Shown: piece after piece, positions 1-64,000 of the stretch | How the letters are laid out: the number at the start of each line of letters is the position of its first letter | Position numbering within the stretch: the first letter of the stretch is position 1 | Assembly: GCA_964388035.1 (NCBI GenBank) | Contig: CAYLZE010000003.1 | Span: 56,521-120,520, forward strand | Direction: 5' to 3' | DNA: 64,000 nucleotides | Origin: an uncultured archaeon | Lineage (GTDB): Archaea > Asgardarchaeota > Lokiarchaeia > Sigyniarchaeales > SOKP01 | Translations under genes and position numbers: made by a program | Notes under the pieces: generated by a model | The model's input: only the letters and a program-made list of their open reading frames with translations | Told to the model about the DNA's origin: nothing | Databases searched by the model: none

Positions 1-318
1 TGAATAAGTGATCTTTATTCACCAATCATTATAATAATAACTTTGATTTAATATTAAATTCTTCCTATTAAAAGATCATATTCATGCCTTTTTTGATGGA
101 AGAAACCAATAATTAATTTATAATTAGATTTAAAGTGATTTTCGAAATATTTAAATATGACGAAACATTTAAAAGAAATCCTTCTTATAAAATATATGCA
201 AAGTTAATTCAATATTTAACGAAATTACATGAATGTTGAGTTCATTTTATTAAATATAATTTAAAGCTTTATAAGTTCTATTTAATATATAAAAATAAAT
301 AAGCAAGAGGGATCCTTA

Positions 319-543
319 ATGTCCACAACAAGTTCTTTAGAGAAAAAAAAAGAACGTTTGTCTATTGGAAAATTTTTAGATTTTGATAATACAAATAAGA
401 TCTTTTATAGTAACCTATATTTGGACGATTTTAAATTGGTGGTCAAAATTCCCCTCTCATCAGCTACTTCAGATCAATCTGGAGAGCAGATTAAAATAGA
501 AACGTTTGATTTAGCGAAATATACATATCTTACTAAAATCTAG
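319..543 (+). CDS. small hypothetical protein (74 aa)
   Basis: ATG preceded by purine-rich AGAGGGG; no recognised motif. Confidence 0.55.
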   Translation: MSTTSSLEKKKERLSIGKFLDFDNTNKIFYSNLYLDDFKLVVKIPLSSATSDQSGEQIKIETFDLAKYTYLTKI

Positions 544-629
544 GAATTTGGATGTGCCAGTTATTTTCTCATTAAGTTTGGATTTTATTTAATTAATCTT
601 CTTAAGAAAGAACGTTCTCTAATTTTTAC

Positions 630-764
630 CTACTTTTTATCTTCTTTTTGTTTTTGTTTCAAATATTTGTTCCAACAAGAAAAACAAATCCATTTTCCAT
701 TACATAAAAATACCATGTCTTTCTTTGCACGTATCATTTGACAACTAGCACATTGTTCTTTCAT
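630..764 (-). CDS. small zinc-finger-like protein (44 aa), not in ORF track
   Basis: Hand translation MKEQCASCQMIRAKKDMVFLCNGKWICFSCWNKYLKQKQKEDKK*; two CxxC motifs; AGGTTGG upstream of ATG. Confidence 0.7.
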   Translation of the reverse strand: MKEQCASCQMIRAKKDMVFLCNGKWICFSCWNKYLKQKQKEDKK

Positions 765-1390
765 TTTTTAATTCCAACCTTTTCAGAATTATATAATTTC
801 AAATCAATTAAGTTAAATATGAGATCATGAGTAATAAATAAGTGGAAAAAGTTGAGAGAGCGGAAAACGCATGACAAGGATGGTGAAAAAAAGTTTAAAT
901 AAGGTTGTTAAGAAATAAGAGAAATAAACTGGCCCCAAATTACTGCGGCAATGAATCTATTTCATATTATATGCTTTAAGATTTTAACCAATTAACTCCT
1001 CTTTTTCTTAAGATACTATCATCTTATTCATTCAGAAATTACTTTCACTCAAACGTTTAAAGTTATAAAAGGAGTGTTTGGAACTTTTAATTAACATCTA
1101 AGGATATCTAAAGATTCTAATATACCGAAATTTTAAGTGAAATTTTAAAAGTAAAATTACATGAGGAATAACATAAAATGGGGAAGATTTCGGTCGTGAT
1201 TTGACTAAAAATAACTAATTTTTCTTCGAGGATTCTTTTAGTCACATACATACTTTGTTATTTTGTATGGTCAAGAGCAAGACTATATTTTTAGAAAATT
1301 AATATCCAAAAGAATTTAATATTTTAAGGTTGTAGATTAAATTATAACATGTAGGATAAAGAATTAGGAAAAAAACGAAAATTAATTGTT

Positions 1391-2920
1391 ATGTCAAAAG
1401 TTAAAGAAATTTATAAAGAAATAGAAAGCATTGTGGGACAGAATAATCTCTCAGATAAAGATTTCATGAAAGCTGCTTATTCAAGAAACGTGGATCCTGC
1501 ATTTCCAGACAGATGGGCGGATATAATCGTAAGACCAGAAACAACTGAAGAAGTTTCTGACATTGTAAAAATAGCAAATAAATACAAAATTCACATAATT
1601 CCACGGGGAGGAGGTGCTGATTTAGTCGGAGGTTCCGTGAACGAGGGAGGTATTCTAATGGATCTCACTCGAATGAATAAAATTATCGAAATTGATGAAG
1701 TAAATCTTTATTGTGAAATAGAATGTGGTACAACATGGGGAGCGTTACTCTCTGAATTGCATAAAAAGGATTTAACCACGGGAATAATAGGGCCTGGCAG
1801 CGGATATTCGGCAACGATTGGGGGCGGATTATCTAATAGTACAGCCGGGTTTGGATCAACTAAATATGGTCTGGTTCCTGACATATGTCTAGGAGTAGAA
1901 GTCGTTCTACCAAATCCCAAGGGCACTATCATAAGAACGGGAGCTGCAGCTAATAAATATGCAAAGCCTTTCTGTAGGTATGGAGTTGCTCCTGACTTCA
2001 CGGGGTTATTCATGGGAGACGTGGGAACCATGGGAATAAAAACCAAGGCTTTTTTACGATTATTTCCTCTCGCGCCGATTAAGAAATTTAGAAATTACAT
2101 GCTAAATAAAAATGATTATACTATTGTTTCTAAGCTATTGCAAGAATTTAGGAAGGAGGTAAGTGATGGTTTACAAGATTTATATGTCGTTCCTGTGGCT
2201 GTTGTCCAGCTTTTGTCTGGCTTGGCAAAAAATAAACCACCAGGACGTGCAAGAATGAAGGGACCGGTATTTCAAGTTTTTTTGGAAGCCTTTGATGAAC
2301 GCATCATGGATGTATACCTTGAAAAGGTAGAAGAGATCATGAAAGAGTATGCTAGACCTTTTGAGTGGCAAGAGATTGATCTGGATGCAGAATTATCCAA
2401 GGATTGGAAGTTTAACCTTAATTTTTCTTATACGTATTTCAACAAATTTATTTCGCTTGCACCCCCGAAAATCTCGTGTGTAACATGCCACAAGCTCCCA
2501 ATCTCAGAAATTGCAGAAAAAGAAAAATCTAGTATTAGTTTTGATACAGAACACATCAAGGAGTTTCCACGACAAAGTTTTTCTTTATTTGCCAGATCCA
2601 TTCATTTACTTCCAAATGGTAATTGCGTTTGTGCTGGGGGATTTAATGCAGAAAATCGTGAGGACCAGAGAGAGGGCGCCATGAAAATTTGGCACGAGAA
2701 GCTTCGCTTTCAAGTAAAATATGGGGGAGTTCATTACTGGTTGGGGGAATCCATCTCGCAATCCATTGTGGAAGCCGGAGCCTATACTCCAGAATTTGCT
2801 CAGTTTTTTAAGGATATGAAAAAAACCGTGGATCCCAATTTTTTACTTAGTCCCAGAAAATTCCACATGTATGATTATAATGATGATTTTTCAAAATATG
2901 TAATTAAAGAGGAGGAATAA
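1391..2920 (+). CDS. FAD-binding oxidoreductase (GlcD/VAO-PCMH family)
   Basis: RPETTEEV..PRGGG..GG FAD_binding_4 motifs, ATIGG, GTMGIKT, C-terminal K..VDPNFLLSP. Confidence 0.9.
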   Translation: MSKVKEIYKEIESIVGQNNLSDKDFMKAAYSRNVDPAFPDRWADIIVRPETTEEVSDIVKIANKYKIHIIPRGGGADLVGGSVNEGGILMDLTRMNKIIEIDEVNLYCEIECGTTWGALLSELHKKDLTTGIIGPGSGYSATIGGGLSNSTAGFGSTKYGLVPDICLGVEVVLPNPKGTIIRTGAAANKYAKPFCRYGVAPDFTGLFMGDVGTMGIKTKAFLRLFPLAPIKKFRNYMLNKNDYTIVSKLLQEFRKEVSDGLQDLYVVPVAVVQLLSGLAKNKPPGRARMKGPVFQVFLEAFDERIMDVYLEKVEEIMKEYARPFEWQEIDLDAELSKDWKFNLNFSYTYFNKFISLAPPKISCVTCHKLPISEIAEKEKSSISFDTEHIKEFPRQSFSLFARSIHLLPNGNCVCAGGFNAENREDQREGAMKIWHEKLRFQVKYGGVHYWLGESISQSIVEAGAYTPEFAQFFKDMKKTVDPNFLLSPRKFHMYDYNDDFSKYVIKEEE

Positions 2921-2925
2921 AAAGA

Positions 2926-4131
2926 ATGGCAGATTTTAATCCAAAAGAAAAATTTAAACATTTAGCTCCGTTTGGAGAAGTCTTACTTCAATGTATCTCT
3001 TGCGGAGATTGTAGAGAAGCGACAGATTATACTTCAGATCCTCAAAAATGGGGTGTTTGCGTTGCTCGAGAACATACTTCCGGTTTTGAACCGTTCTTTG
3101 GAAGAGGAAAGATGCAAATTATTCGATCCTTGTGGCAAGGAAAACTGGAATTAAGTAAAGACATGGCGGAGGTTATATTTCAATGCCCTACTTGTAATGC
3201 CTGTGCGGAAACGTGCGCATATGACATGGATAATGCAAAAATTTATGAAGCTTTGCGAGCAGAATTGGTGGATGCAGGATGTGGTTTAGAAGTGCACGTT
3301 CCAATGAATGAAGCGATGGTGAATTTGTTAAATCCTTATCAGAGAGATAATAAATTAAAAGCAGAATGGTTAAAGGAGTTAAATTTTAAAGTAAAGGATG
3401 CATCAAGCGAACAGTCGGAAGTGCTCTATTTTGTAGGTTGCACGGCAGCGTTAACGCCCGATATTAGAAAAGTTGCCATCGATACCGCTAAAGTACTTCA
3501 TAAATTGAATGTTGATTTTTCTGTTTTTGGAGAACAAGAGATTTGTTGCGGTAGTGTCGCAATGAGAACTGGGGATCGCAAAGCGTTTAATATCGTTGCG
3601 ATGAAAAATTATGAACTTTTTAGAAAGAGTGGGGCAAAGACGATCATTACCAGCTGTGCGGGATGTTATAGAACGCTAAAATTAGATTATTCTGATCTTC
3701 TTGAAGATTTAGGGATAAAGGTTTTGCATACCATTGAATTTATATGTGATTTAGTCATGGAAAAGAATATCTCCTTAAAAAATCTCGGAATTAAAACCAC
3801 ATATCACGACCCATGTCATACGGGACGTCATATCGGAATCTATGAGGAACCTCGTAAGTTATTAAAGAAAATTTCAACGTTGACAGAAATGAAGACTATA
3901 AAAGAAAATGCAAAATGTTGCGGTGCAGGAGGAGGAGTCAAGAAAGGATTTCCAGAATTAGCTTTAGAAATCGCTAAGAGTAGAATCCAAGAGGCGGAAG
4001 AGACTGGAGCAGATTATTTGGTGAGTATCTGCCCCTTCTGTTATAGAAACTTATCAGATGCTATTACTGCTTTGAATTCAAAGATTAAAATGATTGACTT
4101 GTTAGAATTAGTAAATAAGGCATTACAATAA
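2926..4131 (+). CDS. Fe-S oxidoreductase with two CCG domains (GlcF/HdrD-like)
   Basis: CISCGDC and CPTCNACAETC; YFVGC, CCG, SCAGC, YHDPCH, CCGAGGG, CPFC; 5 nt after the FAD gene (operon). Confidence 0.92.
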   Translation: MADFNPKEKFKHLAPFGEVLLQCISCGDCREATDYTSDPQKWGVCVAREHTSGFEPFFGRGKMQIIRSLWQGKLELSKDMAEVIFQCPTCNACAETCAYDMDNAKIYEALRAELVDAGCGLEVHVPMNEAMVNLLNPYQRDNKLKAEWLKELNFKVKDASSEQSEVLYFVGCTAALTPDIRKVAIDTAKVLHKLNVDFSVFGEQEICCGSVAMRTGDRKAFNIVAMKNYELFRKSGAKTIITSCAGCYRTLKLDYSDLLEDLGIKVLHTIEFICDLVMEKNISLKNLGIKTTYHDPCHTGRHIGIYEEPRKLLKKISTLTEMKTIKENAKCCGAGGGVKKGFPELALEIAKSRIQEAEETGADYLVSICPFCYRNLSDAITALNSKIKMIDLLELVNKALQ

Positions 4132-4206
4132 TTGTCTCAAGATATTTTATTTATTATTTTTTTAATTTAAATCTAAAAAATATAGAAGGTAAAAAGGTAG
4201 ATTAAA

Positions 4207-5007
4207 ATTAGTTTTAAAAAAGATGTTAAAGAAATTGAAAGGAAAAAAGAAGAATTAAGAACGACTAAATTTAGAAATACGGAAATGATCACGGTATTAT
4301 GGGAGACCAAAAAAGAAATTATAGAGCGCTTGCTTCCGCCCCCCCTGAAACCAGCTAGTAGACCCATTGTAATGAGTTTTATCGCTAAATATCCCTCTAC
4401 AAATCAAGGCCTTCCATATAATGAAGGGGCTCTCACTTTAAGGTGCCAATACCAAGATATACAAGGAAATTATTATTTAGCAATGCCCGTTACGGATGAT
4501 CGTGCCATGATTGGAGGGCGGGAGATTTTTGGATTTCCCAAGAAAATGGCGAATGTTGTGTTAACACGGGAGAATAATGAAGTCCACGCTTATTCGGAGC
4601 GGTTAGGAGTTAAAAATATTGAGATCCATGCTAAATTATCAGGTAAATTCAATGATCCCGAAACTCCCAAACTCATTAAAGAATTGGAATTATTGCCAGG
4701 AAGAAAAAAAAATACGATAAATTTTAATTATAAATACTTTCCACACCCAACCAAGGAAGGATTTGATCATGATCCGTGGTTAGTACAGCAAGAAACTTCT
4801 GTAGGACCAAAATCCATGGAAATGGGAGAAGCAGATATACAATTAAACTCAACCATTCATGATCCTTGGGCTGAAGTGGAAATAGTAAAAGTCTTGGGAG
4901 CTTTATACTTGAGAGGGGATAATGAAATGCTACCAGGAAAAATCGTGGCCAAAGTAGATTCAGAACAGTTTTTACCTTATTCTTATAATAAATGGGATTG
5001 GTACTAG
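4207..5007 (+). CDS. acetoacetate decarboxylase-like (ADC) family protein; probable ATT start at 4207 (ORF track starts at 4285)
   Basis: LLPPPL, YNEGAL, GGREIFGFPKKMA (Schiff-base Lys motif); frame open back to TAG at 4198-4200 with no ATG/GTG/TTG. Confidence 0.88.
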   Translation: MSFKKDVKEIERKKEELRTTKFRNTEMITVLWETKKEIIERLLPPPLKPASRPIVMSFIAKYPSTNQGLPYNEGALTLRCQYQDIQGNYYLAMPVTDDRAMIGGREIFGFPKKMANVVLTRENNEVHAYSERLGVKNIEIHAKLSGKFNDPETPKLIKELELLPGRKKNTINFNYKYFPHPTKEGFDHDPWLVQQETSVGPKSMEMGEADIQLNSTIHDPWAEVEIVKVLGALYLRGDNEMLPGKIVAKVDSEQFLPYSYNKWDWY

Positions 5008-5154
5008 CCTTATATAAAAAAACAATTATTTTCAGATATTCTTTTTCTATTCTTTATTTTCTTTTAAAATTCAAACAGGATGTTGTAGAACATCATTGAT
5101 TTTTCTTTGGTTAATTGCAATTTAAATACAAACCATGTAAATTAAAAAAGGAAT

Positions 5155-5282
5155 AAGGAAGGAAATGACTCATGGAAATCCTTTAAAATTTTTAAAGGAA
5201 AAGTTTGAACCACAAGGGAATTATTCCAGAGTGGTCAGAGGGCGAAATCCAATATGCGATTTCCATAGAATCCATTCCTTTA
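5155..5282. ncRNA. putative structured RNA (multi-stem junction) between convergent genes
   Basis: ATGGAAATC(5172-80)/GATTTCCAT(5258-66) closing stem extended by GACTC/GAATC and AAGGAA/TTCCTT; internal hairpins CTTTAAA-ATT-TTTAAAG, ACCAC..GGAA-TTA-TTCC..GTGGT, GGG-CGAAA-TCC. Confidence 0.45.
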
Positions 5283-5562
5283 TATTTTAGGCGTTTTAAT
5301 ATTTAAAAAGTTGATGAATATATAGAATTTCCGTGTTATCCGTACGAATGATTATTGAATATTTATTCATTAATCCTAAGAATTAACTAGGTATTATTTG
5401 AGGATTCATGCAAAATCGATTAATGGTTACTAAACCAAATAATGAAATTTAGCGTTTGAACCAACTTCTTCTGTAGATCAGTCATAAATGATTCTCAATC
5501 AAAAATACTAAATGATAAATAGAAAATAAAAAAGGATTTCTATAGGTCAAAACTTTAGTAGC

Positions 5563-6564
5563 TTAGAGTCTCTTGATGACTACATCTGCCATACGATGAC
5601 TAAAACCCCATTCATTATCGTACCAGCTAAGGACTGCCACGTGATTTCCTATTACATTTGTCCATAATGGGCAAAATATGGAGCTATGTGAGTTCTTTAT
5701 GATATCTTTACTCACGATAGGATCGGGGTTATATTGCAAAATGCCTGCGAGTTTCCCTTCGGAATATTCTTTCATCTTTTTATTTATTTCTTCTACTGTA
5801 GGCGTTTTTTCAACATTTACTTTTAGATCTACTACACTTCCATCAACTGTAGGTACCCTTATTGCCATACCATCGAGTTTTCCGTTTAAATCGGGGAAGA
5901 TCAAACCAATAGCTTTGGCGGCTCCCGTCGAAGTTGGGATTATATTTTCCGCACAAGCTCGCCCACGTGTCATTTTTATAGGATCCCCTGCCTTGGCAGT
6001 ATCCACAGGTGCTTGCGTGCTAGTATAGGAGTGAATAGTAGTCATTAATCCATTTTTGATAGTAAAGGATTCGTGGAGCACTCTCACGATAGGTCCTAAA
6101 CAATTAGTGGTGCAGGATGCATTGGAGACAATTTTATGTTCTGGTTTAAGTTTATCATCGTTACATCCCATGACTACGGTAAAATCGGGATTCTTGGCGG
6201 GTGCAGAGATTAAAACTTTATCGGCTCCTGCGTCTAAATGTTTCGAAGCACCATCTCTATCAATGAAAAAGCCAGTAGATTCTATCGCAACGCTAATATC
6301 ATTCTTGGAATGAGGTAAATCTGCAGGGTTTCTCTCTTTTGTTATGGGAATTGTTTTTCCATCCACGATGAGAGTATCTTCGCTTGACTCAACTTTTCCA
6401 GGGAAATTTCCGAAGACCGTGTCATACTTTAGAGCATAAGCTAAGTATTTTGGGTTAAACAAATCATTGATGTAAACCACTTCAATTTTGGGGTTTTTCC
6501 AGACGGCTCGAAAAAAATTGCGGCCAATTCGTCCAAATCCATTAATCATTATTCTTTTTGGAAT
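5563..6564 (-). CDS. gap: class I (bacterial/eukaryal type) glyceraldehyde-3-phosphate dehydrogenase; probable ATT start at 6564
   Basis: INGFGRIGR, ESTG.F, SNASCTTNCL, IIPTSTGAAKA, WYDNEWGFS. Confidence 0.96.
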   Translation of the reverse strand: MPKRIMINGFGRIGRNFFRAVWKNPKIEVVYINDLFNPKYLAYALKYDTVFGNFPGKVESSEDTLIVDGKTIPITKERNPADLPHSKNDISVAIESTGFFIDRDGASKHLDAGADKVLISAPAKNPDFTVVMGCNDDKLKPEHKIVSNASCTTNCLGPIVRVLHESFTIKNGLMTTIHSYTSTQAPVDTAKAGDPIKMTRGRACAENIIPTSTGAAKAIGLIFPDLNGKLDGMAIRVPTVDGSVVDLKVNVEKTPTVEEINKKMKEYSEGKLAGILQYNPDPIVSKDIIKNSHSSIFCPLWTNVIGNHVAVLSWYDNEWGFSHRMADVVIKRL

Positions 6565-6570
6565 TTCTTA

Positions 6571-6577
6571 TCACTCT
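6571..6577 (-). promoter_or_regulatory. Shine-Dalgarno-like AGAGTGA upstream of gap
   Basis: Core AGT ends 8 nt before ATT 6564, the same spacing as GGT to ATG at 32042. Confidence 0.6.
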
Positions 6578-6831
6578 CTTTATAAGTTTATTTCACAAGT
6601 AGGGATACAAGAGGAATTAATAAATCTAACATGTAACATTTATACATTTGAGGTAAAAGTCGAATGGAAGGAGGGAGGAAAATTTAATTTTTTTTGAAGA
6701 GATGAAACATTTTAAGTAACGAATGAGGGAAGAAATTATTCGAGAATTATTTTTAAAGAAAATTCTCAATCAATTTACTCCGCTTCTACAAATTTATTTG
6801 ATATTCATTTAAACTTTAAACTAAGAAACTT

Positions 6832-7233
6832 CTATTGTTTTGGTTTCCAATGTTGGAAATATTGAAATAATTCTATAAGATTATCGGAAGGATCCAGAAG
6901 AAGGATTTGCTTACCACCGACTCCTTTGACCATCTCATTACGAAAACGGCAACCTTCTTTTTTTAATTTTTCTATGAGTGAATCTAAATCTTCGACTTCA
7001 ATTGAAATTCTATTCCATCCTCCCGGGATTTGAGGAGTTCCATCTGGCATAGCATAACCACCCCCTTCTTTCTCACTAGGTTTGGTAAGATATAATTGGA
7101 TCCCTTCTCGTGAGACAATAGCGAATTCTGGTGCGGGGTGCATGACTATTTCAAATTCTAACATTTTGGTGTAAAATTCAATAGCTTTCTCTACATCATT
7201 AACGATATATCTAAAATTTATTGCCGACATCAT
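6832..7233 (-). CDS. VOC/glyoxalase family protein
   Basis: YIVNDVEKAIEFY, VEDLD, DPSDNLIELF. Confidence 0.9.
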   Translation of the reverse strand: MMSAINFRYIVNDVEKAIEFYTKMLEFEIVMHPAPEFAIVSREGIQLYLTKPSEKEGGGYAMPDGTPQIPGGWNRISIEVEDLDSLIEKLKKEGCRFRNEMVKGVGGKQILLLDPSDNLIELFQYFQHWKPKQ

Positions 7234-7628
7234 TTAATTATCCTCAACACCCAATAGTTTTCTTTTAAGTCAAAAAAGAATAGATTTGAACTAATCATTC
7301 TCTCTTTCTTGTCCAAATTTTTAATTATCTTTAAATTTTATAGGTATTTTTTTCTAATTTATCAAGGATAATGCACCATCTTAAACTTTCAGTACATAAA
7401 ATATACATGATTTTTGATTTTTAGATAAATAATTTGCATACTAGAACATAATATCTTTATCGCGTGTTTTGTCGTTTTGGAAGGGTGTTTCTTTACATTT
7501 CAGTCATGGTATTCATGTAAGAAAAAAACAAGAATTGGACTATAAAAAGCATTTATAATGGGTCAGATTTGGTAGATTATAGAGAAATAAATTTAAATTA
7601 ACAATAAATGTAAAGAGTTGATAGAAAA

Positions 7629-8141
7629 ATGGGAGCCGGAAAAACTTTTTCCATTATTGCTGGAATTATCTCACTAATCTCCATGTTTTTTCTAACATGG
7701 TATGTAAAATTGGAAGATGGTGTGCTGAAGCTGGCTTATGGTATTGTAGGATTTAGAAGCATTCCTCACATGTTTGTATATCCTGGATTATATGGAACTC
7801 CGTATTGGGTCACTTATATTTTTGCCGGGTTATTTATTTGGCTTTTAATCTCCCCATTTATACAATTTGGAGGAGTTAAACACCAATTTATTTCAATTTT
7901 GGGCGCAACCATGCCCATATTGATAGCAACGATTATATTATTGAGCGGGTTTGGTGGTCCCATACCCCCTTTAATGAGTTATGTGGATGCTTTTTTGGAG
8001 TCGGAAGTCTTAATACCAGGAATTATCCCTTTAACTTACGAGATTCCTGGGACTTTTTATCCGATTGGTGTTTATGGAGTTCTTACTGGGGGCGTTCTTA
8101 GCTTAATTGCTGGATTTATTCCCCGAAAAAAGAAGGAATAA
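7629..8141 (+). CDS. 4-TM membrane protein, paralogue of 9541..10029
   Basis: Four hydrophobic segments; shared MGA.K..S.IAGI, AYGI, PGIIP, GG.LSLI.GFI motifs. Confidence 0.8.
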   Translation: MGAGKTFSIIAGIISLISMFFLTWYVKLEDGVLKLAYGIVGFRSIPHMFVYPGLYGTPYWVTYIFAGLFIWLLISPFIQFGGVKHQFISILGATMPILIATIILLSGFGGPIPPLMSYVDAFLESEVLIPGIIPLTYEIPGTFYPIGVYGVLTGGVLSLIAGFIPRKKKE

Positions 8142-8217
8142 ATAAATTATTTTTTTAATTTTTTTTTTTAATTTTTTATCTCTTTTTATCGTTCTTCATG
8201 TTCAATATTATAATCTA

Positions 8218-9090
8218 TTAATTTTCTTGTCCGATGAGAAATTTGATGTATTTGGGAAAATTCTTGGGATGAAAAAAGAACGCGGGAGTGCTTTTTTTAT
8301 AATCTTCATAACTCGCTCCAAAACGCTGTAGTAATTCTTTTTCTTCGACAACTTTTACATGGATATTCATGCCGATTATAAACATCACGCAAAGAATTAT
8401 TGAAAATATCGAAAATCGGAAGAAGATAAAGCTAAAACTCATCAAAAAAAGCCCAAGATAAGTGGGATGGCGTACTATCGAATAAATTTCAAGATTTTGT
8501 ACTTCAGATTCTTCGGGATAATAAACATATAAAACTGACATGTAATCGATGCCAAAGGTATGTAAAGACCTTAGCACAGTTCCGAGTGCAAATATTAGGA
8601 ATCCTAATCCTATAAGAAGTCTAGGGATATAAGTAAGATCGGCATTACCGAAAACAAAATATGAAAGAGGTTTAGACATGGTCCACATGAGGGAGCTTTC
8701 ATCTAATTGGGCATAAAAAACATCAAAGGGAATAAATCCGTGTAACATAGAAACCACAAAAAAGGGGATTCCAATAACTACATAGGGAAATGCCATTTGA
8801 TATGCACGTTCTTGGGATAACTCTAAAAATCTTTTTTTTTTACTCCAAATGCAGCTAACAAGATAAATTCCCGTGGCTTCGAAAATAAGAGAAGAAATAA
8901 CGACTATGAATGGTCCTATGCTCCTTAAAATTAAATTGGAAGAATAAAGTACTGGAAGAAGATCTAAAAAGATCATCAAACACAACGGACCAATGAATGA
9001 AAAAGCCATGATGGGAAGGTAAATAAAAAGTTTATTTCCGGGATAATCAGGGAGCTTCGATCTTAATTTCTCTGTTCCTTTAATATGCAT
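8218..9090 (-). CDS. ICMT/PEMT-family membrane methyltransferase
   Basis: IYSIVRHPTYLG and EEKELLQRFGASYEDYKKSTPAF. Confidence 0.85.
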   Translation of the reverse strand: MHIKGTEKLRSKLPDYPGNKLFIYLPIMAFSFIGPLCLMIFLDLLPVLYSSNLILRSIGPFIVVISSLIFEATGIYLVSCIWSKKKRFLELSQERAYQMAFPYVVIGIPFFVVSMLHGFIPFDVFYAQLDESSLMWTMSKPLSYFVFGNADLTYIPRLLIGLGFLIFALGTVLRSLHTFGIDYMSVLYVYYPEESEVQNLEIYSIVRHPTYLGLFLMSFSFIFFRFSIFSIILCVMFIIGMNIHVKVVEEKELLQRFGASYEDYKKSTPAFFFHPKNFPKYIKFLIGQEN

Positions 9091-9540
9091 AAAAAGTTCA
9101 CTTAAACTAAAATATAATTTACAATATAAAGCTTTTTGCGTTTAATCGTAAAGGTTGTGAGGGATTTTTTGTACTATAATGTAAAAAATTCAATTTAAAC
9201 CAAGTTAGTGATTAGAATATAAATTTAAAATAAAAATTAATTTAAAATTACATTCAATTACAATTAGATGCTCTGAAATCAAGATTAAGGTAAGAAATAC
9301 GGCTTGAGATCGAAAAACTTACAAAATACTTACAAATTTCTAAGCTCTATTGACAATTTTGAGGGTATAGGAAATTGAACTTTTATTGGATATGTATGGA
9401 TCAAGGGAAAATTCTTTATTTTTTATTATTTTTCGCGGTTTTTTTTAATAAATATTGTATAAAGATTTTAAAAGATAGATTGCTATATTAAAATCATCAG
9501 AATTAAAAAAATAATTTATACAAAAAAATAGTGATATATT

Positions 9541-10029
9541 ATGGGCGCAGAAAAAGGTTTAAGCGTAATAGCAGGTATTTTAACGCTGATTGCCACCTAT
9601 ATATTAGTATGGTATACTACTGCGGGAGGTGAATACGCTTATGGGATTGGAGGAATACTTGGTTTTCTTGGTTTACTTACAGATTTTACTAATTGGGTCA
9701 CATATGTCGTCATAGTTATCGATGTCTTGCTTTTAATTTCATTTCTTTTACAATTTATAGGAGCAAAAAGCCGAGCAACCGCAATTATCGGAGCTATCAT
9801 GCCATTAGTCATTGGAATTTTTATTATCTTAAACACTTTTGGATTAGATGTTATTGGATTCATGAATTTTCTAAGCGTGTTCGAGACCTCCTTCACGATT
9901 GTTCCTGGGATCATACCTTTCGATTATGCACTTCCTACCCGACCTGAATCAATAGGGACATATGTGTTATTACTTGGTGGACTTTTAAGTTTAATTAGTG
10001 GCTTTATAAGTAGATCTATCTATTATTAA
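9541..10029 (+). CDS. 4-TM membrane protein, paralogue of 7629..8141
   Basis: Same motifs as the paralogue; AGTGA SD upstream. Confidence 0.8.
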   Translation: MGAEKGLSVIAGILTLIATYILVWYTTAGGEYAYGIGGILGFLGLLTDFTNWVTYVVIVIDVLLLISFLLQFIGAKSRATAIIGAIMPLVIGIFIILNTFGLDVIGFMNFLSVFETSFTIVPGIIPFDYALPTRPESIGTYVLLLGGLLSLISGFISRSIYY

Positions 10030-10161
10030 ATATCATTTCTTTTTTTAATCTTACTTTTCTTTTCTTTTCTTTATTTTCTATATTCTTAAAGCCTTCTAAC
10101 GAAAACTTTTATCGAAATGTGATGTTAAGATGAATTATAATTTATCCGTAATCAATCATTT

Positions 10162-10695
10162 TTGGAAAAAGATATGGAAGAAATAAAAGAACCTGATGGG
10201 TTAGAGAAAAAGTCAATTGCATTCGAAAAGAAAAGCATTAGTTTGCGGGTGGCATTAACAGCCATGACAGCAGCTTTATATACTGCTTTAGGGTATATTT
10301 TTCAGCCGATAAGCTTTTTAGGAATCCAATTTCGCGTGGCAGAATTGATTGCGGGAATGTGTATTTTATTTCCTTTTGAAGGGTTAATTGGCAAAGTAAT
10401 TGGTGTTTTTTTCGTTAACCTAAGTTCTCCCTTGGGGATCATAGATTTACTTAGTTGCATTGTAAATATTCCTGCTTTATATTGTATTATCATTTTTAGG
10501 AATAAGAAAAGATTGAAATACTTAGGTGGAATTATATACGCAATGATCATTTCCTTATATGTGGCAATTATCATTAATTTCGTATTACAATTGCCCATTT
10601 GGTTGATTTTCATTCAAGTATTGGTTTCTGAAGTCATACTAGCTTCTTTAGGGATTTTTCTATTCGATTATATACGAAAAAAAATCGAATTATAA
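10162..10695 (+). CDS. queT: QueT-family transporter (ECF S-component for queuosine precursor)
   Basis: AALYTAL..PISFLGIQFRVAE, N..SPLGIID. Confidence 0.75.
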   Translation: MEKDMEEIKEPDGLEKKSIAFEKKSISLRVALTAMTAALYTALGYIFQPISFLGIQFRVAELIAGMCILFPFEGLIGKVIGVFFVNLSSPLGIIDLLSCIVNIPALYCIIIFRNKKRLKYLGGIIYAMIISLYVAIIINFVLQLPIWLIFIQVLVSEVILASLGIFLFDYIRKKIEL

Positions 10696-10973
10696 TTAAA
10701 TTCAAAATAAGTTCAAAACGGGATTAAAGATAACTTCCAAAGTCTATTTTTTAATAAATTCTCTATATTACCGAATAGAACTATATTTCTCTTAGAATCT
10801 ATAGACTTAAATCTTAAATGGAGCGGGTTTTATTCATTAAATCGAGAATATATTAAAGAAAGTGTGATAAAAATCGAAAATCTTATATTAGAAAATTACA
10901 ATGCATCCGAGAATTTTAGAGACATTAGTCTTATTCCAAATGAATCTAATACAATTTGCCTTAAAAATAGCTT

Positions 10974-11423
10974 TTAAATCGATAAATAATTAGTCTTCAA
11001 GTTATTTGGAGGTTCAGATTGAACACAAACGGGCTCAATTAAGCTTTTAATTACGTTATTGAAGCTTTGATATTTCCTAATCTCTTTAACTTCCTGATAT
11101 GAAGCTTCCGGATACATGATTAAAAAAGTATTTAAACATTTCATGAGACTTTTTTCATAGAATGTAATTTTGTCAGAATTATCTAATAAAAAGAAGATCA
11201 TGGTATTTTTTTTCTCATGCATTAAAAACTTTAATTGATTCATCTGAATTAACCGTATTCTATTTTGACCCAATTCATTGCAGAAATGTCTAATTGCTGT
11301 CAAAAAACAGCCAATTAGCTCAGATCCTAGCGCTTCCTCTTTATATTGATTAAGAGAATTAAATTTTTTCGTATAGAGCGTTATTCCGCTAGGAATGTTT
11401 ATTATTGATACTATATGTATTAT
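10974..11423 (-). CDS. longin/roadblock-like domain protein (Asgard type); probable ATA start at 11423
   Basis: Extended frame reads (M)IHIVSIINIPSGITLYTKKF..SELIGCFLTAIRHFCNEL, matching the II..SG..L...L.SG.LTA...F pattern of 28344..29192. Confidence 0.7.
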   Translation of the reverse strand: MIHIVSIINIPSGITLYTKKFNSLNQYKEEALGSELIGCFLTAIRHFCNELGQNRIRLIQMNQLKFLMHEKKNTMIFFLLDNSDKITFYEKSLMKCLNTFLIMYPEASYQEVKEIRKYQSFNNVIKSLIEPVCVQSEPPNNLKTNYLSI

Positions 11424-11429
11424 TATTCA

Positions 11430-11436
11430 TCACTCC
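11430..11436 (-). promoter_or_regulatory. Shine-Dalgarno GGAGTGA upstream of the longin-like gene
   Basis: Core AGT ends 8 nt before ATA 11423. Confidence 0.6.
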
Positions 11437-11736
11437 AATCATTATAAAAAAATGATTACTCACCTATTGTTTATAAAAAACCATTTAAACTAGATGCTTA
11501 TATCATCTTTTCAATTTTACTGTTTTCACCACAATTAACTCCAGCAAAAAAGGAATATCTTTCATAGTTCAAATTTTCCAAATTCATGGCTTTCATTAAT
11601 ATTAAAGTGAAACAGAAAATCTTAAAAAATGAGTAGGTGAAATAAATTTAATAATTTCTTGAAATGAAAGCATTTGATTTATTTATTAATTCCTTTGAAA
11701 TAGATAGTGGATAATAAGTTATACAGACGATTAAGA

Positions 11737-12156
11737 TTATTTGATGATATCTGTAATGAAGCAGGTTTCTATTATTTTAATTCCTTCAATACGTGAAATT
11801 TTATTCTCAATAATTGGGTTGAACTCCTCAATAGAAGGTATTTCTAGCTTTAAAAATAACCCGCATTCTCCTGAAAGTCTCCAGATATCCGAAATTTCCT
11901 CTATAGTTGTTAATTCTTTTATAATATTCTTAATATTTTTAAAATTGGGTTCTATTTTTATCGTTGCACGTATTTTAGGTTTTGAGTTGATCTCATAATC
12001 AATAGTAAATTTTTTGATTATATCATCTTTAATTAAGCTTTTTACCCTCCTCCTGATAGTTGCTTCTGTTCTTCCTACTACTTTCGCAATATCGCTATAT
12101 GAAGATCGACTATCTTTTTCTAATTCCTCCAAAATTCTCTGATCTATTACGTCAAT
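11737..12156 (-). CDS. Lrp/AsnC family transcriptional regulator; probable ATT start at 12156
   Basis: (M)DVIDQRILEELEKDSRSSYSDIAK..EATIRRRVKSL...IIKKFTI; C-terminal RAM domain (LSGE..LFL). Confidence 0.9.
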   Translation of the reverse strand: MDVIDQRILEELEKDSRSSYSDIAKVVGRTEATIRRRVKSLIKDDIIKKFTIDYEINSKPKIRATIKIEPNFKNIKNIIKELTTIEEISDIWRLSGECGLFLKLEIPSIEEFNPIIENKISRIEGIKIIETCFITDIIK

Positions 12157-12165
12157 AAAATTACT

Positions 12166-12171
12166 TCACCT
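12166..12171 (-). promoter_or_regulatory. Shine-Dalgarno AGGTGA upstream of the Lrp gene
   Basis: GGT ends 11 nt before ATT 12156, the same spacing as for the iscS ATG. Confidence 0.65.
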
Positions 12172-12449
12172 ATTAATGATTCTTTTATCGATCATTTTTA
12201 AAAATGATCATCTTATTTATTAATTAGGATGAAGTATTATTAAATTTTATCATTTTATAGTCAAAAAGGAATATTGATCTTATCAAAACGAAAATTTTTG
12301 TAGCAAATTCTCTATTAAATTATTAAAACATGCATAATTAACCTCATTTAACATTAATTTTAAGTAAAAGTGCTTTTTATTAACTGTTGATAACCCTAAA
12401 TTTTATATTAAAAACTTTAATTTCAATGCATTTTAAAGGAAGATAGCCT

Positions 12450-13643
12450 TTAATTTTGGTTAAGCCCTTTTATTTTATTTTCATTTCCTGGAATAACAAT
12501 TTTTCCTTCCTCGATTTTTTTATATATCAACCCTAAAATGAATCCTAAGATAAAACCAACTATAATGTTAATAAGGAAACAGAGTAGTCCAGAAAGTAAA
12601 ATTATCATAAATTTTTTAATTTCAAAATCTTTCGTGGAGACTCTCCCCAATAAGAACGCAGTATAGAGAAGCATTGCTCCAAGAATTGCTTGGGGAAAAT
12701 TGGAAAACATCATAAAAAGGGTTTGAGAAAAAAATAGTCCTAAGAACAGTTCAATGGTTCCCTCCATGATCATTGAACCTCCTGTTCGTGCCCCAAAGGC
12801 ATATTGAGCTGCAAATCCTCCAGAACCATGACACAAAGGGATTCCTCCCAGGAAGGGACTAAACAAATTAATAACCCCCATATTATCTGCCAAAGTATTT
12901 GCATTTACTTTATTGGCTTGATCAGGAAAAAAATCCTTTATTAGGGCAGTTGTAGCAATCATTACATTAGTTAAAGTAAGAAATAATTGGGCAATTCCTG
13001 CAGCAACCATTCCTATTAATAGATTTTCCCAATTAGGTAAATAAAAATCAAAATAGGGCATATTAAATGCAATATCATTGGTAGAAACTAAATTTGTTAT
13101 AAGAATAAGGAATATACCAAGAAATACTAGGATGATTGCTGATGGATTCCATTTGAACTTCATTAAGACAAGAATAATTCCTACTGAAATAAATCCCAAG
13201 AGATAATTCGTTGAAAATAAGAGCAGAGCAGCCCATCCTAAGATTAACCCCAATCCAAGTTGAATCCCCCGCACAGTAATTGTTGGAACCTTCTTTATAA
13301 TATAATTAATTTTTTTTGAAAATCCTAATATAGCCCATACGATTCCTGTTCCAAATCCTGTTGAAATTACTAAACTAGGGGTCCATTTATTCGCTAGCGC
13401 AATGGTTCCTATGGTTTTTTGCGGTTCAATCGGTAAAGGAAGATTATATTTTATTCCAAGAATTATATTTGTGAGACCTAAACATAAAAAAATGCCAGCA
13501 GGATTTAACCGGACAATAGAAACATATCCTATAATGAAGGGAATAAGCGTTCCCCAATCTCCCAACGAACCCGATAATTCCCCTATGGTGAATTTTCTCT
13601 TAATTTTATGGATTATTTGTTCTTCTTGAAAGATTTCTGCCAT
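12450..13643 (-). CDS. molybdate/sulfate transporter (MOT1-like)
   Basis: ELSGSLGDWGTLIP, P.EPQKTI, VRGIQLGLGL, PLCHGSGGFAAQYAFGARTG. Confidence 0.88.
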   Translation of the reverse strand: MAEIFQEEQIIHKIKRKFTIGELSGSLGDWGTLIPFIIGYVSIVRLNPAGIFLCLGLTNIILGIKYNLPLPIEPQKTIGTIALANKWTPSLVISTGFGTGIVWAILGFSKKINYIIKKVPTITVRGIQLGLGLILGWAALLLFSTNYLLGFISVGIILVLMKFKWNPSAIILVFLGIFLILITNLVSTNDIAFNMPYFDFYLPNWENLLIGMVAAGIAQLFLTLTNVMIATTALIKDFFPDQANKVNANTLADNMGVINLFSPFLGGIPLCHGSGGFAAQYAFGARTGGSMIMEGTIELFLGLFFSQTLFMMFSNFPQAILGAMLLYTAFLLGRVSTKDFEIKKFMIILLSGLLCFLINIIVGFILGFILGLIYKKIEEGKIVIPGNENKIKGLNQN

Positions 13644-13818
13644 CCCAAATCATAATAAATTGCTTATTTTAATCAATGAAATTATTAGTATAAAAAAGAC
13701 CTTTCTACCTATTTAATACCGAAAAAAATCACATATATTTTTCCAATATCTATATTTTATTACTAATAGAAATTAACAATTCAAAATTTTGCCCTATCAT
13801 TCATGAGAGGTTATAAAA

Positions 13819-14436
13819 ATGACTAATTGGAGTAATAGCAGTAGGGAGATTCTCTTTTATCGGATAATTTTTGCGGGATTAGGTTTGATTACATTGATAA
13901 TTACTGCAGTGATTGGTGCGGAATTCTTTCTATTTAGTTTGATATCTTTTACCATGCAGACTAACTTGATGGTTTCTATTTGGTGGATCTTAGCAATCAT
14001 TTGGCATAATAAACCGGAAAAACTCAAAAAAATATCAGGATTACTTAAAGGTGCTTTCACTCTATATATTACAGTTACTTTTGTGATTTTTGCATTGCTA
14101 CTTAGCATATTCTATCAACCAACGGGTTTTGAAGCATTCATGAATCTAGTCGTACATTATATAGTCCCCATTGCATTTATCATTGATTGGTTGTTAACTG
14201 AGAAAGATATCAAATATAAATGGACATATTTGTTGTATTTTATGGCCTATCCTTTATGTTATTTGGTTTTTTCGCAAATATACGGCGATATTACGCGTAA
14301 TTATTTATATTACTTTTTGGACATCAGTACTTTAGGTGGTTTAGCGTTCGCTCTTTATGTGATATTCTTAATTGCTTTCTTTATTGCTGTAGGAAGCCTA
14401 TATATCGCAATAAATAGAAAAAGAATAAGGGAATAG
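13819..14436 (+). CDS. Pr6Pr / FAR-17a-AIG1-like membrane protein
   Basis: FTMQTN, VHYIVP..DW, YP..Y, YYFLD; 6 TM. Confidence 0.75.
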   Translation: MTNWSNSSREILFYRIIFAGLGLITLIITAVIGAEFFLFSLISFTMQTNLMVSIWWILAIIWHNKPEKLKKISGLLKGAFTLYITVTFVIFALLLSIFYQPTGFEAFMNLVVHYIVPIAFIIDWLLTEKDIKYKWTYLLYFMAYPLCYLVFSQIYGDITRNYLYYFLDISTLGGLAFALYVIFLIAFFIAVGSLYIAINRKRIRE

Positions 14437-14500
14437 ATTTCTTAACTCTTTTTTTTATATTTTAAATTAGTATTATGATGCATGTGATATGCTTCTCATT

Positions 14501-15622
14501 TTAACATTGATTTTTTTCAGCACTCGCTAATTCTGCTTTTTTATCCATTATTGTCATGTATGTAGCGGCAGTGTTTAAAGGCGGTATAATTTCCTCTTCT
14601 TTCTTGTATAATTTTATGGCTTCAGATGTGCATGTGGAAACACAAACACCGCAACCGATACATTTTGATCGATTAATATGAGCAATAGCGTTTTCAACAG
14701 TTATGGCATCCATATTGCAGCGATCCAAGCAAATCTCACAACCAATACAAGCATCTTCATCGACTTCTGCATAAAAATTTGTAGCAAAAAGGCGGGCAGG
14801 TTCATCAAATTGCTTTTGATTGGTCAGAACCTCGCAGCAACAACCGCAACAAGTGCATATGCACATAGGCCTCTGGGAATTGCCCGGCTGAATTACCAAG
14901 CCTGCTTCCTCTACTTTTTTTAAAATTTGGAATGCTCGTTCTTTTGTTATTTCCTTACCAAATCCTCGATCAATATAAGCATCTGCTGCTCTATTAAAGC
15001 TAAAACAAGATTCTCTTAAATCCGTTTTTTTACACGGGTCTCCGATTATATCTTTTGATTTCCTGCAAATACACTCAGCTACTGCAATTTTACTAGAATT
15101 TTCTATCAAAGTTCTAAGGTTATCATATGTTGAGATCCCCATCTCATTATCTATGCTCTGTTCAACAGGAATAACGCGTAATTGGGGTATGCCCGGTTTG
15201 TTATATTCATCCTTGAAGAAGGATTCTTCAAAATATTGCTTTACATCTTTAATAAACTCAGGAGTCAATCTCTTTAATTGATATTCGAACATTCCAATAA
15301 CCAAGGGCGCATTTGCATAATATTTTATTAATTTATCGCCCTCTCGATTTGTACCAAAATTAAGTAAACCTTTTTCATACATGGTATCTAGTGATTTTTC
15401 AAGGTTGTCGATTGAAATTCCTGTTTTTTTAACTTTTCTATAGATCTTTTCTAAGGGTTCAGCGATAAAATTTAATTTAGTTGCCAATTCTGCCTCTTCC
15501 GGGGTAAAAAGGTGTTGCAACACTTTCAATTCAATGCCAGATTCCGTTTTTGGAAATCCTACGGGCATTTTATCGAAATGCTGACGTAACTTTTGATATA
15601 TTTCCATTTTTTGATCAGACAT
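14501..15622 (-). CDS. 4Fe-4S binding protein with N-terminal HTH-like region
   Basis: CICR..C..C, CTCCGCCC, two CxxCxxCxxxC ferredoxin motifs. Confidence 0.88.
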   Translation of the reverse strand: MSDQKMEIYQKLRQHFDKMPVGFPKTESGIELKVLQHLFTPEEAELATKLNFIAEPLEKIYRKVKKTGISIDNLEKSLDTMYEKGLLNFGTNREGDKLIKYYANAPLVIGMFEYQLKRLTPEFIKDVKQYFEESFFKDEYNKPGIPQLRVIPVEQSIDNEMGISTYDNLRTLIENSSKIAVAECICRKSKDIIGDPCKKTDLRESCFSFNRAADAYIDRGFGKEITKERAFQILKKVEEAGLVIQPGNSQRPMCICTCCGCCCEVLTNQKQFDEPARLFATNFYAEVDEDACIGCEICLDRCNMDAITVENAIAHINRSKCIGCGVCVSTCTSEAIKLYKKEEEIIPPLNTAATYMTIMDKKAELASAEKNQC

Positions 15623-15690
15623 ACAACATCCAATATTTTTTAATATATAAAGTATTGTATTTACTATAGTTTTCTATACCACTATATGAG

Positions 15691-16470
15691 ATGCAAACGA
15701 TGATTGAAGAAAAAGAAGAATTTAAAGCAATTAATAAGAAAATTAACGATCTTAATAATAAAGTAACTGCTTTACAAGACATCATTCTTACCATGCATAA
15801 CGATTTTAAGATCTTTTTTGAAGCTAATCTTAGGACAAAATCCATACCTCAATTAGATCAAGAAACAAATAAATGTTATAAGGGATTTTTGGCTGATATT
15901 CCTTCAGATTGTAAATTTAGAACGCAGTGTTCTTTAATCATAGAAAATGAAGTTTTTAAAGTATTGAGAATTTACGAATTGACTGGACCTTCAGAGTCTT
16001 TAAAATATTTAGAAGGTACCATTATCAAATTAAAAAAATTAATAAAAAAGTCAAATTGCAGAAATGAAAATTGTATTAATAATGCATTTAAAATATTTAC
16101 GATTTTAACTGAACTTATTTCAGAACCTCATGAGAAACATCTAAATGCAAATTTTATAGAGGATATTTCCCCAAACGCTAATTTTTTTAATGATGAATTA
16201 GATGAAGCAATTAGTGAATTATTAGCACCATTATCAAACAATTTAAGAATCAAAATTTTAAAAGAATTGTCGAAGGGAAGCAAATCGTTCACTCAATTAG
16301 AGCAAGAAATAAAAATTCAAGGCGGCCATCTTCAACATCATTTAAAATATCTTATCAAAGCTAATTATGTAGAAAAGAAGGGAGATTATCATTTAACCAC
16401 ATCTGGATTGATCATTTTAAAGTATTTAAACAATTTAAGCAAAATAATCTATAATCAAAAGTATGAATGA
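15691..16470 (+). CDS. ArsR-type winged-helix regulator with Cys-containing N-terminal domain
   Basis: C-terminal PLSNNLRIKILKEL..SFTQL..GGHLQHHLKYL..YHLT..G. Confidence 0.8.
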   Translation: MQTMIEEKEEFKAINKKINDLNNKVTALQDIILTMHNDFKIFFEANLRTKSIPQLDQETNKCYKGFLADIPSDCKFRTQCSLIIENEVFKVLRIYELTGPSESLKYLEGTIIKLKKLIKKSNCRNENCINNAFKIFTILTELISEPHEKHLNANFIEDISPNANFFNDELDEAISELLAPLSNNLRIKILKELSKGSKSFTQLEQEIKIQGGHLQHHLKYLIKANYVEKKGDYHLTTSGLIILKYLNNLSKIIYNQKYE

Positions 16471-16583
16471 AAATTACTTAAAATAATCATTTGATCTAAT
16501 TTTTTCTTGAATAGAATACAAATTATTATACATCTTTTTTCTTTTTCTAAATTGTGTACTATATATTGGAATAGTGAGTTCAA

Positions 16584-17729
16584 ATGCGGTTCATATCCAA
16601 AGTAAAATTGGACTCCTTGCTTCAATTCATGGAAGCAGAGGGCATAGATTCATTACTCATTATAGATTTAGCCTATTTGGTTAAGGATGTTAATCTTAGA
16701 TATTTAAGCGGTCATCCTTGCGATGCAGCTTTAATCTTGAAAAGCTCAGGAGAGATGATACTATTTCCATGGGATTATGCTCTTGCTAAAGAGTATTCTG
16801 AAGTGGATTCAATAGCAGATTTAAGCACTATTAATAATAATTGGAAGCTTGCTGTATCAGAGTTTTTTAAAGAAAATTATCCCAGGAAAAAGCCAATTGT
16901 TGGAGTAATGGATTTTCTCCCTTATAATCTATTTCAAGAATTTACTTCTCTTCCGGTTATCGAGCTTTATAAAAAACCTAATATAATAACTAATTTTCTC
17001 AATAATTTACGGGTCACTAAAAGTGAAATAGAACTTAAATTTATTAAAGAAGCAATGGAAATAGGAAATCGACTACTAAAAAATATTCACGAAGAAATTG
17101 AAAAAAATATTCTACAAACAGAGTTAGAATTTGCGAGTTTCATTTTTAATAAAATGAAGGAATATGGAGCAGAAGATCATGCTTTTCCTGCAAGTGTCGC
17201 TAATATTACTCGTTCCCATCATTATCATGCTTTTCCTCCTGTCACTTTACAGAAATTCAAGCAAAAGGGCTTAGCAATAATTGATTTTGGAGCGCAAGTA
17301 AATGGTTATTGTTCTAATATAACCTTACCCATAAGTTTTGGGAAACTCTCAGAAAAACAGAATAAAATGAAAAATACGGTTATCAAAGCATTCGAAAATG
17401 CTGTTGAAGCAATACATGTTGGAGTTAAAGTTTCCGAAATAGAAAAAGTAGTAGCAAACGTAATAAATACAGCAGGATTCAAACATAATATTGCAGTGGG
17501 CCATGGTTTAGGATTAACTCCATTAGAAGCTCCAAGAATAAGAAAGGCTCCTGCAACTTCTCAAAAAAAAGAAGGCTGGAAAGATTATAAATTTAAAAAT
17601 GGAATGGTTTTCACCATTGAACCTGCAATTTATTCAAAAGGGGAAGGAGGAGTAAGACTCAAAAATGATTTTTTCATTCAAAATAATAAGTTGTATATGG
17701 GAACAAAATCCCAGTTTTGGCAATTTTAA
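16584..17729 (+). CDS. M24 (Xaa-Pro aminopeptidase/creatinase) fold protein with altered metal ligands
   Basis: NLRYLSG, LRVTKSEIEL, IDFGA..GYCSN, GHGLGL, FTIEPAIY, GGVRLKND. Confidence 0.85.
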   Translation: MRFISKVKLDSLLQFMEAEGIDSLLIIDLAYLVKDVNLRYLSGHPCDAALILKSSGEMILFPWDYALAKEYSEVDSIADLSTINNNWKLAVSEFFKENYPRKKPIVGVMDFLPYNLFQEFTSLPVIELYKKPNIITNFLNNLRVTKSEIELKFIKEAMEIGNRLLKNIHEEIEKNILQTELEFASFIFNKMKEYGAEDHAFPASVANITRSHHYHAFPPVTLQKFKQKGLAIIDFGAQVNGYCSNITLPISFGKLSEKQNKMKNTVIKAFENAVEAIHVGVKVSEIEKVVANVINTAGFKHNIAVGHGLGLTPLEAPRIRKAPATSQKKEGWKDYKFKNGMVFTIEPAIYSKGEGGVRLKNDFFIQNNKLYMGTKSQFWQF

Positions 17730-17846
17730 TATCATTTAAAAAGTAATGGATAAAGGATAATATAATAATAAAATATCGATAATTAGCATAGATTCAGAAA
17801 TCAGTAGTAAATTATATTGAAAAAGAAAAATAATTTAAATAATAGA

Positions 17847-18410
17847 ATGTCAAAAATTAAAATTCGATTAGGACCCTATTTATATCCGATGCCAGTTGTT
17901 CTTGTTGGAGCAATTGTTGAAGAAAAAGCTAATTTCATGCCAATTGCGTGGACTTGCATTGTTGAACATCACCCTCCATCCATTTTAATTTCATCCTCAA
18001 GGACTCATCATACAAATAAAGGAATATTAGAAAAAGGGACTTTCAGTATCAATACTCCTTCTGAAGAAATGGTGGTAAAGGCAGATTATTGTGGTTTATT
18101 CACGGGAAGAGATACCAATAAATCTGATATTTTCGAGGTTTTTTATGGTGATCTAAAGACTGCTCCATTGATAAGGGAATCACCCTTAAATCTTGAATGT
18201 AGGTTAGTAAATCATTTCGATTATAAAAACCACATTATCTTTATTGGAGAAATTGTACAAGCATATGCAGAGGAAGCATGTATAACGAATAATATACCCG
18301 ATATGGAGAAAATGAATCCTTATGTTTTTTCAATGAATGATAATAATTATTGGAAAATAGGAGAATGTATCGGGAAAGCGTGGAAAATAGGAAAAAATTA
18401 TGAAAAATGA
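17847..18410 (+). CDS. flavin reductase / flavoredoxin family protein
   Basis: YPMPVVLV, ANFMPIAW, FSIN.P, APLIRESPLNLEC, H.IFIGEI; ATG at 17847 preferred over TTG 17817. Confidence 0.9.
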   Translation: MSKIKIRLGPYLYPMPVVLVGAIVEEKANFMPIAWTCIVEHHPPSILISSSRTHHTNKGILEKGTFSINTPSEEMVVKADYCGLFTGRDTNKSDIFEVFYGDLKTAPLIRESPLNLECRLVNHFDYKNHIIFIGEIVQAYAEEACITNNIPDMEKMNPYVFSMNDNNYWKIGECIGKAWKIGKNYEK

Positions 18411-18463
18411 TAAGATTCGTTAAATAAAATAAATTAAAGAGTTATTAACTGGTTCTAAATTTT

Positions 18464-19153
18464 TCAATTATTTCCTTTATAAGGGTTCTGTTTCAACTTT
18501 TTATTTGTTCCGTATTTCCTGGCTTGTAATTTCCAGCCAAAATCACCTATAAGCTTGTAAATTGTTGGAGCTATTATTGATTTCCCCGCATAATCAATAG
18601 CTTCTTTAGAAATAATCTTTCCCTGAGCAAGATTTAAAGCTGCAAGTTCAAGACCTCTAATAATATTTCTTGCCATCCCCTTAATTCTCTCTAGAGGACG
18701 TCCACTCAATGCGCCACCTCCACCAATTGCTAATCCGCCTCGCCAAGTTAGACCTACTTGTTTAGCAAATAATTCACATATTTTCAAGGCGGTATTGTTT
18801 TGTAAGGATTCTGGAAATCCACTATTTATAATCGCACAAAATCCTTTTCCCCGAAAGCGAGCTTTAATATTAAGATCTTGATCATAAATTAATTCAAAAG
18901 TCTTTATAACCAAAGCAGGTAAACTATCTACATATAAGGGAGAAGAAAGAATTATTAAATCTGACTCTAAAATTTTAGAAATTAATAAATCTTGATTTTG
19001 CTTTCTAAAAGTCATTCGATACACATATTCTTTTTCGCTAGTAAATCCCTGTTGTTCTAATTCAGAAAGCATAAAATTTCCAAGCGATTCTGAAGTACTT
19101 TTTTCCAACCGTGGACTTCCTACGAGTAATAAAACTTTTTTAGGAATTTTCAA
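18464..19153 (-). CDS. NAD(P)H-dependent FMN reductase / flavodoxin-fold protein
   Basis: LVGSPR..STS, SSPLYVDSLP, NSGFPE. Confidence 0.85.
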   Translation of the reverse strand: MKIPKKVLLLVGSPRLEKSTSESLGNFMLSELEQQGFTSEKEYVYRMTFRKQNQDLLISKILESDLIILSSPLYVDSLPALVIKTFELIYDQDLNIKARFRGKGFCAIINSGFPESLQNNTALKICELFAKQVGLTWRGGLAIGGGGALSGRPLERIKGMARNIIRGLELAALNLAQGKIISKEAIDYAGKSIIAPTIYKLIGDFGWKLQARKYGTNKKLKQNPYKGNN

Positions 19154-19727
19154 TTAGCACCTCTATTTGATTTAAAATATCATTAAAATTCTTTATGATG
19201 AAATCCATAGCTTGTCCTTTAACAAATATTAGGACTTCATGAATAGGAGCTAACATGTTTATTGAATTTCGATATATTAATTCTTTGAAAACCGCTTCTT
19301 GTTCTTTATCAGGTTCCGTTAAAAAGCCCATAACTATGATAGAGGCTCGTTTTTCATATCTCTGTTTATGATGGACTTCACCCTTAATTTTCTTAAAGAA
19401 GGGAAGGATGTTGGGAATGAATCTATCCATTACCTTTTTCATTTCTGAAGAATAACCTCCGAAGGTTATCTCTGTCAAATGGATAATTAGATCACTTTGA
19501 ACCATATATTTGGCAATATCTCGCCCTTCATCGTGAATTTTACATTCTCCAGGAGTTTTCAACCAGCAATCAAAACAGCCTTGACAAGGAGCCACTTTCT
19601 TTTCTCGGAGCAAATTGGAATTAACATTCCAATTATTACTTTCAAGGACATTGATAATATTAGAATAAATCGCGTTAATCTCGGCATCTTCTTTTCTGGT
19701 TCCATTCAAAATTAAAGCATTTTTCAT
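19140..19727 (-). CDS. iron-sulfur flavoprotein-like flavodoxin family protein
   Basis: PCQGCFDCWLKTPGEC..D, ITFGGYSS.MK..DR; overlaps downstream gene. Confidence 0.85.
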   Translation of the reverse strand: MKNALILNGTRKEDAEINAIYSNIINVLESNNWNVNSNLLREKKVAPCQGCFDCWLKTPGECKIHDEGRDIAKYMVQSDLIIHLTEITFGGYSSEMKKVMDRFIPNILPFFKKIKGEVHHKQRYEKRASIIVMGFLTEPDKEQEAVFKELIYRNSINMLAPIHEVLIFVKGQAMDFIIKNFNDILNQIEVLIENS

Positions 19728-19760
19728 AATTTTTTTTTCACACAATTTGATTAGATTTAT

Positions 19761-20258
19761 TCATTGGTTAGATATACGAGGAATCCATTTAGGAACTTTC
19801 TTTTTATGTATTAAATACTCCTCCCCAAAAAGAGTTTCTAATATTTTTTCTTCAAAATTAACCATTTTATTATAAATAAGGAAAACGATTACAAAAATAG
19901 CAATGCTTATCAGTGAAATCGAAAGACAAATCAAGGAAATATAAATCAAGAGAAAACCAAGATACATGGGATTTCTAATATGGGCGAGAATCCCTTCATT
20001 AATTAGAGTCTTTGGAGCTTCGTGGTTTTTAAATAATGTTTTATGGGATAAATAAATTAAGATAAAAGCTAAAATCAAGAACATAGAAAATATAATTATC
20101 CGTATTAGGAATGGAACAAAATCATTTAAAAAAATCGAGATTTTAAAAAATTGAGTATCTAAAAACCATGTTATAACAAATACAATGGGAAGAAGTGCAT
20201 GCAAAAAATGAGAATTCTTCATTTCCCTTTCTTTATCAGACAAGTGAATTGAGGCCAT
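19761..20258 (-). CDS. ICMT/PEMT-family membrane methyltransferase
   Basis: HIRNPMYLG, EEKILETLFGEEY..HKKKVPKWIP. Confidence 0.85.
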   Translation of the reverse strand: MASIHLSDKEREMKNSHFLHALLPIVFVITWFLDTQFFKISIFLNDFVPFLIRIIIFSMFLILAFILIYLSHKTLFKNHEAPKTLINEGILAHIRNPMYLGFLLIYISLICLSISLISIAIFVIVFLIYNKMVNFEEKILETLFGEEYLIHKKKVPKWIPRISNQ

Positions 20259-20537
20259 TTTAATTTCACCCTATATTTACCTAATGAATTTATTATAAGC
20301 AATTAATAAAAAATATTAATAATTATTTGTTTTTTTAAAAACTCTCCATAAAATGTTGAATTGATTCTCTGAAATAATTTAACCAATTAACTAATATGAG
20401 ATAGTGCGTTTTTAAAATTAAAAAAGAATTGTAGTCCAATATTTACATGTCAAATTAATAGCATTGATATTTTCATAAGAGAATTCAGAGCCTAATTTTA
20501 AAAAAGCTAAAAAGAATTAAAAATCGAAAAGTAATAC

Positions 20538-20846
20538 TTAGAAATTCCATAAATACTTCTTCAAATTAATAGAATTATCTCTATTAAAAATTATTCCTTC
20601 TTTTTCTAAAAGATTCTTTTGTAACTCTCCGCCTCTATTTGGAGGTAGGGAAATTTTTCCTTTACTATTTATAACTCTATGCCAAGGCAATACATCTTTT
20701 CTAGAGCTCGAATGTAAAATCCAAGCAACTTGACGTGCTGCCCTTGAATTGCCAGCAAGCTTGGCAATTTGGCCATAAGTTGCAATCTTTCCCCTGGGAA
20801 TTTGCTTAATAACTTGTTTTACTTGAGATGTAAAAGAAGCCATCAT
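20538..20846 (-). CDS. alkyltransferase-like (ATL) O6-alkylguanine-binding protein
   Basis: IPRGKIATYGQIA, ARQV, PWHRVINS (Trp in place of the MGMT Cys). Confidence 0.92.
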   Translation of the reverse strand: MMASFTSQVKQVIKQIPRGKIATYGQIAKLAGNSRAARQVAWILHSSSRKDVLPWHRVINSKGKISLPPNRGGELQKNLLEKEGIIFNRDNSINLKKYLWNF

Positions 20847-20926
20847 AATATTAACCCATAGAGATTAGTTGCTTGATTTAATACGATAATTTCTCCAAAA
20901 ATAAAACATTTTGTATTAATTATATA

Positions 20927-21448
20927 TTAGATTCCTTCTAACTTATTGATTTTTTGAATAATTTCTCTCGCAATTTGATCGGGAGATTTATTATAGCAAG
21001 AGATTTTAACATGGGCATATTTATTATAGAGAGGAACACGTTCATTATATAAGCATTTTATGTTTTTTGATTTTAAACCAACAATTCCTCTTGATTCTTT
21101 GTTGTCTAAGCGCTCTTCTAATTCTTTCAAGGGTACATCCAAGAAGACAATGTAGGAATCTTTTTTTAGAGCATTCATTATTTTTTCTGAATAAATGATA
21201 CTCCCTCCTGGTGCTAGAACGTGTTTAGTTAAAGGCAATAGTTCAAAAATTCTTTTTTCTTCCATGGAACAAAAATTAATATCCCCTAACTCATTTATTA
21301 ATTGCTGTAGTTTCTTATTTTCCTTGTTTTCAATGTATTGATCCGTATCAATAAAAGTATAATTATAATGTTGAGCGACTAACTTGCCAATTGTAGATTT
21401 TCCCGACGAGGGCATTCCAATTAAGAGAATATTATCCTTTTTTAACAT
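20927..21448 (-). CDS. aroK: shikimate kinase (AroK-type)
   Basis: GMPSSGKSTIG, DTD, GG.I, R.PLY. Confidence 0.88.
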   Translation of the reverse strand: MLKKDNILLIGMPSSGKSTIGKLVAQHYNYTFIDTDQYIENKENKKLQQLINELGDINFCSMEEKRIFELLPLTKHVLAPGGSIIYSEKIMNALKKDSYIVFLDVPLKELEERLDNKESRGIVGLKSKNIKCLYNERVPLYNKYAHVKISCYNKSPDQIAREIIQKINKLEGI

Positions 21449-21574
21449 TGTGAAGTATCTTAATATATCTCAATTTTTTAGCTTGAATAATTATAAAAAT
21501 GAAAAATTCAGTTTAGTTTTTTCCTAATTATCTAAAATAATTAATTTGATCTTCCTAAGCACGTGTTAGATTTC

Positions 21575-22084
21575 TTACCATCGAGATTTTTCAATTAATT
21601 CTACTAATTTTGATTTTAAATCTTCAATCCCTTCTCCCGTTTTAGCAGAAGTTTTTAGCCATTGAACGGGACGTTCTTTAATCAGAGGCAATTTTAACGT
21701 TCCTCGAGCTTTAACATAATTTGCCTGAGCATCTTCCAAGTCCATTTTATGAAAACATACCATCAAAGGAATACCACGAGTATTCAAGTTATTTACAACG
21801 TTATCTAACTCCTTCTTTGCTTCATCAAATCGAATTGCATCAGAAGTATCTAAAACAAACAAGAAAATTGAAGTTCCTGGAAAACCTGAGGACCAACTAT
21901 CTCTATATGATTTTTGTCCTGGAGCATCCCATACTACACATTCAATAGATTTAATTATCATTTGGTCAATATTAAACGCTCTTGTTGCTTCTGGATTTTC
22001 CAAAAAGCTATCATCCTTAATATACTTGCATAAAGTGGTTTTTCCTGCATTTTCAAGTCCAAATAAAAATATTTTATCATCCAT
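21575..22084 (-). CDS. Arf-like small GTPase
   Basis: G1 GLENAGKTT, G2 T, G3 WDAPGQ, G4 HKMD, G5 TSAK. Confidence 0.92.
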   Translation of the reverse strand: MDDKIFLFGLENAGKTTLCKYIKDDSFLENPEATRAFNIDQMIIKSIECVVWDAPGQKSYRDSWSSGFPGTSIFLFVLDTSDAIRFDEAKKELDNVVNNLNTRGIPLMVCFHKMDLEDAQANYVKARGTLKLPLIKERPVQWLKTSAKTGEGIEDLKSKLVELIEKSRW

Positions 22085-22308
22085 TTTTAATCTCGATTAA
22101 TTTTATTTTTTATATCTTAATAAATTGAACTTAATAATATAAAAGAACCATGCATGATAATTATGAAGTACTGATTTTACTCTTGAGCGGGCGTTATTCC
22201 CGACTTTTAATTAATTTCCTTGGAAAAAAATGGTTTAAGTCGTTAAAAAAAAGAATATAAATTGAAAAGAGTTATTAACAATAAAGAAATGAAAAACTTT
22301 TTTTAACG

Positions 22309-22752
22309 ATGAATGAAAAGTCATTAAATAATAGCAAAATCATTAAAATCTTTACTGATGGTGCGGCTCGGGGTAATCCAGGACCCGCAGCGAGTAGTTT
22401 TATTATAGTTGAAGATCGTGATATTATAAAAAAAGGTAGTGAATTCATTGGAACGGCAACTAACAATATCGCAGAATATAAAGCCATTATTTTAGCATTA
22501 AAATCTGCAAAAAAATTCATTAAAAATCCCATTCAAGTATATTCAGACAGCAATCTTGCGATCCAGCAAATCAATGGAAATTGGAAAATTAATGTTCCTC
22601 ACCTCTTAGAACTTCATAAGACCGTAATCGGATTAGTGAAGGATTACAAAAAAGTTGAATTCATCCATGTTAATCGTGAGAATAAGTATATTCAAAAATG
22701 TGATAAAGCGTGTAATATTATATTAAACAAAAAAGCTGCTTCCCTTAAGTAA
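22309..22752 (+). CDS. rnhA: ribonuclease HI
   Basis: FTDGAARGNPG, ATNNIAEY, SDSNL, HVNRE.....D. Confidence 0.92.
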   Translation: MNEKSLNNSKIIKIFTDGAARGNPGPAASSFIIVEDRDIIKKGSEFIGTATNNIAEYKAIILALKSAKKFIKNPIQVYSDSNLAIQQINGNWKINVPHLLELHKTVIGLVKDYKKVEFIHVNRENKYIQKCDKACNIILNKKAASLK

Positions 22753-22801
22753 TTCAAGCAACACGCTTCATTTATTGTTTAAAAAAATGGATTTATGAAG
22801 A

Positions 22802-24049
22802 TCAATAATATTCTTTATTAAATTCTTCAATAGCTTCAAACATGGCAACGATGTTCTGGGGAGGGACATCCGGTAATATATTATGAATTGTATTCCACAC
22901 ATATCCTCCACCAGGAGCAAAAATTTCTAATAACTCTTTCACGTGCTTCTTAACATCATTGGGAGATTTTATTGGTAATACATTTCGAGTATCAACACCA
23001 CCACCCCAAAAAGTTAAATCATCACCATAATTTTCTTTTAAAAACTTTGGATCCATATTTTTTGCATTAATTTGAACGGGGTTTAAAATATCGATTCCCA
23101 CTTCGATTAAATCGGGAATCAGAGGTGTTATAGAGCCACAACTATGCAAAAATATTTTCACATTTGATTTTTTTTTAATATAATCACAAACTTCTTCGAG
23201 ACGGGGTTTAAAAAACTTTCGGAATAATCGAGGACTAAAAATGGGCCCTTTATTTTCCCCATAATCATCTCCAATAGTAATTACATCTATTAGATTATCT
23301 AGTGATTTTAAAGATAGGAAAAGAGAAGTCAATTGAAACTCTAATAATACATCTAGAAATTTTTCAAATTTCTGAGGGTGTCGTATCATGTATACTAATA
23401 CTTTATCCATTGGTTTTAAAGATGTACCAAATTGAAAAAAGCTCACGCTGGATGAAAAAACTAAAGCTTTGTCGGTCAACTTTTTTAATTCCGTGACTTC
23501 TCGCCTTAATGTTTTCCAAAATCCTTTTTCGGATAAATGGTCAAATGGAGGAGGGGCTAAATCCAATCCGTTTCTTGATAATGCTTTAAATAATTCATTT
23601 ATATCTTGGGGAAGATCGTCATGTTCACATGGGAAGAAAGTTTGATCGATAACTAATGCTGCTTTGGACATTGATGCCAATTTCGTACCATCTGGGTGGA
23701 ATACATCAATAGAACCATCTTCATTGAATTGAGGCTTGAATCCTTTAGGAAATTGAGCAGGAATTCCGTTAACCGATACATCATACCAATCCTCATTACT
23801 TGTGTTGAATACACGTCCAATATCCATGGTATCAACGTGAAAGTAATTTAATATAGATTCTTCTGGATAAGCTAATTGTTGCATTACATCATATATACGT
23901 GCATGCCCACCCTTCATGTTTAAATATTTCTTTAAATTATGGTATGCAATTGCAGAAATCCCTGTTTGAGGGGTAGAGCCAAGGTCAATTGGTACTCTAT
24001 CGGGCTCCTCGTGGTTAATACTTTTTAATATTCTTTCTCGGGAATTCAT
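22802..24049 (-). CDS. URO-D / MtaA-like methyltransferase family protein
   Basis: MNSRER..HEEPDRVPID, GDDYG, LHSCG, LNPVQ, FWGGGVD, HNILPDVP. Confidence 0.88.
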   Translation of the reverse strand: MNSRERILKSINHEEPDRVPIDLGSTPQTGISAIAYHNLKKYLNMKGGHARIYDVMQQLAYPEESILNYFHVDTMDIGRVFNTSNEDWYDVSVNGIPAQFPKGFKPQFNEDGSIDVFHPDGTKLASMSKAALVIDQTFFPCEHDDLPQDINELFKALSRNGLDLAPPPFDHLSEKGFWKTLRREVTELKKLTDKALVFSSSVSFFQFGTSLKPMDKVLVYMIRHPQKFEKFLDVLLEFQLTSLFLSLKSLDNLIDVITIGDDYGENKGPIFSPRLFRKFFKPRLEEVCDYIKKKSNVKIFLHSCGSITPLIPDLIEVGIDILNPVQINAKNMDPKFLKENYGDDLTFWGGGVDTRNVLPIKSPNDVKKHVKELLEIFAPGGGYVWNTIHNILPDVPPQNIVAMFEAIEEFNKEYY

Positions 24050-24254
24050 AATTATTAACTCATAATTTCAAAAAGTTTACTCCTTTTTTTTATTTTTTGT
24101 AGTTTTGTATAAATAGCTTTATACCTCCATATCTTATTTACATTATAAGTGTTTTTAAAAGATTACGTATCGATATTTTTTAGATGAAATTATAGATGTT
24201 TTTCAACATTTACTTTCTTTATTGTTCAAGAATTCTTCTAATACGATAAGAAAT

Positions 24255-25145
24255 TTAAATATCAAATGGAATTATATTCAAATCATTTAATAGCTTTTGA
24301 AGTTTTTTGTTGATGAATTGGCGTTCGTCGGTTTGCCATGGATGGAAGGAAGGTTTCAAGAATGACTTAAGCTTAAAAACAAGCCCTTTTATTATTCCTT
24401 CCTTTCCTATAAGATATTTTAGAAATTTCATGCGATGGTGATTGTCCCATTTCCCATCTCTCCTCATCAAGTAGCGGAATCGTATAAAAATACCGTACAT
24501 TAAATCTATAGTTATAAAAAGAAAACCAAGCATCCGTCCAAAGTAATTTCCAGAAAGATTTTGATAAAGATCAAAGCAGACACTCTTATGCTCCAATTCT
24601 TCCATGGCATGATAAAGAAGAAGCCCCCGAAAAGGCTGTATTGAATTAATGAGGAATTCTCGTTGAATGTGAGTAAAAAAAAAGGCCAGAGAAGCAGTAT
24701 AGTGTTCAGCAGCTGCAGTTATCGCTAGTCGAAATGTTGCAGGTACATATTTTTTAAAACGGGTGCGAAAGCGTTTTATATTATGATCATATTTTTCCAT
24801 GTCCTTATATCCAATATCAACAAGGGCCTTGGTCCATAATGAATGCTGGTGGCTATGGCGAGCCTCTTGCCTAATAAAAAGATCCATGTCTCTTTTAAGT
24901 TGTCGATCAAGCTTTTTCTTCTGAATAATCTGACTAGCCCCATCAAGGGCAGCTTGAATAAAGAATTTTTCTCCCTCTGGAAATGTTGCCTGTAGTGCAT
25001 TAAAAAAATGAGTGATGATAGGATCTGTATCATACCAAATTTTATTTTTTTTTAATGGGTCTTGATACGTATAATCAACAGGACGTACTATAATATGCAA
25101 ATTATTAGGTCTTAGAGATTTACTTTTGGCCATTTTAACATCCAT
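24255..25145 (-). CDS. predicted metal-dependent hydrolase (ferritin-like di-metal protein)
   Basis: FPEGEKFF, QEARHSHQH, EHYTA, HAMEELEHKSV, PSFHPW. Confidence 0.85.
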   Translation of the reverse strand: MDVKMAKSKSLRPNNLHIIVRPVDYTYQDPLKKNKIWYDTDPIITHFFNALQATFPEGEKFFIQAALDGASQIIQKKKLDRQLKRDMDLFIRQEARHSHQHSLWTKALVDIGYKDMEKYDHNIKRFRTRFKKYVPATFRLAITAAAEHYTASLAFFFTHIQREFLINSIQPFRGLLLYHAMEELEHKSVCFDLYQNLSGNYFGRMLGFLFITIDLMYGIFIRFRYLMRRDGKWDNHHRMKFLKYLIGKEGIIKGLVFKLKSFLKPSFHPWQTDERQFINKKLQKLLNDLNIIPFDI

Positions 25146-25829
25146 CTTTTTACGTTAGAAACAATTTGATGTTCTTAAACTAATCAAAAATGCGTTCGGA
25201 ATCGTTTTTATTCTTTTAAAAGATATTTACAATAAATTTGAAGAAAAAAGGATATTTAAGTTGTTTTCTAATAAATTATTATTTACAAACAGGAGTATTA
25301 GGAGAATATTAAAACATAAAAGAAAAACAATGGTTTAATATTCTTCAATAAACTTATTCTTATTTGTTAAAGCAAGAGATATGATAAAAAAAACTTGATT
25401 CCAAGTTTAAAAATTATGATTAATAATTTGAGATTTTTGAGCAAAAATGAGCTTGGAAGAAGTGTTTTTTTTCAAATATGTAAACTACTACATAATTAAT
25501 AAATTTCCTAGTTTTTTTTTAAGATGACGTCTTAAAATCTAATTAGAATCCGCACCTTTTAAGAATTTAAAAAATCTTTCTCTTGTTCATGAGTTGTGAA
25601 AAATTTAGCTACGGTGCAGTTTTCTGAAAATCAATTGTTTACTTGATTTATTTATATTTTATAACAATCCAATAAAAAATCCGATTTAGATTGAATTAAA
25701 ATTCAACTACTTGCTCTTTAAAATATAAGCATTAGATATATGATTCCAAGTGTTTATTTAAAATATAGAAATTAATTTTATAAAAAAACACGTGAAATTA
25801 GAATTTAAATATAAAGAGAGGTTTATAAA

Positions 25830-26078
25830 ATGACTGAAAATGAAGAACTGGAGTTTGATGAAGAATTAGATACACGAGGTTTATTTTGCCCAGAACCTTT
25901 GTTTGAGGTGCGAAATCTTTCTGAAACTCTTGAAGTAGGACAATGTCTCAAGGTCTTAGCTGATGATCCCGCTGCGGAAGAAGATTTTAAAAGATGGGCG
26001 AAAAGAACAGATACTGAAATTATGAAATTTATAAAAGAAGGAGACGATCTAGTCTTTTACTTTAAGAAGAGAAAGTAA
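25830..26078 (+). CDS. tusA: TusA/SirA sulfur carrier
   Basis: LDTRGLFCPEP, VLADDPAA. Confidence 0.9.
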   Translation: MTENEELEFDEELDTRGLFCPEPLFEVRNLSETLEVGQCLKVLADDPAAEEDFKRWAKRTDTEIMKFIKEGDDLVFYFKKRK

Positions 26079-26177
26079 TTACGGTGAAAAAATAATGAAA
26101 ATTATGACAAGCTTTTTAAAATTTGTTTATTCCATCCATTTCTTAGATCGATATATTTTAAAGGGTGAATAATAAAG

Positions 26178-27371
26178 ATGAATGTCTATTTAGATTATCA
26201 AGCAGCAAAACCCGTGGATGAAAGGGTTTTGAATGAAATGTTGCCTTTTTTCAGAGAAACATACGCTAATCCAGCGAGTCTGCATTGTGAAGGGGATATA
26301 GCAACTACTGCTTTAGACAATGCAAGAAAAAAGGTGGCTTCTTTCATTAATGCTCCAGATCCTGAAAGCATTATCTTTACTTCTGGGGCTACTGAATCAA
26401 ATAATCTTGCATTAATTGGTGGAGCATTAAGAAATAAAAGAAAAGGAAATCATATCATCATTTCAGAAATAGAACATATTTCGATCTTAAATATTGCTAA
26501 ATATTTAGAAAAAGAAGGTTTTAGGATAAGCAAAGTACCAGTAGATCAATATGGAATTGTAAAACTTGAAAAATTAAAGCAATTAATTACGAATGATACA
26601 ATTTTAATCTCAGTAGCAGGGGCTAGTAATGAAGTGGGTTCTTTGCAACCCATAAAAGAAATTAGCGAAATTGCTTCTGAGAAGAAAATTCTATTTCATT
26701 CGGATGCTTTAGCTCTAGAACCAACAGTTCCAATTGATGTACAGAAAGTTCCTTTCGACTTACTAACTCTTTCTTCTAATGATATTTATGGACCGAGAGG
26801 AGTAGGTGCATTATATTTAAAAAAAGGCCAGAGGGTGAATCCTGTATTGATTGGAGGAGGACAAGAAGAGGGGATGAGATCGGGTTCCCATGATATGCCG
26901 GGGATAGTAGGATTTGGTAAAGCTGCTGAAATCATGACGAAAGAAATTGATGGCGAGGCGAGACATTTGAAAGGTTTCAGAGATCAACTAATTGATGGCG
27001 TTTTAAAAGGTATACCCAATTCGCATCTTAATGGGCATCCAGAAAAAAGAGTACCGCATAATGCACATTTCAGATTTGATTTTATAGAAGGAGAGTCATT
27101 AATATTAGGATTAAAGGATGAATTTGTCGCAGCAGCCACTGGGTCGGCTTGTTCCTCAAAGACACTCGAACCTTCCCACACGCTAATTGCAATGGGATTA
27201 TTGCATGAAGAGGCTCATGGCAGTTTAGAACTTACTCTGGGCCGATATACGGAACAATCTGATATTGATAAATTAATAAGAGTATTACCAGGAATTGTAA
27301 AAAGATTACGAATCCTCTCGCCTCTCACCCCCCCTGATTTATTAAAATATTATAATGAGGTGAAAAAATAA
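26178..27371 (+). CDS. iscS: IscS/NifS-family protein (PLP Lys replaced by Asp)
   Basis: YLDYQA, FTSGATESNN, EH.SI, SSNDIYGPRGVG, GGGQE, GSACSS. Confidence 0.92.
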   Translation: MNVYLDYQAAKPVDERVLNEMLPFFRETYANPASLHCEGDIATTALDNARKKVASFINAPDPESIIFTSGATESNNLALIGGALRNKRKGNHIIISEIEHISILNIAKYLEKEGFRISKVPVDQYGIVKLEKLKQLITNDTILISVAGASNEVGSLQPIKEISEIASEKKILFHSDALALEPTVPIDVQKVPFDLLTLSSNDIYGPRGVGALYLKKGQRVNPVLIGGGQEEGMRSGSHDMPGIVGFGKAAEIMTKEIDGEARHLKGFRDQLIDGVLKGIPNSHLNGHPEKRVPHNAHFRFDFIEGESLILGLKDEFVAAATGSACSSKTLEPSHTLIAMGLLHEEAHGSLELTLGRYTEQSDIDKLIRVLPGIVKRLRILSPLTPPDLLKYYNEVKK

Positions 27372-27373
27372 GT

Positions 27374-28174
27374 ATGAATATGAAATCTACCCAATATTCG
27401 GATAAAGTAATGGAACATTTTCGGAACCCACGCAATGTTGGAGTAATAGAAAATCCCGATGGTTATGGTAAAGTAGGAAATCCAGTATGTGGGGATATCA
27501 TGGAGATGTTCATAAAAGTAGGAAAGAACGATAAAGGAGAAGACATTATTGAAGATATTAAATTTAGAACCTTTGGTTGTGGTAGCGCGGTTGCAACCTC
27601 ATCAATGACCACGGAAATGGCAATTGGAATGACTTTAGATGATGCATATAAGATAACTCGCGCGGATGTCGCAGAAGAACTCGAGGGACTACCACCGATT
27701 AAAATGCATTGTTCTAATTTAGCAGCAGATGCGTTGAAAGCAGCAATTGATAATTATCGGACAGGGAAAGAATCTACGATAGTAGCTCCCGTCTCGTGCC
27801 AAACTACCGAATTACATGTAATTTTGGGTTTGGATGAATTTCTGGGAAAAGGAGTGTATAATGAAGTAAAAAATTTAGATGAATTTAAAGACAAGCGAGT
27901 CTTGGTAGTTGATACGGGAGATGAATCTGTTAAGACTGCTGTTGAATTAACCGAACACACGGGACGTGTCATTTTAATGACATCGGGTACTAACCTTCCA
28001 GGAAACGAAGATCTACAGAAAAAATTAAAACGCTCAGACGTAAAAATTTTGTACCAATCAGAATTAATGGAAGTCCAAGGAACAAATGATATTGAAAAGG
28101 TCATCATCCATGATTTGGATGAAGATGAGCAATATGAATTATTCATAGATTCTCTGATAATATTTCAAAAATAA
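27374..28174 (+). CDS. iscU: IscU/NifU Fe-S scaffold fused to a thioredoxin-reductase-like Rossmann domain
   Basis: YSDKVMEHFRNPRNVG, CGD, FGCGSA, LPPIKMHCS, then about 120 extra residues resembling the TrxB NADPH domain. Confidence 0.9.
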   Translation: MNMKSTQYSDKVMEHFRNPRNVGVIENPDGYGKVGNPVCGDIMEMFIKVGKNDKGEDIIEDIKFRTFGCGSAVATSSMTTEMAIGMTLDDAYKITRADVAEELEGLPPIKMHCSNLAADALKAAIDNYRTGKESTIVAPVSCQTTELHVILGLDEFLGKGVYNEVKNLDEFKDKRVLVVDTGDESVKTAVELTEHTGRVILMTSGTNLPGNEDLQKKLKRSDVKILYQSELMEVQGTNDIEKVIIHDLDEDEQYELFIDSLIIFQK

Positions 28175-28343
28175 AATTGCTCATTTTTTTTCATTTTCAT
28201 GGACGAAAGAAGTATTAAATCGCTTGTATTATTTTAATTAATTATTATTTTATATTTTATTGGACTCAACTTTAAAAGATATAGCTTAAAAATATTATTA
28301 TTATTATAGCTATTATCATTGAAATTAAGATTTCTTTAAAAAA

Positions 28344-29192
28344 ATGATAATATGGATAATCGATAGCACATCGGGAGTAAAATTGCTCTATTGGGCGAAT
28401 AGGTCCGTTATAAATATTGATGAAGATCTAATCTCGGGATTATTAACTGCATTTCATCGTTTTTCTGTAGTTGAATTTCAACAAAATTTAGAATCCATAG
28501 AAATGGGAGGATTAAAGTGGATTTATCAACAAGAACCCGAATATAACTTGATGTTCGTAGCTGCTGATAATAAAGATATCAAAACCGAGATTTTAACAGC
28601 TAGATTATATATAATTAATAAAATATTCTTGGATAAATATAAGGATTTATTCAAAACAAGGGGTTCTAGTTGGGAGGGAAATTTTAATGTGTTTACCCCC
28701 TTTATAGATATTTTGGAATCTTACAATGCTCAATGGGACGAAACAAATGATATAAACCAAGTGGCTGAAATTTATGATATTTTGCGGATTTTCCAACAGA
28801 TTTTTATTATTTTAGGAAATTTATTACGCAATAGAATGTATCAAAAATCCCAAAATCGAATTTTAAGCGAAATAGAGAAAGATTTTGGTAAATTAATGAA
28901 AAATGAGAAATTTAATGAGCAATTTAATAAGCAAAACGTGTCGTTTTCAAAAATAAATTGGTTTGATCTTGAGGACATTAACCTAATCAAAACTAATAAA
29001 TTTTTACTTTTAGATTTTTTAAAATCTTTATTAGTCCTTATTATAAATGCTTTTAGAAAAGTAAAAGGCAATGAATATTGTTTTAAATATTTTAGTGAAG
29101 AGAAAATTTTTCTATATTTATATCAAAATATGAATTTAATTAAAGATCTTAACTTGGACTTATTTTTTCTAAAAAACTTCTTATTATTATAA
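28344..29192 (+). CDS. N-terminal longin/roadblock-like domain protein (Asgard type)
   Basis: IWIIDSTSGVKLL..DEDLISGLLTAF..F..IEMGG..F...Y....W.GN..VF.PF. Confidence 0.7.
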   Translation: MIIWIIDSTSGVKLLYWANRSVINIDEDLISGLLTAFHRFSVVEFQQNLESIEMGGLKWIYQQEPEYNLMFVAADNKDIKTEILTARLYIINKIFLDKYKDLFKTRGSSWEGNFNVFTPFIDILESYNAQWDETNDINQVAEIYDILRIFQQIFIILGNLLRNRMYQKSQNRILSEIEKDFGKLMKNEKFNEQFNKQNVSFSKINWFDLEDINLIKTNKFLLLDFLKSLLVLIINAFRKVKGNEYCFKYFSEEKIFLYLYQNMNLIKDLNLDLFFLKNFLLL

Positions 29193-29423
29193 TTTTATAA
29201 ATAATCTTAAATTTCATTCTTATTCTAACTCTGATGGAAAGGAAGTATTATTTTATCCTGAATACAATCTGTTAAGAAAGAATTGAAGTTAAGCTTTTAA
29301 ATAATGAATAGCGTTAAGGATGAACATAGGTTATTTTATCAAAAAATATAATATGAACTAATTGGACACTTTTTTATTAACTTAAAGTTAATTTATTATC
29401 TTTTTACTTAATTGAAGTGCGAT

Positions 29424-29759
29424 CTATTCCATTAGGGCATCTATTTTTGCAGCGACAATGAAATCGTTCAAATGTAAGCCCTTTATTACGTGTGTATGCA
29501 GCTCCAAAACGACTTGGTCATAAAATATATGAATATCCGGATGATGATCCTCTTCTTCTGCAATTTTAGCAACATTATTGACAAATTTCATTGATTCACC
29601 GAAATCATCAAACCAGAATTCTTTCCGTATTTTATGGATTCCTTCCCTCGATAAAGCCCAACCTTTCAAATCATTTAAATATTTTTCTTCATCTTTTTCA
29701 TTTAAGGGGGGAATTCCGCCCTCACAAGGAACGCACTTCTTTTTTACTAATTCACTCAT
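29424..29759 (-). CDS. pterin-4a-carbinolamine dehydratase
   Basis: CVPCEGG, AEEEDHHPDI, THVIKGLHLNDFIVAAKID. Confidence 0.92.
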   Translation of the reverse strand: MSELVKKKCVPCEGGIPPLNEKDEEKYLNDLKGWALSREGIHKIRKEFWFDDFGESMKFVNNVAKIAEEEDHHPDIHIFYDQVVLELHTHVIKGLHLNDFIVAAKIDALME

Positions 29760-30037
29760 AAAATTCACATTTTTTTTATCTCGTAATTATCTAATCACTT
29801 TTTTATATATAAATGCCATTTTGATAACTTATAACTTGGTTCCTTCTTTTAGATTTCAGAAAATCTATCCATTAAATGATCCTTCTTAGAATCATTTCTG
29901 AATAAAGGACATTAATTTTTAAATTTAAAAAAAATATAAAGAAAATCTAAAAAACTCCAACACGATTCCACTTAAAATGTAACATTAATCCTTATCTATT
30001 AAACTAATTTCCTAAACACCATATTAGAAGAAAAGTT

Positions 30038-30517
30038 CTAACAGAATAAACAACTCGATTTTCCATGTTTTTCATAATAACGTTGATGATACTCCTCCGC
30101 TTCATAGAATTCTTTCGCAGGTACGATTAAAGTCACAATTTTATTTTTATACTTTCCAGATTTATCCAATTTTGCCTTGGAATCAAGAGCTACTTTTCGC
30201 TGCTCCTCTGAAGTGTAAAAAATAACGGATCTATATTGCGAACCTACATCAAAACCTTGGCGATTGAGAGTTGTGGGATCATGGATATCCCAGAATACAT
30301 CTAATAAGGATGCATGGGAAAGAATTTCTGGATCAAAGATGACTTCTACGGTTTCAGCATGCCCCGTTGTATGGGAACAAACATCTTTATAAGTCGGATT
30401 ATCAGTTGTTCCTCCACTATACCCCACCCGGGTTGAAATTACACCTTTAACTTTCCTAAACGCGGCTTCAACTCCCCAGAAGCATCCTGCACCAAAATAT
30501 GCTTTTTCTACTGTCAT
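30038..30517 (-). CDS. msrA: peptide methionine sulfoxide reductase A
   Basis: GAGCFWGVE, TGHAE, HDPT..NRQG.DVGSQYRS, AEEYHQ. Confidence 0.96.
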   Translation of the reverse strand: MTVEKAYFGAGCFWGVEAAFRKVKGVISTRVGYSGGTTDNPTYKDVCSHTTGHAETVEVIFDPEILSHASLLDVFWDIHDPTTLNRQGFDVGSQYRSVIFYTSEEQRKVALDSKAKLDKSGKYKNKIVTLIVPAKEFYEAEEYHQRYYEKHGKSSCLFC

Positions 30518-30723
30518 AGGTATATAATAAAAATTAAGAAAAAAAAAATACTTCTAATCAAGTATAAAAAATTCTAAGTAAAAGCTTATTTATAAAAAAA
30601 GAATTAAGAGATTTTTTATATATTAAACTTACAACTATAATAAAGAAAATTTCACAGCGTACTTTATAAGATCTAAAGATGCTGGATGTTTTTACCTCTA
30701 ATATACTGAAATTATTAATAAAA

Positions 30724-31530
30724 TTATCTATTCCGATATCCGTGAATTGTTTCTGCCGTTCTAAGTAAAGATTTTTCCGATTTATCCGGTTTAATCTTCC
30801 CTACACGAGCTGTATATACTGCAAATTCTTCTTTTCCATCTAAGGAGAGATATCGATCCATTAATTCTTGATCATATGCACCAACAGCACAAGTGCCTGC
30901 ACCAATTGCCTCAGATGCCAGATAAAGGTTCTGACAAACGTGACCTGTTTCTTGCGCAATAGTTTTGTATGAAAAATCACCATATCTCCATTCCGTGCGA
31001 TATGGAATAACAGTCCATATGAAAACTAGGGGTGCTTTAAAGACCAGGGTTTTATCTAAAGGAAAAGGATCCTCTAAATCTTCTCGCAGTAAGAGGAGTT
31101 TATGTTCAATGCTTAAATATCTATACAATCCGGGTTTAAGATCTCCTTCAAGAGAAAGATATAAGTAGGTTTCAAATGGATGTCTAGCCCCTCCTGAAGG
31201 AACGGTTCTCCATGTAGCAGAATTATTTCCAATTATACGCTGGACTCCTTGCGTGCTCCATAATAAAAACGAAATTTCTTCCAAACTAAAAGGCTCCTTA
31301 GTGAACTTCCTTCGACTTCTTCTTTTATTAATGACATCTATTAAAGACATATTTCCAATGGAAAAGTTTTGTGGGTCCACTAAATCAATTAGGGGGACAT
31401 CTTCAGGATAAGGCTTTTCTAAAGGAGGAGGAGGAATCTTTTTTATTTGATCACTTACGAATTTAGCTCCTTTTTGAAAAGAAATAGATTTGAGAAATTC
31501 TCTATATTTTTTATATTCTTCTTCGCTCAA
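30724..31530 (-). CDS. SagB/ThcOx-family nitroreductase-like dehydrogenase
   Basis: RRSRRKF, LLWSTQG, RTVPSGGARHPFE, ETGHVCQNLYL. Confidence 0.9.
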   Translation of the reverse strand: MSEEEYKKYREFLKSISFQKGAKFVSDQIKKIPPPPLEKPYPEDVPLIDLVDPQNFSIGNMSLIDVINKRRSRRKFTKEPFSLEEISFLLWSTQGVQRIIGNNSATWRTVPSGGARHPFETYLYLSLEGDLKPGLYRYLSIEHKLLLLREDLEDPFPLDKTLVFKAPLVFIWTVIPYRTEWRYGDFSYKTIAQETGHVCQNLYLASEAIGAGTCAVGAYDQELMDRYLSLDGKEEFAVYTARVGKIKPDKSEKSLLRTAETIHGYRNR

Positions 31531-32041
31531 TTTTAAAATCTCACTAGTTCAATTTTTATCAAATTAATATTAAATTGAGATTTATTGGTTGATAATAATT
31601 ATCATTAATTTTCTATAATAAAAGTTGCACTGATCATTTTTCTGAATTTTTAATAGAATTTCATATGAGACAATTGCTTGCCGAACTGTTTAATATTAGA
31701 AGATCCAATCTATAATTTAATCCTTATTTGTAAATAATACGAGTTTTTTTAGCATATAGATGACATTTAGAGGTCCAATAATTTGAGTGATAAAATATTA
31801 TAATAGGGAATTATAAAAAAAGAGACATTAATTTAATTTACAAGAAAAAAAATGTAGAAGATTTTTTGATATAAGGCTTGAAACAAGAAGTTCAAGTTAA
31901 CTCCTATAATTTCCAAGATTAAATGAAATGGATGTAAAAAATTATCAATACTATGGAAGTAAAAAAAAATACAGGAGTTTATGAAATAAATTCTTTTTTA
32001 TAAATCATATAACAGTTTAAAATTTAAGAAGGTGAGAATAA

Positions 32042-32629
32042 ATGGCGCAACCAATTGGTCCTTTAATGATGGAGCATCGGCTAATAGAAAGGATGATAGC
32101 TCTACTTAAGAATGAACTCCAACGGATAACAAGTAAAACAGAAGTAAATTCTGTTTTTATTAATAATGCCGTGGACTTCATGAGAATTTATGCAGACAGA
32201 ACCCATCACGGAAAAGAGGAGGATATTTTGTTTAGAGAGTTGAAAAAAAAGAAGATCTCTAAACAACACGAAACCATGATGAATGATCTTATAAATGATC
32301 ACATGTTCGCACGGAAAACAACAGGAGAATTAGTTAAAGCTAACCAAGATCATCTAAATGGAATTTCGGATGCGATTAATATTATCATCGAAAAACTCGC
32401 TATTTTAACGGAATTTTATCCCAAACACATTGAAAAAGAAGATAAACATTTTTTCATACCTGTCATGGAATATTTCACGCAAACTGAAAAGAATAACATG
32501 CTTGAAGAGGGACAAGTATATGATCGGCGAATGATTCATCGTAAATATAATTCGTTCGTCCTTGCAATTGAAGAAGAACGGCAACTAATTACAAAAAGAT
32601 CAAATGATACATGGATAAATTACATGTAA
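32042..32629 (+). CDS. hemerythrin/HHE domain protein
   Basis: EHRLIER, HHGKEEDILF, DH, HIEKEDKHFF; GGTGA SD. Confidence 0.9.
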   Translation: MAQPIGPLMMEHRLIERMIALLKNELQRITSKTEVNSVFINNAVDFMRIYADRTHHGKEEDILFRELKKKKISKQHETMMNDLINDHMFARKTTGELVKANQDHLNGISDAINIIIEKLAILTEFYPKHIEKEDKHFFIPVMEYFTQTEKNNMLEEGQVYDRRMIHRKYNSFVLAIEEERQLITKRSNDTWINYM

Positions 32630-32797
32630 GCATTTTCTTCTTTTTTTTTAAAAACTTAATAAAACGGTTAGAAAAAATGTATTCAGCATGATAATAACCG
32701 AAATATTCAGTTATTTCTCGTTAGTGAAAAGGTTTACGAGCAAAAATAAAAATTGGACTATTAAAATTATTTCTTTAAAAATGTTAAGCTTTATTTT

Positions 32798-33512
32798 ATG
32801 GAACTAAATAATAAATGCCCGGTTCTTTTTAATTCAAAATTTAGAGTTATTTCTACGTGGATTTTCTTTCTTTTAGGTGCAATCATTGTCATTTTAATTT
32901 TCGTAGCAATTTATAATTTTAACATTGGGTAAGCTTTAATAAACACTACAATATAATCGTCATCTTTATGCTTACATTGAAGTAGTTTCCGTTGGATTAC
33001 TCCCCATGATCTATACCATTATTTGCAAGGAAAATCCTTCAATTTATGGCATAAGTATTAAAAAAAAAGGGATTATTAAGTCAATTCTACTATCGATGCT
33101 TTTAGTTCTTGTTTTATTCACTTTAGGATATTTAACCAAGGGAACTATAGTTAATTACGAATCCTACAATTTTGAATTGAATTTTCCTTGGAACGTATTT
33201 TATTTTCTGCTCGGTGTTTTCGCTTGGGGTCCTTTAGAAGTTTTCTTTTTCGTGTATCTTATTATAAATACTGATAATATCTTTCAGAGAGAGAATAAAA
33301 TAGTCTCTTATGGATTAATAATCACTACTATAATTTTTGCATCATATCATATTCTAACGACTCAGAGTTTATATAATGCTTTTTATACCGGATCTATTTT
33401 TTTTGTCTTGGGTTTAATATTCCAATATTCAAAAAATTCAATTGGACCTATGTTAGCTTGGACTTTAATAAATGGACAAATTTGGTTTATCTTACAAATG
33501 TTATGGCTTTAA
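32798..33512 (+). pseudogene. CPBP/Abi-like membrane protein, disrupted at the 5' end
   Basis: ATG 32798 frame encodes a TM segment then TAA 32930-32932; frame shifts near 32942 into the 33006 ORF (GPLE, IFASYH, SKNSIGPM). Confidence 0.6.
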
Positions 33513-33714
33513 ACTATTTAATTTTTTTTTATTCTTTTTGGTATAAAGAAAAGGATGGGAAACAAACAATTATATCTTGTATTTTGATTGCCTTTTGAAA
33601 GGTTTTAGTTAAAGAAATTTGTCAACTAACTTGTTATGATTCTTTTTTCTCTTTCCAACTCCTTTAAATTGTTAATCAAAGAGTATAAAAATTCACTAAT
33701 TTAATTTAATAGAG

Positions 33715-34554
33715 ATGCAATATCTAAAATTTGGAAAGGAAGGAGAAAAAATTCCCTTAGTAGGACAAGGAACGGCAGGAATCGAACCTTCTTTATCATC
33801 GCAAATGTTAGATAATTGGAAAATGGTCCTAAAGAAAGGTATCGAATTGGGAATGACCCATATTGACACCGCTGAACTGTATGGAAATGGATTGGCAGAA
33901 GAAATCGTGGGAGATGTAATAAAAGATCATGACAGGAATGATTTGTTCATTACAACTAAGATGTTACCCTCGCGTATTACAGAAAAAGCCATGAGATCAG
34001 CAATTGAAGGGAGCCTCAAAAGACTGAAGTTAAAATATGTCGATTTATATTTAATTCACTGGCTGGAAGAAGATAGTTCAATTGAGAAAATAATGAGATT
34101 TTTAGAAAAGATGGTAGATGAGGGAAAAACAAGATATATTGGAGTAAGCAATTTCTCATTAGATGAAGTTAAAGCCGCACGAAAGGTTTTGAAAAAGAAT
34201 GACATCATAACAAATCAAATTAGATTGAATGTGAGAGAAAATCTTCACATGCTGGAATGTCTTCCTTATTATCAGGATGAAAACTTGTTTATTACAGCTT
34301 ACAGTCCTTTAGATGATAACGGCTTACAGTCAATCGAACCCTCTATTCAAGAACTATTGAAAAGGTTAGCAGAAAAATATGAAAAAACCATTCAACAAGT
34401 AGCTATCGCATGGTTAATCAACCATGATAATGTTATCGCAATTCCAAAAACAACCAGTGTAAAACACGTTGTAGAAAATGCGGAAGCGGTTGATATAAAA
34501 TTAACGTGGGAAGAGTTGAAGGCATTCGAATATAAAATGATAGACAGTTTTTGA
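33715..34554 (+). CDS. aldo/keto reductase
   Basis: IDTAELYG, ITTK, DLYLIHW, IGVSNF, AYSPL, IPK. Confidence 0.93.
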   Translation: MQYLKFGKEGEKIPLVGQGTAGIEPSLSSQMLDNWKMVLKKGIELGMTHIDTAELYGNGLAEEIVGDVIKDHDRNDLFITTKMLPSRITEKAMRSAIEGSLKRLKLKYVDLYLIHWLEEDSSIEKIMRFLEKMVDEGKTRYIGVSNFSLDEVKAARKVLKKNDIITNQIRLNVRENLHMLECLPYYQDENLFITAYSPLDDNGLQSIEPSIQELLKRLAEKYEKTIQQVAIAWLINHDNVIAIPKTTSVKHVVENAEAVDIKLTWEELKAFEYKMIDSF

Positions 34555-34853
34555 ATGAATAGAATATTTATTTGAATTGAATTCTCCATCCATGCTGAAT
34601 AAATTCATAAAGAAGGAACAAATACATTAATTCTTCCCATATTTGACTTACTTTACTTTTTGAAATAAGGTTTCATACTATTTCCTTCATGATCCATGTA
34701 ATTCGAAAAAGAAAGTATAAAATTTCTAATATTTTCCTTTTCATCCTTTAATCATTAAATTTTCAATATAAAATATTTATAAAAATTTTATATTATTTGA
34801 TTATTTTTAATACTTAGAAGTTGTTAGTAAGAATATAATTTAGTACAAAAATA

Positions 34854-36392
34854 ATGGGAGAAAATGTAAAAATGAGAACAAAAGAGCAATACATGAAAGA
34901 TTTGGGTAAGATGAAGAAAAACATATATTTCGATGGCGATAAGATTGACCGATTGGACGAACGCCAAATGAATTGTATTAACACGATTGGAACAACTTTC
35001 GAAGTCGTAGATGATCCTGCATTTAAAGATTTGATTCTAGTGAAATCTCATCTTACTGGTGAAATTATAAATAGATTTACCCATGTTCATCATTCTACCG
35101 ATGATCTTCATAAAAAGCAAGACTTGACTCGAAAGTTATGTCAAAAAGTCGGAGGATGTATTCAACGATGCATGGGTTGTGATGGAATGAATGCCGTTTA
35201 TAATGTGAGCTATGAGGCAGACAAGGCAAATAAAGGAAAAACTAATTATCATGAAAATTTTAAAAGATGGTTATTACGATTTCAAAAAGAAGATTTAATA
35301 GCAGCTTGTGCCCAAACCGATGTAAAAGGAGATCGTATAAAGCGTCCAGCAGATCAGGCGGATCCAGATATGTATGTTCATGTGGTTGACCAAAATGATG
35401 AAGGAATCGTGGTTCGGGGTTGTAAACTTCACATTTCTGAAGCTTCTGTTTCAGATGAGATTTTAGTGGTACCAACCAGAGCTTTGCGAAAAGAGGATAA
35501 AGATTATGCTGTTTCCTTTGCTGTTCCAGCAGATTATGAAAATGTGTCTCAAGTAATAACTATACATAATTTAAGAGAGAGAGAACATTATCATCGCGGC
35601 TTTACAATGGGAGCAACCGATTCCTACATTATTTTTGATGACACCTTCATTCCATGGGAACGGGTTTTCTTATGCGGTGAACATGTATACGGAGGTGCTC
35701 TTGCCTTGTTATTTGGGTTATTTCATCGACATAGTTATTCAGGATGTAAGCCAGCAATCGGTGATATGATGACGGGAGTGGCAGCATTGGCCGCAGAGTA
35801 TAATAATATTGAACAAGCTTCCCATGTTCGACACAAACTAGCGGAGCTCATCAGAGTCACTGAACTTGGGTACGCAGCAGGATATACTGCTTCCGATTTG
35901 GGGAAGCCGGAATTGTACGTGCCCGGTATGGGAGTAGTTCCATTTGGCCCAGGAAGTTACATTCCTAATTCAATTTATTGTAATGTAGGAAGATGCTTAA
36001 CGGGAGAAAATGTATATCGTGAAGCAGAAATTATATGTGATATATCAGGTGGTATACCAGCAACTTTTCCTCATGAAAAAGACTTCATGAATCCAGAACT
36101 CACGGAAAAGTTATATAAATACATTACAAGAAATACTAATATAGCACCAGAGAATGCCACCAAGTTTTGGATGTTTGTAGGCGATTTATTATGTTCTGCA
36201 AGTGGAGGAATTGCACAAGTTGGTGGTTATCACGGAGGAGGCTCACCCGTAATGGAAGAGATTGCTATTACTTCGCAATATGATATCGAAAAGCGAAAGA
36301 AAATCGTAAAAGATATCGTTGGAATTAGCGATAATTTAAATCGTGAATACATCAAAAAGAATAAAAGTCTTTCGAAATTGAAGCCTCGCTAA
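34854..36392 (+). CDS. 4-hydroxybutyryl-CoA dehydratase / HpaB-family flavoprotein
   Basis: CIQRC and HRHSYSGCK (AbfD-type Fe-S ligands), TDVKGDR, HGGGSP. Confidence 0.85.
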   Translation: MGENVKMRTKEQYMKDLGKMKKNIYFDGDKIDRLDERQMNCINTIGTTFEVVDDPAFKDLILVKSHLTGEIINRFTHVHHSTDDLHKKQDLTRKLCQKVGGCIQRCMGCDGMNAVYNVSYEADKANKGKTNYHENFKRWLLRFQKEDLIAACAQTDVKGDRIKRPADQADPDMYVHVVDQNDEGIVVRGCKLHISEASVSDEILVVPTRALRKEDKDYAVSFAVPADYENVSQVITIHNLREREHYHRGFTMGATDSYIIFDDTFIPWERVFLCGEHVYGGALALLFGLFHRHSYSGCKPAIGDMMTGVAALAAEYNNIEQASHVRHKLAELIRVTELGYAAGYTASDLGKPELYVPGMGVVPFGPGSYIPNSIYCNVGRCLTGENVYREAEIICDISGGIPATFPHEKDFMNPELTEKLYKYITRNTNIAPENATKFWMFVGDLLCSASGGIAQVGGYHGGGSPVMEEIAITSQYDIEKRKKIVKDIVGISDNLNREYIKKNKSLSKLKPR

Positions 36393-36734
36393 AGAAACAT
36401 GTGTGAAATTTTCCAAATATAATAATAAAATTCTCATTTATTTTTCTATTTCTTAATATAGATGAGCTTAGAAAAAAAAAGTTCATTTTAAATTCTAAAT
36501 TCATTGGTCATGTTATTTTTTATATAATAATGGAAGCAAATGTTAAAAAGCAAGCTTTTTCTGATTAATCTTGTCAAGAATTTAGGAATTTCATCGCTTA
36601 TCTTGCAATTTTCAATTTTTTTAAGAATTTCAATGTTATACTACAAAAATTGACATTTAAAAGAATTTTTTCAACTAATTGGAAAATGGGATGGACTTAC
36701 ATTAGTTTTAAGCTATTTTTTAATTATAATTAAC

Positions 36735-37475
36735 TTAAAATCTTTTTCTCATAAAGGTATAGTGAATGACTTCATTGGGACATGAATCAACACAATTAGC
36801 ACAAAGTATGCATTCTGAATGAGAAATTGCCCCAAGTTTGATCATTTCCATCACAGGAAGTGATATGGGACAATTTGTAGAACAGATCCCACAATTCGTG
36901 CACTTCTCCGGATAAGTTTTAAGTATTAGAGTCGGAAGAGATATTTTTTCACTTAACCCTTTTCCGATAATCATGAAAGGGGCCATCCAACACAAATAAT
37001 GACAAAACCCCCTTTTTCCTGTTGCAAGAGCAAGAATTAACACGATTGCCACTGTCATTGAATACATCACCCATTCGGCTTCTTGAGGCAAAGGAATGCC
37101 AAATGCTCGTTTATAGGCAAGATCTACTAATTTGAAACCGCCATTATAGAACCCGAGCAAGAAGAAGAGACTTATCCACGGGATGAATGAAAGATATTTA
37201 ATCCAATTCCATTTATTATTTACTCTGCGATTATTAATTCCAAATGCAATTTCTTGCAAACCACCGCTCGGACAAATTCATCCACAAAATAATCTTCCTC
37301 CAAAGAAAGAAAACAGAAACAAAATACTAAAAACAATCACATCAGCAGCTATGATCCCTTCTGAAGCTCCAAATAATAGTAAATCAGGAGAAAAAAGATA
37401 ATAAGTGATAGGGTACCAGATGATCGAAATTAATAAAATTAATTTCCGAATTTTTTGACGATTTTTCCTTATCAT
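36735..37475 (-). pseudogene. membrane 4Fe-4S binding protein (NapH/YccM-like) interrupted by in-frame TGA
   Basis: ORFs 37278..37475 and 36735..37259 are one frame: GRLFCG*ICPSGGLQE; TGA at 37278-37280; two ferredoxin motifs downstream. Confidence 0.8.
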
Positions 37476-37626
37476 AATTGTTTATAATCTTTTTCTTTTT
37501 TAAAGGTTTTATCCTTCAATTTTTGTTATTCATTTCACATTACCAACCAGAATAATAAAGAGATTAGATTAAAGCTCCAATATAACAAAAATTAAAACGT
37601 ATACTCATATCATATTGTTGAATTAA

Positions 37627-38048
37627 TTAAAAACGCTTACAAATTTAATTCACGTGTTCTTTTTAATAGGGATAGGTATTGCGGGTTCATTATACAGCAA
37701 GGATCTCGTAGTTTCGGATATAATAGATGAAGATGAGGTTCTCACAGGTACAAGGCGTGATGCAAGTTATTTTGGCATCTATACTTTTTATCTAAGGATT
37801 GGATATATTTTTGTATTTCTATCAATTTCTTTGGTTTTTACCATCATGGGTGGGTAATTTTTGAACCAGATAAAGTAACTCCAGAAATAATTTTAGGTTT
37901 ACGTATCTTTGGTTTCGAGTTTCCTGCGATTGCCTTATCATTCATAATCATCTTCATACATAAGTATCCTCTTCACAGAGAATATTTAAAAGAAATTAAA
38001 ATAAAGCTTGAAACGATACATAAAGAAAATAGAACATTGATACCATAG
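37627..38048 (+). pseudogene. 3' fragment of a GPH-family MFS transporter with a frameshift
   Basis: DIIDEDEVLTGTRRDASYFG, then a 1-nt loss at ~37849-50; continues WVIFEP..LGLRIF..FPAIA..YPL, colinear with the C-terminus of 42336..43733. Confidence 0.8.
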
Positions 38049-38109
38049 TAAATTATTTTATTTTTGTTTTTTTAATATTTCAAAAGATATATTACAAGAA
38101 AATTCTTAT

Positions 38110-39780
38110 TTAGAACTCTAAAATCGCTCCTTTGGCTGCAGAAGTAACTAATTTTCTATATTTTAACAATGCTTTACTTTTAATCGTTTTTTCAATTGGT
38201 TTCCAGTTTTTTAGACGAGTTTGAATTTCCTCTTCCGTTAAATCAACGATTAATTTCCTATTGGGAATATCTATTTTTATCAAGTCTTCATTTTCAATGA
38301 TGGCTAATGGGCCTCCAACATACGCTTCCGGGCTCACGTGACCAATACATGGGCCCGATGTTGCTCCAGAAAATCTTCCATCGGTTATTAATGCCACTTT
38401 GTCTAAATTTTTCCTTAACATTAGAGTAGCTGTCGTTGCTAACAACTCCGGCATTCCTGGTCCACCTTTTGGTCCTTCATATCGAATGATTATGACCGAG
38501 CCATTGGGAATGTTATTTAAAGCTAATGCATTGAGTACGTCCTTCTCATCATTAAAACAATATGCGGGACCTTCAAATTTCATCATTTGGGGATCTTTAA
38601 TTGCGGATTGTTTCACAACCGCTCCTTCTGGTGCTAAATTCCCTTTTAAGATTACTGTTCCTCCCTCGGGGGCAACGGGATCATCAATAGGTCTGATAAT
38701 TAAATCGTTCAAAACCTCTTTCTTACGAATTTGTTTCTGTAAAGTAATTCCTGAAACGGTTAAGCAATCTAAATTGAGGAAGCTTTTTAATCTATTCATG
38801 ACTGCCTCTACCCCACCCGCTTTATACAAATCTACGATTCCATATGCACCAGATGGAGATACATTCACGATGGTTGGGATTTTCTTACTATATTCGTTAA
38901 AGAGTTCCAGATCAAATTCAATTCCCATTTCATGAGCAATGGCCGGTAAGTGCAATGCAGAATTAGTTGATCCCCCAATTGCCACGTCAATCATTATAAC
39001 GTTTTCCAAGGATTTTTGGGTAATTATTTTAGAAGGTGTAATTCCGTTCTTAATTAAATCTATTATTTTTCTTCCCGAATCTCTTGCAATTAAGAGTTTT
39101 TTTCTACTAATTGCGGGAGAAGTTGCCGCATCAGGAAGTGTCATTCCAAAAGCTTCCATTAAGCATTGAAAAGTATTTGCCGTGCCCATTATTTCACAAG
39201 CCCCGTAAGTTCCGCACGTGATACAATTCAACTTATTATCAAAATCATCATATAGATTTTGCTCAATACCTTTATAATCAGACGTAAATCTTATTTCATA
39301 TAAGTTTGGACCTCCAGGTACGCATATTGTAGGAATGTCCAATCTTATTGCAGCCATTAATACTGCGGGATTAATTTTATCACATCCCGATAAGGTTACC
39401 ATGGCATCTAATCGATGAGCTTCAATCATTAATTCAATTGAATCCGCAATGACTTCTCTCTGGGGTAAAATATGCCTCATCCCATCATTACCATTAGCCC
39501 ATCCGTCACATGGCCCGACCGTGCAAAACTCAAATGGTATTCCTCCCGCTTCTATTATACCATATTTCACCGCTTCTGATAGTTCCCTTAGATGCTTATG
39601 ACCAGGATTAAGTTCATTCCAAGTATTTACAACCCCAATAAAAGGTTTATTTTTGATATCTTTATCATCTAATCCTAATCCTTTAAGAATTCCAAGAGTC
39701 ACGTAATTAAAGGGTGTATTTTTGATTGTTTCGAAAATGGTGTTACTTCTTTGCTTTAACATATCTTTTTCATTGACCAT
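38110..39780 (-). CDS. ilvD: IlvD/Edd family dehydratase
   Basis: PGHKHL, CDG, CDKINP, MGTANT, GGSTN..LH, GNLAPEGAVVK, YEGPKGGPGMPE, TDGRFSG, HVSPEA. Confidence 0.92.
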   Translation of the reverse strand: MVNEKDMLKQRSNTIFETIKNTPFNYVTLGILKGLGLDDKDIKNKPFIGVVNTWNELNPGHKHLRELSEAVKYGIIEAGGIPFEFCTVGPCDGWANGNDGMRHILPQREVIADSIELMIEAHRLDAMVTLSGCDKINPAVLMAAIRLDIPTICVPGGPNLYEIRFTSDYKGIEQNLYDDFDNKLNCITCGTYGACEIMGTANTFQCLMEAFGMTLPDAATSPAISRKKLLIARDSGRKIIDLIKNGITPSKIITQKSLENVIMIDVAIGGSTNSALHLPAIAHEMGIEFDLELFNEYSKKIPTIVNVSPSGAYGIVDLYKAGGVEAVMNRLKSFLNLDCLTVSGITLQKQIRKKEVLNDLIIRPIDDPVAPEGGTVILKGNLAPEGAVVKQSAIKDPQMMKFEGPAYCFNDEKDVLNALALNNIPNGSVIIIRYEGPKGGPGMPELLATTATLMLRKNLDKVALITDGRFSGATSGPCIGHVSPEAYVGGPLAIIENEDLIKIDIPNRKLIVDLTEEEIQTRLKNWKPIEKTIKSKALLKYRKLVTSAAKGAILEF

Positions 39781-40072
39781 CTCTCATGCATCTCCTAATT
39801 AACCGTATATTTGTTCTATTTATGATATTTCACTTAAATTTATCGCTTTTTCAAAAATCATAAATTTATTAAAACCTGTTCCATGAAAGAATCAGTTCAT
39901 TTTTTAACTTAATATCTTTAATCTGGTATGGCATCCAAATAACCTTAGATTATTTAAACCAAAAGTTAATTTTTGTGAAAGGAAACAACTAATATTATTG
40001 TAAATAGGAAAATAATTATAAATAGAGTCATTTTTTTAAAAGATAACTAGAGAAATCACTGATTAGAAAAGT

Positions 40073-42058
40073 ATGATTATGAGTTACTTTAAAAATATTA
40101 TTTTATTTAAAGCAGAAGTAGATTTTTTTGATGTAAGTTTCTTTGAGGCAAATATTCCCCTTTGTTATTTAAGTGCGATAATAAAAGAACATGTAAATTC
40201 AGTTGAAATGCCCATCGACATGCGTGTTGACCCAGAACCTTATGGTAAATTAAGAAAGCACTTAGAAACCATGGTAAAAAATAGAATGAAGTGTGATCTG
40301 GTGGGAATCTCAACCATGACGGCTTCATTTCCAAATGCATTAAAGATTGCACGAATTGCAAAGGAATATGGTGCTTATGTAGTAATGGGGGGATATCATC
40401 CTTCTGCACTTCCCGAAGCGGTGTTAAAGTTCGATGATGTAGACGCTGTAGTTCGGGGAGAGGGAGAACTTACCTTTAAAGAATTAATTCTTAATGGTCC
40501 TTCGGAAAATGTGACGGGATTAAGTTATAAAGATGAGAACATGGTCATGCATCATAATCCCGATAGAGAAAAAAATCTGGATCTTGATTCCTTGCCATTT
40601 CCTGATAGAGCCCTACGTCCGGAAAATCCTATTTTTAGAAAACATGATGTAATCGTTACTTCCCGAGGATGTAATGGTACCTGCACGTTCTGCGCTAATA
40701 ATGCAGTGCATGGACGTTGGAGAGGACGATCTCCGCATAATGTGGTGGAAGAATTAGAAGCCTTGTATGAAAGCAATCCAGAACTCACAATTCATATATG
40801 GGATGCTAATTTCATGCAAGACCCTGAACGTGTTGCTAAAATAATTGATTTAGTTAAACAGAAAAACATTCAGTTTAAATATTTTTGTGAAATGCGGGTA
40901 GATCATATCATGAAATATCCGGATTTGATAGAAGGATTGTCCCAAATAGGAATGGAATGGATTGCTATAGGAATTGAGAGCCCGAATGATGAACGCCTGA
41001 AAAAATTGAAAAAAGGGATAACAACTAATACGATTGAAAAAGCTGTCAAGATATTAAAGGTAAACAACATAAAAATTATAGGATATTTAATGATTGGTGA
41101 TCCGGAAGAAACAAGAGAACAAATGATGAGATATCCCGATTATGCCACCGAAATAGGGATAGATAAAATAATGTTAGCAATACAAACACCGCATCCAGGA
41201 AGCCAACTCTTTGCAGATTTAGAGAAAAAAGGTGAAATTACTTCATATGATTGGGAAAAATATGATATCGGTCATTCCGTTGCAAAACTGAAACACATGA
41301 CGAATTCGGAGTGCGAACTCTTAATGGATTGGTGCTGGGGAAAATATTATACGCCGTTATGGGCATTTTCTCAGAAAGAATCACTAAAAGAAGCCATTTA
41401 TCTTTATTTATCTTTTGTATGGATTGGGTACCCTGGTTTTTTTATTCACGCCAGGCAGGGTGAAAATATTGAGCAGAATTTGAAGGCATACATCTCTGCA
41501 ATGAAAGGATATTATGATTTAGGCGATTATTATTTTAAAGATGCTAAATATCTTGAAGTCTTAAGAGGGTGCGATCTTCAAGTCACCTTCCAATTTAGCG
41601 ATGGAGAAAACATCTCGTTATTGTTTACAATTTCTAATCAAAAGAAATTGACGGTAGAGCTATTTAATGGTAAACATGCAGACGTATTCCTTAGTTATTC
41701 TATTACCGCAGAAGATTACATTAATATCATTAAATCTTTATCCATGCAGACCTGCACGCTGGTATACTGGGGAGGATACAATTTTGGAAATATTAAAGCG
41801 AATGTAAAAGTTTTTCGGGCATTTTCTCTAATGGTAATGAAGGCTTTGCATTTCAATACTATCAATTATAAAAAGATGTCTAAGTACCTGGTTTTAGGAA
41901 CCAAATTCATCCCCAATAAAATATACGAGTCAATAATCGAAGAAGCATCAGTTTTTAATAAAAAAGGTACATTGATTAATAAAATTTCTACATTAGGAAA
42001 GAACCTGATATATAAAACAATATTCTTTCCCTTTATAACAGTTGTTCCTGTGGAATAA
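40073..42058 (+). CDS. cobalamin-binding radical SAM protein with C-terminal extension
   Basis: GGYHPS, RGEGE, SRGCNGTCTFC, DANF, GIES. Confidence 0.92.
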   Translation: MIMSYFKNIILFKAEVDFFDVSFFEANIPLCYLSAIIKEHVNSVEMPIDMRVDPEPYGKLRKHLETMVKNRMKCDLVGISTMTASFPNALKIARIAKEYGAYVVMGGYHPSALPEAVLKFDDVDAVVRGEGELTFKELILNGPSENVTGLSYKDENMVMHHNPDREKNLDLDSLPFPDRALRPENPIFRKHDVIVTSRGCNGTCTFCANNAVHGRWRGRSPHNVVEELEALYESNPELTIHIWDANFMQDPERVAKIIDLVKQKNIQFKYFCEMRVDHIMKYPDLIEGLSQIGMEWIAIGIESPNDERLKKLKKGITTNTIEKAVKILKVNNIKIIGYLMIGDPEETREQMMRYPDYATEIGIDKIMLAIQTPHPGSQLFADLEKKGEITSYDWEKYDIGHSVAKLKHMTNSECELLMDWCWGKYYTPLWAFSQKESLKEAIYLYLSFVWIGYPGFFIHARQGENIEQNLKAYISAMKGYYDLGDYYFKDAKYLEVLRGCDLQVTFQFSDGENISLLFTISNQKKLTVELFNGKHADVFLSYSITAEDYINIIKSLSMQTCTLVYWGGYNFGNIKANVKVFRAFSLMVMKALHFNTINYKKMSKYLVLGTKFIPNKIYESIIEEASVFNKKGTLINKISTLGKNLIYKTIFFPFITVVPVE

Positions 42059-42335
42059 TAAAAAGTTTTTAAATAATACGTAGTGGAATTGTAAGAAAAA
42101 TTCACTCTCTTACTAATTTTTAATTTTTTTTGGTTTTCAATTTTTAGATGAATCTAATTTTGATATAAAAGTATTTTAATTTATCGTTTGATTTCCAATT
42201 TTACCCACTTCACTTTATTTGGTCGCCTTAAATATCTAACGATAGATCGTACGAAAATTTAGAAGAATAGCTTTTTATAGAATTTTGATGAAATTATAAT
42301 CAAAAACTAATTACAATTTAAATAGGGTTTTACAA

Positions 42336-43733
42336 ATGATACAAAAAGAAGAGGATTATAAGATAACTAAAATGACGACATTCTCTTATACCCTTGCTAA
42401 TTTTGGCGATAATTCCCTTCAACAGACGTTTAATTTTCTCCTTTTTACTTTCTACTATGCGGTTGTTGGCTTAAATGTAAATCTGATTACAATAGGCTTC
42501 ATTATCTGGAGTATCTGGAATTCTATTAATGACCCAATAATGGGAGCGTTATCTGACCGAACAAAAACTCGATGGGGCAGGAGAAAACCATACATCATTG
42601 CTGGGATCATACCAACTTGTATTATAATGGTTCTTTTATGGACTCCACCGAAAGATGGCTCTCAATTAACGATATTTCTTTATTTTCTAATAATTATACT
42701 TCTTTACGATACTTTTTACACGATGTTTAATCTAAATCAGATGAGTTTGTTTCCAGAAATGTACTTAAACTTGGAAGAAAGATCGAAGGCAAATACGATA
42801 CTTCAAGTAGGAACGGTATTGGCGTTAATTGTAGCATTCATTTCCCCCAGCATTTTTGTACCAAAATATGCTGATCCGCAATATTTCACTCAATATGCTT
42901 ATGCGGGATTATTTATCAGTATTATAGTTGCATTTTCGGTAATTATTTTTATCAAGTTTGGTCTCAAGGAACGAATAGAATTCTCCAAAGATTCCGAGAC
43001 TGCTCCTTCTTTTTTCAAATCTCTAAAATATTCCATTAAAAACAAGGCATTCGTGACATATATTATTGCTAATTATGGAATGTGGTATTCCTTTGGTCTT
43101 CTGACAACTTTAACACCGCTTTATGGGAGTTTTGTCTTGAATATTGATAATTCTCTCCTTATTTCACTTTTGCCGGGATTTTCCTTTATCTCTGCTATAT
43201 TTTTCATGATTATTTGGCAAAAAGTGTCGATTAAAATGGGTGTAAAGAAAGGGTTAATGATTGCATTAGGGAGCTTGTTAATAACTGCATTTCCTTTCAT
43301 GATCATAACTGATTATGTTCTTGGGATCATAATATTTATTATTGCAGGATTTACTCTTTCCGGAATGTTATTTTTCCGAAGAGTTACCTTAGCAGCAGTT
43401 ATAGACGATGATGAATTGAAAACGGGATTGAGAAGGGAAGGGGGATTTTATGGGATTGATGCCTTAATTACTAAATTCTCCACTATTGCGATTTTTCTAA
43501 CGATAAGCAGTGTATTTAACTCGGTGGGATGGGCCATCTTTAATCCTGTAGGAACCACGGAACAAACGGTGTTCGGCCTTCGAAGCTTAATGTACATATT
43601 TCCTGCTATTGCTTCGGTCATTGGTATAATTTCTATGTATTTCTTCCCAATTACCCGGGAAAGATATGACCAAATTAGCAAGGAAGCTGAGGAATTACAT
43701 AAAAAGAAAAAGGATATTGTATTGCAGAGCTAA
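42336..43733 (+). CDS. GPH-family MFS sugar/cation symporter
   Basis: NDPIMGALSDRTKTRWGRRKPY, ERSKAN, DDDELKTGLRREG. Confidence 0.92.
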   Translation: MIQKEEDYKITKMTTFSYTLANFGDNSLQQTFNFLLFTFYYAVVGLNVNLITIGFIIWSIWNSINDPIMGALSDRTKTRWGRRKPYIIAGIIPTCIIMVLLWTPPKDGSQLTIFLYFLIIILLYDTFYTMFNLNQMSLFPEMYLNLEERSKANTILQVGTVLALIVAFISPSIFVPKYADPQYFTQYAYAGLFISIIVAFSVIIFIKFGLKERIEFSKDSETAPSFFKSLKYSIKNKAFVTYIIANYGMWYSFGLLTTLTPLYGSFVLNIDNSLLISLLPGFSFISAIFFMIIWQKVSIKMGVKKGLMIALGSLLITAFPFMIITDYVLGIIIFIIAGFTLSGMLFFRRVTLAAVIDDDELKTGLRREGGFYGIDALITKFSTIAIFLTISSVFNSVGWAIFNPVGTTEQTVFGLRSLMYIFPAIASVIGIISMYFFPITRERYDQISKEAEELHKKKKDIVLQS

Positions 43734-43808
43734 TAAAGAATTGAGAAGGAATTTAAGATTATCACTTTTTATTACTATATATATATTTTTATATTATTTT
43801 TTTTCTCA

Positions 43809-46286
43809 GTGAAAATGTTAAATAAAGAAGTAGAAGCCGCTTTAAAAATCTCAGAATTAGTAGAAGAATTTTTGAAAAAAAATCCAATTGAAGCTGATAG
43901 AATTGATCTCAGCAAAATTAGAAAAAAGCTTAACAATTTAAAGAATTCTGAGCAAGATCAAGAAAAATATCTTCAATCGTTCAACCGAATTTTATTAAAG
44001 TTAGAGTCCTTTATTAAAATGAGGGTTATTCCTGAGATATATTACTTTTTCGGTTGTCACGGTGGAGTTATCATTAATGATATGGGATTTTGTGAATTTG
44101 ACTCTCCATCTTTTGCAATTAAACGACTATTAGAACAAATGAGGTTAGCAATTGAAACAAAACAACCTTATAATTTGGAAATCGCAACTTGTTGCATAGA
44201 ATGGCTTAATCAACACCATCCTGAAGAGATTTCTAAATTTTTAACCTTGTTAAAACAAGGGCAGTTCGAAGTGATAAATCCAACCTATTCTCAGCCATAT
44301 AATCTCTTAATTGGAGCAGAATCAAATATAAAACAATTTGAATTTGGTATAAGAGTTTTAAGGAACTTAGGAATCGAAAGGAATATATTTTATGCGTCTG
44401 AAAGTTCCATTCATCCTCAAATACCTCAAATTCTTAAGGGATTCAATATCCCCAAAGCATCCTTAAGAGCGAGACTCTTGGGTGTGAATCCTACTGCCCA
44501 TTCTGCTCGTGTTCATTGGATTGGGTTAGATAACACAAAAATCGATGCTTTAGTTGACCAATCCGGTCTATATAATGGAGAATACTTTCACGGGACATTT
44601 TTTAAGGAATTGCCCAATTTATTATTTCAAGCAGTCTCTCGTCCTTATTTAACTCAGATTCTTTATTCGTCGATTGAAGATTTTGTCATGCCCCTTCCAT
44701 ATCAAACCGAAGTTTGGACGATTTCTAAATATAGAGAAGTTTTTGGTAAATTCGTATCGTGCTCTGAAGCATTTAATTCTATTTTATTGAATAGTGAATA
44801 TAAATATTCAAGAGATCAGTTCATGATTGGCGATTACGTGTTTATACAATCAGATTTATTTTTTCATAATAAAAAGAGTGAAATCTTATTAATAACCGCT
44901 GAAATAATCAATAGCATTTTAGGCTTATATCAAGAAGTTGATAATGACACCTTTTTAGAAAATAATTGGAAAACATTGTTACTTACTCAAGCTCATGACT
45001 GTTATGCTGTACCCTTTGTCCGAACTGGTGATTATTCGAGTTCTCAGTTAAGTAAGGAAGTATTTGAAAGCTTAAATTTAACTCCATCTAATATAAACAT
45101 CTCTGAATTAAGTATTCAACTATTAAAAAAAATAGAAGCAGAATGTCAACATTTCATAAAAAAATGTTTAAATACTATTTCTAAAAGTATAAAGATCGAA
45201 GACGATGTAGAAAACATTATAGAAAATTTCTTAATTTTTAATCCTACAAATATTCCGAGAAGAGAATTTTGTCAGATCACGTATATATTGCCAGCATCAG
45301 AAGAAATTTCATTAATTCATAAAAATCAAGAAATTTGTTATCAATATCAGGACAAATTATTAACATTCATGGCAGAAGTACCTGCTTTCGGATATTCCAT
45401 TGTTTCATTGGTAAATACCAGAGAAAATCGTGATGAAAAAGTACCGATCTTTTTTTATGAAGTTTTTATCCTTAATGACAATAAAACAATCCGAGTAAAA
45501 TTTAAGAATAAACTACTCTTTGAAATTGCCTTTAATTGTAGCCTCGAGAATGAACTATTCATTCAGAACCAACTGTCAGATAATTGTGTTCAGTCCGTAA
45601 AAATTTTTGGAAAATTCAAGAATAATGATAATCAATTTGAGTTAATCATTACTCAATTTGACCAATCGAATAGATTAGAGTTCAAATTAAACGCGATTTC
45701 TATAAATGAAATAATTTTACAGCCTGGAATTGAAATTATAGAAAGCTATATAAATTATCCCTTTGGGATTGAGAAAACAGATAGAACCAAAATTCAAACC
45801 CTAGATTTTTTATGGTTAAAAGGGCTAGCCCAAGGTATTCTCTTCATTCAAAAGAATAGTCAACAATTCATTATTAATCAAGAGTCTTTTGAAATAAGGA
45901 ATATAATTAAGAAAAATGGAGAATATGAATTTTCTATTTCTTGTACAAAAAGCAAGGATTATTCTTCGATATTAAATGAAGTCTATTCCTATTATTATAA
46001 TCTCGCAAGCATATGTTTAGGAGGAAAAAAAAATTTTAAAGAAAAAACGAAATCGTTTCTAAAAGTTAATCCGACCTTTTCAGTTATTAATTTATGGAGA
46101 AGGAAGAATGAAATCTTTTTTAGAATTTTCAATCCCAGCGAAATACCGAGAGAAACCCAATTTAAGGGGGACTTATTCAGAAATAAAATTTATATTTTAA
46201 ATTTAGCTAATGTACAAATTTCATCCCAAAAGAGTGATAAATTAATAGTAGAACCATGGAAAATAATAACATTTAAATTTAGCTAA
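43809..46286 (+). CDS. GH38-like glycoside hydrolase (divergent)
   Basis: TYSQP...IGAESNIKQF..G, QIPQIL..F, WIGLD, QAHD, IFNP, VPAFGY, RIFNP, PWKIITF. Confidence 0.65.
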   Translation: MKMLNKEVEAALKISELVEEFLKKNPIEADRIDLSKIRKKLNNLKNSEQDQEKYLQSFNRILLKLESFIKMRVIPEIYYFFGCHGGVIINDMGFCEFDSPSFAIKRLLEQMRLAIETKQPYNLEIATCCIEWLNQHHPEEISKFLTLLKQGQFEVINPTYSQPYNLLIGAESNIKQFEFGIRVLRNLGIERNIFYASESSIHPQIPQILKGFNIPKASLRARLLGVNPTAHSARVHWIGLDNTKIDALVDQSGLYNGEYFHGTFFKELPNLLFQAVSRPYLTQILYSSIEDFVMPLPYQTEVWTISKYREVFGKFVSCSEAFNSILLNSEYKYSRDQFMIGDYVFIQSDLFFHNKKSEILLITAEIINSILGLYQEVDNDTFLENNWKTLLLTQAHDCYAVPFVRTGDYSSSQLSKEVFESLNLTPSNINISELSIQLLKKIEAECQHFIKKCLNTISKSIKIEDDVENIIENFLIFNPTNIPRREFCQITYILPASEEISLIHKNQEICYQYQDKLLTFMAEVPAFGYSIVSLVNTRENRDEKVPIFFYEVFILNDNKTIRVKFKNKLLFEIAFNCSLENELFIQNQLSDNCVQSVKIFGKFKNNDNQFELIITQFDQSNRLEFKLNAISINEIILQPGIEIIESYINYPFGIEKTDRTKIQTLDFLWLKGLAQGILFIQKNSQQFIINQESFEIRNIIKKNGEYEFSISCTKSKDYSSILNEVYSYYYNLASICLGGKKNFKEKTKSFLKVNPTFSVINLWRRKNEIFFRIFNPSEIPRETQFKGDLFRNKIYILNLANVQISSQKSDKLIVEPWKIITFKFS

Positions 46287-46492
46287 GTTTGATAGATTTC
46301 AAATCTATTTGAAAATAAGAGGAGAGAATTAAAGATTATTAGTGATTGATCATTGGTCTTTTTTTATTAGAACATCTTTCATTTTTAAAATACCATGAGG
46401 AATCTTCTTTAAAGGATATTAAAAATGAAAAAACTTGTTTAAATAAAAGTGGAAGAAATCCTAATATATTATTATCTATTTGTTATAAATCC

Positions 46493-46930
46493 CTACTTAG
46501 AAGGTCCTAATAATTTAATCTTTTTTTCTGAATTAAAATGTCGTTCCATAGAAAGAAAGTCTGTTCTAAGAATGGCAATTTCTGCGAGATAAGCTACTTC
46601 ACTTTCTGGTTCCAAATGTCCTCCAAAAACATATTTATCCTTGTTAGAGACAGTAATATGCAAATGAGGTTCTCTATTTGCAATAACACCACTAACACTT
46701 AACAATTCAAGTGGCATTTCCAAATGATAAACTGAATCGGAGGGCGGAAAATCAACATGATTGATATAATGCATATTACACGTTTTTAATGTTCCAATAC
46801 CAGACACTACTACACCATTTTGGATATTGAATTGCTCTATTGCTTGATTAATACTCTCTAGAAGCATTTCTCCAGGTTCTATACCCAAGATGATAAATTC
46901 TGCATTACCTTTTCCTTTTATACCTTTCAT
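46493..46930 (-). CDS. PPC/DUF296 domain protein
   Basis: SGIGTL, ELLSVSG, HLHITVS, GGHL. Confidence 0.88.
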   Translation of the reverse strand: MKGIKGKGNAEFIILGIEPGEMLLESINQAIEQFNIQNGVVVSGIGTLKTCNMHYINHVDFPPSDSVYHLEMPLELLSVSGVIANREPHLHITVSNKDKYVFGGHLEPESEVAYLAEIAILRTDFLSMERHFNSEKKIKLLGPSK

Positions 46931-46962
46931 TTTTTAATCCTCCTTAAAATTATGACTTAATA

Positions 46963-47676
46963 TTACAAGGTTGCATCATTATCCATTCCCAAGACTTTAT
47001 AATGGGACCTACGAACCTTCTTATCACGTTGATGTTCTTCATGTGCATATTTAGCTACTTCAACAGCGATTTCCTGGGGTACCACAATAACACCGTCTCC
47101 ATCTGCAACTATAACATCTTCTGGATTTATAGTAACACCTCCTACTATTATTGGAATGTCACACGCATCATATTGTAAGCGCCCTTGTACCATTGATTGA
47201 CTGATAATTGCAGTCCAAAAAGGGATTTTTTCCAAAATCACTTCATCCGTATCACGAACTCCTCCATTAGTCACATATCCTCTAGCTCCTTTTATTCTTC
47301 CCAATAATGAATTTTCGGATCCCATTAAACCAGCATTTACGCCAGATGCATCAATTACAATAAAATCTCCTACCTGTATGGTTGGCATCCAATCATAGGA
47401 ACATATCTTTCGATAATACATTCTTGCCCATTTCATGTACTTTTCGGGCTTGATATCCGGAATGTTTCCTTGAAAAGGAAGATATCGTACTGTTTTGGCT
47501 AAACCATGAGTTCTAGTTCTGAAAAGAGGGCGAATATTTGGATTCATGGAACCATAATCATGATACATTAAAGTGTCCATTCCATCTCGCACGTCAGCGA
47601 CCCGTAATCCTTTAAATAAATCTAATAATTCTTTTCTTTTCGTTTTTTCCATATTTGTAAACCTTGATAATTTCAA
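46963..47676 (-). CDS. RraA / HMG aldolase family protein
   Basis: VADVRDGMD, GGVRDTDE, VIVADGDGVIVVP. Confidence 0.88.
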   Translation of the reverse strand: MKLSRFTNMEKTKRKELLDLFKGLRVADVRDGMDTLMYHDYGSMNPNIRPLFRTRTHGLAKTVRYLPFQGNIPDIKPEKYMKWARMYYRKICSYDWMPTIQVGDFIVIDASGVNAGLMGSENSLLGRIKGARGYVTNGGVRDTDEVILEKIPFWTAIISQSMVQGRLQYDACDIPIIVGGVTINPEDVIVADGDGVIVVPQEIAVEVAKYAHEEHQRDKKVRRSHYKVLGMDNDATL

Positions 47677-47949
47677 TCAGGTTATTATATTATAGATTTT
47701 AGTTAATTTTTGAAATTTTTTCTTAATACTTTAAGTTTACCTAAACTTGACTAATATGAATTAATTTTCTATGTTTCTTAACATTTGGAGATTTCTTCTA
47801 AAAAGCATTAGAATGTCTTGATAGAATAGAATTGAAGAATTAATGGATTTTTATGAAATAAAATAAAACCAATTGTGAAAAAGTAATATTAAATATTTTT
47901 ATTTATTCAATTAATCAATTAATACCCATCAAATTAATATGCGTTAATT

Positions 47950-49254
47950 ATGAGTTCCCAGAAAATTGTAATAATAGGAGCAGGTTCACTTCAATTTGGA
48001 TTAGGTTCAGCAGGAAGCATATTTGAATGCGAAACTTTAACAGGATCCACACTTTGCCTGCATGATATCAACAAAACGAATTTAGAATTAGCCACTCAAG
48101 CATGTCAATTAGCTGTTAATAAAAAACATTTAGACTTTACAGTTCAATCCACTCTTGATCGAAAAGAGGCTTTGCAAAATGCTGATTTTATTATAAGTGC
48201 TATTGAAATACCTCCCCGTTTTGGGCTCTTGAGATGGGATTTTGAGTTTCCCATCATGTTCGGGAGCACCCAAATTACCGGAGAAAATGGGGGCCCCGGT
48301 GGTTTTTTCCACTCCTTACGGGTGATTCCCCCGATTTTAGATATCTGTGAAGATATTCAAAAAATATGTCCTAATGCCTTATTTATTAATTATTCTAATC
48401 CCATGAGCAGGATATGCCTGGCAATAAAAAGGAAATTTCCCAATCAAAAATTTGTTGGGTTATGCCATGAAATTCTCGAAGTACAAGCATCGCTTCCAAG
48501 AATTCTCAATACTCCTTTTTCCAATATAGAGATCAAAGCCGGTGGATTAAATCATTTTGGAGTAGTTTTAGAAGCAAAATATAGGGATGGTGGAAAGGAT
48601 GCCTATCCAGATATTAGAAGAAATGCTATACCGATACTTGAAGAATTAGGGCAAGGGAGAGATTTTAAACTTATAAAGTTCATTTTGGAAACTTATGGTT
48701 ATTTGCCCTATACCACTGATAATCATTATGGAGAATATTTATCTTGGTCATGGGAAATGGCAGATTTACCGAGGGGAAGGGAGTTTTGGGAGAGTTATGA
48801 GAAATATTCTGCTAAGAAATATGAGAGAATTAAAAGACTCATAGTAAAAGGAAAAGGAGATAAACTAGTAAAACCAGATGGAGAGAGAGCTATTCCAATT
48901 ATTGAAGGAATTTTAAAAAACAGTAATCACGAAGAACTATCCGTTAATCTTCCCAATAATGGGGTAATTACCAATTTACCGCATGATCTTGTTGTTGAAT
49001 GTCCTGCGATAGTAAATAAAGAAGGATTACATCCAGTAAAATTGGGGGACTATCCCAAGGGATTAGCAGCTCTTCTTAGAACTCAAGCTTCCGTTCAAGA
49101 TCTTGTAGTGGAAGCAATCCTTAATAAATCCAAAAAAATTGCTTATCAAGCTTTACTCGCCGATCCTGTCATAAATAATGCAACTCAAGCTAAAAAAATC
49201 TTAGAATCCATGTTAAACCTACAGAAAGATTACATTCAAATTGAATTGGAATAA
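47950..49254 (+). CDS. family 4 glycoside hydrolase (alpha-galactosidase/glucosidase)
   Basis: IIGAGS, GENGGPGG, NYSNPM, GLCHE, GLNHF, VECPA. Confidence 0.93.
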   Translation: MSSQKIVIIGAGSLQFGLGSAGSIFECETLTGSTLCLHDINKTNLELATQACQLAVNKKHLDFTVQSTLDRKEALQNADFIISAIEIPPRFGLLRWDFEFPIMFGSTQITGENGGPGGFFHSLRVIPPILDICEDIQKICPNALFINYSNPMSRICLAIKRKFPNQKFVGLCHEILEVQASLPRILNTPFSNIEIKAGGLNHFGVVLEAKYRDGGKDAYPDIRRNAIPILEELGQGRDFKLIKFILETYGYLPYTTDNHYGEYLSWSWEMADLPRGREFWESYEKYSAKKYERIKRLIVKGKGDKLVKPDGERAIPIIEGILKNSNHEELSVNLPNNGVITNLPHDLVVECPAIVNKEGLHPVKLGDYPKGLAALLRTQASVQDLVVEAILNKSKKIAYQALLADPVINNATQAKKILESMLNLQKDYIQIELE

Positions 49255-49302
49255 GATGATAAAAGAAGGATGGGAAAATATACCAATTATTAGGCCCTAA
49301 GT

Positions 49303-50130
49303 TCAAGTTCCTTGGTCTCTGTTGGCAATAATTAAGCAGATTTTAAATAACATATAAAAATCTATTATATTCTCACAAGTGAAAGCAACCGTAGTCGAAT
49401 CTTTCCTTTCTACGGATGGAATCAATGCTGCAGATGCGGCTTTTGAAGTGGTTTTAAATTGAATTTCCCCTTTTATATTATTTCCTATCTTTAATGGTTT
49501 ATATTGGCTTAAATTTTCCAAGGCCTCTTTTGCGGCCTCTTGAATTAATTTAGACGTCTTTACTGGTGTTAAACATTTAGCAACGTACATATCAATACTT
49601 TTCTTTACTTCTACAGTTTCAACAGAACCTAGTAGATTTCTGGCTTCTAAACACAACTTATCATCCCCGCTCACTAATATGACAGGTACACCAAAATGAC
49701 CTGCTACATACGAATTTAGTCCCAACTCACCTATTAAGTTCTTATTTAGCCAGAGATTAAATACTTGAGCACTGGACATGGTATGATTCAAAATAGCTTC
49801 GGGAGTGCCTGCTCTAGCATGATATCCTATAAAAAATGCAGCATTAAAATCATTACTTATTCCTTCCATCATTCCTAAAAACTGGGTAGGCCCCGAGATC
49901 ATTTCGGCCTCGGAATGAAGATCTTCTAATAATATATTTTTTTTGGTATCGTGAGCTTCATTAACTATTACTTTTGTTGCGCCTCCCTTAATAGCCCCTT
50001 CAATTGCAGCATTTACATCTTGAGTTAACAACTTTCGGAACCTTTCATAAGAAGCTTCACCCACGGTTACATCTTTCCATCCCGTGACCCCTGTTGCTCC
50101 CTCCATATCTGCTGAGATATACACCTTCAT
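49303..50130 (-). CDS. dppA: M55 D-aminopeptidase (DppA-like)
   Basis: ISADMEG, EAH, GYHARAG, HT, GE, SGDD. Confidence 0.9.
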   Translation of the reverse strand: MKVYISADMEGATGVTGWKDVTVGEASYERFRKLLTQDVNAAIEGAIKGGATKVIVNEAHDTKKNILLEDLHSEAEMISGPTQFLGMMEGISNDFNAAFFIGYHARAGTPEAILNHTMSSAQVFNLWLNKNLIGELGLNSYVAGHFGVPVILVSGDDKLCLEARNLLGSVETVEVKKSIDMYVAKCLTPVKTSKLIQEAAKEALENLSQYKPLKIGNNIKGEIQFKTTSKAASAALIPSVERKDSTTVAFTCENIIDFYMLFKICLIIANRDQGT

Positions 50131-50242
50131 GGTTAGTATAAATAAGCGTTCCGTACAATTTTAAGTTATATATATCTGAGATTTCACCCATTAAATTTGA
50201 TAATCTCCCACTTTTTCCTTACTTCCAAGGTAAAGGTTCTAA

Positions 50243-50473
50243 CTTTTATATGACTTATTCTTAGAAAATAAAGCAGTTATTACTATTTATAACAGTAAAT
50301 CCATGTCTGCTATCATATTCAGTAAAGAGAAATTGATATATATTAAGCTCTCATTAGCACTTTTTGCTCAGAAAGTCGAGGCTCTCTATTCCCATATATT
50401 AGGTAAATGGGACGGAGATACAAGCATCTTTAATCCCGTTGGAATAATCATTAATGAAATTTTCATTGGTTAA
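50243..50473 (+). pseudogene. remnant C-terminal part of an Asgard longin-like domain
   Basis: Hand translation ..ENKAVITIYNSKSMSAIIFSKEKL..FAQKVEALYSHILGKWDGDTSIFNPV..INEIF*; W.G...F.P motif as in 28344; N-terminal half absent. Confidence 0.45.
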
Positions 50474-50562
50474 TCAAAATGGATTTTTTTCTATTTTCGT
50501 CTCTCTACACGATGTTTTTTGTTGTAAGAGAATTGTAAACACCCTTCAAATGGAGTATATAA

Positions 50563-50724
50563 TTACTTTTGATATTTTTTTTCCCATTCTTTTTGTTTTT
50601 TTATCGGGTCGTCTCTCATCTCGCACTTATGATGGATTTCATCCTGCTTAAGAAATTCTTGATCTAGCAAGTCATCCAAATCATCTTCAGATTTTTCCTT
50701 TTCTTTTTTTTTATCATCTGCCAT
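50563..50724 (-). CDS. small highly charged protein (53 aa), not in ORF track
   Basis: MADDKKKEKEKSEDDLDDLLDQEFLKQDEIHHKCEMRDDPIKKQKEWEKKYQK*; GGATGGT upstream; purine-rich coding bias. Confidence 0.6.
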   Translation of the reverse strand: MADDKKKEKEKSEDDLDDLLDQEFLKQDEIHHKCEMRDDPIKKQKEWEKKYQK

Positions 50725-50976
50725 TTTATTATACCATCCATTAATGAAATAAAGAAATGATATATTAATTCAGTGATCCCAAAAATCTAAGGAATATGAA
50801 ATTACTGTTAATAAAAAATAATAATTTTAACACTTTTATTTCTCGAATGTATTGGAAAGTATCGGAAAATTCTGGGAATTATAAGGATTTTTTGTTTTTT
50901 CATCATTTACAAACTAAGGTTTATATTGGTTTACTTATAAGTGCAATTATAAGAAATTAATATTCATGTTTATAAA

Positions 50977-52083
50977 ATGTCAAAAAAAAATAAGGAACTT
51001 ACTCCAATTCAGAGATTGCTCCGTGGAATGGCATATATAAAACCAGATCACGTTCCGGTCTTGTTTTTTCCAGAATTTGATTTAATGGCAGATTATGCAG
51101 GTAAAAGCGTAAAGGATTATTTATCAGATATCGATCTTCAAATAGAAACGGGAGAAAAGTTCAAGGAAAGATTTTCGGAGGCATATTGTGCCGTATCTAT
51201 ATATCAACCTTATGCTGTAGCTCAAGCTCTTGGATGTAAACTCATGGAACCAGAAGATTTAATCCCCTCTGTCATTGAAAGAGCCATAAAAAATACCGAT
51301 GATATTAAGAGTTTTAAAGTACCAGAAACGGCTTGGGATTGTTTAGGAACAGGAGAATGGTTGAAAAAGATTGAATATTCATTGGAGACTGGGATAAAGC
51401 CTGCAGGTACTGGAGAGTTTGGTCCCGTAGAAATAGCAGGATTAGTTTTTGGGTATGATAAACTATTATTTCACATGATAAAAAATCCTGGTGTAATTCA
51501 TGAATTACTTGAAAAATGCACGGAATTTGTCATTAAATTTCAAAAAGAATGGATTGATTTAATTGGTGGGTATTCCACTATCATATTAATCGCCGATCAC
51601 GCTAGTGGATTCATGAATAAAAAGTTAATAGATGAATTTTTTGCACCCTATCATGCAAAAGTCTGTGAAGAACTTAAACAAATGACGGGTGCAATGTTTT
51701 ATCACTCCGAAAACAAGAGCAAGCATTTTTTGCATGAAATCGGGAATTGGGGTTACACCATGTTCCATGGTCAAGATTGGGGAGAACATCACGAAGCCAA
51801 AGAGATGGTCTCTAATTGTGAGAAAAAATTTGCTTTAGTAGGACAAGTACCCGGAAGAGATATCATGTTGATGGAACCCGATGATGAAATTGTAAAACAA
51901 AAAATTATTGAAAATATTGAAATATATGGTCCAGGAAGTGGATATATCTTGTCAACAGGGGGAGGAATAAATAGGGGGACCCTTTTTGAAAGATTAGATC
52001 TGATGATTGAATTGGCAAAAACCCATGGAACATACAAAACAAAGACGAAATTATATCTTCCTGAGGAGCTAACTGAAGATTAA
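50977..52083 (+). CDS. URO-D / MtaA-like family protein
   Basis: PDHVPV, AQALGC, GPVEIA, YILSTGG; TIM-barrel URO-D pattern. Confidence 0.8.
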   Translation: MSKKNKELTPIQRLLRGMAYIKPDHVPVLFFPEFDLMADYAGKSVKDYLSDIDLQIETGEKFKERFSEAYCAVSIYQPYAVAQALGCKLMEPEDLIPSVIERAIKNTDDIKSFKVPETAWDCLGTGEWLKKIEYSLETGIKPAGTGEFGPVEIAGLVFGYDKLLFHMIKNPGVIHELLEKCTEFVIKFQKEWIDLIGGYSTIILIADHASGFMNKKLIDEFFAPYHAKVCEELKQMTGAMFYHSENKSKHFLHEIGNWGYTMFHGQDWGEHHEAKEMVSNCEKKFALVGQVPGRDIMLMEPDDEIVKQKIIENIEIYGPGSGYILSTGGGINRGTLFERLDLMIELAKTHGTYKTKTKLYLPEELTED

Positions 52084-52230
52084 TCATATTATTTACTACA
52101 AAAAAAAGGGTAATTTGTAAAATTATGGAATAAAGACCCTATAAATTGCCTTCCTAATAAATTCTTCTCGCAGACCGTTATTAATTCTTAATTAAAACTC
52201 TTTAACTTTTTTCGAAAATTAGAGATTTAA

Positions 52231-52905
52231 ATGCCCGAATTTAATGTTGTTTTGTTATTTGATCTGGATTTCACTCTCATCGATAATACGATTGGTATAT
52301 CTAATTCTTTTAATCATGCTTTGCGCAAATTTGAATTGCCTGAAATTAATACAGATAAAATAAAGTTAATGATTGGCGCTCCTCTAGAGAAGATGTTTTT
52401 AAGCTTAACAGATAAATACATTAAAGAATTGTGCGTTGCATTTAGAGAATATTACGGTTCCAAGGGGATTTACGAGGCAAACTTGCTTCCCGGTGTAAGA
52501 CAAAAATTAAAAGAATTGGAGAATAATGGATATAAATTAGGGATCATCACTTCCAAAAAGCATGAGATGGCCCTTAAATTATTGACTTATTTGAAATTAA
52601 AAGACCAATTTAGCTTTATTCAAGGGGAGACAGAAAAAATTAAGACAAAATCTAATCCTTTAATAAAAGAATTCTTACATGAAAAATTTCCAAATCATGA
52701 ATTTGTTGTAATTGGAGATCATCTCAATGATAGAGGATTGGCAGAAATGTTAAACTGCCCTTTTGTAGGTGTTTTAACGGGATTTCATTCAAGAGAACAA
52801 TTAAGCAAGAACAGTAAAACTAAAACTTTGATTTTAGGTAATGTTAATGATATCACTTTCAAAAGGTTGGAAAATTTACTGTCCAATAGAATTAATCTTG
52901 TTTGA
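52231..52905 (+). CDS. HAD-family phosphatase
   Basis: FDLDFTLID, ITSK, K, IGDHLND. Confidence 0.9.
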   Translation: MPEFNVVLLFDLDFTLIDNTIGISNSFNHALRKFELPEINTDKIKLMIGAPLEKMFLSLTDKYIKELCVAFREYYGSKGIYEANLLPGVRQKLKELENNGYKLGIITSKKHEMALKLLTYLKLKDQFSFIQGETEKIKTKSNPLIKEFLHEKFPNHEFVVIGDHLNDRGLAEMLNCPFVGVLTGFHSREQLSKNSKTKTLILGNVNDITFKRLENLLSNRINLV

Positions 52906-52985
52906 TAAACAGTAGTTTCTAATTTGGCAAATGATATAAACCTGCTTTAGAAATAGAAGGAATAGAAAAGAAGTAAGCATGTATT

Positions 52986-53873
52986 TCAATGATGTGCTTT
53001 TGCTGCATTTTCTGAAAAAGCGCCTAATACTTGATTCCAGCATTCAACGGGAAGACTATGCCCCATCCCTTCAATAATTAATACCTTCGCTCCTTCAATA
53101 TTATCAGTTGTATCTTGCGCTGCTTCTACGGAGACTAAAGGATCAGCACTTCCATGGACGATGAGAGTAGGGCATTTAATTTTAGAAATATCTTTCCTTC
53201 GATCTCCAGTGGCTAAAATAGCAGCCATTTGACGTAACGTTCCTTCGGGATAAAAGGAACGATCATATATAGTTTCAGCAAATATTCTTGCTTTTTCTTC
53301 ATCAAATGGAAATATGGGACCATGAAGTACTTTTCGACGTCTAATAGATTCTTTTATAAATGCTTCTCGCTCTGTTGGAACGGGTTTAGTTAATATTTGC
53401 AATGCTTCTGGTTTTGGGGGAGGAAGATCGGGATTTCCCGTAGAACTCATCATTGAAACAAGGGAAAGTACTTTATTAGGATGTCTTACTGCTACTTGTT
53501 GGGCAATAGCACCCCCCATTGAGACACCACAGACATGTGCCTTATCAATATTAAGAGCAGTAAGTAATCCCGCCGCATCATCTGCCATATCATTTAGAGT
53601 ATATGCTGCTTCTATTTTTTTGCCATTTTGACTTGCTCGTAAGAGTTTCATGATGTTTGGTCTCCCGGCAGTTTCAAGCTTGGTAGACAATCCAACATCC
53701 CGATTATCGAAACGAATGGGATAAAAACCTCTATCAACCAGCATTTGACAAAATTCGGGTTCGTAAACGATCATTTGTGCTCCTAATCCCATAATTAATA
53801 GTATAGCTTCTGAGGAGGGGTTTCCAAAGGTATCATATTCGAGTTCTATATTATTTACTTTTGCTTTTGGCAT
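52986..53873 (-). CDS. alpha/beta hydrolase
   Basis: FDNRDVGLS, GVSMGG, HGSADP, GMGH. Confidence 0.93.
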   Translation of the reverse strand: MPKAKVNNIELEYDTFGNPSSEAILLIMGLGAQMIVYEPEFCQMLVDRGFYPIRFDNRDVGLSTKLETAGRPNIMKLLRASQNGKKIEAAYTLNDMADDAAGLLTALNIDKAHVCGVSMGGAIAQQVAVRHPNKVLSLVSMMSSTGNPDLPPPKPEALQILTKPVPTEREAFIKESIRRRKVLHGPIFPFDEEKARIFAETIYDRSFYPEGTLRQMAAILATGDRRKDISKIKCPTLIVHGSADPLVSVEAAQDTTDNIEGAKVLIIEGMGHSLPVECWNQVLGAFSENAAKAHH

Positions 53874-54126
53874 TTTAAGAAAGATCTCCTTTTATAATAT
53901 TTATAACTCATAATATAATGTTTTAGTTTTTGTTCTATTAATAAATATTTCATTAGTATTCATGATGGTTCTTTAACAAAAAAAAACTTACCATTTTATT
54001 ATTATAATTCTAAAAATCGAATAATTAATAGTTTTTAAGTGTAAATAATAAAATCAATATTTCCATGAATATATTATTGTAAACTTGAGGTATTATAGAA
54101 TATTATGGACTAAAGGCGATATTAAA

Positions 54127-54906
54127 ATGCCTGAAATAAATTTAAGAGAAAAAATAATTCTCATTACGGGTATTGGTGGAGGCATTGGTAATATTTTCAT
54201 GCATCATCTCAAGAATAAATCCAAATACTTGATTACAGCAAGTCGTTCTTCTAAAGAGGAGATTTTTGGCCAATTTAAAGATATTAAAAATCTATCTCAT
54301 TATTCCTTGGATTTAACTCAAGAAAAGAACGTTAATTCTTTATTTGATGCGATTAAAGAGAAGCAGGGGCGATTGGACATTTTAATAAATACCGTTGGTG
54401 GTAGCTTGTATTCACATAAATTAGAAGAGTTCCCCTTAGAGGAGTTTAAAAGAGTGATAGAAGTGAATTTAACTTCTGCTTTCATGCTTACAAAAGAAGC
54501 CATTAATTTGATGAAGCTTAATAAAAACGGAGGAAATATTGTCCATCTTGTTTCTTCTTCAGCGAAAATAATATCTAATAATAAAGCACCATATGGTGTG
54601 GCAAAGGCGGCGCTTGCTCGATTAATACAATATGCTGCAACGGAAGCGGCTGATTATAAAATTAAAATAAATGGGGTTTCACCATCTTATGTATTTACTC
54701 CACGACACGAGCAGGAGATTGCAAATAAAAGCGTTTCATCGGGCAAAACCAGAGAGGAAATTATTGATAATATAACCAAATCTCAGCTAATAACAAGAAC
54801 TTTACGATCAGAAGATTTAATCCCATTATTAGAATTGTTAATCTCAACAGAAGTCATAACTGGACAAATCTTTAATTGTACTTTAGGTGAAGTTATTTCA
54901 TATTAA
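54127..54906 (+). CDS. short-chain dehydrogenase/reductase
   Basis: TGIGGGIG, SSS, YGVAK, INGVSP; ATG 54127 follows an AAGGCGA SD. Confidence 0.9.
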   Translation: MPEINLREKIILITGIGGGIGNIFMHHLKNKSKYLITASRSSKEEIFGQFKDIKNLSHYSLDLTQEKNVNSLFDAIKEKQGRLDILINTVGGSLYSHKLEEFPLEEFKRVIEVNLTSAFMLTKEAINLMKLNKNGGNIVHLVSSSAKIISNNKAPYGVAKAALARLIQYAATEAADYKIKINGVSPSYVFTPRHEQEIANKSVSSGKTREEIIDNITKSQLITRTLRSEDLIPLLELLISTEVITGQIFNCTLGEVISY

Positions 54907-54951
54907 GGATGTAGAAAAATTTTAATGAATATTTTATATATCTCCTTGAAT

Positions 54952-55947
54952 TTAAATTGCATCCTGATTCGTGGGTCTTTTCCACATCTTACCTAAAGGA
55001 ATTACGATTAATGAAACAATAAATAGCAGAACTTGACCTATTATGGATGCTAAAGGAAGTAAGAAAAACATACCAGAAAAAACATTGGTACTGGCATGAA
55101 GAATCACGGCTCCTAACAAATTCCCTTTTGATTTATTGTAATACCACGTTAAAAGTACTCCGAATGGGATATTATAAATAAATCGAAACAAAAATCCGGG
55201 TAATCCATCTCCATAAAATCCATTAAAATGAAGAGGAGCATGCCACACAGTCCAGATTAATCCGATGATTAACCCTGTAATCAAGGGATTAAATCTCTTC
55301 TGAAGCCGCGGAGTTGCAAATGCTCGCCAGCCAGGTTCTTCATTTAAAGGTCCACCAAAAAAAAATATAATAGGAAAATTAATGGAAGTAGCTAGCAATA
55401 AGAGTAGAAAATTAAAATCTGGAGGGAGAGGCTCTCCTAGTAGGAGATATATTATAAAACCACCCATAGCGGTTAAAATAGGAATCGAAAAAGCCGTGAT
55501 AAGGTGAATATTCTTGCCTTTTACTCCGCTAATTTTGTCTAATAAGCTTTTCATGTGTTCATTTTTAGAAAATTTACCCGAAATTATCAGACCTGCAATA
55601 ACACATGAAAGGAGAGAACCAATAATACAAATCACATTTAAAGTATAGAGCATGTTAAAAAGCATTAAAATAAATAGCATGAAAAATGTAGAGAGAAAAA
55701 TGATTAAAAATATAATTAATCTTTTTTTAGTAACCATTTGTAATTTGAAAGAGTTTTGTTTCCAGCTTAAGAACATTGCAGATAATGCTGGTCCAAAAGC
55801 TCCTAGTAGGCAAATATTGAAGAGAGTTCCTGGATCTCCCCCCGAAATAAAAGGAGCAATAATCCAAACGCACCATGAGATGATAAAAGCGAGTATAAAA
55901 TACCCATAGACTTCTTTAAACTGGCTCTCTATTTCATCTCCACTCAT
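54952..55947 (-). CDS. CPBP/Abi intramembrane glutamic protease
   Basis: NEEPGWR, WTVWHAP, ILHASTN. Confidence 0.9.
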   Translation of the reverse strand: MSGDEIESQFKEVYGYFILAFIISWCVWIIAPFISGGDPGTLFNICLLGAFGPALSAMFLSWKQNSFKLQMVTKKRLIIFLIIFLSTFFMLFILMLFNMLYTLNVICIIGSLLSCVIAGLIISGKFSKNEHMKSLLDKISGVKGKNIHLITAFSIPILTAMGGFIIYLLLGEPLPPDFNFLLLLLATSINFPIIFFFGGPLNEEPGWRAFATPRLQKRFNPLITGLIIGLIWTVWHAPLHFNGFYGDGLPGFLFRFIYNIPFGVLLTWYYNKSKGNLLGAVILHASTNVFSGMFFLLPLASIIGQVLLFIVSLIVIPLGKMWKRPTNQDAI

Positions 55948-56124
55948 GATGATTATTCATAAAAAAGCATGGTTTTTAAATTTAATCGGTGAGTGATGTT
56001 TATTTTTATATTAACAGAAGAAGGACAGCTTAATCGTAAATTTATTTTTATCACATGTCAGAAAATAATACACGGTATAGGGAAGCAAGATTAATTGAAA
56101 AAGTAAATAGAAAAAAAAAAATTT

Positions 56125-58185
56125 TTAAATCTTTATTTCCGCCCAGAGAGCGGGATGATCGGATTGTGGATTAGTGATAAATCGGGCATCAATCACGATG
56201 AATTTTTGAGAGACGAAGATATGGTCTATACTACTTGTCATGACTAAACCGTTGTTGTCTACACCATTGGGCCATTTTGCCCTCCACACGTCTTTTAAGA
56301 CAGCTGCTTGTTCTTTATAAAATATCGTATTCTCTCTGCTATTAAAGTCTCCCATAGAAATGACATTATCCTTATTATCTATTTGTGCAAGTAAAGCATT
56401 AACTTGTGCCAATTTTGCAGTATCGCTACCATCAGGATGGCTCACAAATACATTAAATATTTGGTTTCCTACTTGAATTTGAACGTAAGTCGTTCCAATT
56501 TCATCTGTATCACTATATGAAAATATGGTTTTAGCACTTATTATTGGATATTTTGACAATATCGCGGCACCATAAGTACCAGTTACCGTTTTGGGTCCGT
56601 AAAACGAATAATAATTTAAACCCGTTAATCGATTAGCAAAATATCGAACAACATCCGAATTTCCACCCGACACTCGCGCTGTATCGCTTTCTTCTAATCC
56701 TAAAATATCGGGATTCACATTCTTAATGAGTTCAAGTTGTTTATCATAATTCATATCTCCTGATACATTAACTCCTTGCTGAATATTGTAAGTCATTATT
56801 CGAAGAGTTAGTACATTATTATTTTGAGTAGGTGCAGGGCTTGGATTCGTGATGATTACACCGACAATCGTAGTTAAAACAAGAATCAGTATTACAAATG
56901 CGGAAAGTACGGATTTTCGGGTAGGAATAGTAATGTGGTTAAATAAATGCATGCTTTTTTTAATTTTTAACATGGGCCACGTGATAAAAAGTCCAATGAG
57001 TAGGAAGGGAAGCCAAAATAGATTTCGAAAAGGCGTGCTTACTGGCTCTACGTAGCCCCATACGTTAGTAAAAATAAGCGCTAGCGTTAGCAGAATGAAT
57101 AAAACACCTCCTAAAGTGAATCCCTTGCTTAATTTAGATAAGGAAGGAGTTTGTTTGAAAAGGCCGCTACAAAAAAATGTAAAATCGATAAATATGATGG
57201 GGGATAATGCGATCATGCCAATTAAGGGGATATAAGAATACCATGGCGGGGGAGAGTTAACAATGACTACTTGATCAGGCGTGGAAGGAAAGATTACAAC
57301 GTTAACGATTATGGTTAAAAACACGCATAAAATGAATAGAAGATTCCATATAACTAACATTTTTCCTGATAAATTTAGAATCACTCCCGGTTTAAAACTT
57401 ATAAATATTGCAAAGACGGCAATCATTATCGAAAGAGAGATAGTAATTAAAATGTAATTACCTTCCGTCCATCGTGAGATTACAGTAGGGCTAAGGAGAG
57501 CAAAATAGATAAAGAGAAACACTCCAAAAATACCTAATATTGAACGATATATGTTGCTAGAAGTCGTGGATTCCCTTTTAGAATCATCGGAAGGATTAGT
57601 ATTGTTTTCTAAGGTTTTATTTACGATATTATTAGAAATATTGCCAAATTTACTTCGACCTAGAAGAGAAAGTACGGCAATAAAAGCAAGAACCCATCCG
57701 ATTACTTGATATGCTTTATACATTGAAATATCAACGGTAGAATTAAGGCTTCGAAATGCTATTGAGAGTAATACTGCAATTGACAGTCCAAATCCCATTA
57801 CTCTTCCACTGTATGCTTCACCATCTTTTCCATTTTTAAAAAGAAATGATGTTAAAAATATGAGGAAAAAAGCTACTCCAATACCAGCAACTATTATTTT
57901 TAACGAAGTATTAACGAGAGGGCTAATGACGCGTGAAATCACGAGTATTACTGCAGTAATTTCAATAAATTTGCCAGGAATTTTATTTCGAAATGCTAAT
58001 AGACTTATTGGAGATATCAGAAATAGAATACCCAGTACCTTTTCATCCAGTGATGTATGAAGTAAATCCAGAGTGTAAATGGATTGAATTAAATCAGTCA
58101 CCATTTGAAAAAAGAATAGGAAGAGAATACTCAGTAAAATCAAATCAGAATTGATTTTTTTTAATAAATTAGTAGAAAATGACAT
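56125..58185 (-). CDS. multi-TM protein with C-terminal EEP domain (CWH43/PGAP2IP-like)
   Basis: About 13 TM, then TYNIQQG, DILGLEESD, LSKYPI, GDFN, IDHIF, SDH. Confidence 0.85.
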   Translation of the reverse strand: MSFSTNLLKKINSDLILLSILFLFFFQMVTDLIQSIYTLDLLHTSLDEKVLGILFLISPISLLAFRNKIPGKFIEITAVILVISRVISPLVNTSLKIIVAGIGVAFFLIFLTSFLFKNGKDGEAYSGRVMGFGLSIAVLLSIAFRSLNSTVDISMYKAYQVIGWVLAFIAVLSLLGRSKFGNISNNIVNKTLENNTNPSDDSKRESTTSSNIYRSILGIFGVFLFIYFALLSPTVISRWTEGNYILITISLSIMIAVFAIFISFKPGVILNLSGKMLVIWNLLFILCVFLTIIVNVVIFPSTPDQVVIVNSPPPWYSYIPLIGMIALSPIIFIDFTFFCSGLFKQTPSLSKLSKGFTLGGVLFILLTLALIFTNVWGYVEPVSTPFRNLFWLPFLLIGLFITWPMLKIKKSMHLFNHITIPTRKSVLSAFVILILVLTTIVGVIITNPSPAPTQNNNVLTLRIMTYNIQQGVNVSGDMNYDKQLELIKNVNPDILGLEESDTARVSGGNSDVVRYFANRLTGLNYYSFYGPKTVTGTYGAAILSKYPIISAKTIFSYSDTDEIGTTYVQIQVGNQIFNVFVSHPDGSDTAKLAQVNALLAQIDNKDNVISMGDFNSRENTIFYKEQAAVLKDVWRAKWPNGVDNNGLVMTSSIDHIFVSQKFIVIDARFITNPQSDHPALWAEIKI

Positions 58186-58559
58186 ATATGTTAATAGGTT
58201 AAATGTTTTTATATATTTTTTTCCTTAGATGAATTAATTTTTGGTATTTTAATGAGAACATTCAATATCATGACCGATAAGAAGATATATAAATTTTTTA
58301 AATGCAACTGTTTAATTAATAGCCTTAGATTTACAATTTCTTGAAATAAAAAAATTTTTTTTTTACAGCACCAATTTAAATTCAGGTATTAGCAGCACTT
58401 ATACTTGATTATCAATTTTGCGCTTTTCTTTCTAGCTCTGATATATAAGAGAAAATTAGCATCTGAAATGTAATTTCAAACCTTTTTGATATTCATTTTT
58501 CATTAAAAGATATTAAAAAATAGAAAAAAGAGATTGATTATGATTTAAATTTTCTTGGA

Positions 58560-59453
58560 TTAAATGCTCGCTAATAATAATGCTACAAAGAGTATAAAAA
58601 TCTCAATTTTTAACATTGTATTAAGTTTCTTAGAAATTCTCTGATTTCTCAATTGCTTTAAAGTAAGGATCACGGATATAACGATTAAAATGCCATTTAT
58701 AACTAAAGCATAGAAAAACAAGTAGGTATCCAACAGTGGAGTTAGAATAGGAAGAATATAAAAAATCATGGCAATTAGCTGAAAAATAATCAAAAATTTA
58801 GAAGTCTTTCTAAGATTTCCAAGAGGAAGATCCGCGTTCATTTCTGGATTTTCAGATATTGTAAGAGATTGTATTTTTTTAGTTATTTCTCGAGAAAGTT
58901 GGAGAAAAAAGGTCGTTATCACGAAAAAATAAATGTTCATGGTTACTAACAAAATGTTAAGCACCGCACCATAATAGAGCCCCAATGCAAACGTTGAACA
59001 AATGATAATGCTCCGAATAAAAAAAGAACTCTTTCTTTTCATAGCATATAATCCTAAAAGTATCCAGATTATACCAAAACACAAAACATATACTATTATC
59101 CATGAATCAAGAAAATATAACATTACATGAATTATTGATAATACTACGCTCGCCGCATAGAAAATTCCCAAAAGGCTCCAAATTATTTTCTTCTTAAGAA
59201 TCCCGGCGGGAAATTGATTCTCCGAGACTTTTGCCATATTAACTACCATCATCGCGGAAAATATTAATAGGAAATAAGTAAAAAAGCCAAATCCCAAATT
59301 TCCCGATAATCTTCCAATTCCAATACCACTGCGGGTGTTTAAGATCCCTAATAAAACCAAGATACTTCCCTTTAAGCAATTACGGGTATTTAAGAATCTA
59401 TTTCCTTCTTTAAATTTTGTATAGAAATTTCCTAATTTTGATTTAATTCCCAT
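58560..59453 (-). CDS. UbiA/DGGGP-synthase-like membrane protein with degenerate motifs
   Basis: R.LN.RN, VN..FPAG, LSREITK; 8-9 TM. Confidence 0.6.
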   Translation of the reverse strand: MGIKSKLGNFYTKFKEGNRFLNTRNCLKGSILVLLGILNTRSGIGIGRLSGNLGFGFFTYFLLIFSAMMVVNMAKVSENQFPAGILKKKIIWSLLGIFYAASVVLSIIHVMLYFLDSWIIVYVLCFGIIWILLGLYAMKRKSSFFIRSIIICSTFALGLYYGAVLNILLVTMNIYFFVITTFFLQLSREITKKIQSLTISENPEMNADLPLGNLRKTSKFLIIFQLIAMIFYILPILTPLLDTYLFFYALVINGILIVISVILTLKQLRNQRISKKLNTMLKIEIFILFVALLLASI

Positions 59454-59487
59454 TTTTATGTCTCCTTGTTTTACAATTTATCATTTT

Positions 59488-61545
59488 TTAAACCGTTTGA
59501 AGGGTCCTTGATGCTTCATTAAAGTCTAGTACCAGTTCCTGAGAGCCATACTTAATAACTGTTGTCTTAGTCCCGAATTTTTGAAAACAATAATTGTCTT
59601 TGAATCGAGGATATGGACCTATATCGACTGCTTTTCCTTGAACTGTCATGTCTCCTTCCCAACTAACAGAAACAACGCCTTGCGAAGGAGAATTATAAGA
59701 AATGCTATATCCAAGCGCAAGTGGGGTTATCTCTACTTTGGATGCGAGAATAGATGCCATGAATTGCTCAAAAGACCCATTTTCTTTAATACTTCCTAAT
59801 TCAACAATATATGCATTTTTCTTTCCAGAAGAGCGAAGCTCATAATCGGATTCCCATGTAGTAGGTTCATAGGAATATAAAGCAATGTAGCTATCTCCTT
59901 TAACTCCAAATGTCCATTTTCCATTGGTGACTACTTTATCAAATGCCCATTGAGGAAAATATGCGTGAGTATAGGGTTTATATTCTAATAGAGCACTTAT
60001 CAGTTCTCCATCTAAAGGAAGCATCTCTCTATCATACTGAAGTATACCCACATTTTTATAGAGAGTAGCACGAGGTTTCCACCCTCCCGTGAATTCTTGA
60101 GGAGATACACCCCCAGGGCTATTTGTATATACAACAGCATATGGATCTAAACTGGCTTGCCATATATGTTCTTGTAATCCTGCCAACCCCTTCTGATGAT
60201 CTTGAACACCTGAGAGCTGATAATAAGGAGTACGATAGGTATAAGTATTCGCTGTTTCCAAGCATGATCCTTCAGTAATAGCATCTAATAACTCGCAATA
60301 TTCACTTATACTCACGCCATGGAGCTGTGATCCAATCTCTAAAACACTCACAAATAATTCATCATTATAAACTAATGCAGGTTTAATATCATATTTATGC
60401 ATCAATTCCAAGGAAGCATCTACGGTTTGGGATGCTGCGGGAGCAGATAGAGGCCACCAAAACATCATATCATTTTGAGTCCTATATCCTATCCCATAAG
60501 AAGGACCTTCCGCAACATCTATACTATTCCTACTTTTATGTTCATTATTGTCCGTAATTCGGTTCGCTATTTTTTCTAATATGGAAGGAGGATTGTATTT
60601 CCTACTCGTTGCTATTGAAATTGCAGCATCATCGCCATTACTATTGGGATCATGTTCGCCAATTCCCAGCATTATCCAAGCAGCCTCGCTAGTAGAATCC
60701 CTGCCAGGAGGATTTTCCAAGCTCTTTCCCACTTCTTTATTATCTTCAGTTCTCCCATGTGCCGTAGCATAAGTTCCTTTGTAATAATTATTGGCAAAAT
60801 CAAATGCTAATAGATCTAGTAGCATTGCAGCTTTGGTAGAAATCTCCTGATTTTCAGAAAATTCCACTAAATTAGTTAATGCATCGATATCTAACTTGTA
60901 ATAAATATTAGAATGAAATTCTGAAAATCCAAATTCGGCATGCCTGTCGAGCCATCTGATAACTAGAGGAGTAGCATGTTTCACGTGTTCCGTTCCCGTC
61001 ATTCCGGAATTAGGAAAAGTTCTATCAGGATAAAGTTGTCCAGCTAATAATTCGGCAGTATTAAATAAAATCATATGATTCTCTGTCCACATTATCATGC
61101 TATCTTCATTAGGTTCATCAAACCAATATTTAAAATTAAGAATGGTATTTCTAACTGCAATTTCAGTCTCAATAGGCATTACATTTTTATTTTTTTCAAA
61201 ATACATCATTCGAAGGAGAGAATTCACTCGAAAGTCAGATGTATCTTTATAATTGTTAATACTTGGTAATGCGTCTTCAATTACTTCGGAATTAATGGGT
61301 AACCCTAAATAGACACGTGCCGCTTGAGCATAGATGCTATCACTGGTCCTACAACCTTGTAAATAGATACTTCTTCTGTTTTGATATCCCATTGTAGAAG
61401 GAACACTCATTGGATATATCATATCTTCATATTGACTTGAAGTATCATCGTCTTCTATTCCGATTAGATTGAAATTAAAGTAAAGCGCTGATGGAATTGA
61501 AATTACAATGAAGCTTATGATCACTATTATAATTTTTTTTTGCAT
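59488..61545 (-). CDS. membrane-anchored extracellular protein, possible heparinase II/III-like lyase fold
   Basis: N-terminal TM anchor; WTENH, GFSEFHSNIY, HGR; helical then beta-rich regions. Confidence 0.6.
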   Translation of the reverse strand: MQKKIIIVIISFIVISIPSALYFNFNLIGIEDDDTSSQYEDMIYPMSVPSTMGYQNRRSIYLQGCRTSDSIYAQAARVYLGLPINSEVIEDALPSINNYKDTSDFRVNSLLRMMYFEKNKNVMPIETEIAVRNTILNFKYWFDEPNEDSMIMWTENHMILFNTAELLAGQLYPDRTFPNSGMTGTEHVKHATPLVIRWLDRHAEFGFSEFHSNIYYKLDIDALTNLVEFSENQEISTKAAMLLDLLAFDFANNYYKGTYATAHGRTEDNKEVGKSLENPPGRDSTSEAAWIMLGIGEHDPNSNGDDAAISIATSRKYNPPSILEKIANRITDNNEHKSRNSIDVAEGPSYGIGYRTQNDMMFWWPLSAPAASQTVDASLELMHKYDIKPALVYNDELFVSVLEIGSQLHGVSISEYCELLDAITEGSCLETANTYTYRTPYYQLSGVQDHQKGLAGLQEHIWQASLDPYAVVYTNSPGGVSPQEFTGGWKPRATLYKNVGILQYDREMLPLDGELISALLEYKPYTHAYFPQWAFDKVVTNGKWTFGVKGDSYIALYSYEPTTWESDYELRSSGKKNAYIVELGSIKENGSFEQFMASILASKVEITPLALGYSISYNSPSQGVVSVSWEGDMTVQGKAVDIGPYPRFKDNYCFQKFGTKTTVIKYGSQELVLDFNEASRTLQTV

Positions 61546-61755
61546 GGTAAAGATTTTATAAATATAATTGAATATTATTTGATTCTTATTCTATAAATAA
61601 CTTGTTCTCAAGTTGTTATAATCATTTAATTAACATTAAGAAGATAAAATCAATTAGCCATTAACATGGATATGAAATCCTTTTTAAGAAAGTTATTTTC
61701 TAGTTTAATTTAATAAAAAAGATAAGGATTAAACTTCTAACAATCAGTTAATCCC

Positions 61756-62457
61756 TTATTTAATGCTTTTTTTTCCATAGAAAGCCCTAGCTACAAATAG
61801 AATTCCTAAAGACAACAAGATAAACAATAAAGTATCAAATAAAACCTCCATTTCAATAATATTGCCGATCGCATCATTAATTAGAGCCCCGATGAATAAA
61901 AGCAGTCCCACAAAAAAAAACCACATTCTTTTTTTAGTTACTCCCTCTGATTTACTTATCCCAAAATAATAAATTGAAAAAGCAGAATATCCTAACATGG
62001 AAATCATGAAGATTGCGAATAATGCGAATTGAACGGGCTGGAAATGTGTATCAGCAGTCTTAGCATCAATAACCACGATATAATTTGTAAAGATCAATAG
62101 TAAAGAAATAGCCAAATATATGGTAAATGGCACTATAAAAACGAATTTTCGTTTCCTCATTTCTTTAGTTGAATGAATAAGAATTTGCATGGTAAAGAAC
62201 AACAATAAAACACTAAGCATGACACTTACCATTCCCAATTTTAAAAGAAGGATGATGAGAAATTCTTGCCCCATGAAGGAATAAATAATCGTTGATAATG
62301 CATATATTCCGAGAGTTAATGCCCCAAAAGCTAGAAAAGAATCACCTAGTGGAATTTCGGAATGCTTTTTTTGTTTTAGGAGTACTAAAAACAGGATTAT
62401 TGAAATGATAAAGGTAATGAATTCAAAAACATACGTTATTAACTCGGTCATGATCAA
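61756..62457 (-). CDS. 7-TM membrane protein (sensor-like, no cytoplasmic output domain)
   Basis: Seven hydrophobic segments, KKRMWFF before TM6. Confidence 0.7.
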   Translation of the reverse strand: MIMTELITYVFEFITFIISIILFLVLLKQKKHSEIPLGDSFLAFGALTLGIYALSTIIYSFMGQEFLIILLLKLGMVSVMLSVLLLFFTMQILIHSTKEMRKRKFVFIVPFTIYLAISLLLIFTNYIVVIDAKTADTHFQPVQFALFAIFMISMLGYSAFSIYYFGISKSEGVTKKRMWFFFVGLLLFIGALINDAIGNIIEMEVLFDTLLFILLSLGILFVARAFYGKKSIK

Positions 62458-62593
62458 AAAGGATCTATTTTATAAAATTACAAAAGTGTTTTATAATAAA
62501 TTTATTTTATTATAAAAAAATTTAGAAAAAAAATTAGTAACTAAAATAGTCAATTTAGATTTTATTGATATAATATATTAATTAGTTAGCGAT

Positions 62594-63031
62594 TTAAACA
62601 TATGATTTAAGAGTACTTCTCATGAACAATTTAGCTTTCTTTAATAGTCTCCTTGCATTATTAAAAGTTACTTTTTTTAAAGCTTTTTGATATGGTAACC
62701 ATATGTAATCCTCATGCTCATAACTAATTTGCACTTCCTTTTCATGAGCTTCTATTAGATAGAATTTAACTTTTTTTTGAATTAATTCATCATGAAGCTT
62801 GAAATAATATTGTATCCCATCTTCAAATCCGGGAATGATTGATGCATCAACAATTCCCGTTTCTTCTTCTAATTCCCTTAAAATAGTTTCCTCGTCACTT
62901 TCTCCCTTTTCCTTATGGCCTTTTACGAATCCCCAATGTCCATGCTTCGAGCCCGACTCAGATTTATATTTTAGCAACAAAAATAAATCATCATAAACAA
63001 CGATTGCTCCGATAGAGAAATCTCTCATCAT
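62594..63031 (-). CDS. NUDIX hydrolase (Ap4A hydrolase-like)
   Basis: HWGFVKGHKEKGESDEETILRELEEETG, SYEHEDYIW. Confidence 0.92.
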   Translation of the reverse strand: MMRDFSIGAIVVYDDLFLLLKYKSESGSKHGHWGFVKGHKEKGESDEETILRELEEETGIVDASIIPGFEDGIQYYFKLHDELIQKKVKFYLIEAHEKEVQISYEHEDYIWLPYQKALKKVTFNNARRLLKKAKLFMRSTLKSYV

Positions 63032-63362
63032 TTTTCATAAAAACCCGTTATTAGATATTAAGTTATTCATCTAATAAAGTCCATAATTTTAAATTTATAG
63101 ATTAAAAAAAATTAAAATTCTTATTCAAGCAGCTATCAAAGTTAATCGTTTTAAGGCTAAAACAAAACTTGTAAAAGATTAATTTAAATGAGGAAAATTG
63201 GAATTTACTTTATGAGATTTCAAAGAGGCTTAGAATGTTATATTTTAAATAATAACCCGCTATTAGGTGTCATGTAGTACATCAAGTAATGTTCATGAAA
63301 TTCAATTTAAAGATCTAATAAAATTTAAAATGTCACTTCAAAAAGTTAGAAAAAAAAAGGAT

Positions 63363-64000
63363 TTAATAAGTATAAAACCCTTTCAAGGATTTATTTCCTA
63401 ATTCGCCTTTTTCTATTTTATCCTTAAGAGCTTGAGGTGGTTTGTCCTTAGGATCTCCACTTTCTTTATAATATGACATCTCAATATCATAGACCACATC
63501 CAGACCTACACTATCCATCATCTGGAAAGGTCCAAGACCCATACCCGAATAAATTTTCCATGCTTTATCTACTGTTTCGATATCGGCATGTCCTCCCGCC
63601 CATATCTCCAGGCATTCTTTCTTCACGGCTCTCCAGATCCTATTAAACACGAATCCAAGGCATTCTTTTTTTACAACTAAGGGTTCTAGCTCAATGCTTT
63701 CAATCCATTGTTTTCCTTTCTCGAAAGTCTCATTGCTTGTTTGTGAACCTCTCATGATATCGACCATGGGAACTGTTTTTGGAATATAAAAATGCATGTT
63801 CAAAACTTTGTCTTTTCTATCAACCACATCCTCAATTTTAGAGACTGGTATTGAGGAACTGTTTGTTGCTATGATCGCATGAGATGGAGCAGCATTATCT
63901 ATTTGAGAAAAAACTTCTTTTTTTAATTTTAACCTTTCTGGGACTGCTTCAATGATAAGATCAGCATCTGCGACAGCTTCGGAAAGATTCTGATGTTCAG
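63363..64000 (-). CDS. 3-hydroxyacyl-CoA dehydrogenase (5' end outside window)
   Basis: Frame continues to window edge: DADLIIEAVPE..K, IATNSSSI, MHF, GFVFNRI, GPFQMMDSVGLD. Confidence 0.93.
   Translation of the reverse strand, partial: EHQNLSEAVADADLIIEAVPERLKLKKEVFSQIDNAAPSHAIIATNSSSIPVSKIEDVVDRKDKVLNMHFYIPKTVPMVDIMRGSQTSNETFEKGKQWIESIELEPLVVKKECLGFVFNRIWRAVKKECLEIWAGGHADIETVDKAWKIYSGMGLGPFQMMDSVGLDVVYDIEMSYYKESGDPKDKPPQALKDKIEKGELGNKSLKGFYTY

Follow-up and report, generated by a model that had tools for sequence, protein, structure and literature searches.

Start-codon stringency differs between bacteria, archaea and eukaryotes. NCBI table 11 lists ATT, ATC and ATA as alternative starts, and in Escherichia coli AUU starts lie behind a Shine-Dalgarno (SD) sequence in pcnB and in infC, the autoregulated gene of the initiation factor IF3. 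The ebpA gene of Enterococcus faecalis also starts at ATT (PMC4447247). In Sulfolobus solfataricus and Pyrococcus abyssi, the archaeal factor aIF1 destabilizes non-AUG initiation complexes (PMC6237735). For eukaryotes, two publications cite autoregulation of eIF1 via a poor-context AUG, and near-cognate initiation at CUG, ACG and AUU that is tuned by the levels of eIF1 and eIF5 (PMC6237735, PMC4705826). The truncated N-terminus of a Lokiarchaeon tubulin, including its first beta-strand, was repaired by hand with an ATT at a plausible ribosome-binding-site distance (PMC13394414). In the literature we searched, this single-gene remark was the sole match, and no genome-wide description of ATT, ATA or ATC (ATH) starts was found.

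The window analysed here is a 64-kb stretch of an Asgard metagenome-assembled genome and holds 55 ORFs of at least 100 codons, the gene count used in an earlier sequence-only reading. That reading had proposed that four genes possess stop-closed upstream extensions starting at ATT 4207, ATT 6564, ATA 11423 and ATT 12156. All four are as described: each has an in-frame stop followed by ATT or ATA, with no ATG, GTG or TTG before the conserved protein sequence. We estimate a probability of about 0.88 that these are real translation starts and that SD-anchored near-cognate initiation extends across the lineage. ATH starts just behind a ribosome-binding site most likely serve all four of these genes and, across the genome, no fewer than 2-3% of genes.

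The first gene (4207-5007, forward strand) encodes a member of the acetoacetate decarboxylase family (ADC; PF06314, E = 3.7e-52, 177.7 bits against a Pfam cut-off of 29.8). Its SD-like region (4187-4200) offers only a 4-mer, AGGT, which occurs at 4187-4190 and again at 4195-4198, the second copy at an aligned spacing of 6 nt from ATT 4207. The in-frame stop TAG (4198-4200) is followed by ATT 4201, AAA and ATT 4207; the first canonical start, ATG 4285, lies 26 codons downstream, and the Pfam match begins 11 residues before it. ATT 4207 is preferred over a start at ATT 4201, since orthologues read ATG AGT TTT AAA where the window has ATT AGT TTT AAA.

The gap gene (5563-6564, reverse strand) specifies a type I GAPDH, with matches to both Gp_dh_N (PF00044) and Gp_dh_C (PF02800) and the NAD-binding motif INGFGRIGR. 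In its SD region, AGAGAGTGA (6565-6579, reverse strand), GTGAT gives a 5-mer match, and GTGA (6574-6571) is followed by a 6-nt spacer, made up of the in-frame stop TAA (6570-6568) and GAA, and then by ATT (6564-6562). ATG 6549, 5 codons past this ATT, has no SD and falls inside the conserved N-terminus; position 2 of the Gp_dh_N profile corresponds to the residue two codons upstream of it. All 19 orthologues (19/19) open with M-[AVP]-K-[RK]-[VI]-x-ING. One of them (L005) reads ATG CCA AAA AGA for the window's ATT CCA AAA AGA, and two others (L003, L014) share the window's layout, as GTGA TAA AAA ATG/GTG.

The product of the longin/roadblock-like gene (10974-11423, reverse strand) has no match in Pfam. 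Its AlphaFold2 model, with a mean pLDDT of only 62, arranges strands and helices as beta-beta-alpha-beta-beta-beta-alpha, the first strand spanning residues 2-9, and its Foldseek matches, weak as they are (best E ~1e-3, TM 0.4-0.6), are all to MglB, Sec22b longin, AP sigma or Roadblock. The SD and spacer (11424-11436, reverse strand) comprise GGAGTGA (11436-11430) and the 6 nt TGAATA, which include the in-frame stop TGA (11429-11427); the ATG at 11430-11428 is out of frame. ATA triplets occur at 11426, 11423 and 11420, and the first canonical start, TTG 11303, follows 40 codons past ATA 11423. Starts at 11426 or 11420 were rejected, as 11423 has the right distance from the SD and matches the first ATG in the homologues L041 and L039; in L041 this ATG is preceded by GTGA and 6 nt. 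These homologues have a second, internal ATG, which aligns with ATA 11414, and this ATA may serve as an additional start.

The fourth gene (11737-12156, reverse strand) encodes an Lrp/AsnC regulator with an N-terminal helix-turn-helix (HTH) domain (PF13404) and a C-terminal ligand-binding domain (PF01037). Upstream (12157-12171, reverse strand), AGGTGA at 12171-12166 supplies both the SD and, through its TGA, the in-frame stop, and a 9-nt spacer leads to ATT 12156, whose residue coincides with position 1 of the HTH_AsnC profile. Orthologues read ATG GAT GTT ATT GAT where the window has ATT GAC GTA ATA GAT, and relatives also carry TTG, CTG, ATA or ATT at or beside this position.

Measured from the aligned consensus GGAGGTGA, the SD-to-start spacings of ADC, gap, the longin-like gene and Lrp are 6, 6, 6 and 9 nt. 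These values agree with the gaps of 8, 8, 8 and 11 nt given by the sequence-only reading, which were counted from the AGGT/GGTG core. ATG starts have spacings of 3-10 nt, a range that includes the 9 nt of Lrp, which lies outside the sharp peak at 6-7 nt; the ATG gene at 32042 (AAGGTGA and 6 nt) has a layout identical to that of the ATT/ATA genes. Coupling by termination and reinitiation was rejected for all four, because 76-311 nt separate each from the preceding same-strand ORF.

Comparison with orthologues in 30 related genomes places ATG exactly where the window has ATT 4207, ATT 6564, ATA 11423 and ATT 12156, at equal SD spacing, so the predicted extensions are present and begin with Met in relatives. 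This bears on the possibility that translation instead begins at the first downstream ATG, GTG or TTG, yielding shorter proteins from genes whose upstream stretch is untranslated and open by chance. The gap ATG could serve in this way with little loss of protein, and DNA of 33% GC gives chance open stretches of 10-20 codons. However, downstream starts lack an SD, and the residues upstream of them are kept as protein among genera. Their use would remove 26 residues of ADC, strands 1-2 of the longin-like fold and, from TTG 12132, the first canonical start of Lrp, the beginning of the HTH domain with its first helix. Elsewhere in the genome it would remove the P-loop of a Ras GTPase, the zinc knuckle of aIF1 and 44 of the 101 residues of uS10. 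We regard downstream initiation as very improbable.

The genome-wide pattern points the same way and far exceeds what chance would give. Among 4321 ORFs of at least 100 codons, we scored codons within 5' extensions for an SD match of at least a 5-mer at an aligned spacing of 6-7 nt. Such a match precedes 32 of 1397 ATT and 23 of 1018 ATA codons, whereas the rate for other codons is 0.33% (an odds ratio of about 7), and corresponds to about 50-55 genes above chance. ATT and ATA each show a sharp SD-spacing peak that is absent from every control codon. The sequence-only reading had named this peak and the orthologue extensions as tests that might refute it, and both outcomes favour it. When all sense codons ahead of the first canonical start are compared, enrichment behind an SD is limited to near-cognates of AUG. 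The five codons with the lowest p values (ATT, 1.3e-14; ATA, 3.1e-11; ACG, 9e-4; CTG, 0.03; ATC, 0.05) are all single-base neighbours of ATG; AAG and AGG show no enrichment in this test. Serine is the second codon at 29% of SD-preceded ATH; its share is 14% at ATG starts and 7% at internal ATH. ATH-start genes show no significant clustering along contigs, with 3 pairs of neighbours where 0.9 would be expected (p = 0.07). Context-free counts of GGTGA or AGGTGA, a spacer and a codon wash out the signal, with ATG itself only 1.4-1.8x enriched, which makes such pattern searches unsuitable for mapping the trait across phyla.

An SD-independent estimate was obtained by comparing orthologues with 0.65 Mb of a same-genus genome, curated by eye. 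In 442 orthologue pairs, thirteen genes of this genome show protein-level conservation 8 or more codons ahead of every canonical start; removing three genes that had guided the choice of contigs leaves 10 of 439 (2.3%), a lower bound. Inspection by eye removed several raw candidates of this screen as shadow ORFs, split genes or a possible selenocysteine TGA. The four genes of the sequence-only reading stand, but their frequency in the window (4 of 55, or 7%) exceeds this genome estimate. In further genes, among them those for AFOR, a response regulator, V-ATPase D, a Ras-family GTPase, PCNA, uS10, ApbA and an aldo/keto reductase, the Pfam domain begins within a few residues of the ATH, and the first canonical start comes only 10-81 codons after the domain's beginning. 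Essential genes, including those for uS10, PCNA, V-ATPase D and aIF1, are among those with ATH starts.

The aIF1 gene itself begins with ATT at C78:3060, upstream of the CxxC..CxC zinc knuckle, and the Methanocaldococcus jannaschii protein (4MO0) aligns to it from 4MO0 residue 4. In the 23 aIF1 loci readable in the family, this genome included, the conserved I-K/N/S-D/E position carries ATT or ATC in 21 and ATG in none. In other Asgard families, aIF1 starts at ATA or CTG behind GGAGG/AGGTG and 6 nt occur. Comparison of the aIF1 residues with 4MO0 and 5ZCY revealed no substitution interpretable with confidence.

Such recurrence is hard to reconcile with sequencing or assembly error, in which a true ATG would have been misread as ATT or ATA. 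The genome is metagenome-assembled, with 211 contigs and an estimated contamination of 7%, which leaves some room for error. Yet genomes from many genera, each assembled independently, carry the matching codon class at the corresponding place in the gene: ATT or ATC for aIF1 in more than 20 genomes, ATA for uS10 in six genera of the family, and ATT for PCNA in both species of the genus. Nor would random errors be expected to produce ATT, ATA and ATC alike, or to select start codons led by an SD at 6-7 nt. Error is the least probable of the alternatives considered, with a negligible share of the probability.

A dedicated decoding device would be a different route to the same starts, either a further initiator tRNA whose anticodon is altered or modified (an agmatidine-like C34 reading AUA would be one such case) or initiation by tRNA-Ile. 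Archaea decode AUA with a CAU-anticodon tRNA that bears a modified C34, which lends this route some plausibility. Moreover, ARAGORN detected 7 tRNA genes without and 22 with introns and Rfam 19, an incomplete set for this metagenome-assembled genome that leaves space for a second, unusual initiator. Against this, the single initiator tRNA gene found is canonical, with a CAU anticodon, A1:U72 and three G-C pairs in the anticodon stem. It was recovered only by ARAGORN with introns; searching by pattern for the classical initiator anticodon arm yielded no tRNA. ACG and CTG are also enriched, or used at homologous starts, which is more in keeping with near-cognate tolerance in general than with a device specific for Ile. 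We consider a dedicated device as improbable as downstream initiation.

Our data instead favour SD-anchored near-cognate initiation, most likely by ordinary Met-tRNAi. Pairing with the SD consensus would anchor the small ribosomal subunit so that the P site lands 6-7 nt downstream; the assembly lacks 16S rRNA, and an Rfam search of the window found nothing, so the anti-SD was deduced from the SD consensus. The anchored subunit would initiate on AUU, AUA and AUC and, more rarely, on ACG and CUG, with Met-tRNAi (anticodon CAU) most likely tolerating a third-position mismatch. An SD that is both strong and optimally spaced may offset the weak codon-anticodon pairing, and such compensation would allow the start codon to drift among ATG, GTG, TTG, ATH, CTG and ACG while the SD distance stays fixed. 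The fast interchange of ATG, GTG, TTG, ATA, ATT, ATC, CTG and ACG among relatives at fixed SD spacing fits the relaxed start-codon selection that had been suspected from the window. The conserved weak initiation site of the gene for aIF1, a proofreading factor, raises the possibility of self-limiting feedback through ATT/ATC, as in bacterial infC and eukaryotic eIF1. More tentatively, and at somewhat less than even odds, stringency may be lower than in model archaea throughout this family and, in a patchier way, in the phylum as a whole; AUU, AUA, AUC, ACG and CUG would then be graded weak starts tuned by SD strength and aIF1 level, with aIF1 on AUU/AUC as a homeostatic feedback sensor.

N-terminal mis-annotation, as the earlier reading expected, would follow. 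Prodigal-type gene callers accept only ATG, GTG and TTG, so that in these Asgard genomes 2-3% of proteins or more enter the databases in truncated form or are overlooked. This share includes eukaryote-signature proteins used for cloning and structural work (small GTPases, longin/roadblock proteins, tubulin and PCNA). This lineage adjoins the eukaryotic stem, tolerates near-cognate starts on essential genes and keeps a weak codon on its homologue of eIF1, so cultured relatives offer a way to test how initiation fidelity and its feedback control evolved.

The sites described here resemble bacterial AUU starts in that a near-cognate Ile codon replaces AUG at normal SD spacing, and infC in that a fidelity factor's own gene, here aIF1, lies on a weak codon. 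In contrast to that handful of regulatory exceptions, at least 2-3% of genes are involved here, and uS10, PCNA and V-ATPase D are among them. The bacterial factor is IF3, whereas the factors here are of the archaeal and eukaryotic type (aIF1, aIF1A, aIF2), and regulation is only a possibility. aIF1 is the homologue of eIF1, and both have a weak initiation site on their own mRNA; the same near-cognate codons are tolerated as in eukaryotes, with AAG and AGG not enriched. Eukaryotes, however, position the ribosome by scanning and Kozak context, while this lineage appears to use SD pairing and no eIF5, and the link between them, drawn from sequence, is a putative one. S. solfataricus and P. abyssi share the aIF1 factor and the SD-led pre-initiation complex; there aIF1 opposes non-AUG starts, whereas this lineage evidently passes AUH when the SD is strong. 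The tubulin study (PMC13394414) concerned the same type of lineage and reasoned likewise from a truncated first beta-strand and an ATT. The ATT start was treated there as a rare one-off; our comparisons suggest instead that tolerance of AUU, AUA and AUC starts is a genome-wide and family-wide habit.

All four genes that the sequence-only reading had proposed to start at isoleucine codons show an in-frame stop followed by no ATG, GTG or TTG (canonical start) ahead of clear protein sequence, both in the region as read and in open reading frames (ORFs) listed with and without start codons. In the acetoacetate decarboxylase family gene (ADC; plus strand), the stop TAG at 4198-4200 is followed by ATT at 4201, AAA and ATT at 4207, and the first ATG lies at 4285. 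The other three genes are on the minus strand. In gap, encoding type I GAPDH, the stop TAA (6570-6568) is followed by GAA and ATT at 6564, with an ATG at 6549. The longin/roadblock-like gene has a stop TGA at 11429-11427, ATA at 11426, 11423 and 11420, and its first canonical codon, TTG, at 11303; an out-of-frame ATG in the spacer after its Shine-Dalgarno (SD) motif, at 11428-11430 on the same strand, opens a frame of 13 codons only. In the Lrp/AsnC regulator gene (Lrp), the AGGTGA at 12171-12166 contains the frame-closing TGA, ATT lies at 12156 and the first canonical codon, TTG, at 12132. The plus strand of the window also encodes, at 7614-8141 and 9535-10029 and thus 1.4 kb apart, a pair of paralogous small membrane proteins (MGAGKTFSIIAGI..., MGAEKGLSVIAGI...).

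Pfam profiles extend 5' of the canonical codons: the ADC match begins 11 residues ahead of the ATG, position 2 of Gp_dh_N corresponds to the residue two codons 5' of the gap ATG, and position 1 of HTH_AsnC to the ATT residue of Lrp. The longin-like protein was modelled with AlphaFold2 (mean pLDDT 62): strands 1 and 2 and the beginning of helix 1 fall within the segment lost with a TTG start, and the top fold matches are weak, all of them to longin or roadblock proteins. Translation from the downstream canonical codons, which would forfeit this conserved structure and which are not preceded by an SD, is a modest possibility for gap only. Reinitiation coupling is ruled out as well: the four genes lie 76-311 nt from the preceding ORF on their strand.

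Each of the four proteins was searched in 30 related genomes, and the codons between the upstream stop and the conserved motif were read off. As the reading from sequence had anticipated, the start codons of relatives coincide with the ATT or ATA of the window in all four. The N-terminus M-[AVP]-K-[RK]-[VI]-x-ING is found in 19/19 gap orthologues; one has ATG CCA AAA AGA opposite the window's ATT CCA AAA AGA, and two share the layout of the window gene, in the form GTGA-TAA-AAA-ATG/GTG. For ADC, the orthologues' ATG AGT TTT AAA matches ATT(4207) AGT TTT AAA, so the start is assigned to 4207 and ATT 4201 is rejected. The ATG GAT GTT ATT GAT of Lrp orthologues corresponds to ATT GAC GTA ATA GAT in the window; TTG, CTG, ATA or ATT also occur at or adjoining the start position in relatives, each with an SD ahead of it. 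Two homologues of the longin-like gene carry ATG in place of ATA 11423, and in one of the two it follows GTGA + 6 nt, the very arrangement of the window.

The assembly of the source genome, G000 (5.47 Mb, 33% GC, 211 contigs), yielded no 16S rRNA. From its 4321 non-overlapping stop-to-stop ORFs of at least 100 codons we obtained an SD consensus of (A)GGAGGTGA; ATG starts follow GGAGGTGA at an aligned spacing (consensus end to start codon) of 3-10 nt. Codons at least 6 codons 5' of the first canonical start were then scored for an SD match of at least 5 nt at each spacing. The enrichment predicted for isoleucine codons appeared as a sharp peak at 6-7 nt for ATT (32/1397) and ATA (23/1018); for codons other than these two, 0.33% have such a match at spacings 6 and 7 nt combined. 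The five lowest p-values among all sense codons belong, without exception, to single-base neighbours of ATG: ATT (1.3e-14), ATA (3.1e-11), ACG (9e-4), CTG (0.03) and ATC (0.05). The excess above chance amounts to 50-55 genes genome-wide, and the listed SD-preceded cases are genes unrelated to one another, with no repeat family. Serine is the next residue after 29% of SD-preceded ATT, ATA or ATC (ATH) codons, against 14% after ATG starts and 7% after internal ATH. Assembly error as the origin of these codons is contradicted both by the recurrence of ATH starts in independent assemblies and by their specificity for SD-led start positions.

Twenty SD-selected candidates were run against Pfam. In 14 of the 20, only a few residues (no more than about 25) separate the ATH codon from the beginning of the domain, a point 10-81 codons 5' of the first canonical codon. 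Counted in the ATH-started protein, domains begin at residue 3 (AFOR_N, PCNA_N), 4 (response regulator, ApbA), 5 (ribosomal S10; first canonical codon 44 of 101), 10 (Ras family; first canonical codon 56, beyond the P-loop), 12 (V-ATPase D) and 19 (aldo/keto reductase; first canonical codon 81).

An estimate independent of the SD came from 0.65 Mb of a same-genus genome, G001, whose ORFs were paired with those of G000 by BLASTP. Pairs with at least 8 aligned, conserved codons 5' of the first canonical start were flagged and curated by eye; shadow ORFs, split genes and one possible selenocysteine TGA were discarded. Among 442 pairs, 13 G000 genes qualify: ADC, Lrp, aIF1, a sirtuin, an alcohol dehydrogenase, a DapA-like gene (ACG against the relative's GTG), a metallo-beta-lactamase-fold gene, a glutamate-synthase-like gene, uS10, a small GTPase, one gene on contig C103 and two on C14. 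Without the three genes that guided contig choice, the rate is 10/439, or 2.3%. This is a minimum, since extensions as short as that of gap escape the count; the rate in G001 is similar. The pattern recurs genome-wide, and the window, with about 4 of 55 genes, is thus on the high side. Clustering of ATH-start genes along G000 contigs was not significant. Spacings of 6-7 nt account for 59/80 ATH starts but 142/331 ATG starts among those at 4-9 nt, and most of the genes in the SD-independent set have an SD match of at least 6 nt. From this much tighter placement and the long matches, an ATH start seems to require a strong SD at the right distance.

The comparison of the two genomes also brought up other interrupted frames. 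A minus-strand ORF on G000 contig C4 (oriented index 181-733) and its orthologue on G001 contig C84 both open directly after a conserved in-frame TGA, with the DNA 5' of it also conserved; the TGA could be a selenocysteine codon or mark a split gene, and is not a start site. In both genomes, a PyrG-like ORF (G000:C37, index 613-2107, and G001:C56) is missing about 60 N-terminal residues from its frame, which indicates a split, a frameshift or an intervening sequence that is conserved between the two. On G001 contigs C28, C56, C84 and C92 (loci L093-L233), several neighbouring ORF pairs align inside single G000 ORFs, owing to frameshifts, pseudogenes or misassembly in G001.

The tRNA genes found in G000, an incomplete set of only 19-22, include a single one of initiator type (C31:36337-36435). 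It combines A1:U72 and three G-C pairs of the anticodon stem with an ordinary CAU anticodon, 3' of which lies a 23-nt intron. A dedicated tRNA for the ATH starts is a minor possibility, and one that accounts less readily for starts at ACG and CTG.

The gene for aIF1, the start-codon fidelity factor homologous to eIF1 (SUI1), lies outside the window at G000:C78:3051-3377 and has no canonical start ahead of its CxxC..CxC zinc knuckle. From the sequence, its start is likely ATT at C78:3060, giving MKDELICPRC; Methanocaldococcus jannaschii aIF1 (4MO0) aligns from its own residue 4. ATT or ATC occupies the conserved I-K/N/S-D/E position in 21 of the 23 family loci read, G000 included, and ATG in none; the two exceptional loci are likewise without a well-placed canonical start. 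A sister family has TTG, GTG, ATA and one ATG, and other Asgard families mostly ATG or GTG, with several ATA or CTG after GGAGG/AGGTG + 6 nt. For uS10, six genera have ATA and others ATT, GTG, ATG or TTG, at a constant SD distance. One uS10 locus (L169, G009:C7) has TCG at the homologous start position after CGGTGA + 7 nt, with no canonical or ATH codon nearby. For PCNA, ATT is found in the two species of the G000 genus and ATG elsewhere. Such weak starts are thus retained on essential genes when species diverge, with free interchange between them and canonical codons.

In bacteria, near-cognate AUU starts are rare regulatory cases, and NCBI translation table 11 includes ATT, ATC and ATA. The literature searched offered one comment on an ATT start, for one gene, a Lokiarchaeon tubulin (PMC13394414), and no genome-wide account of ATH starts. 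In model archaea, non-AUG codons are discriminated against by aIF1, and eIF1 is autoregulated via a weak site (PMC6237735).
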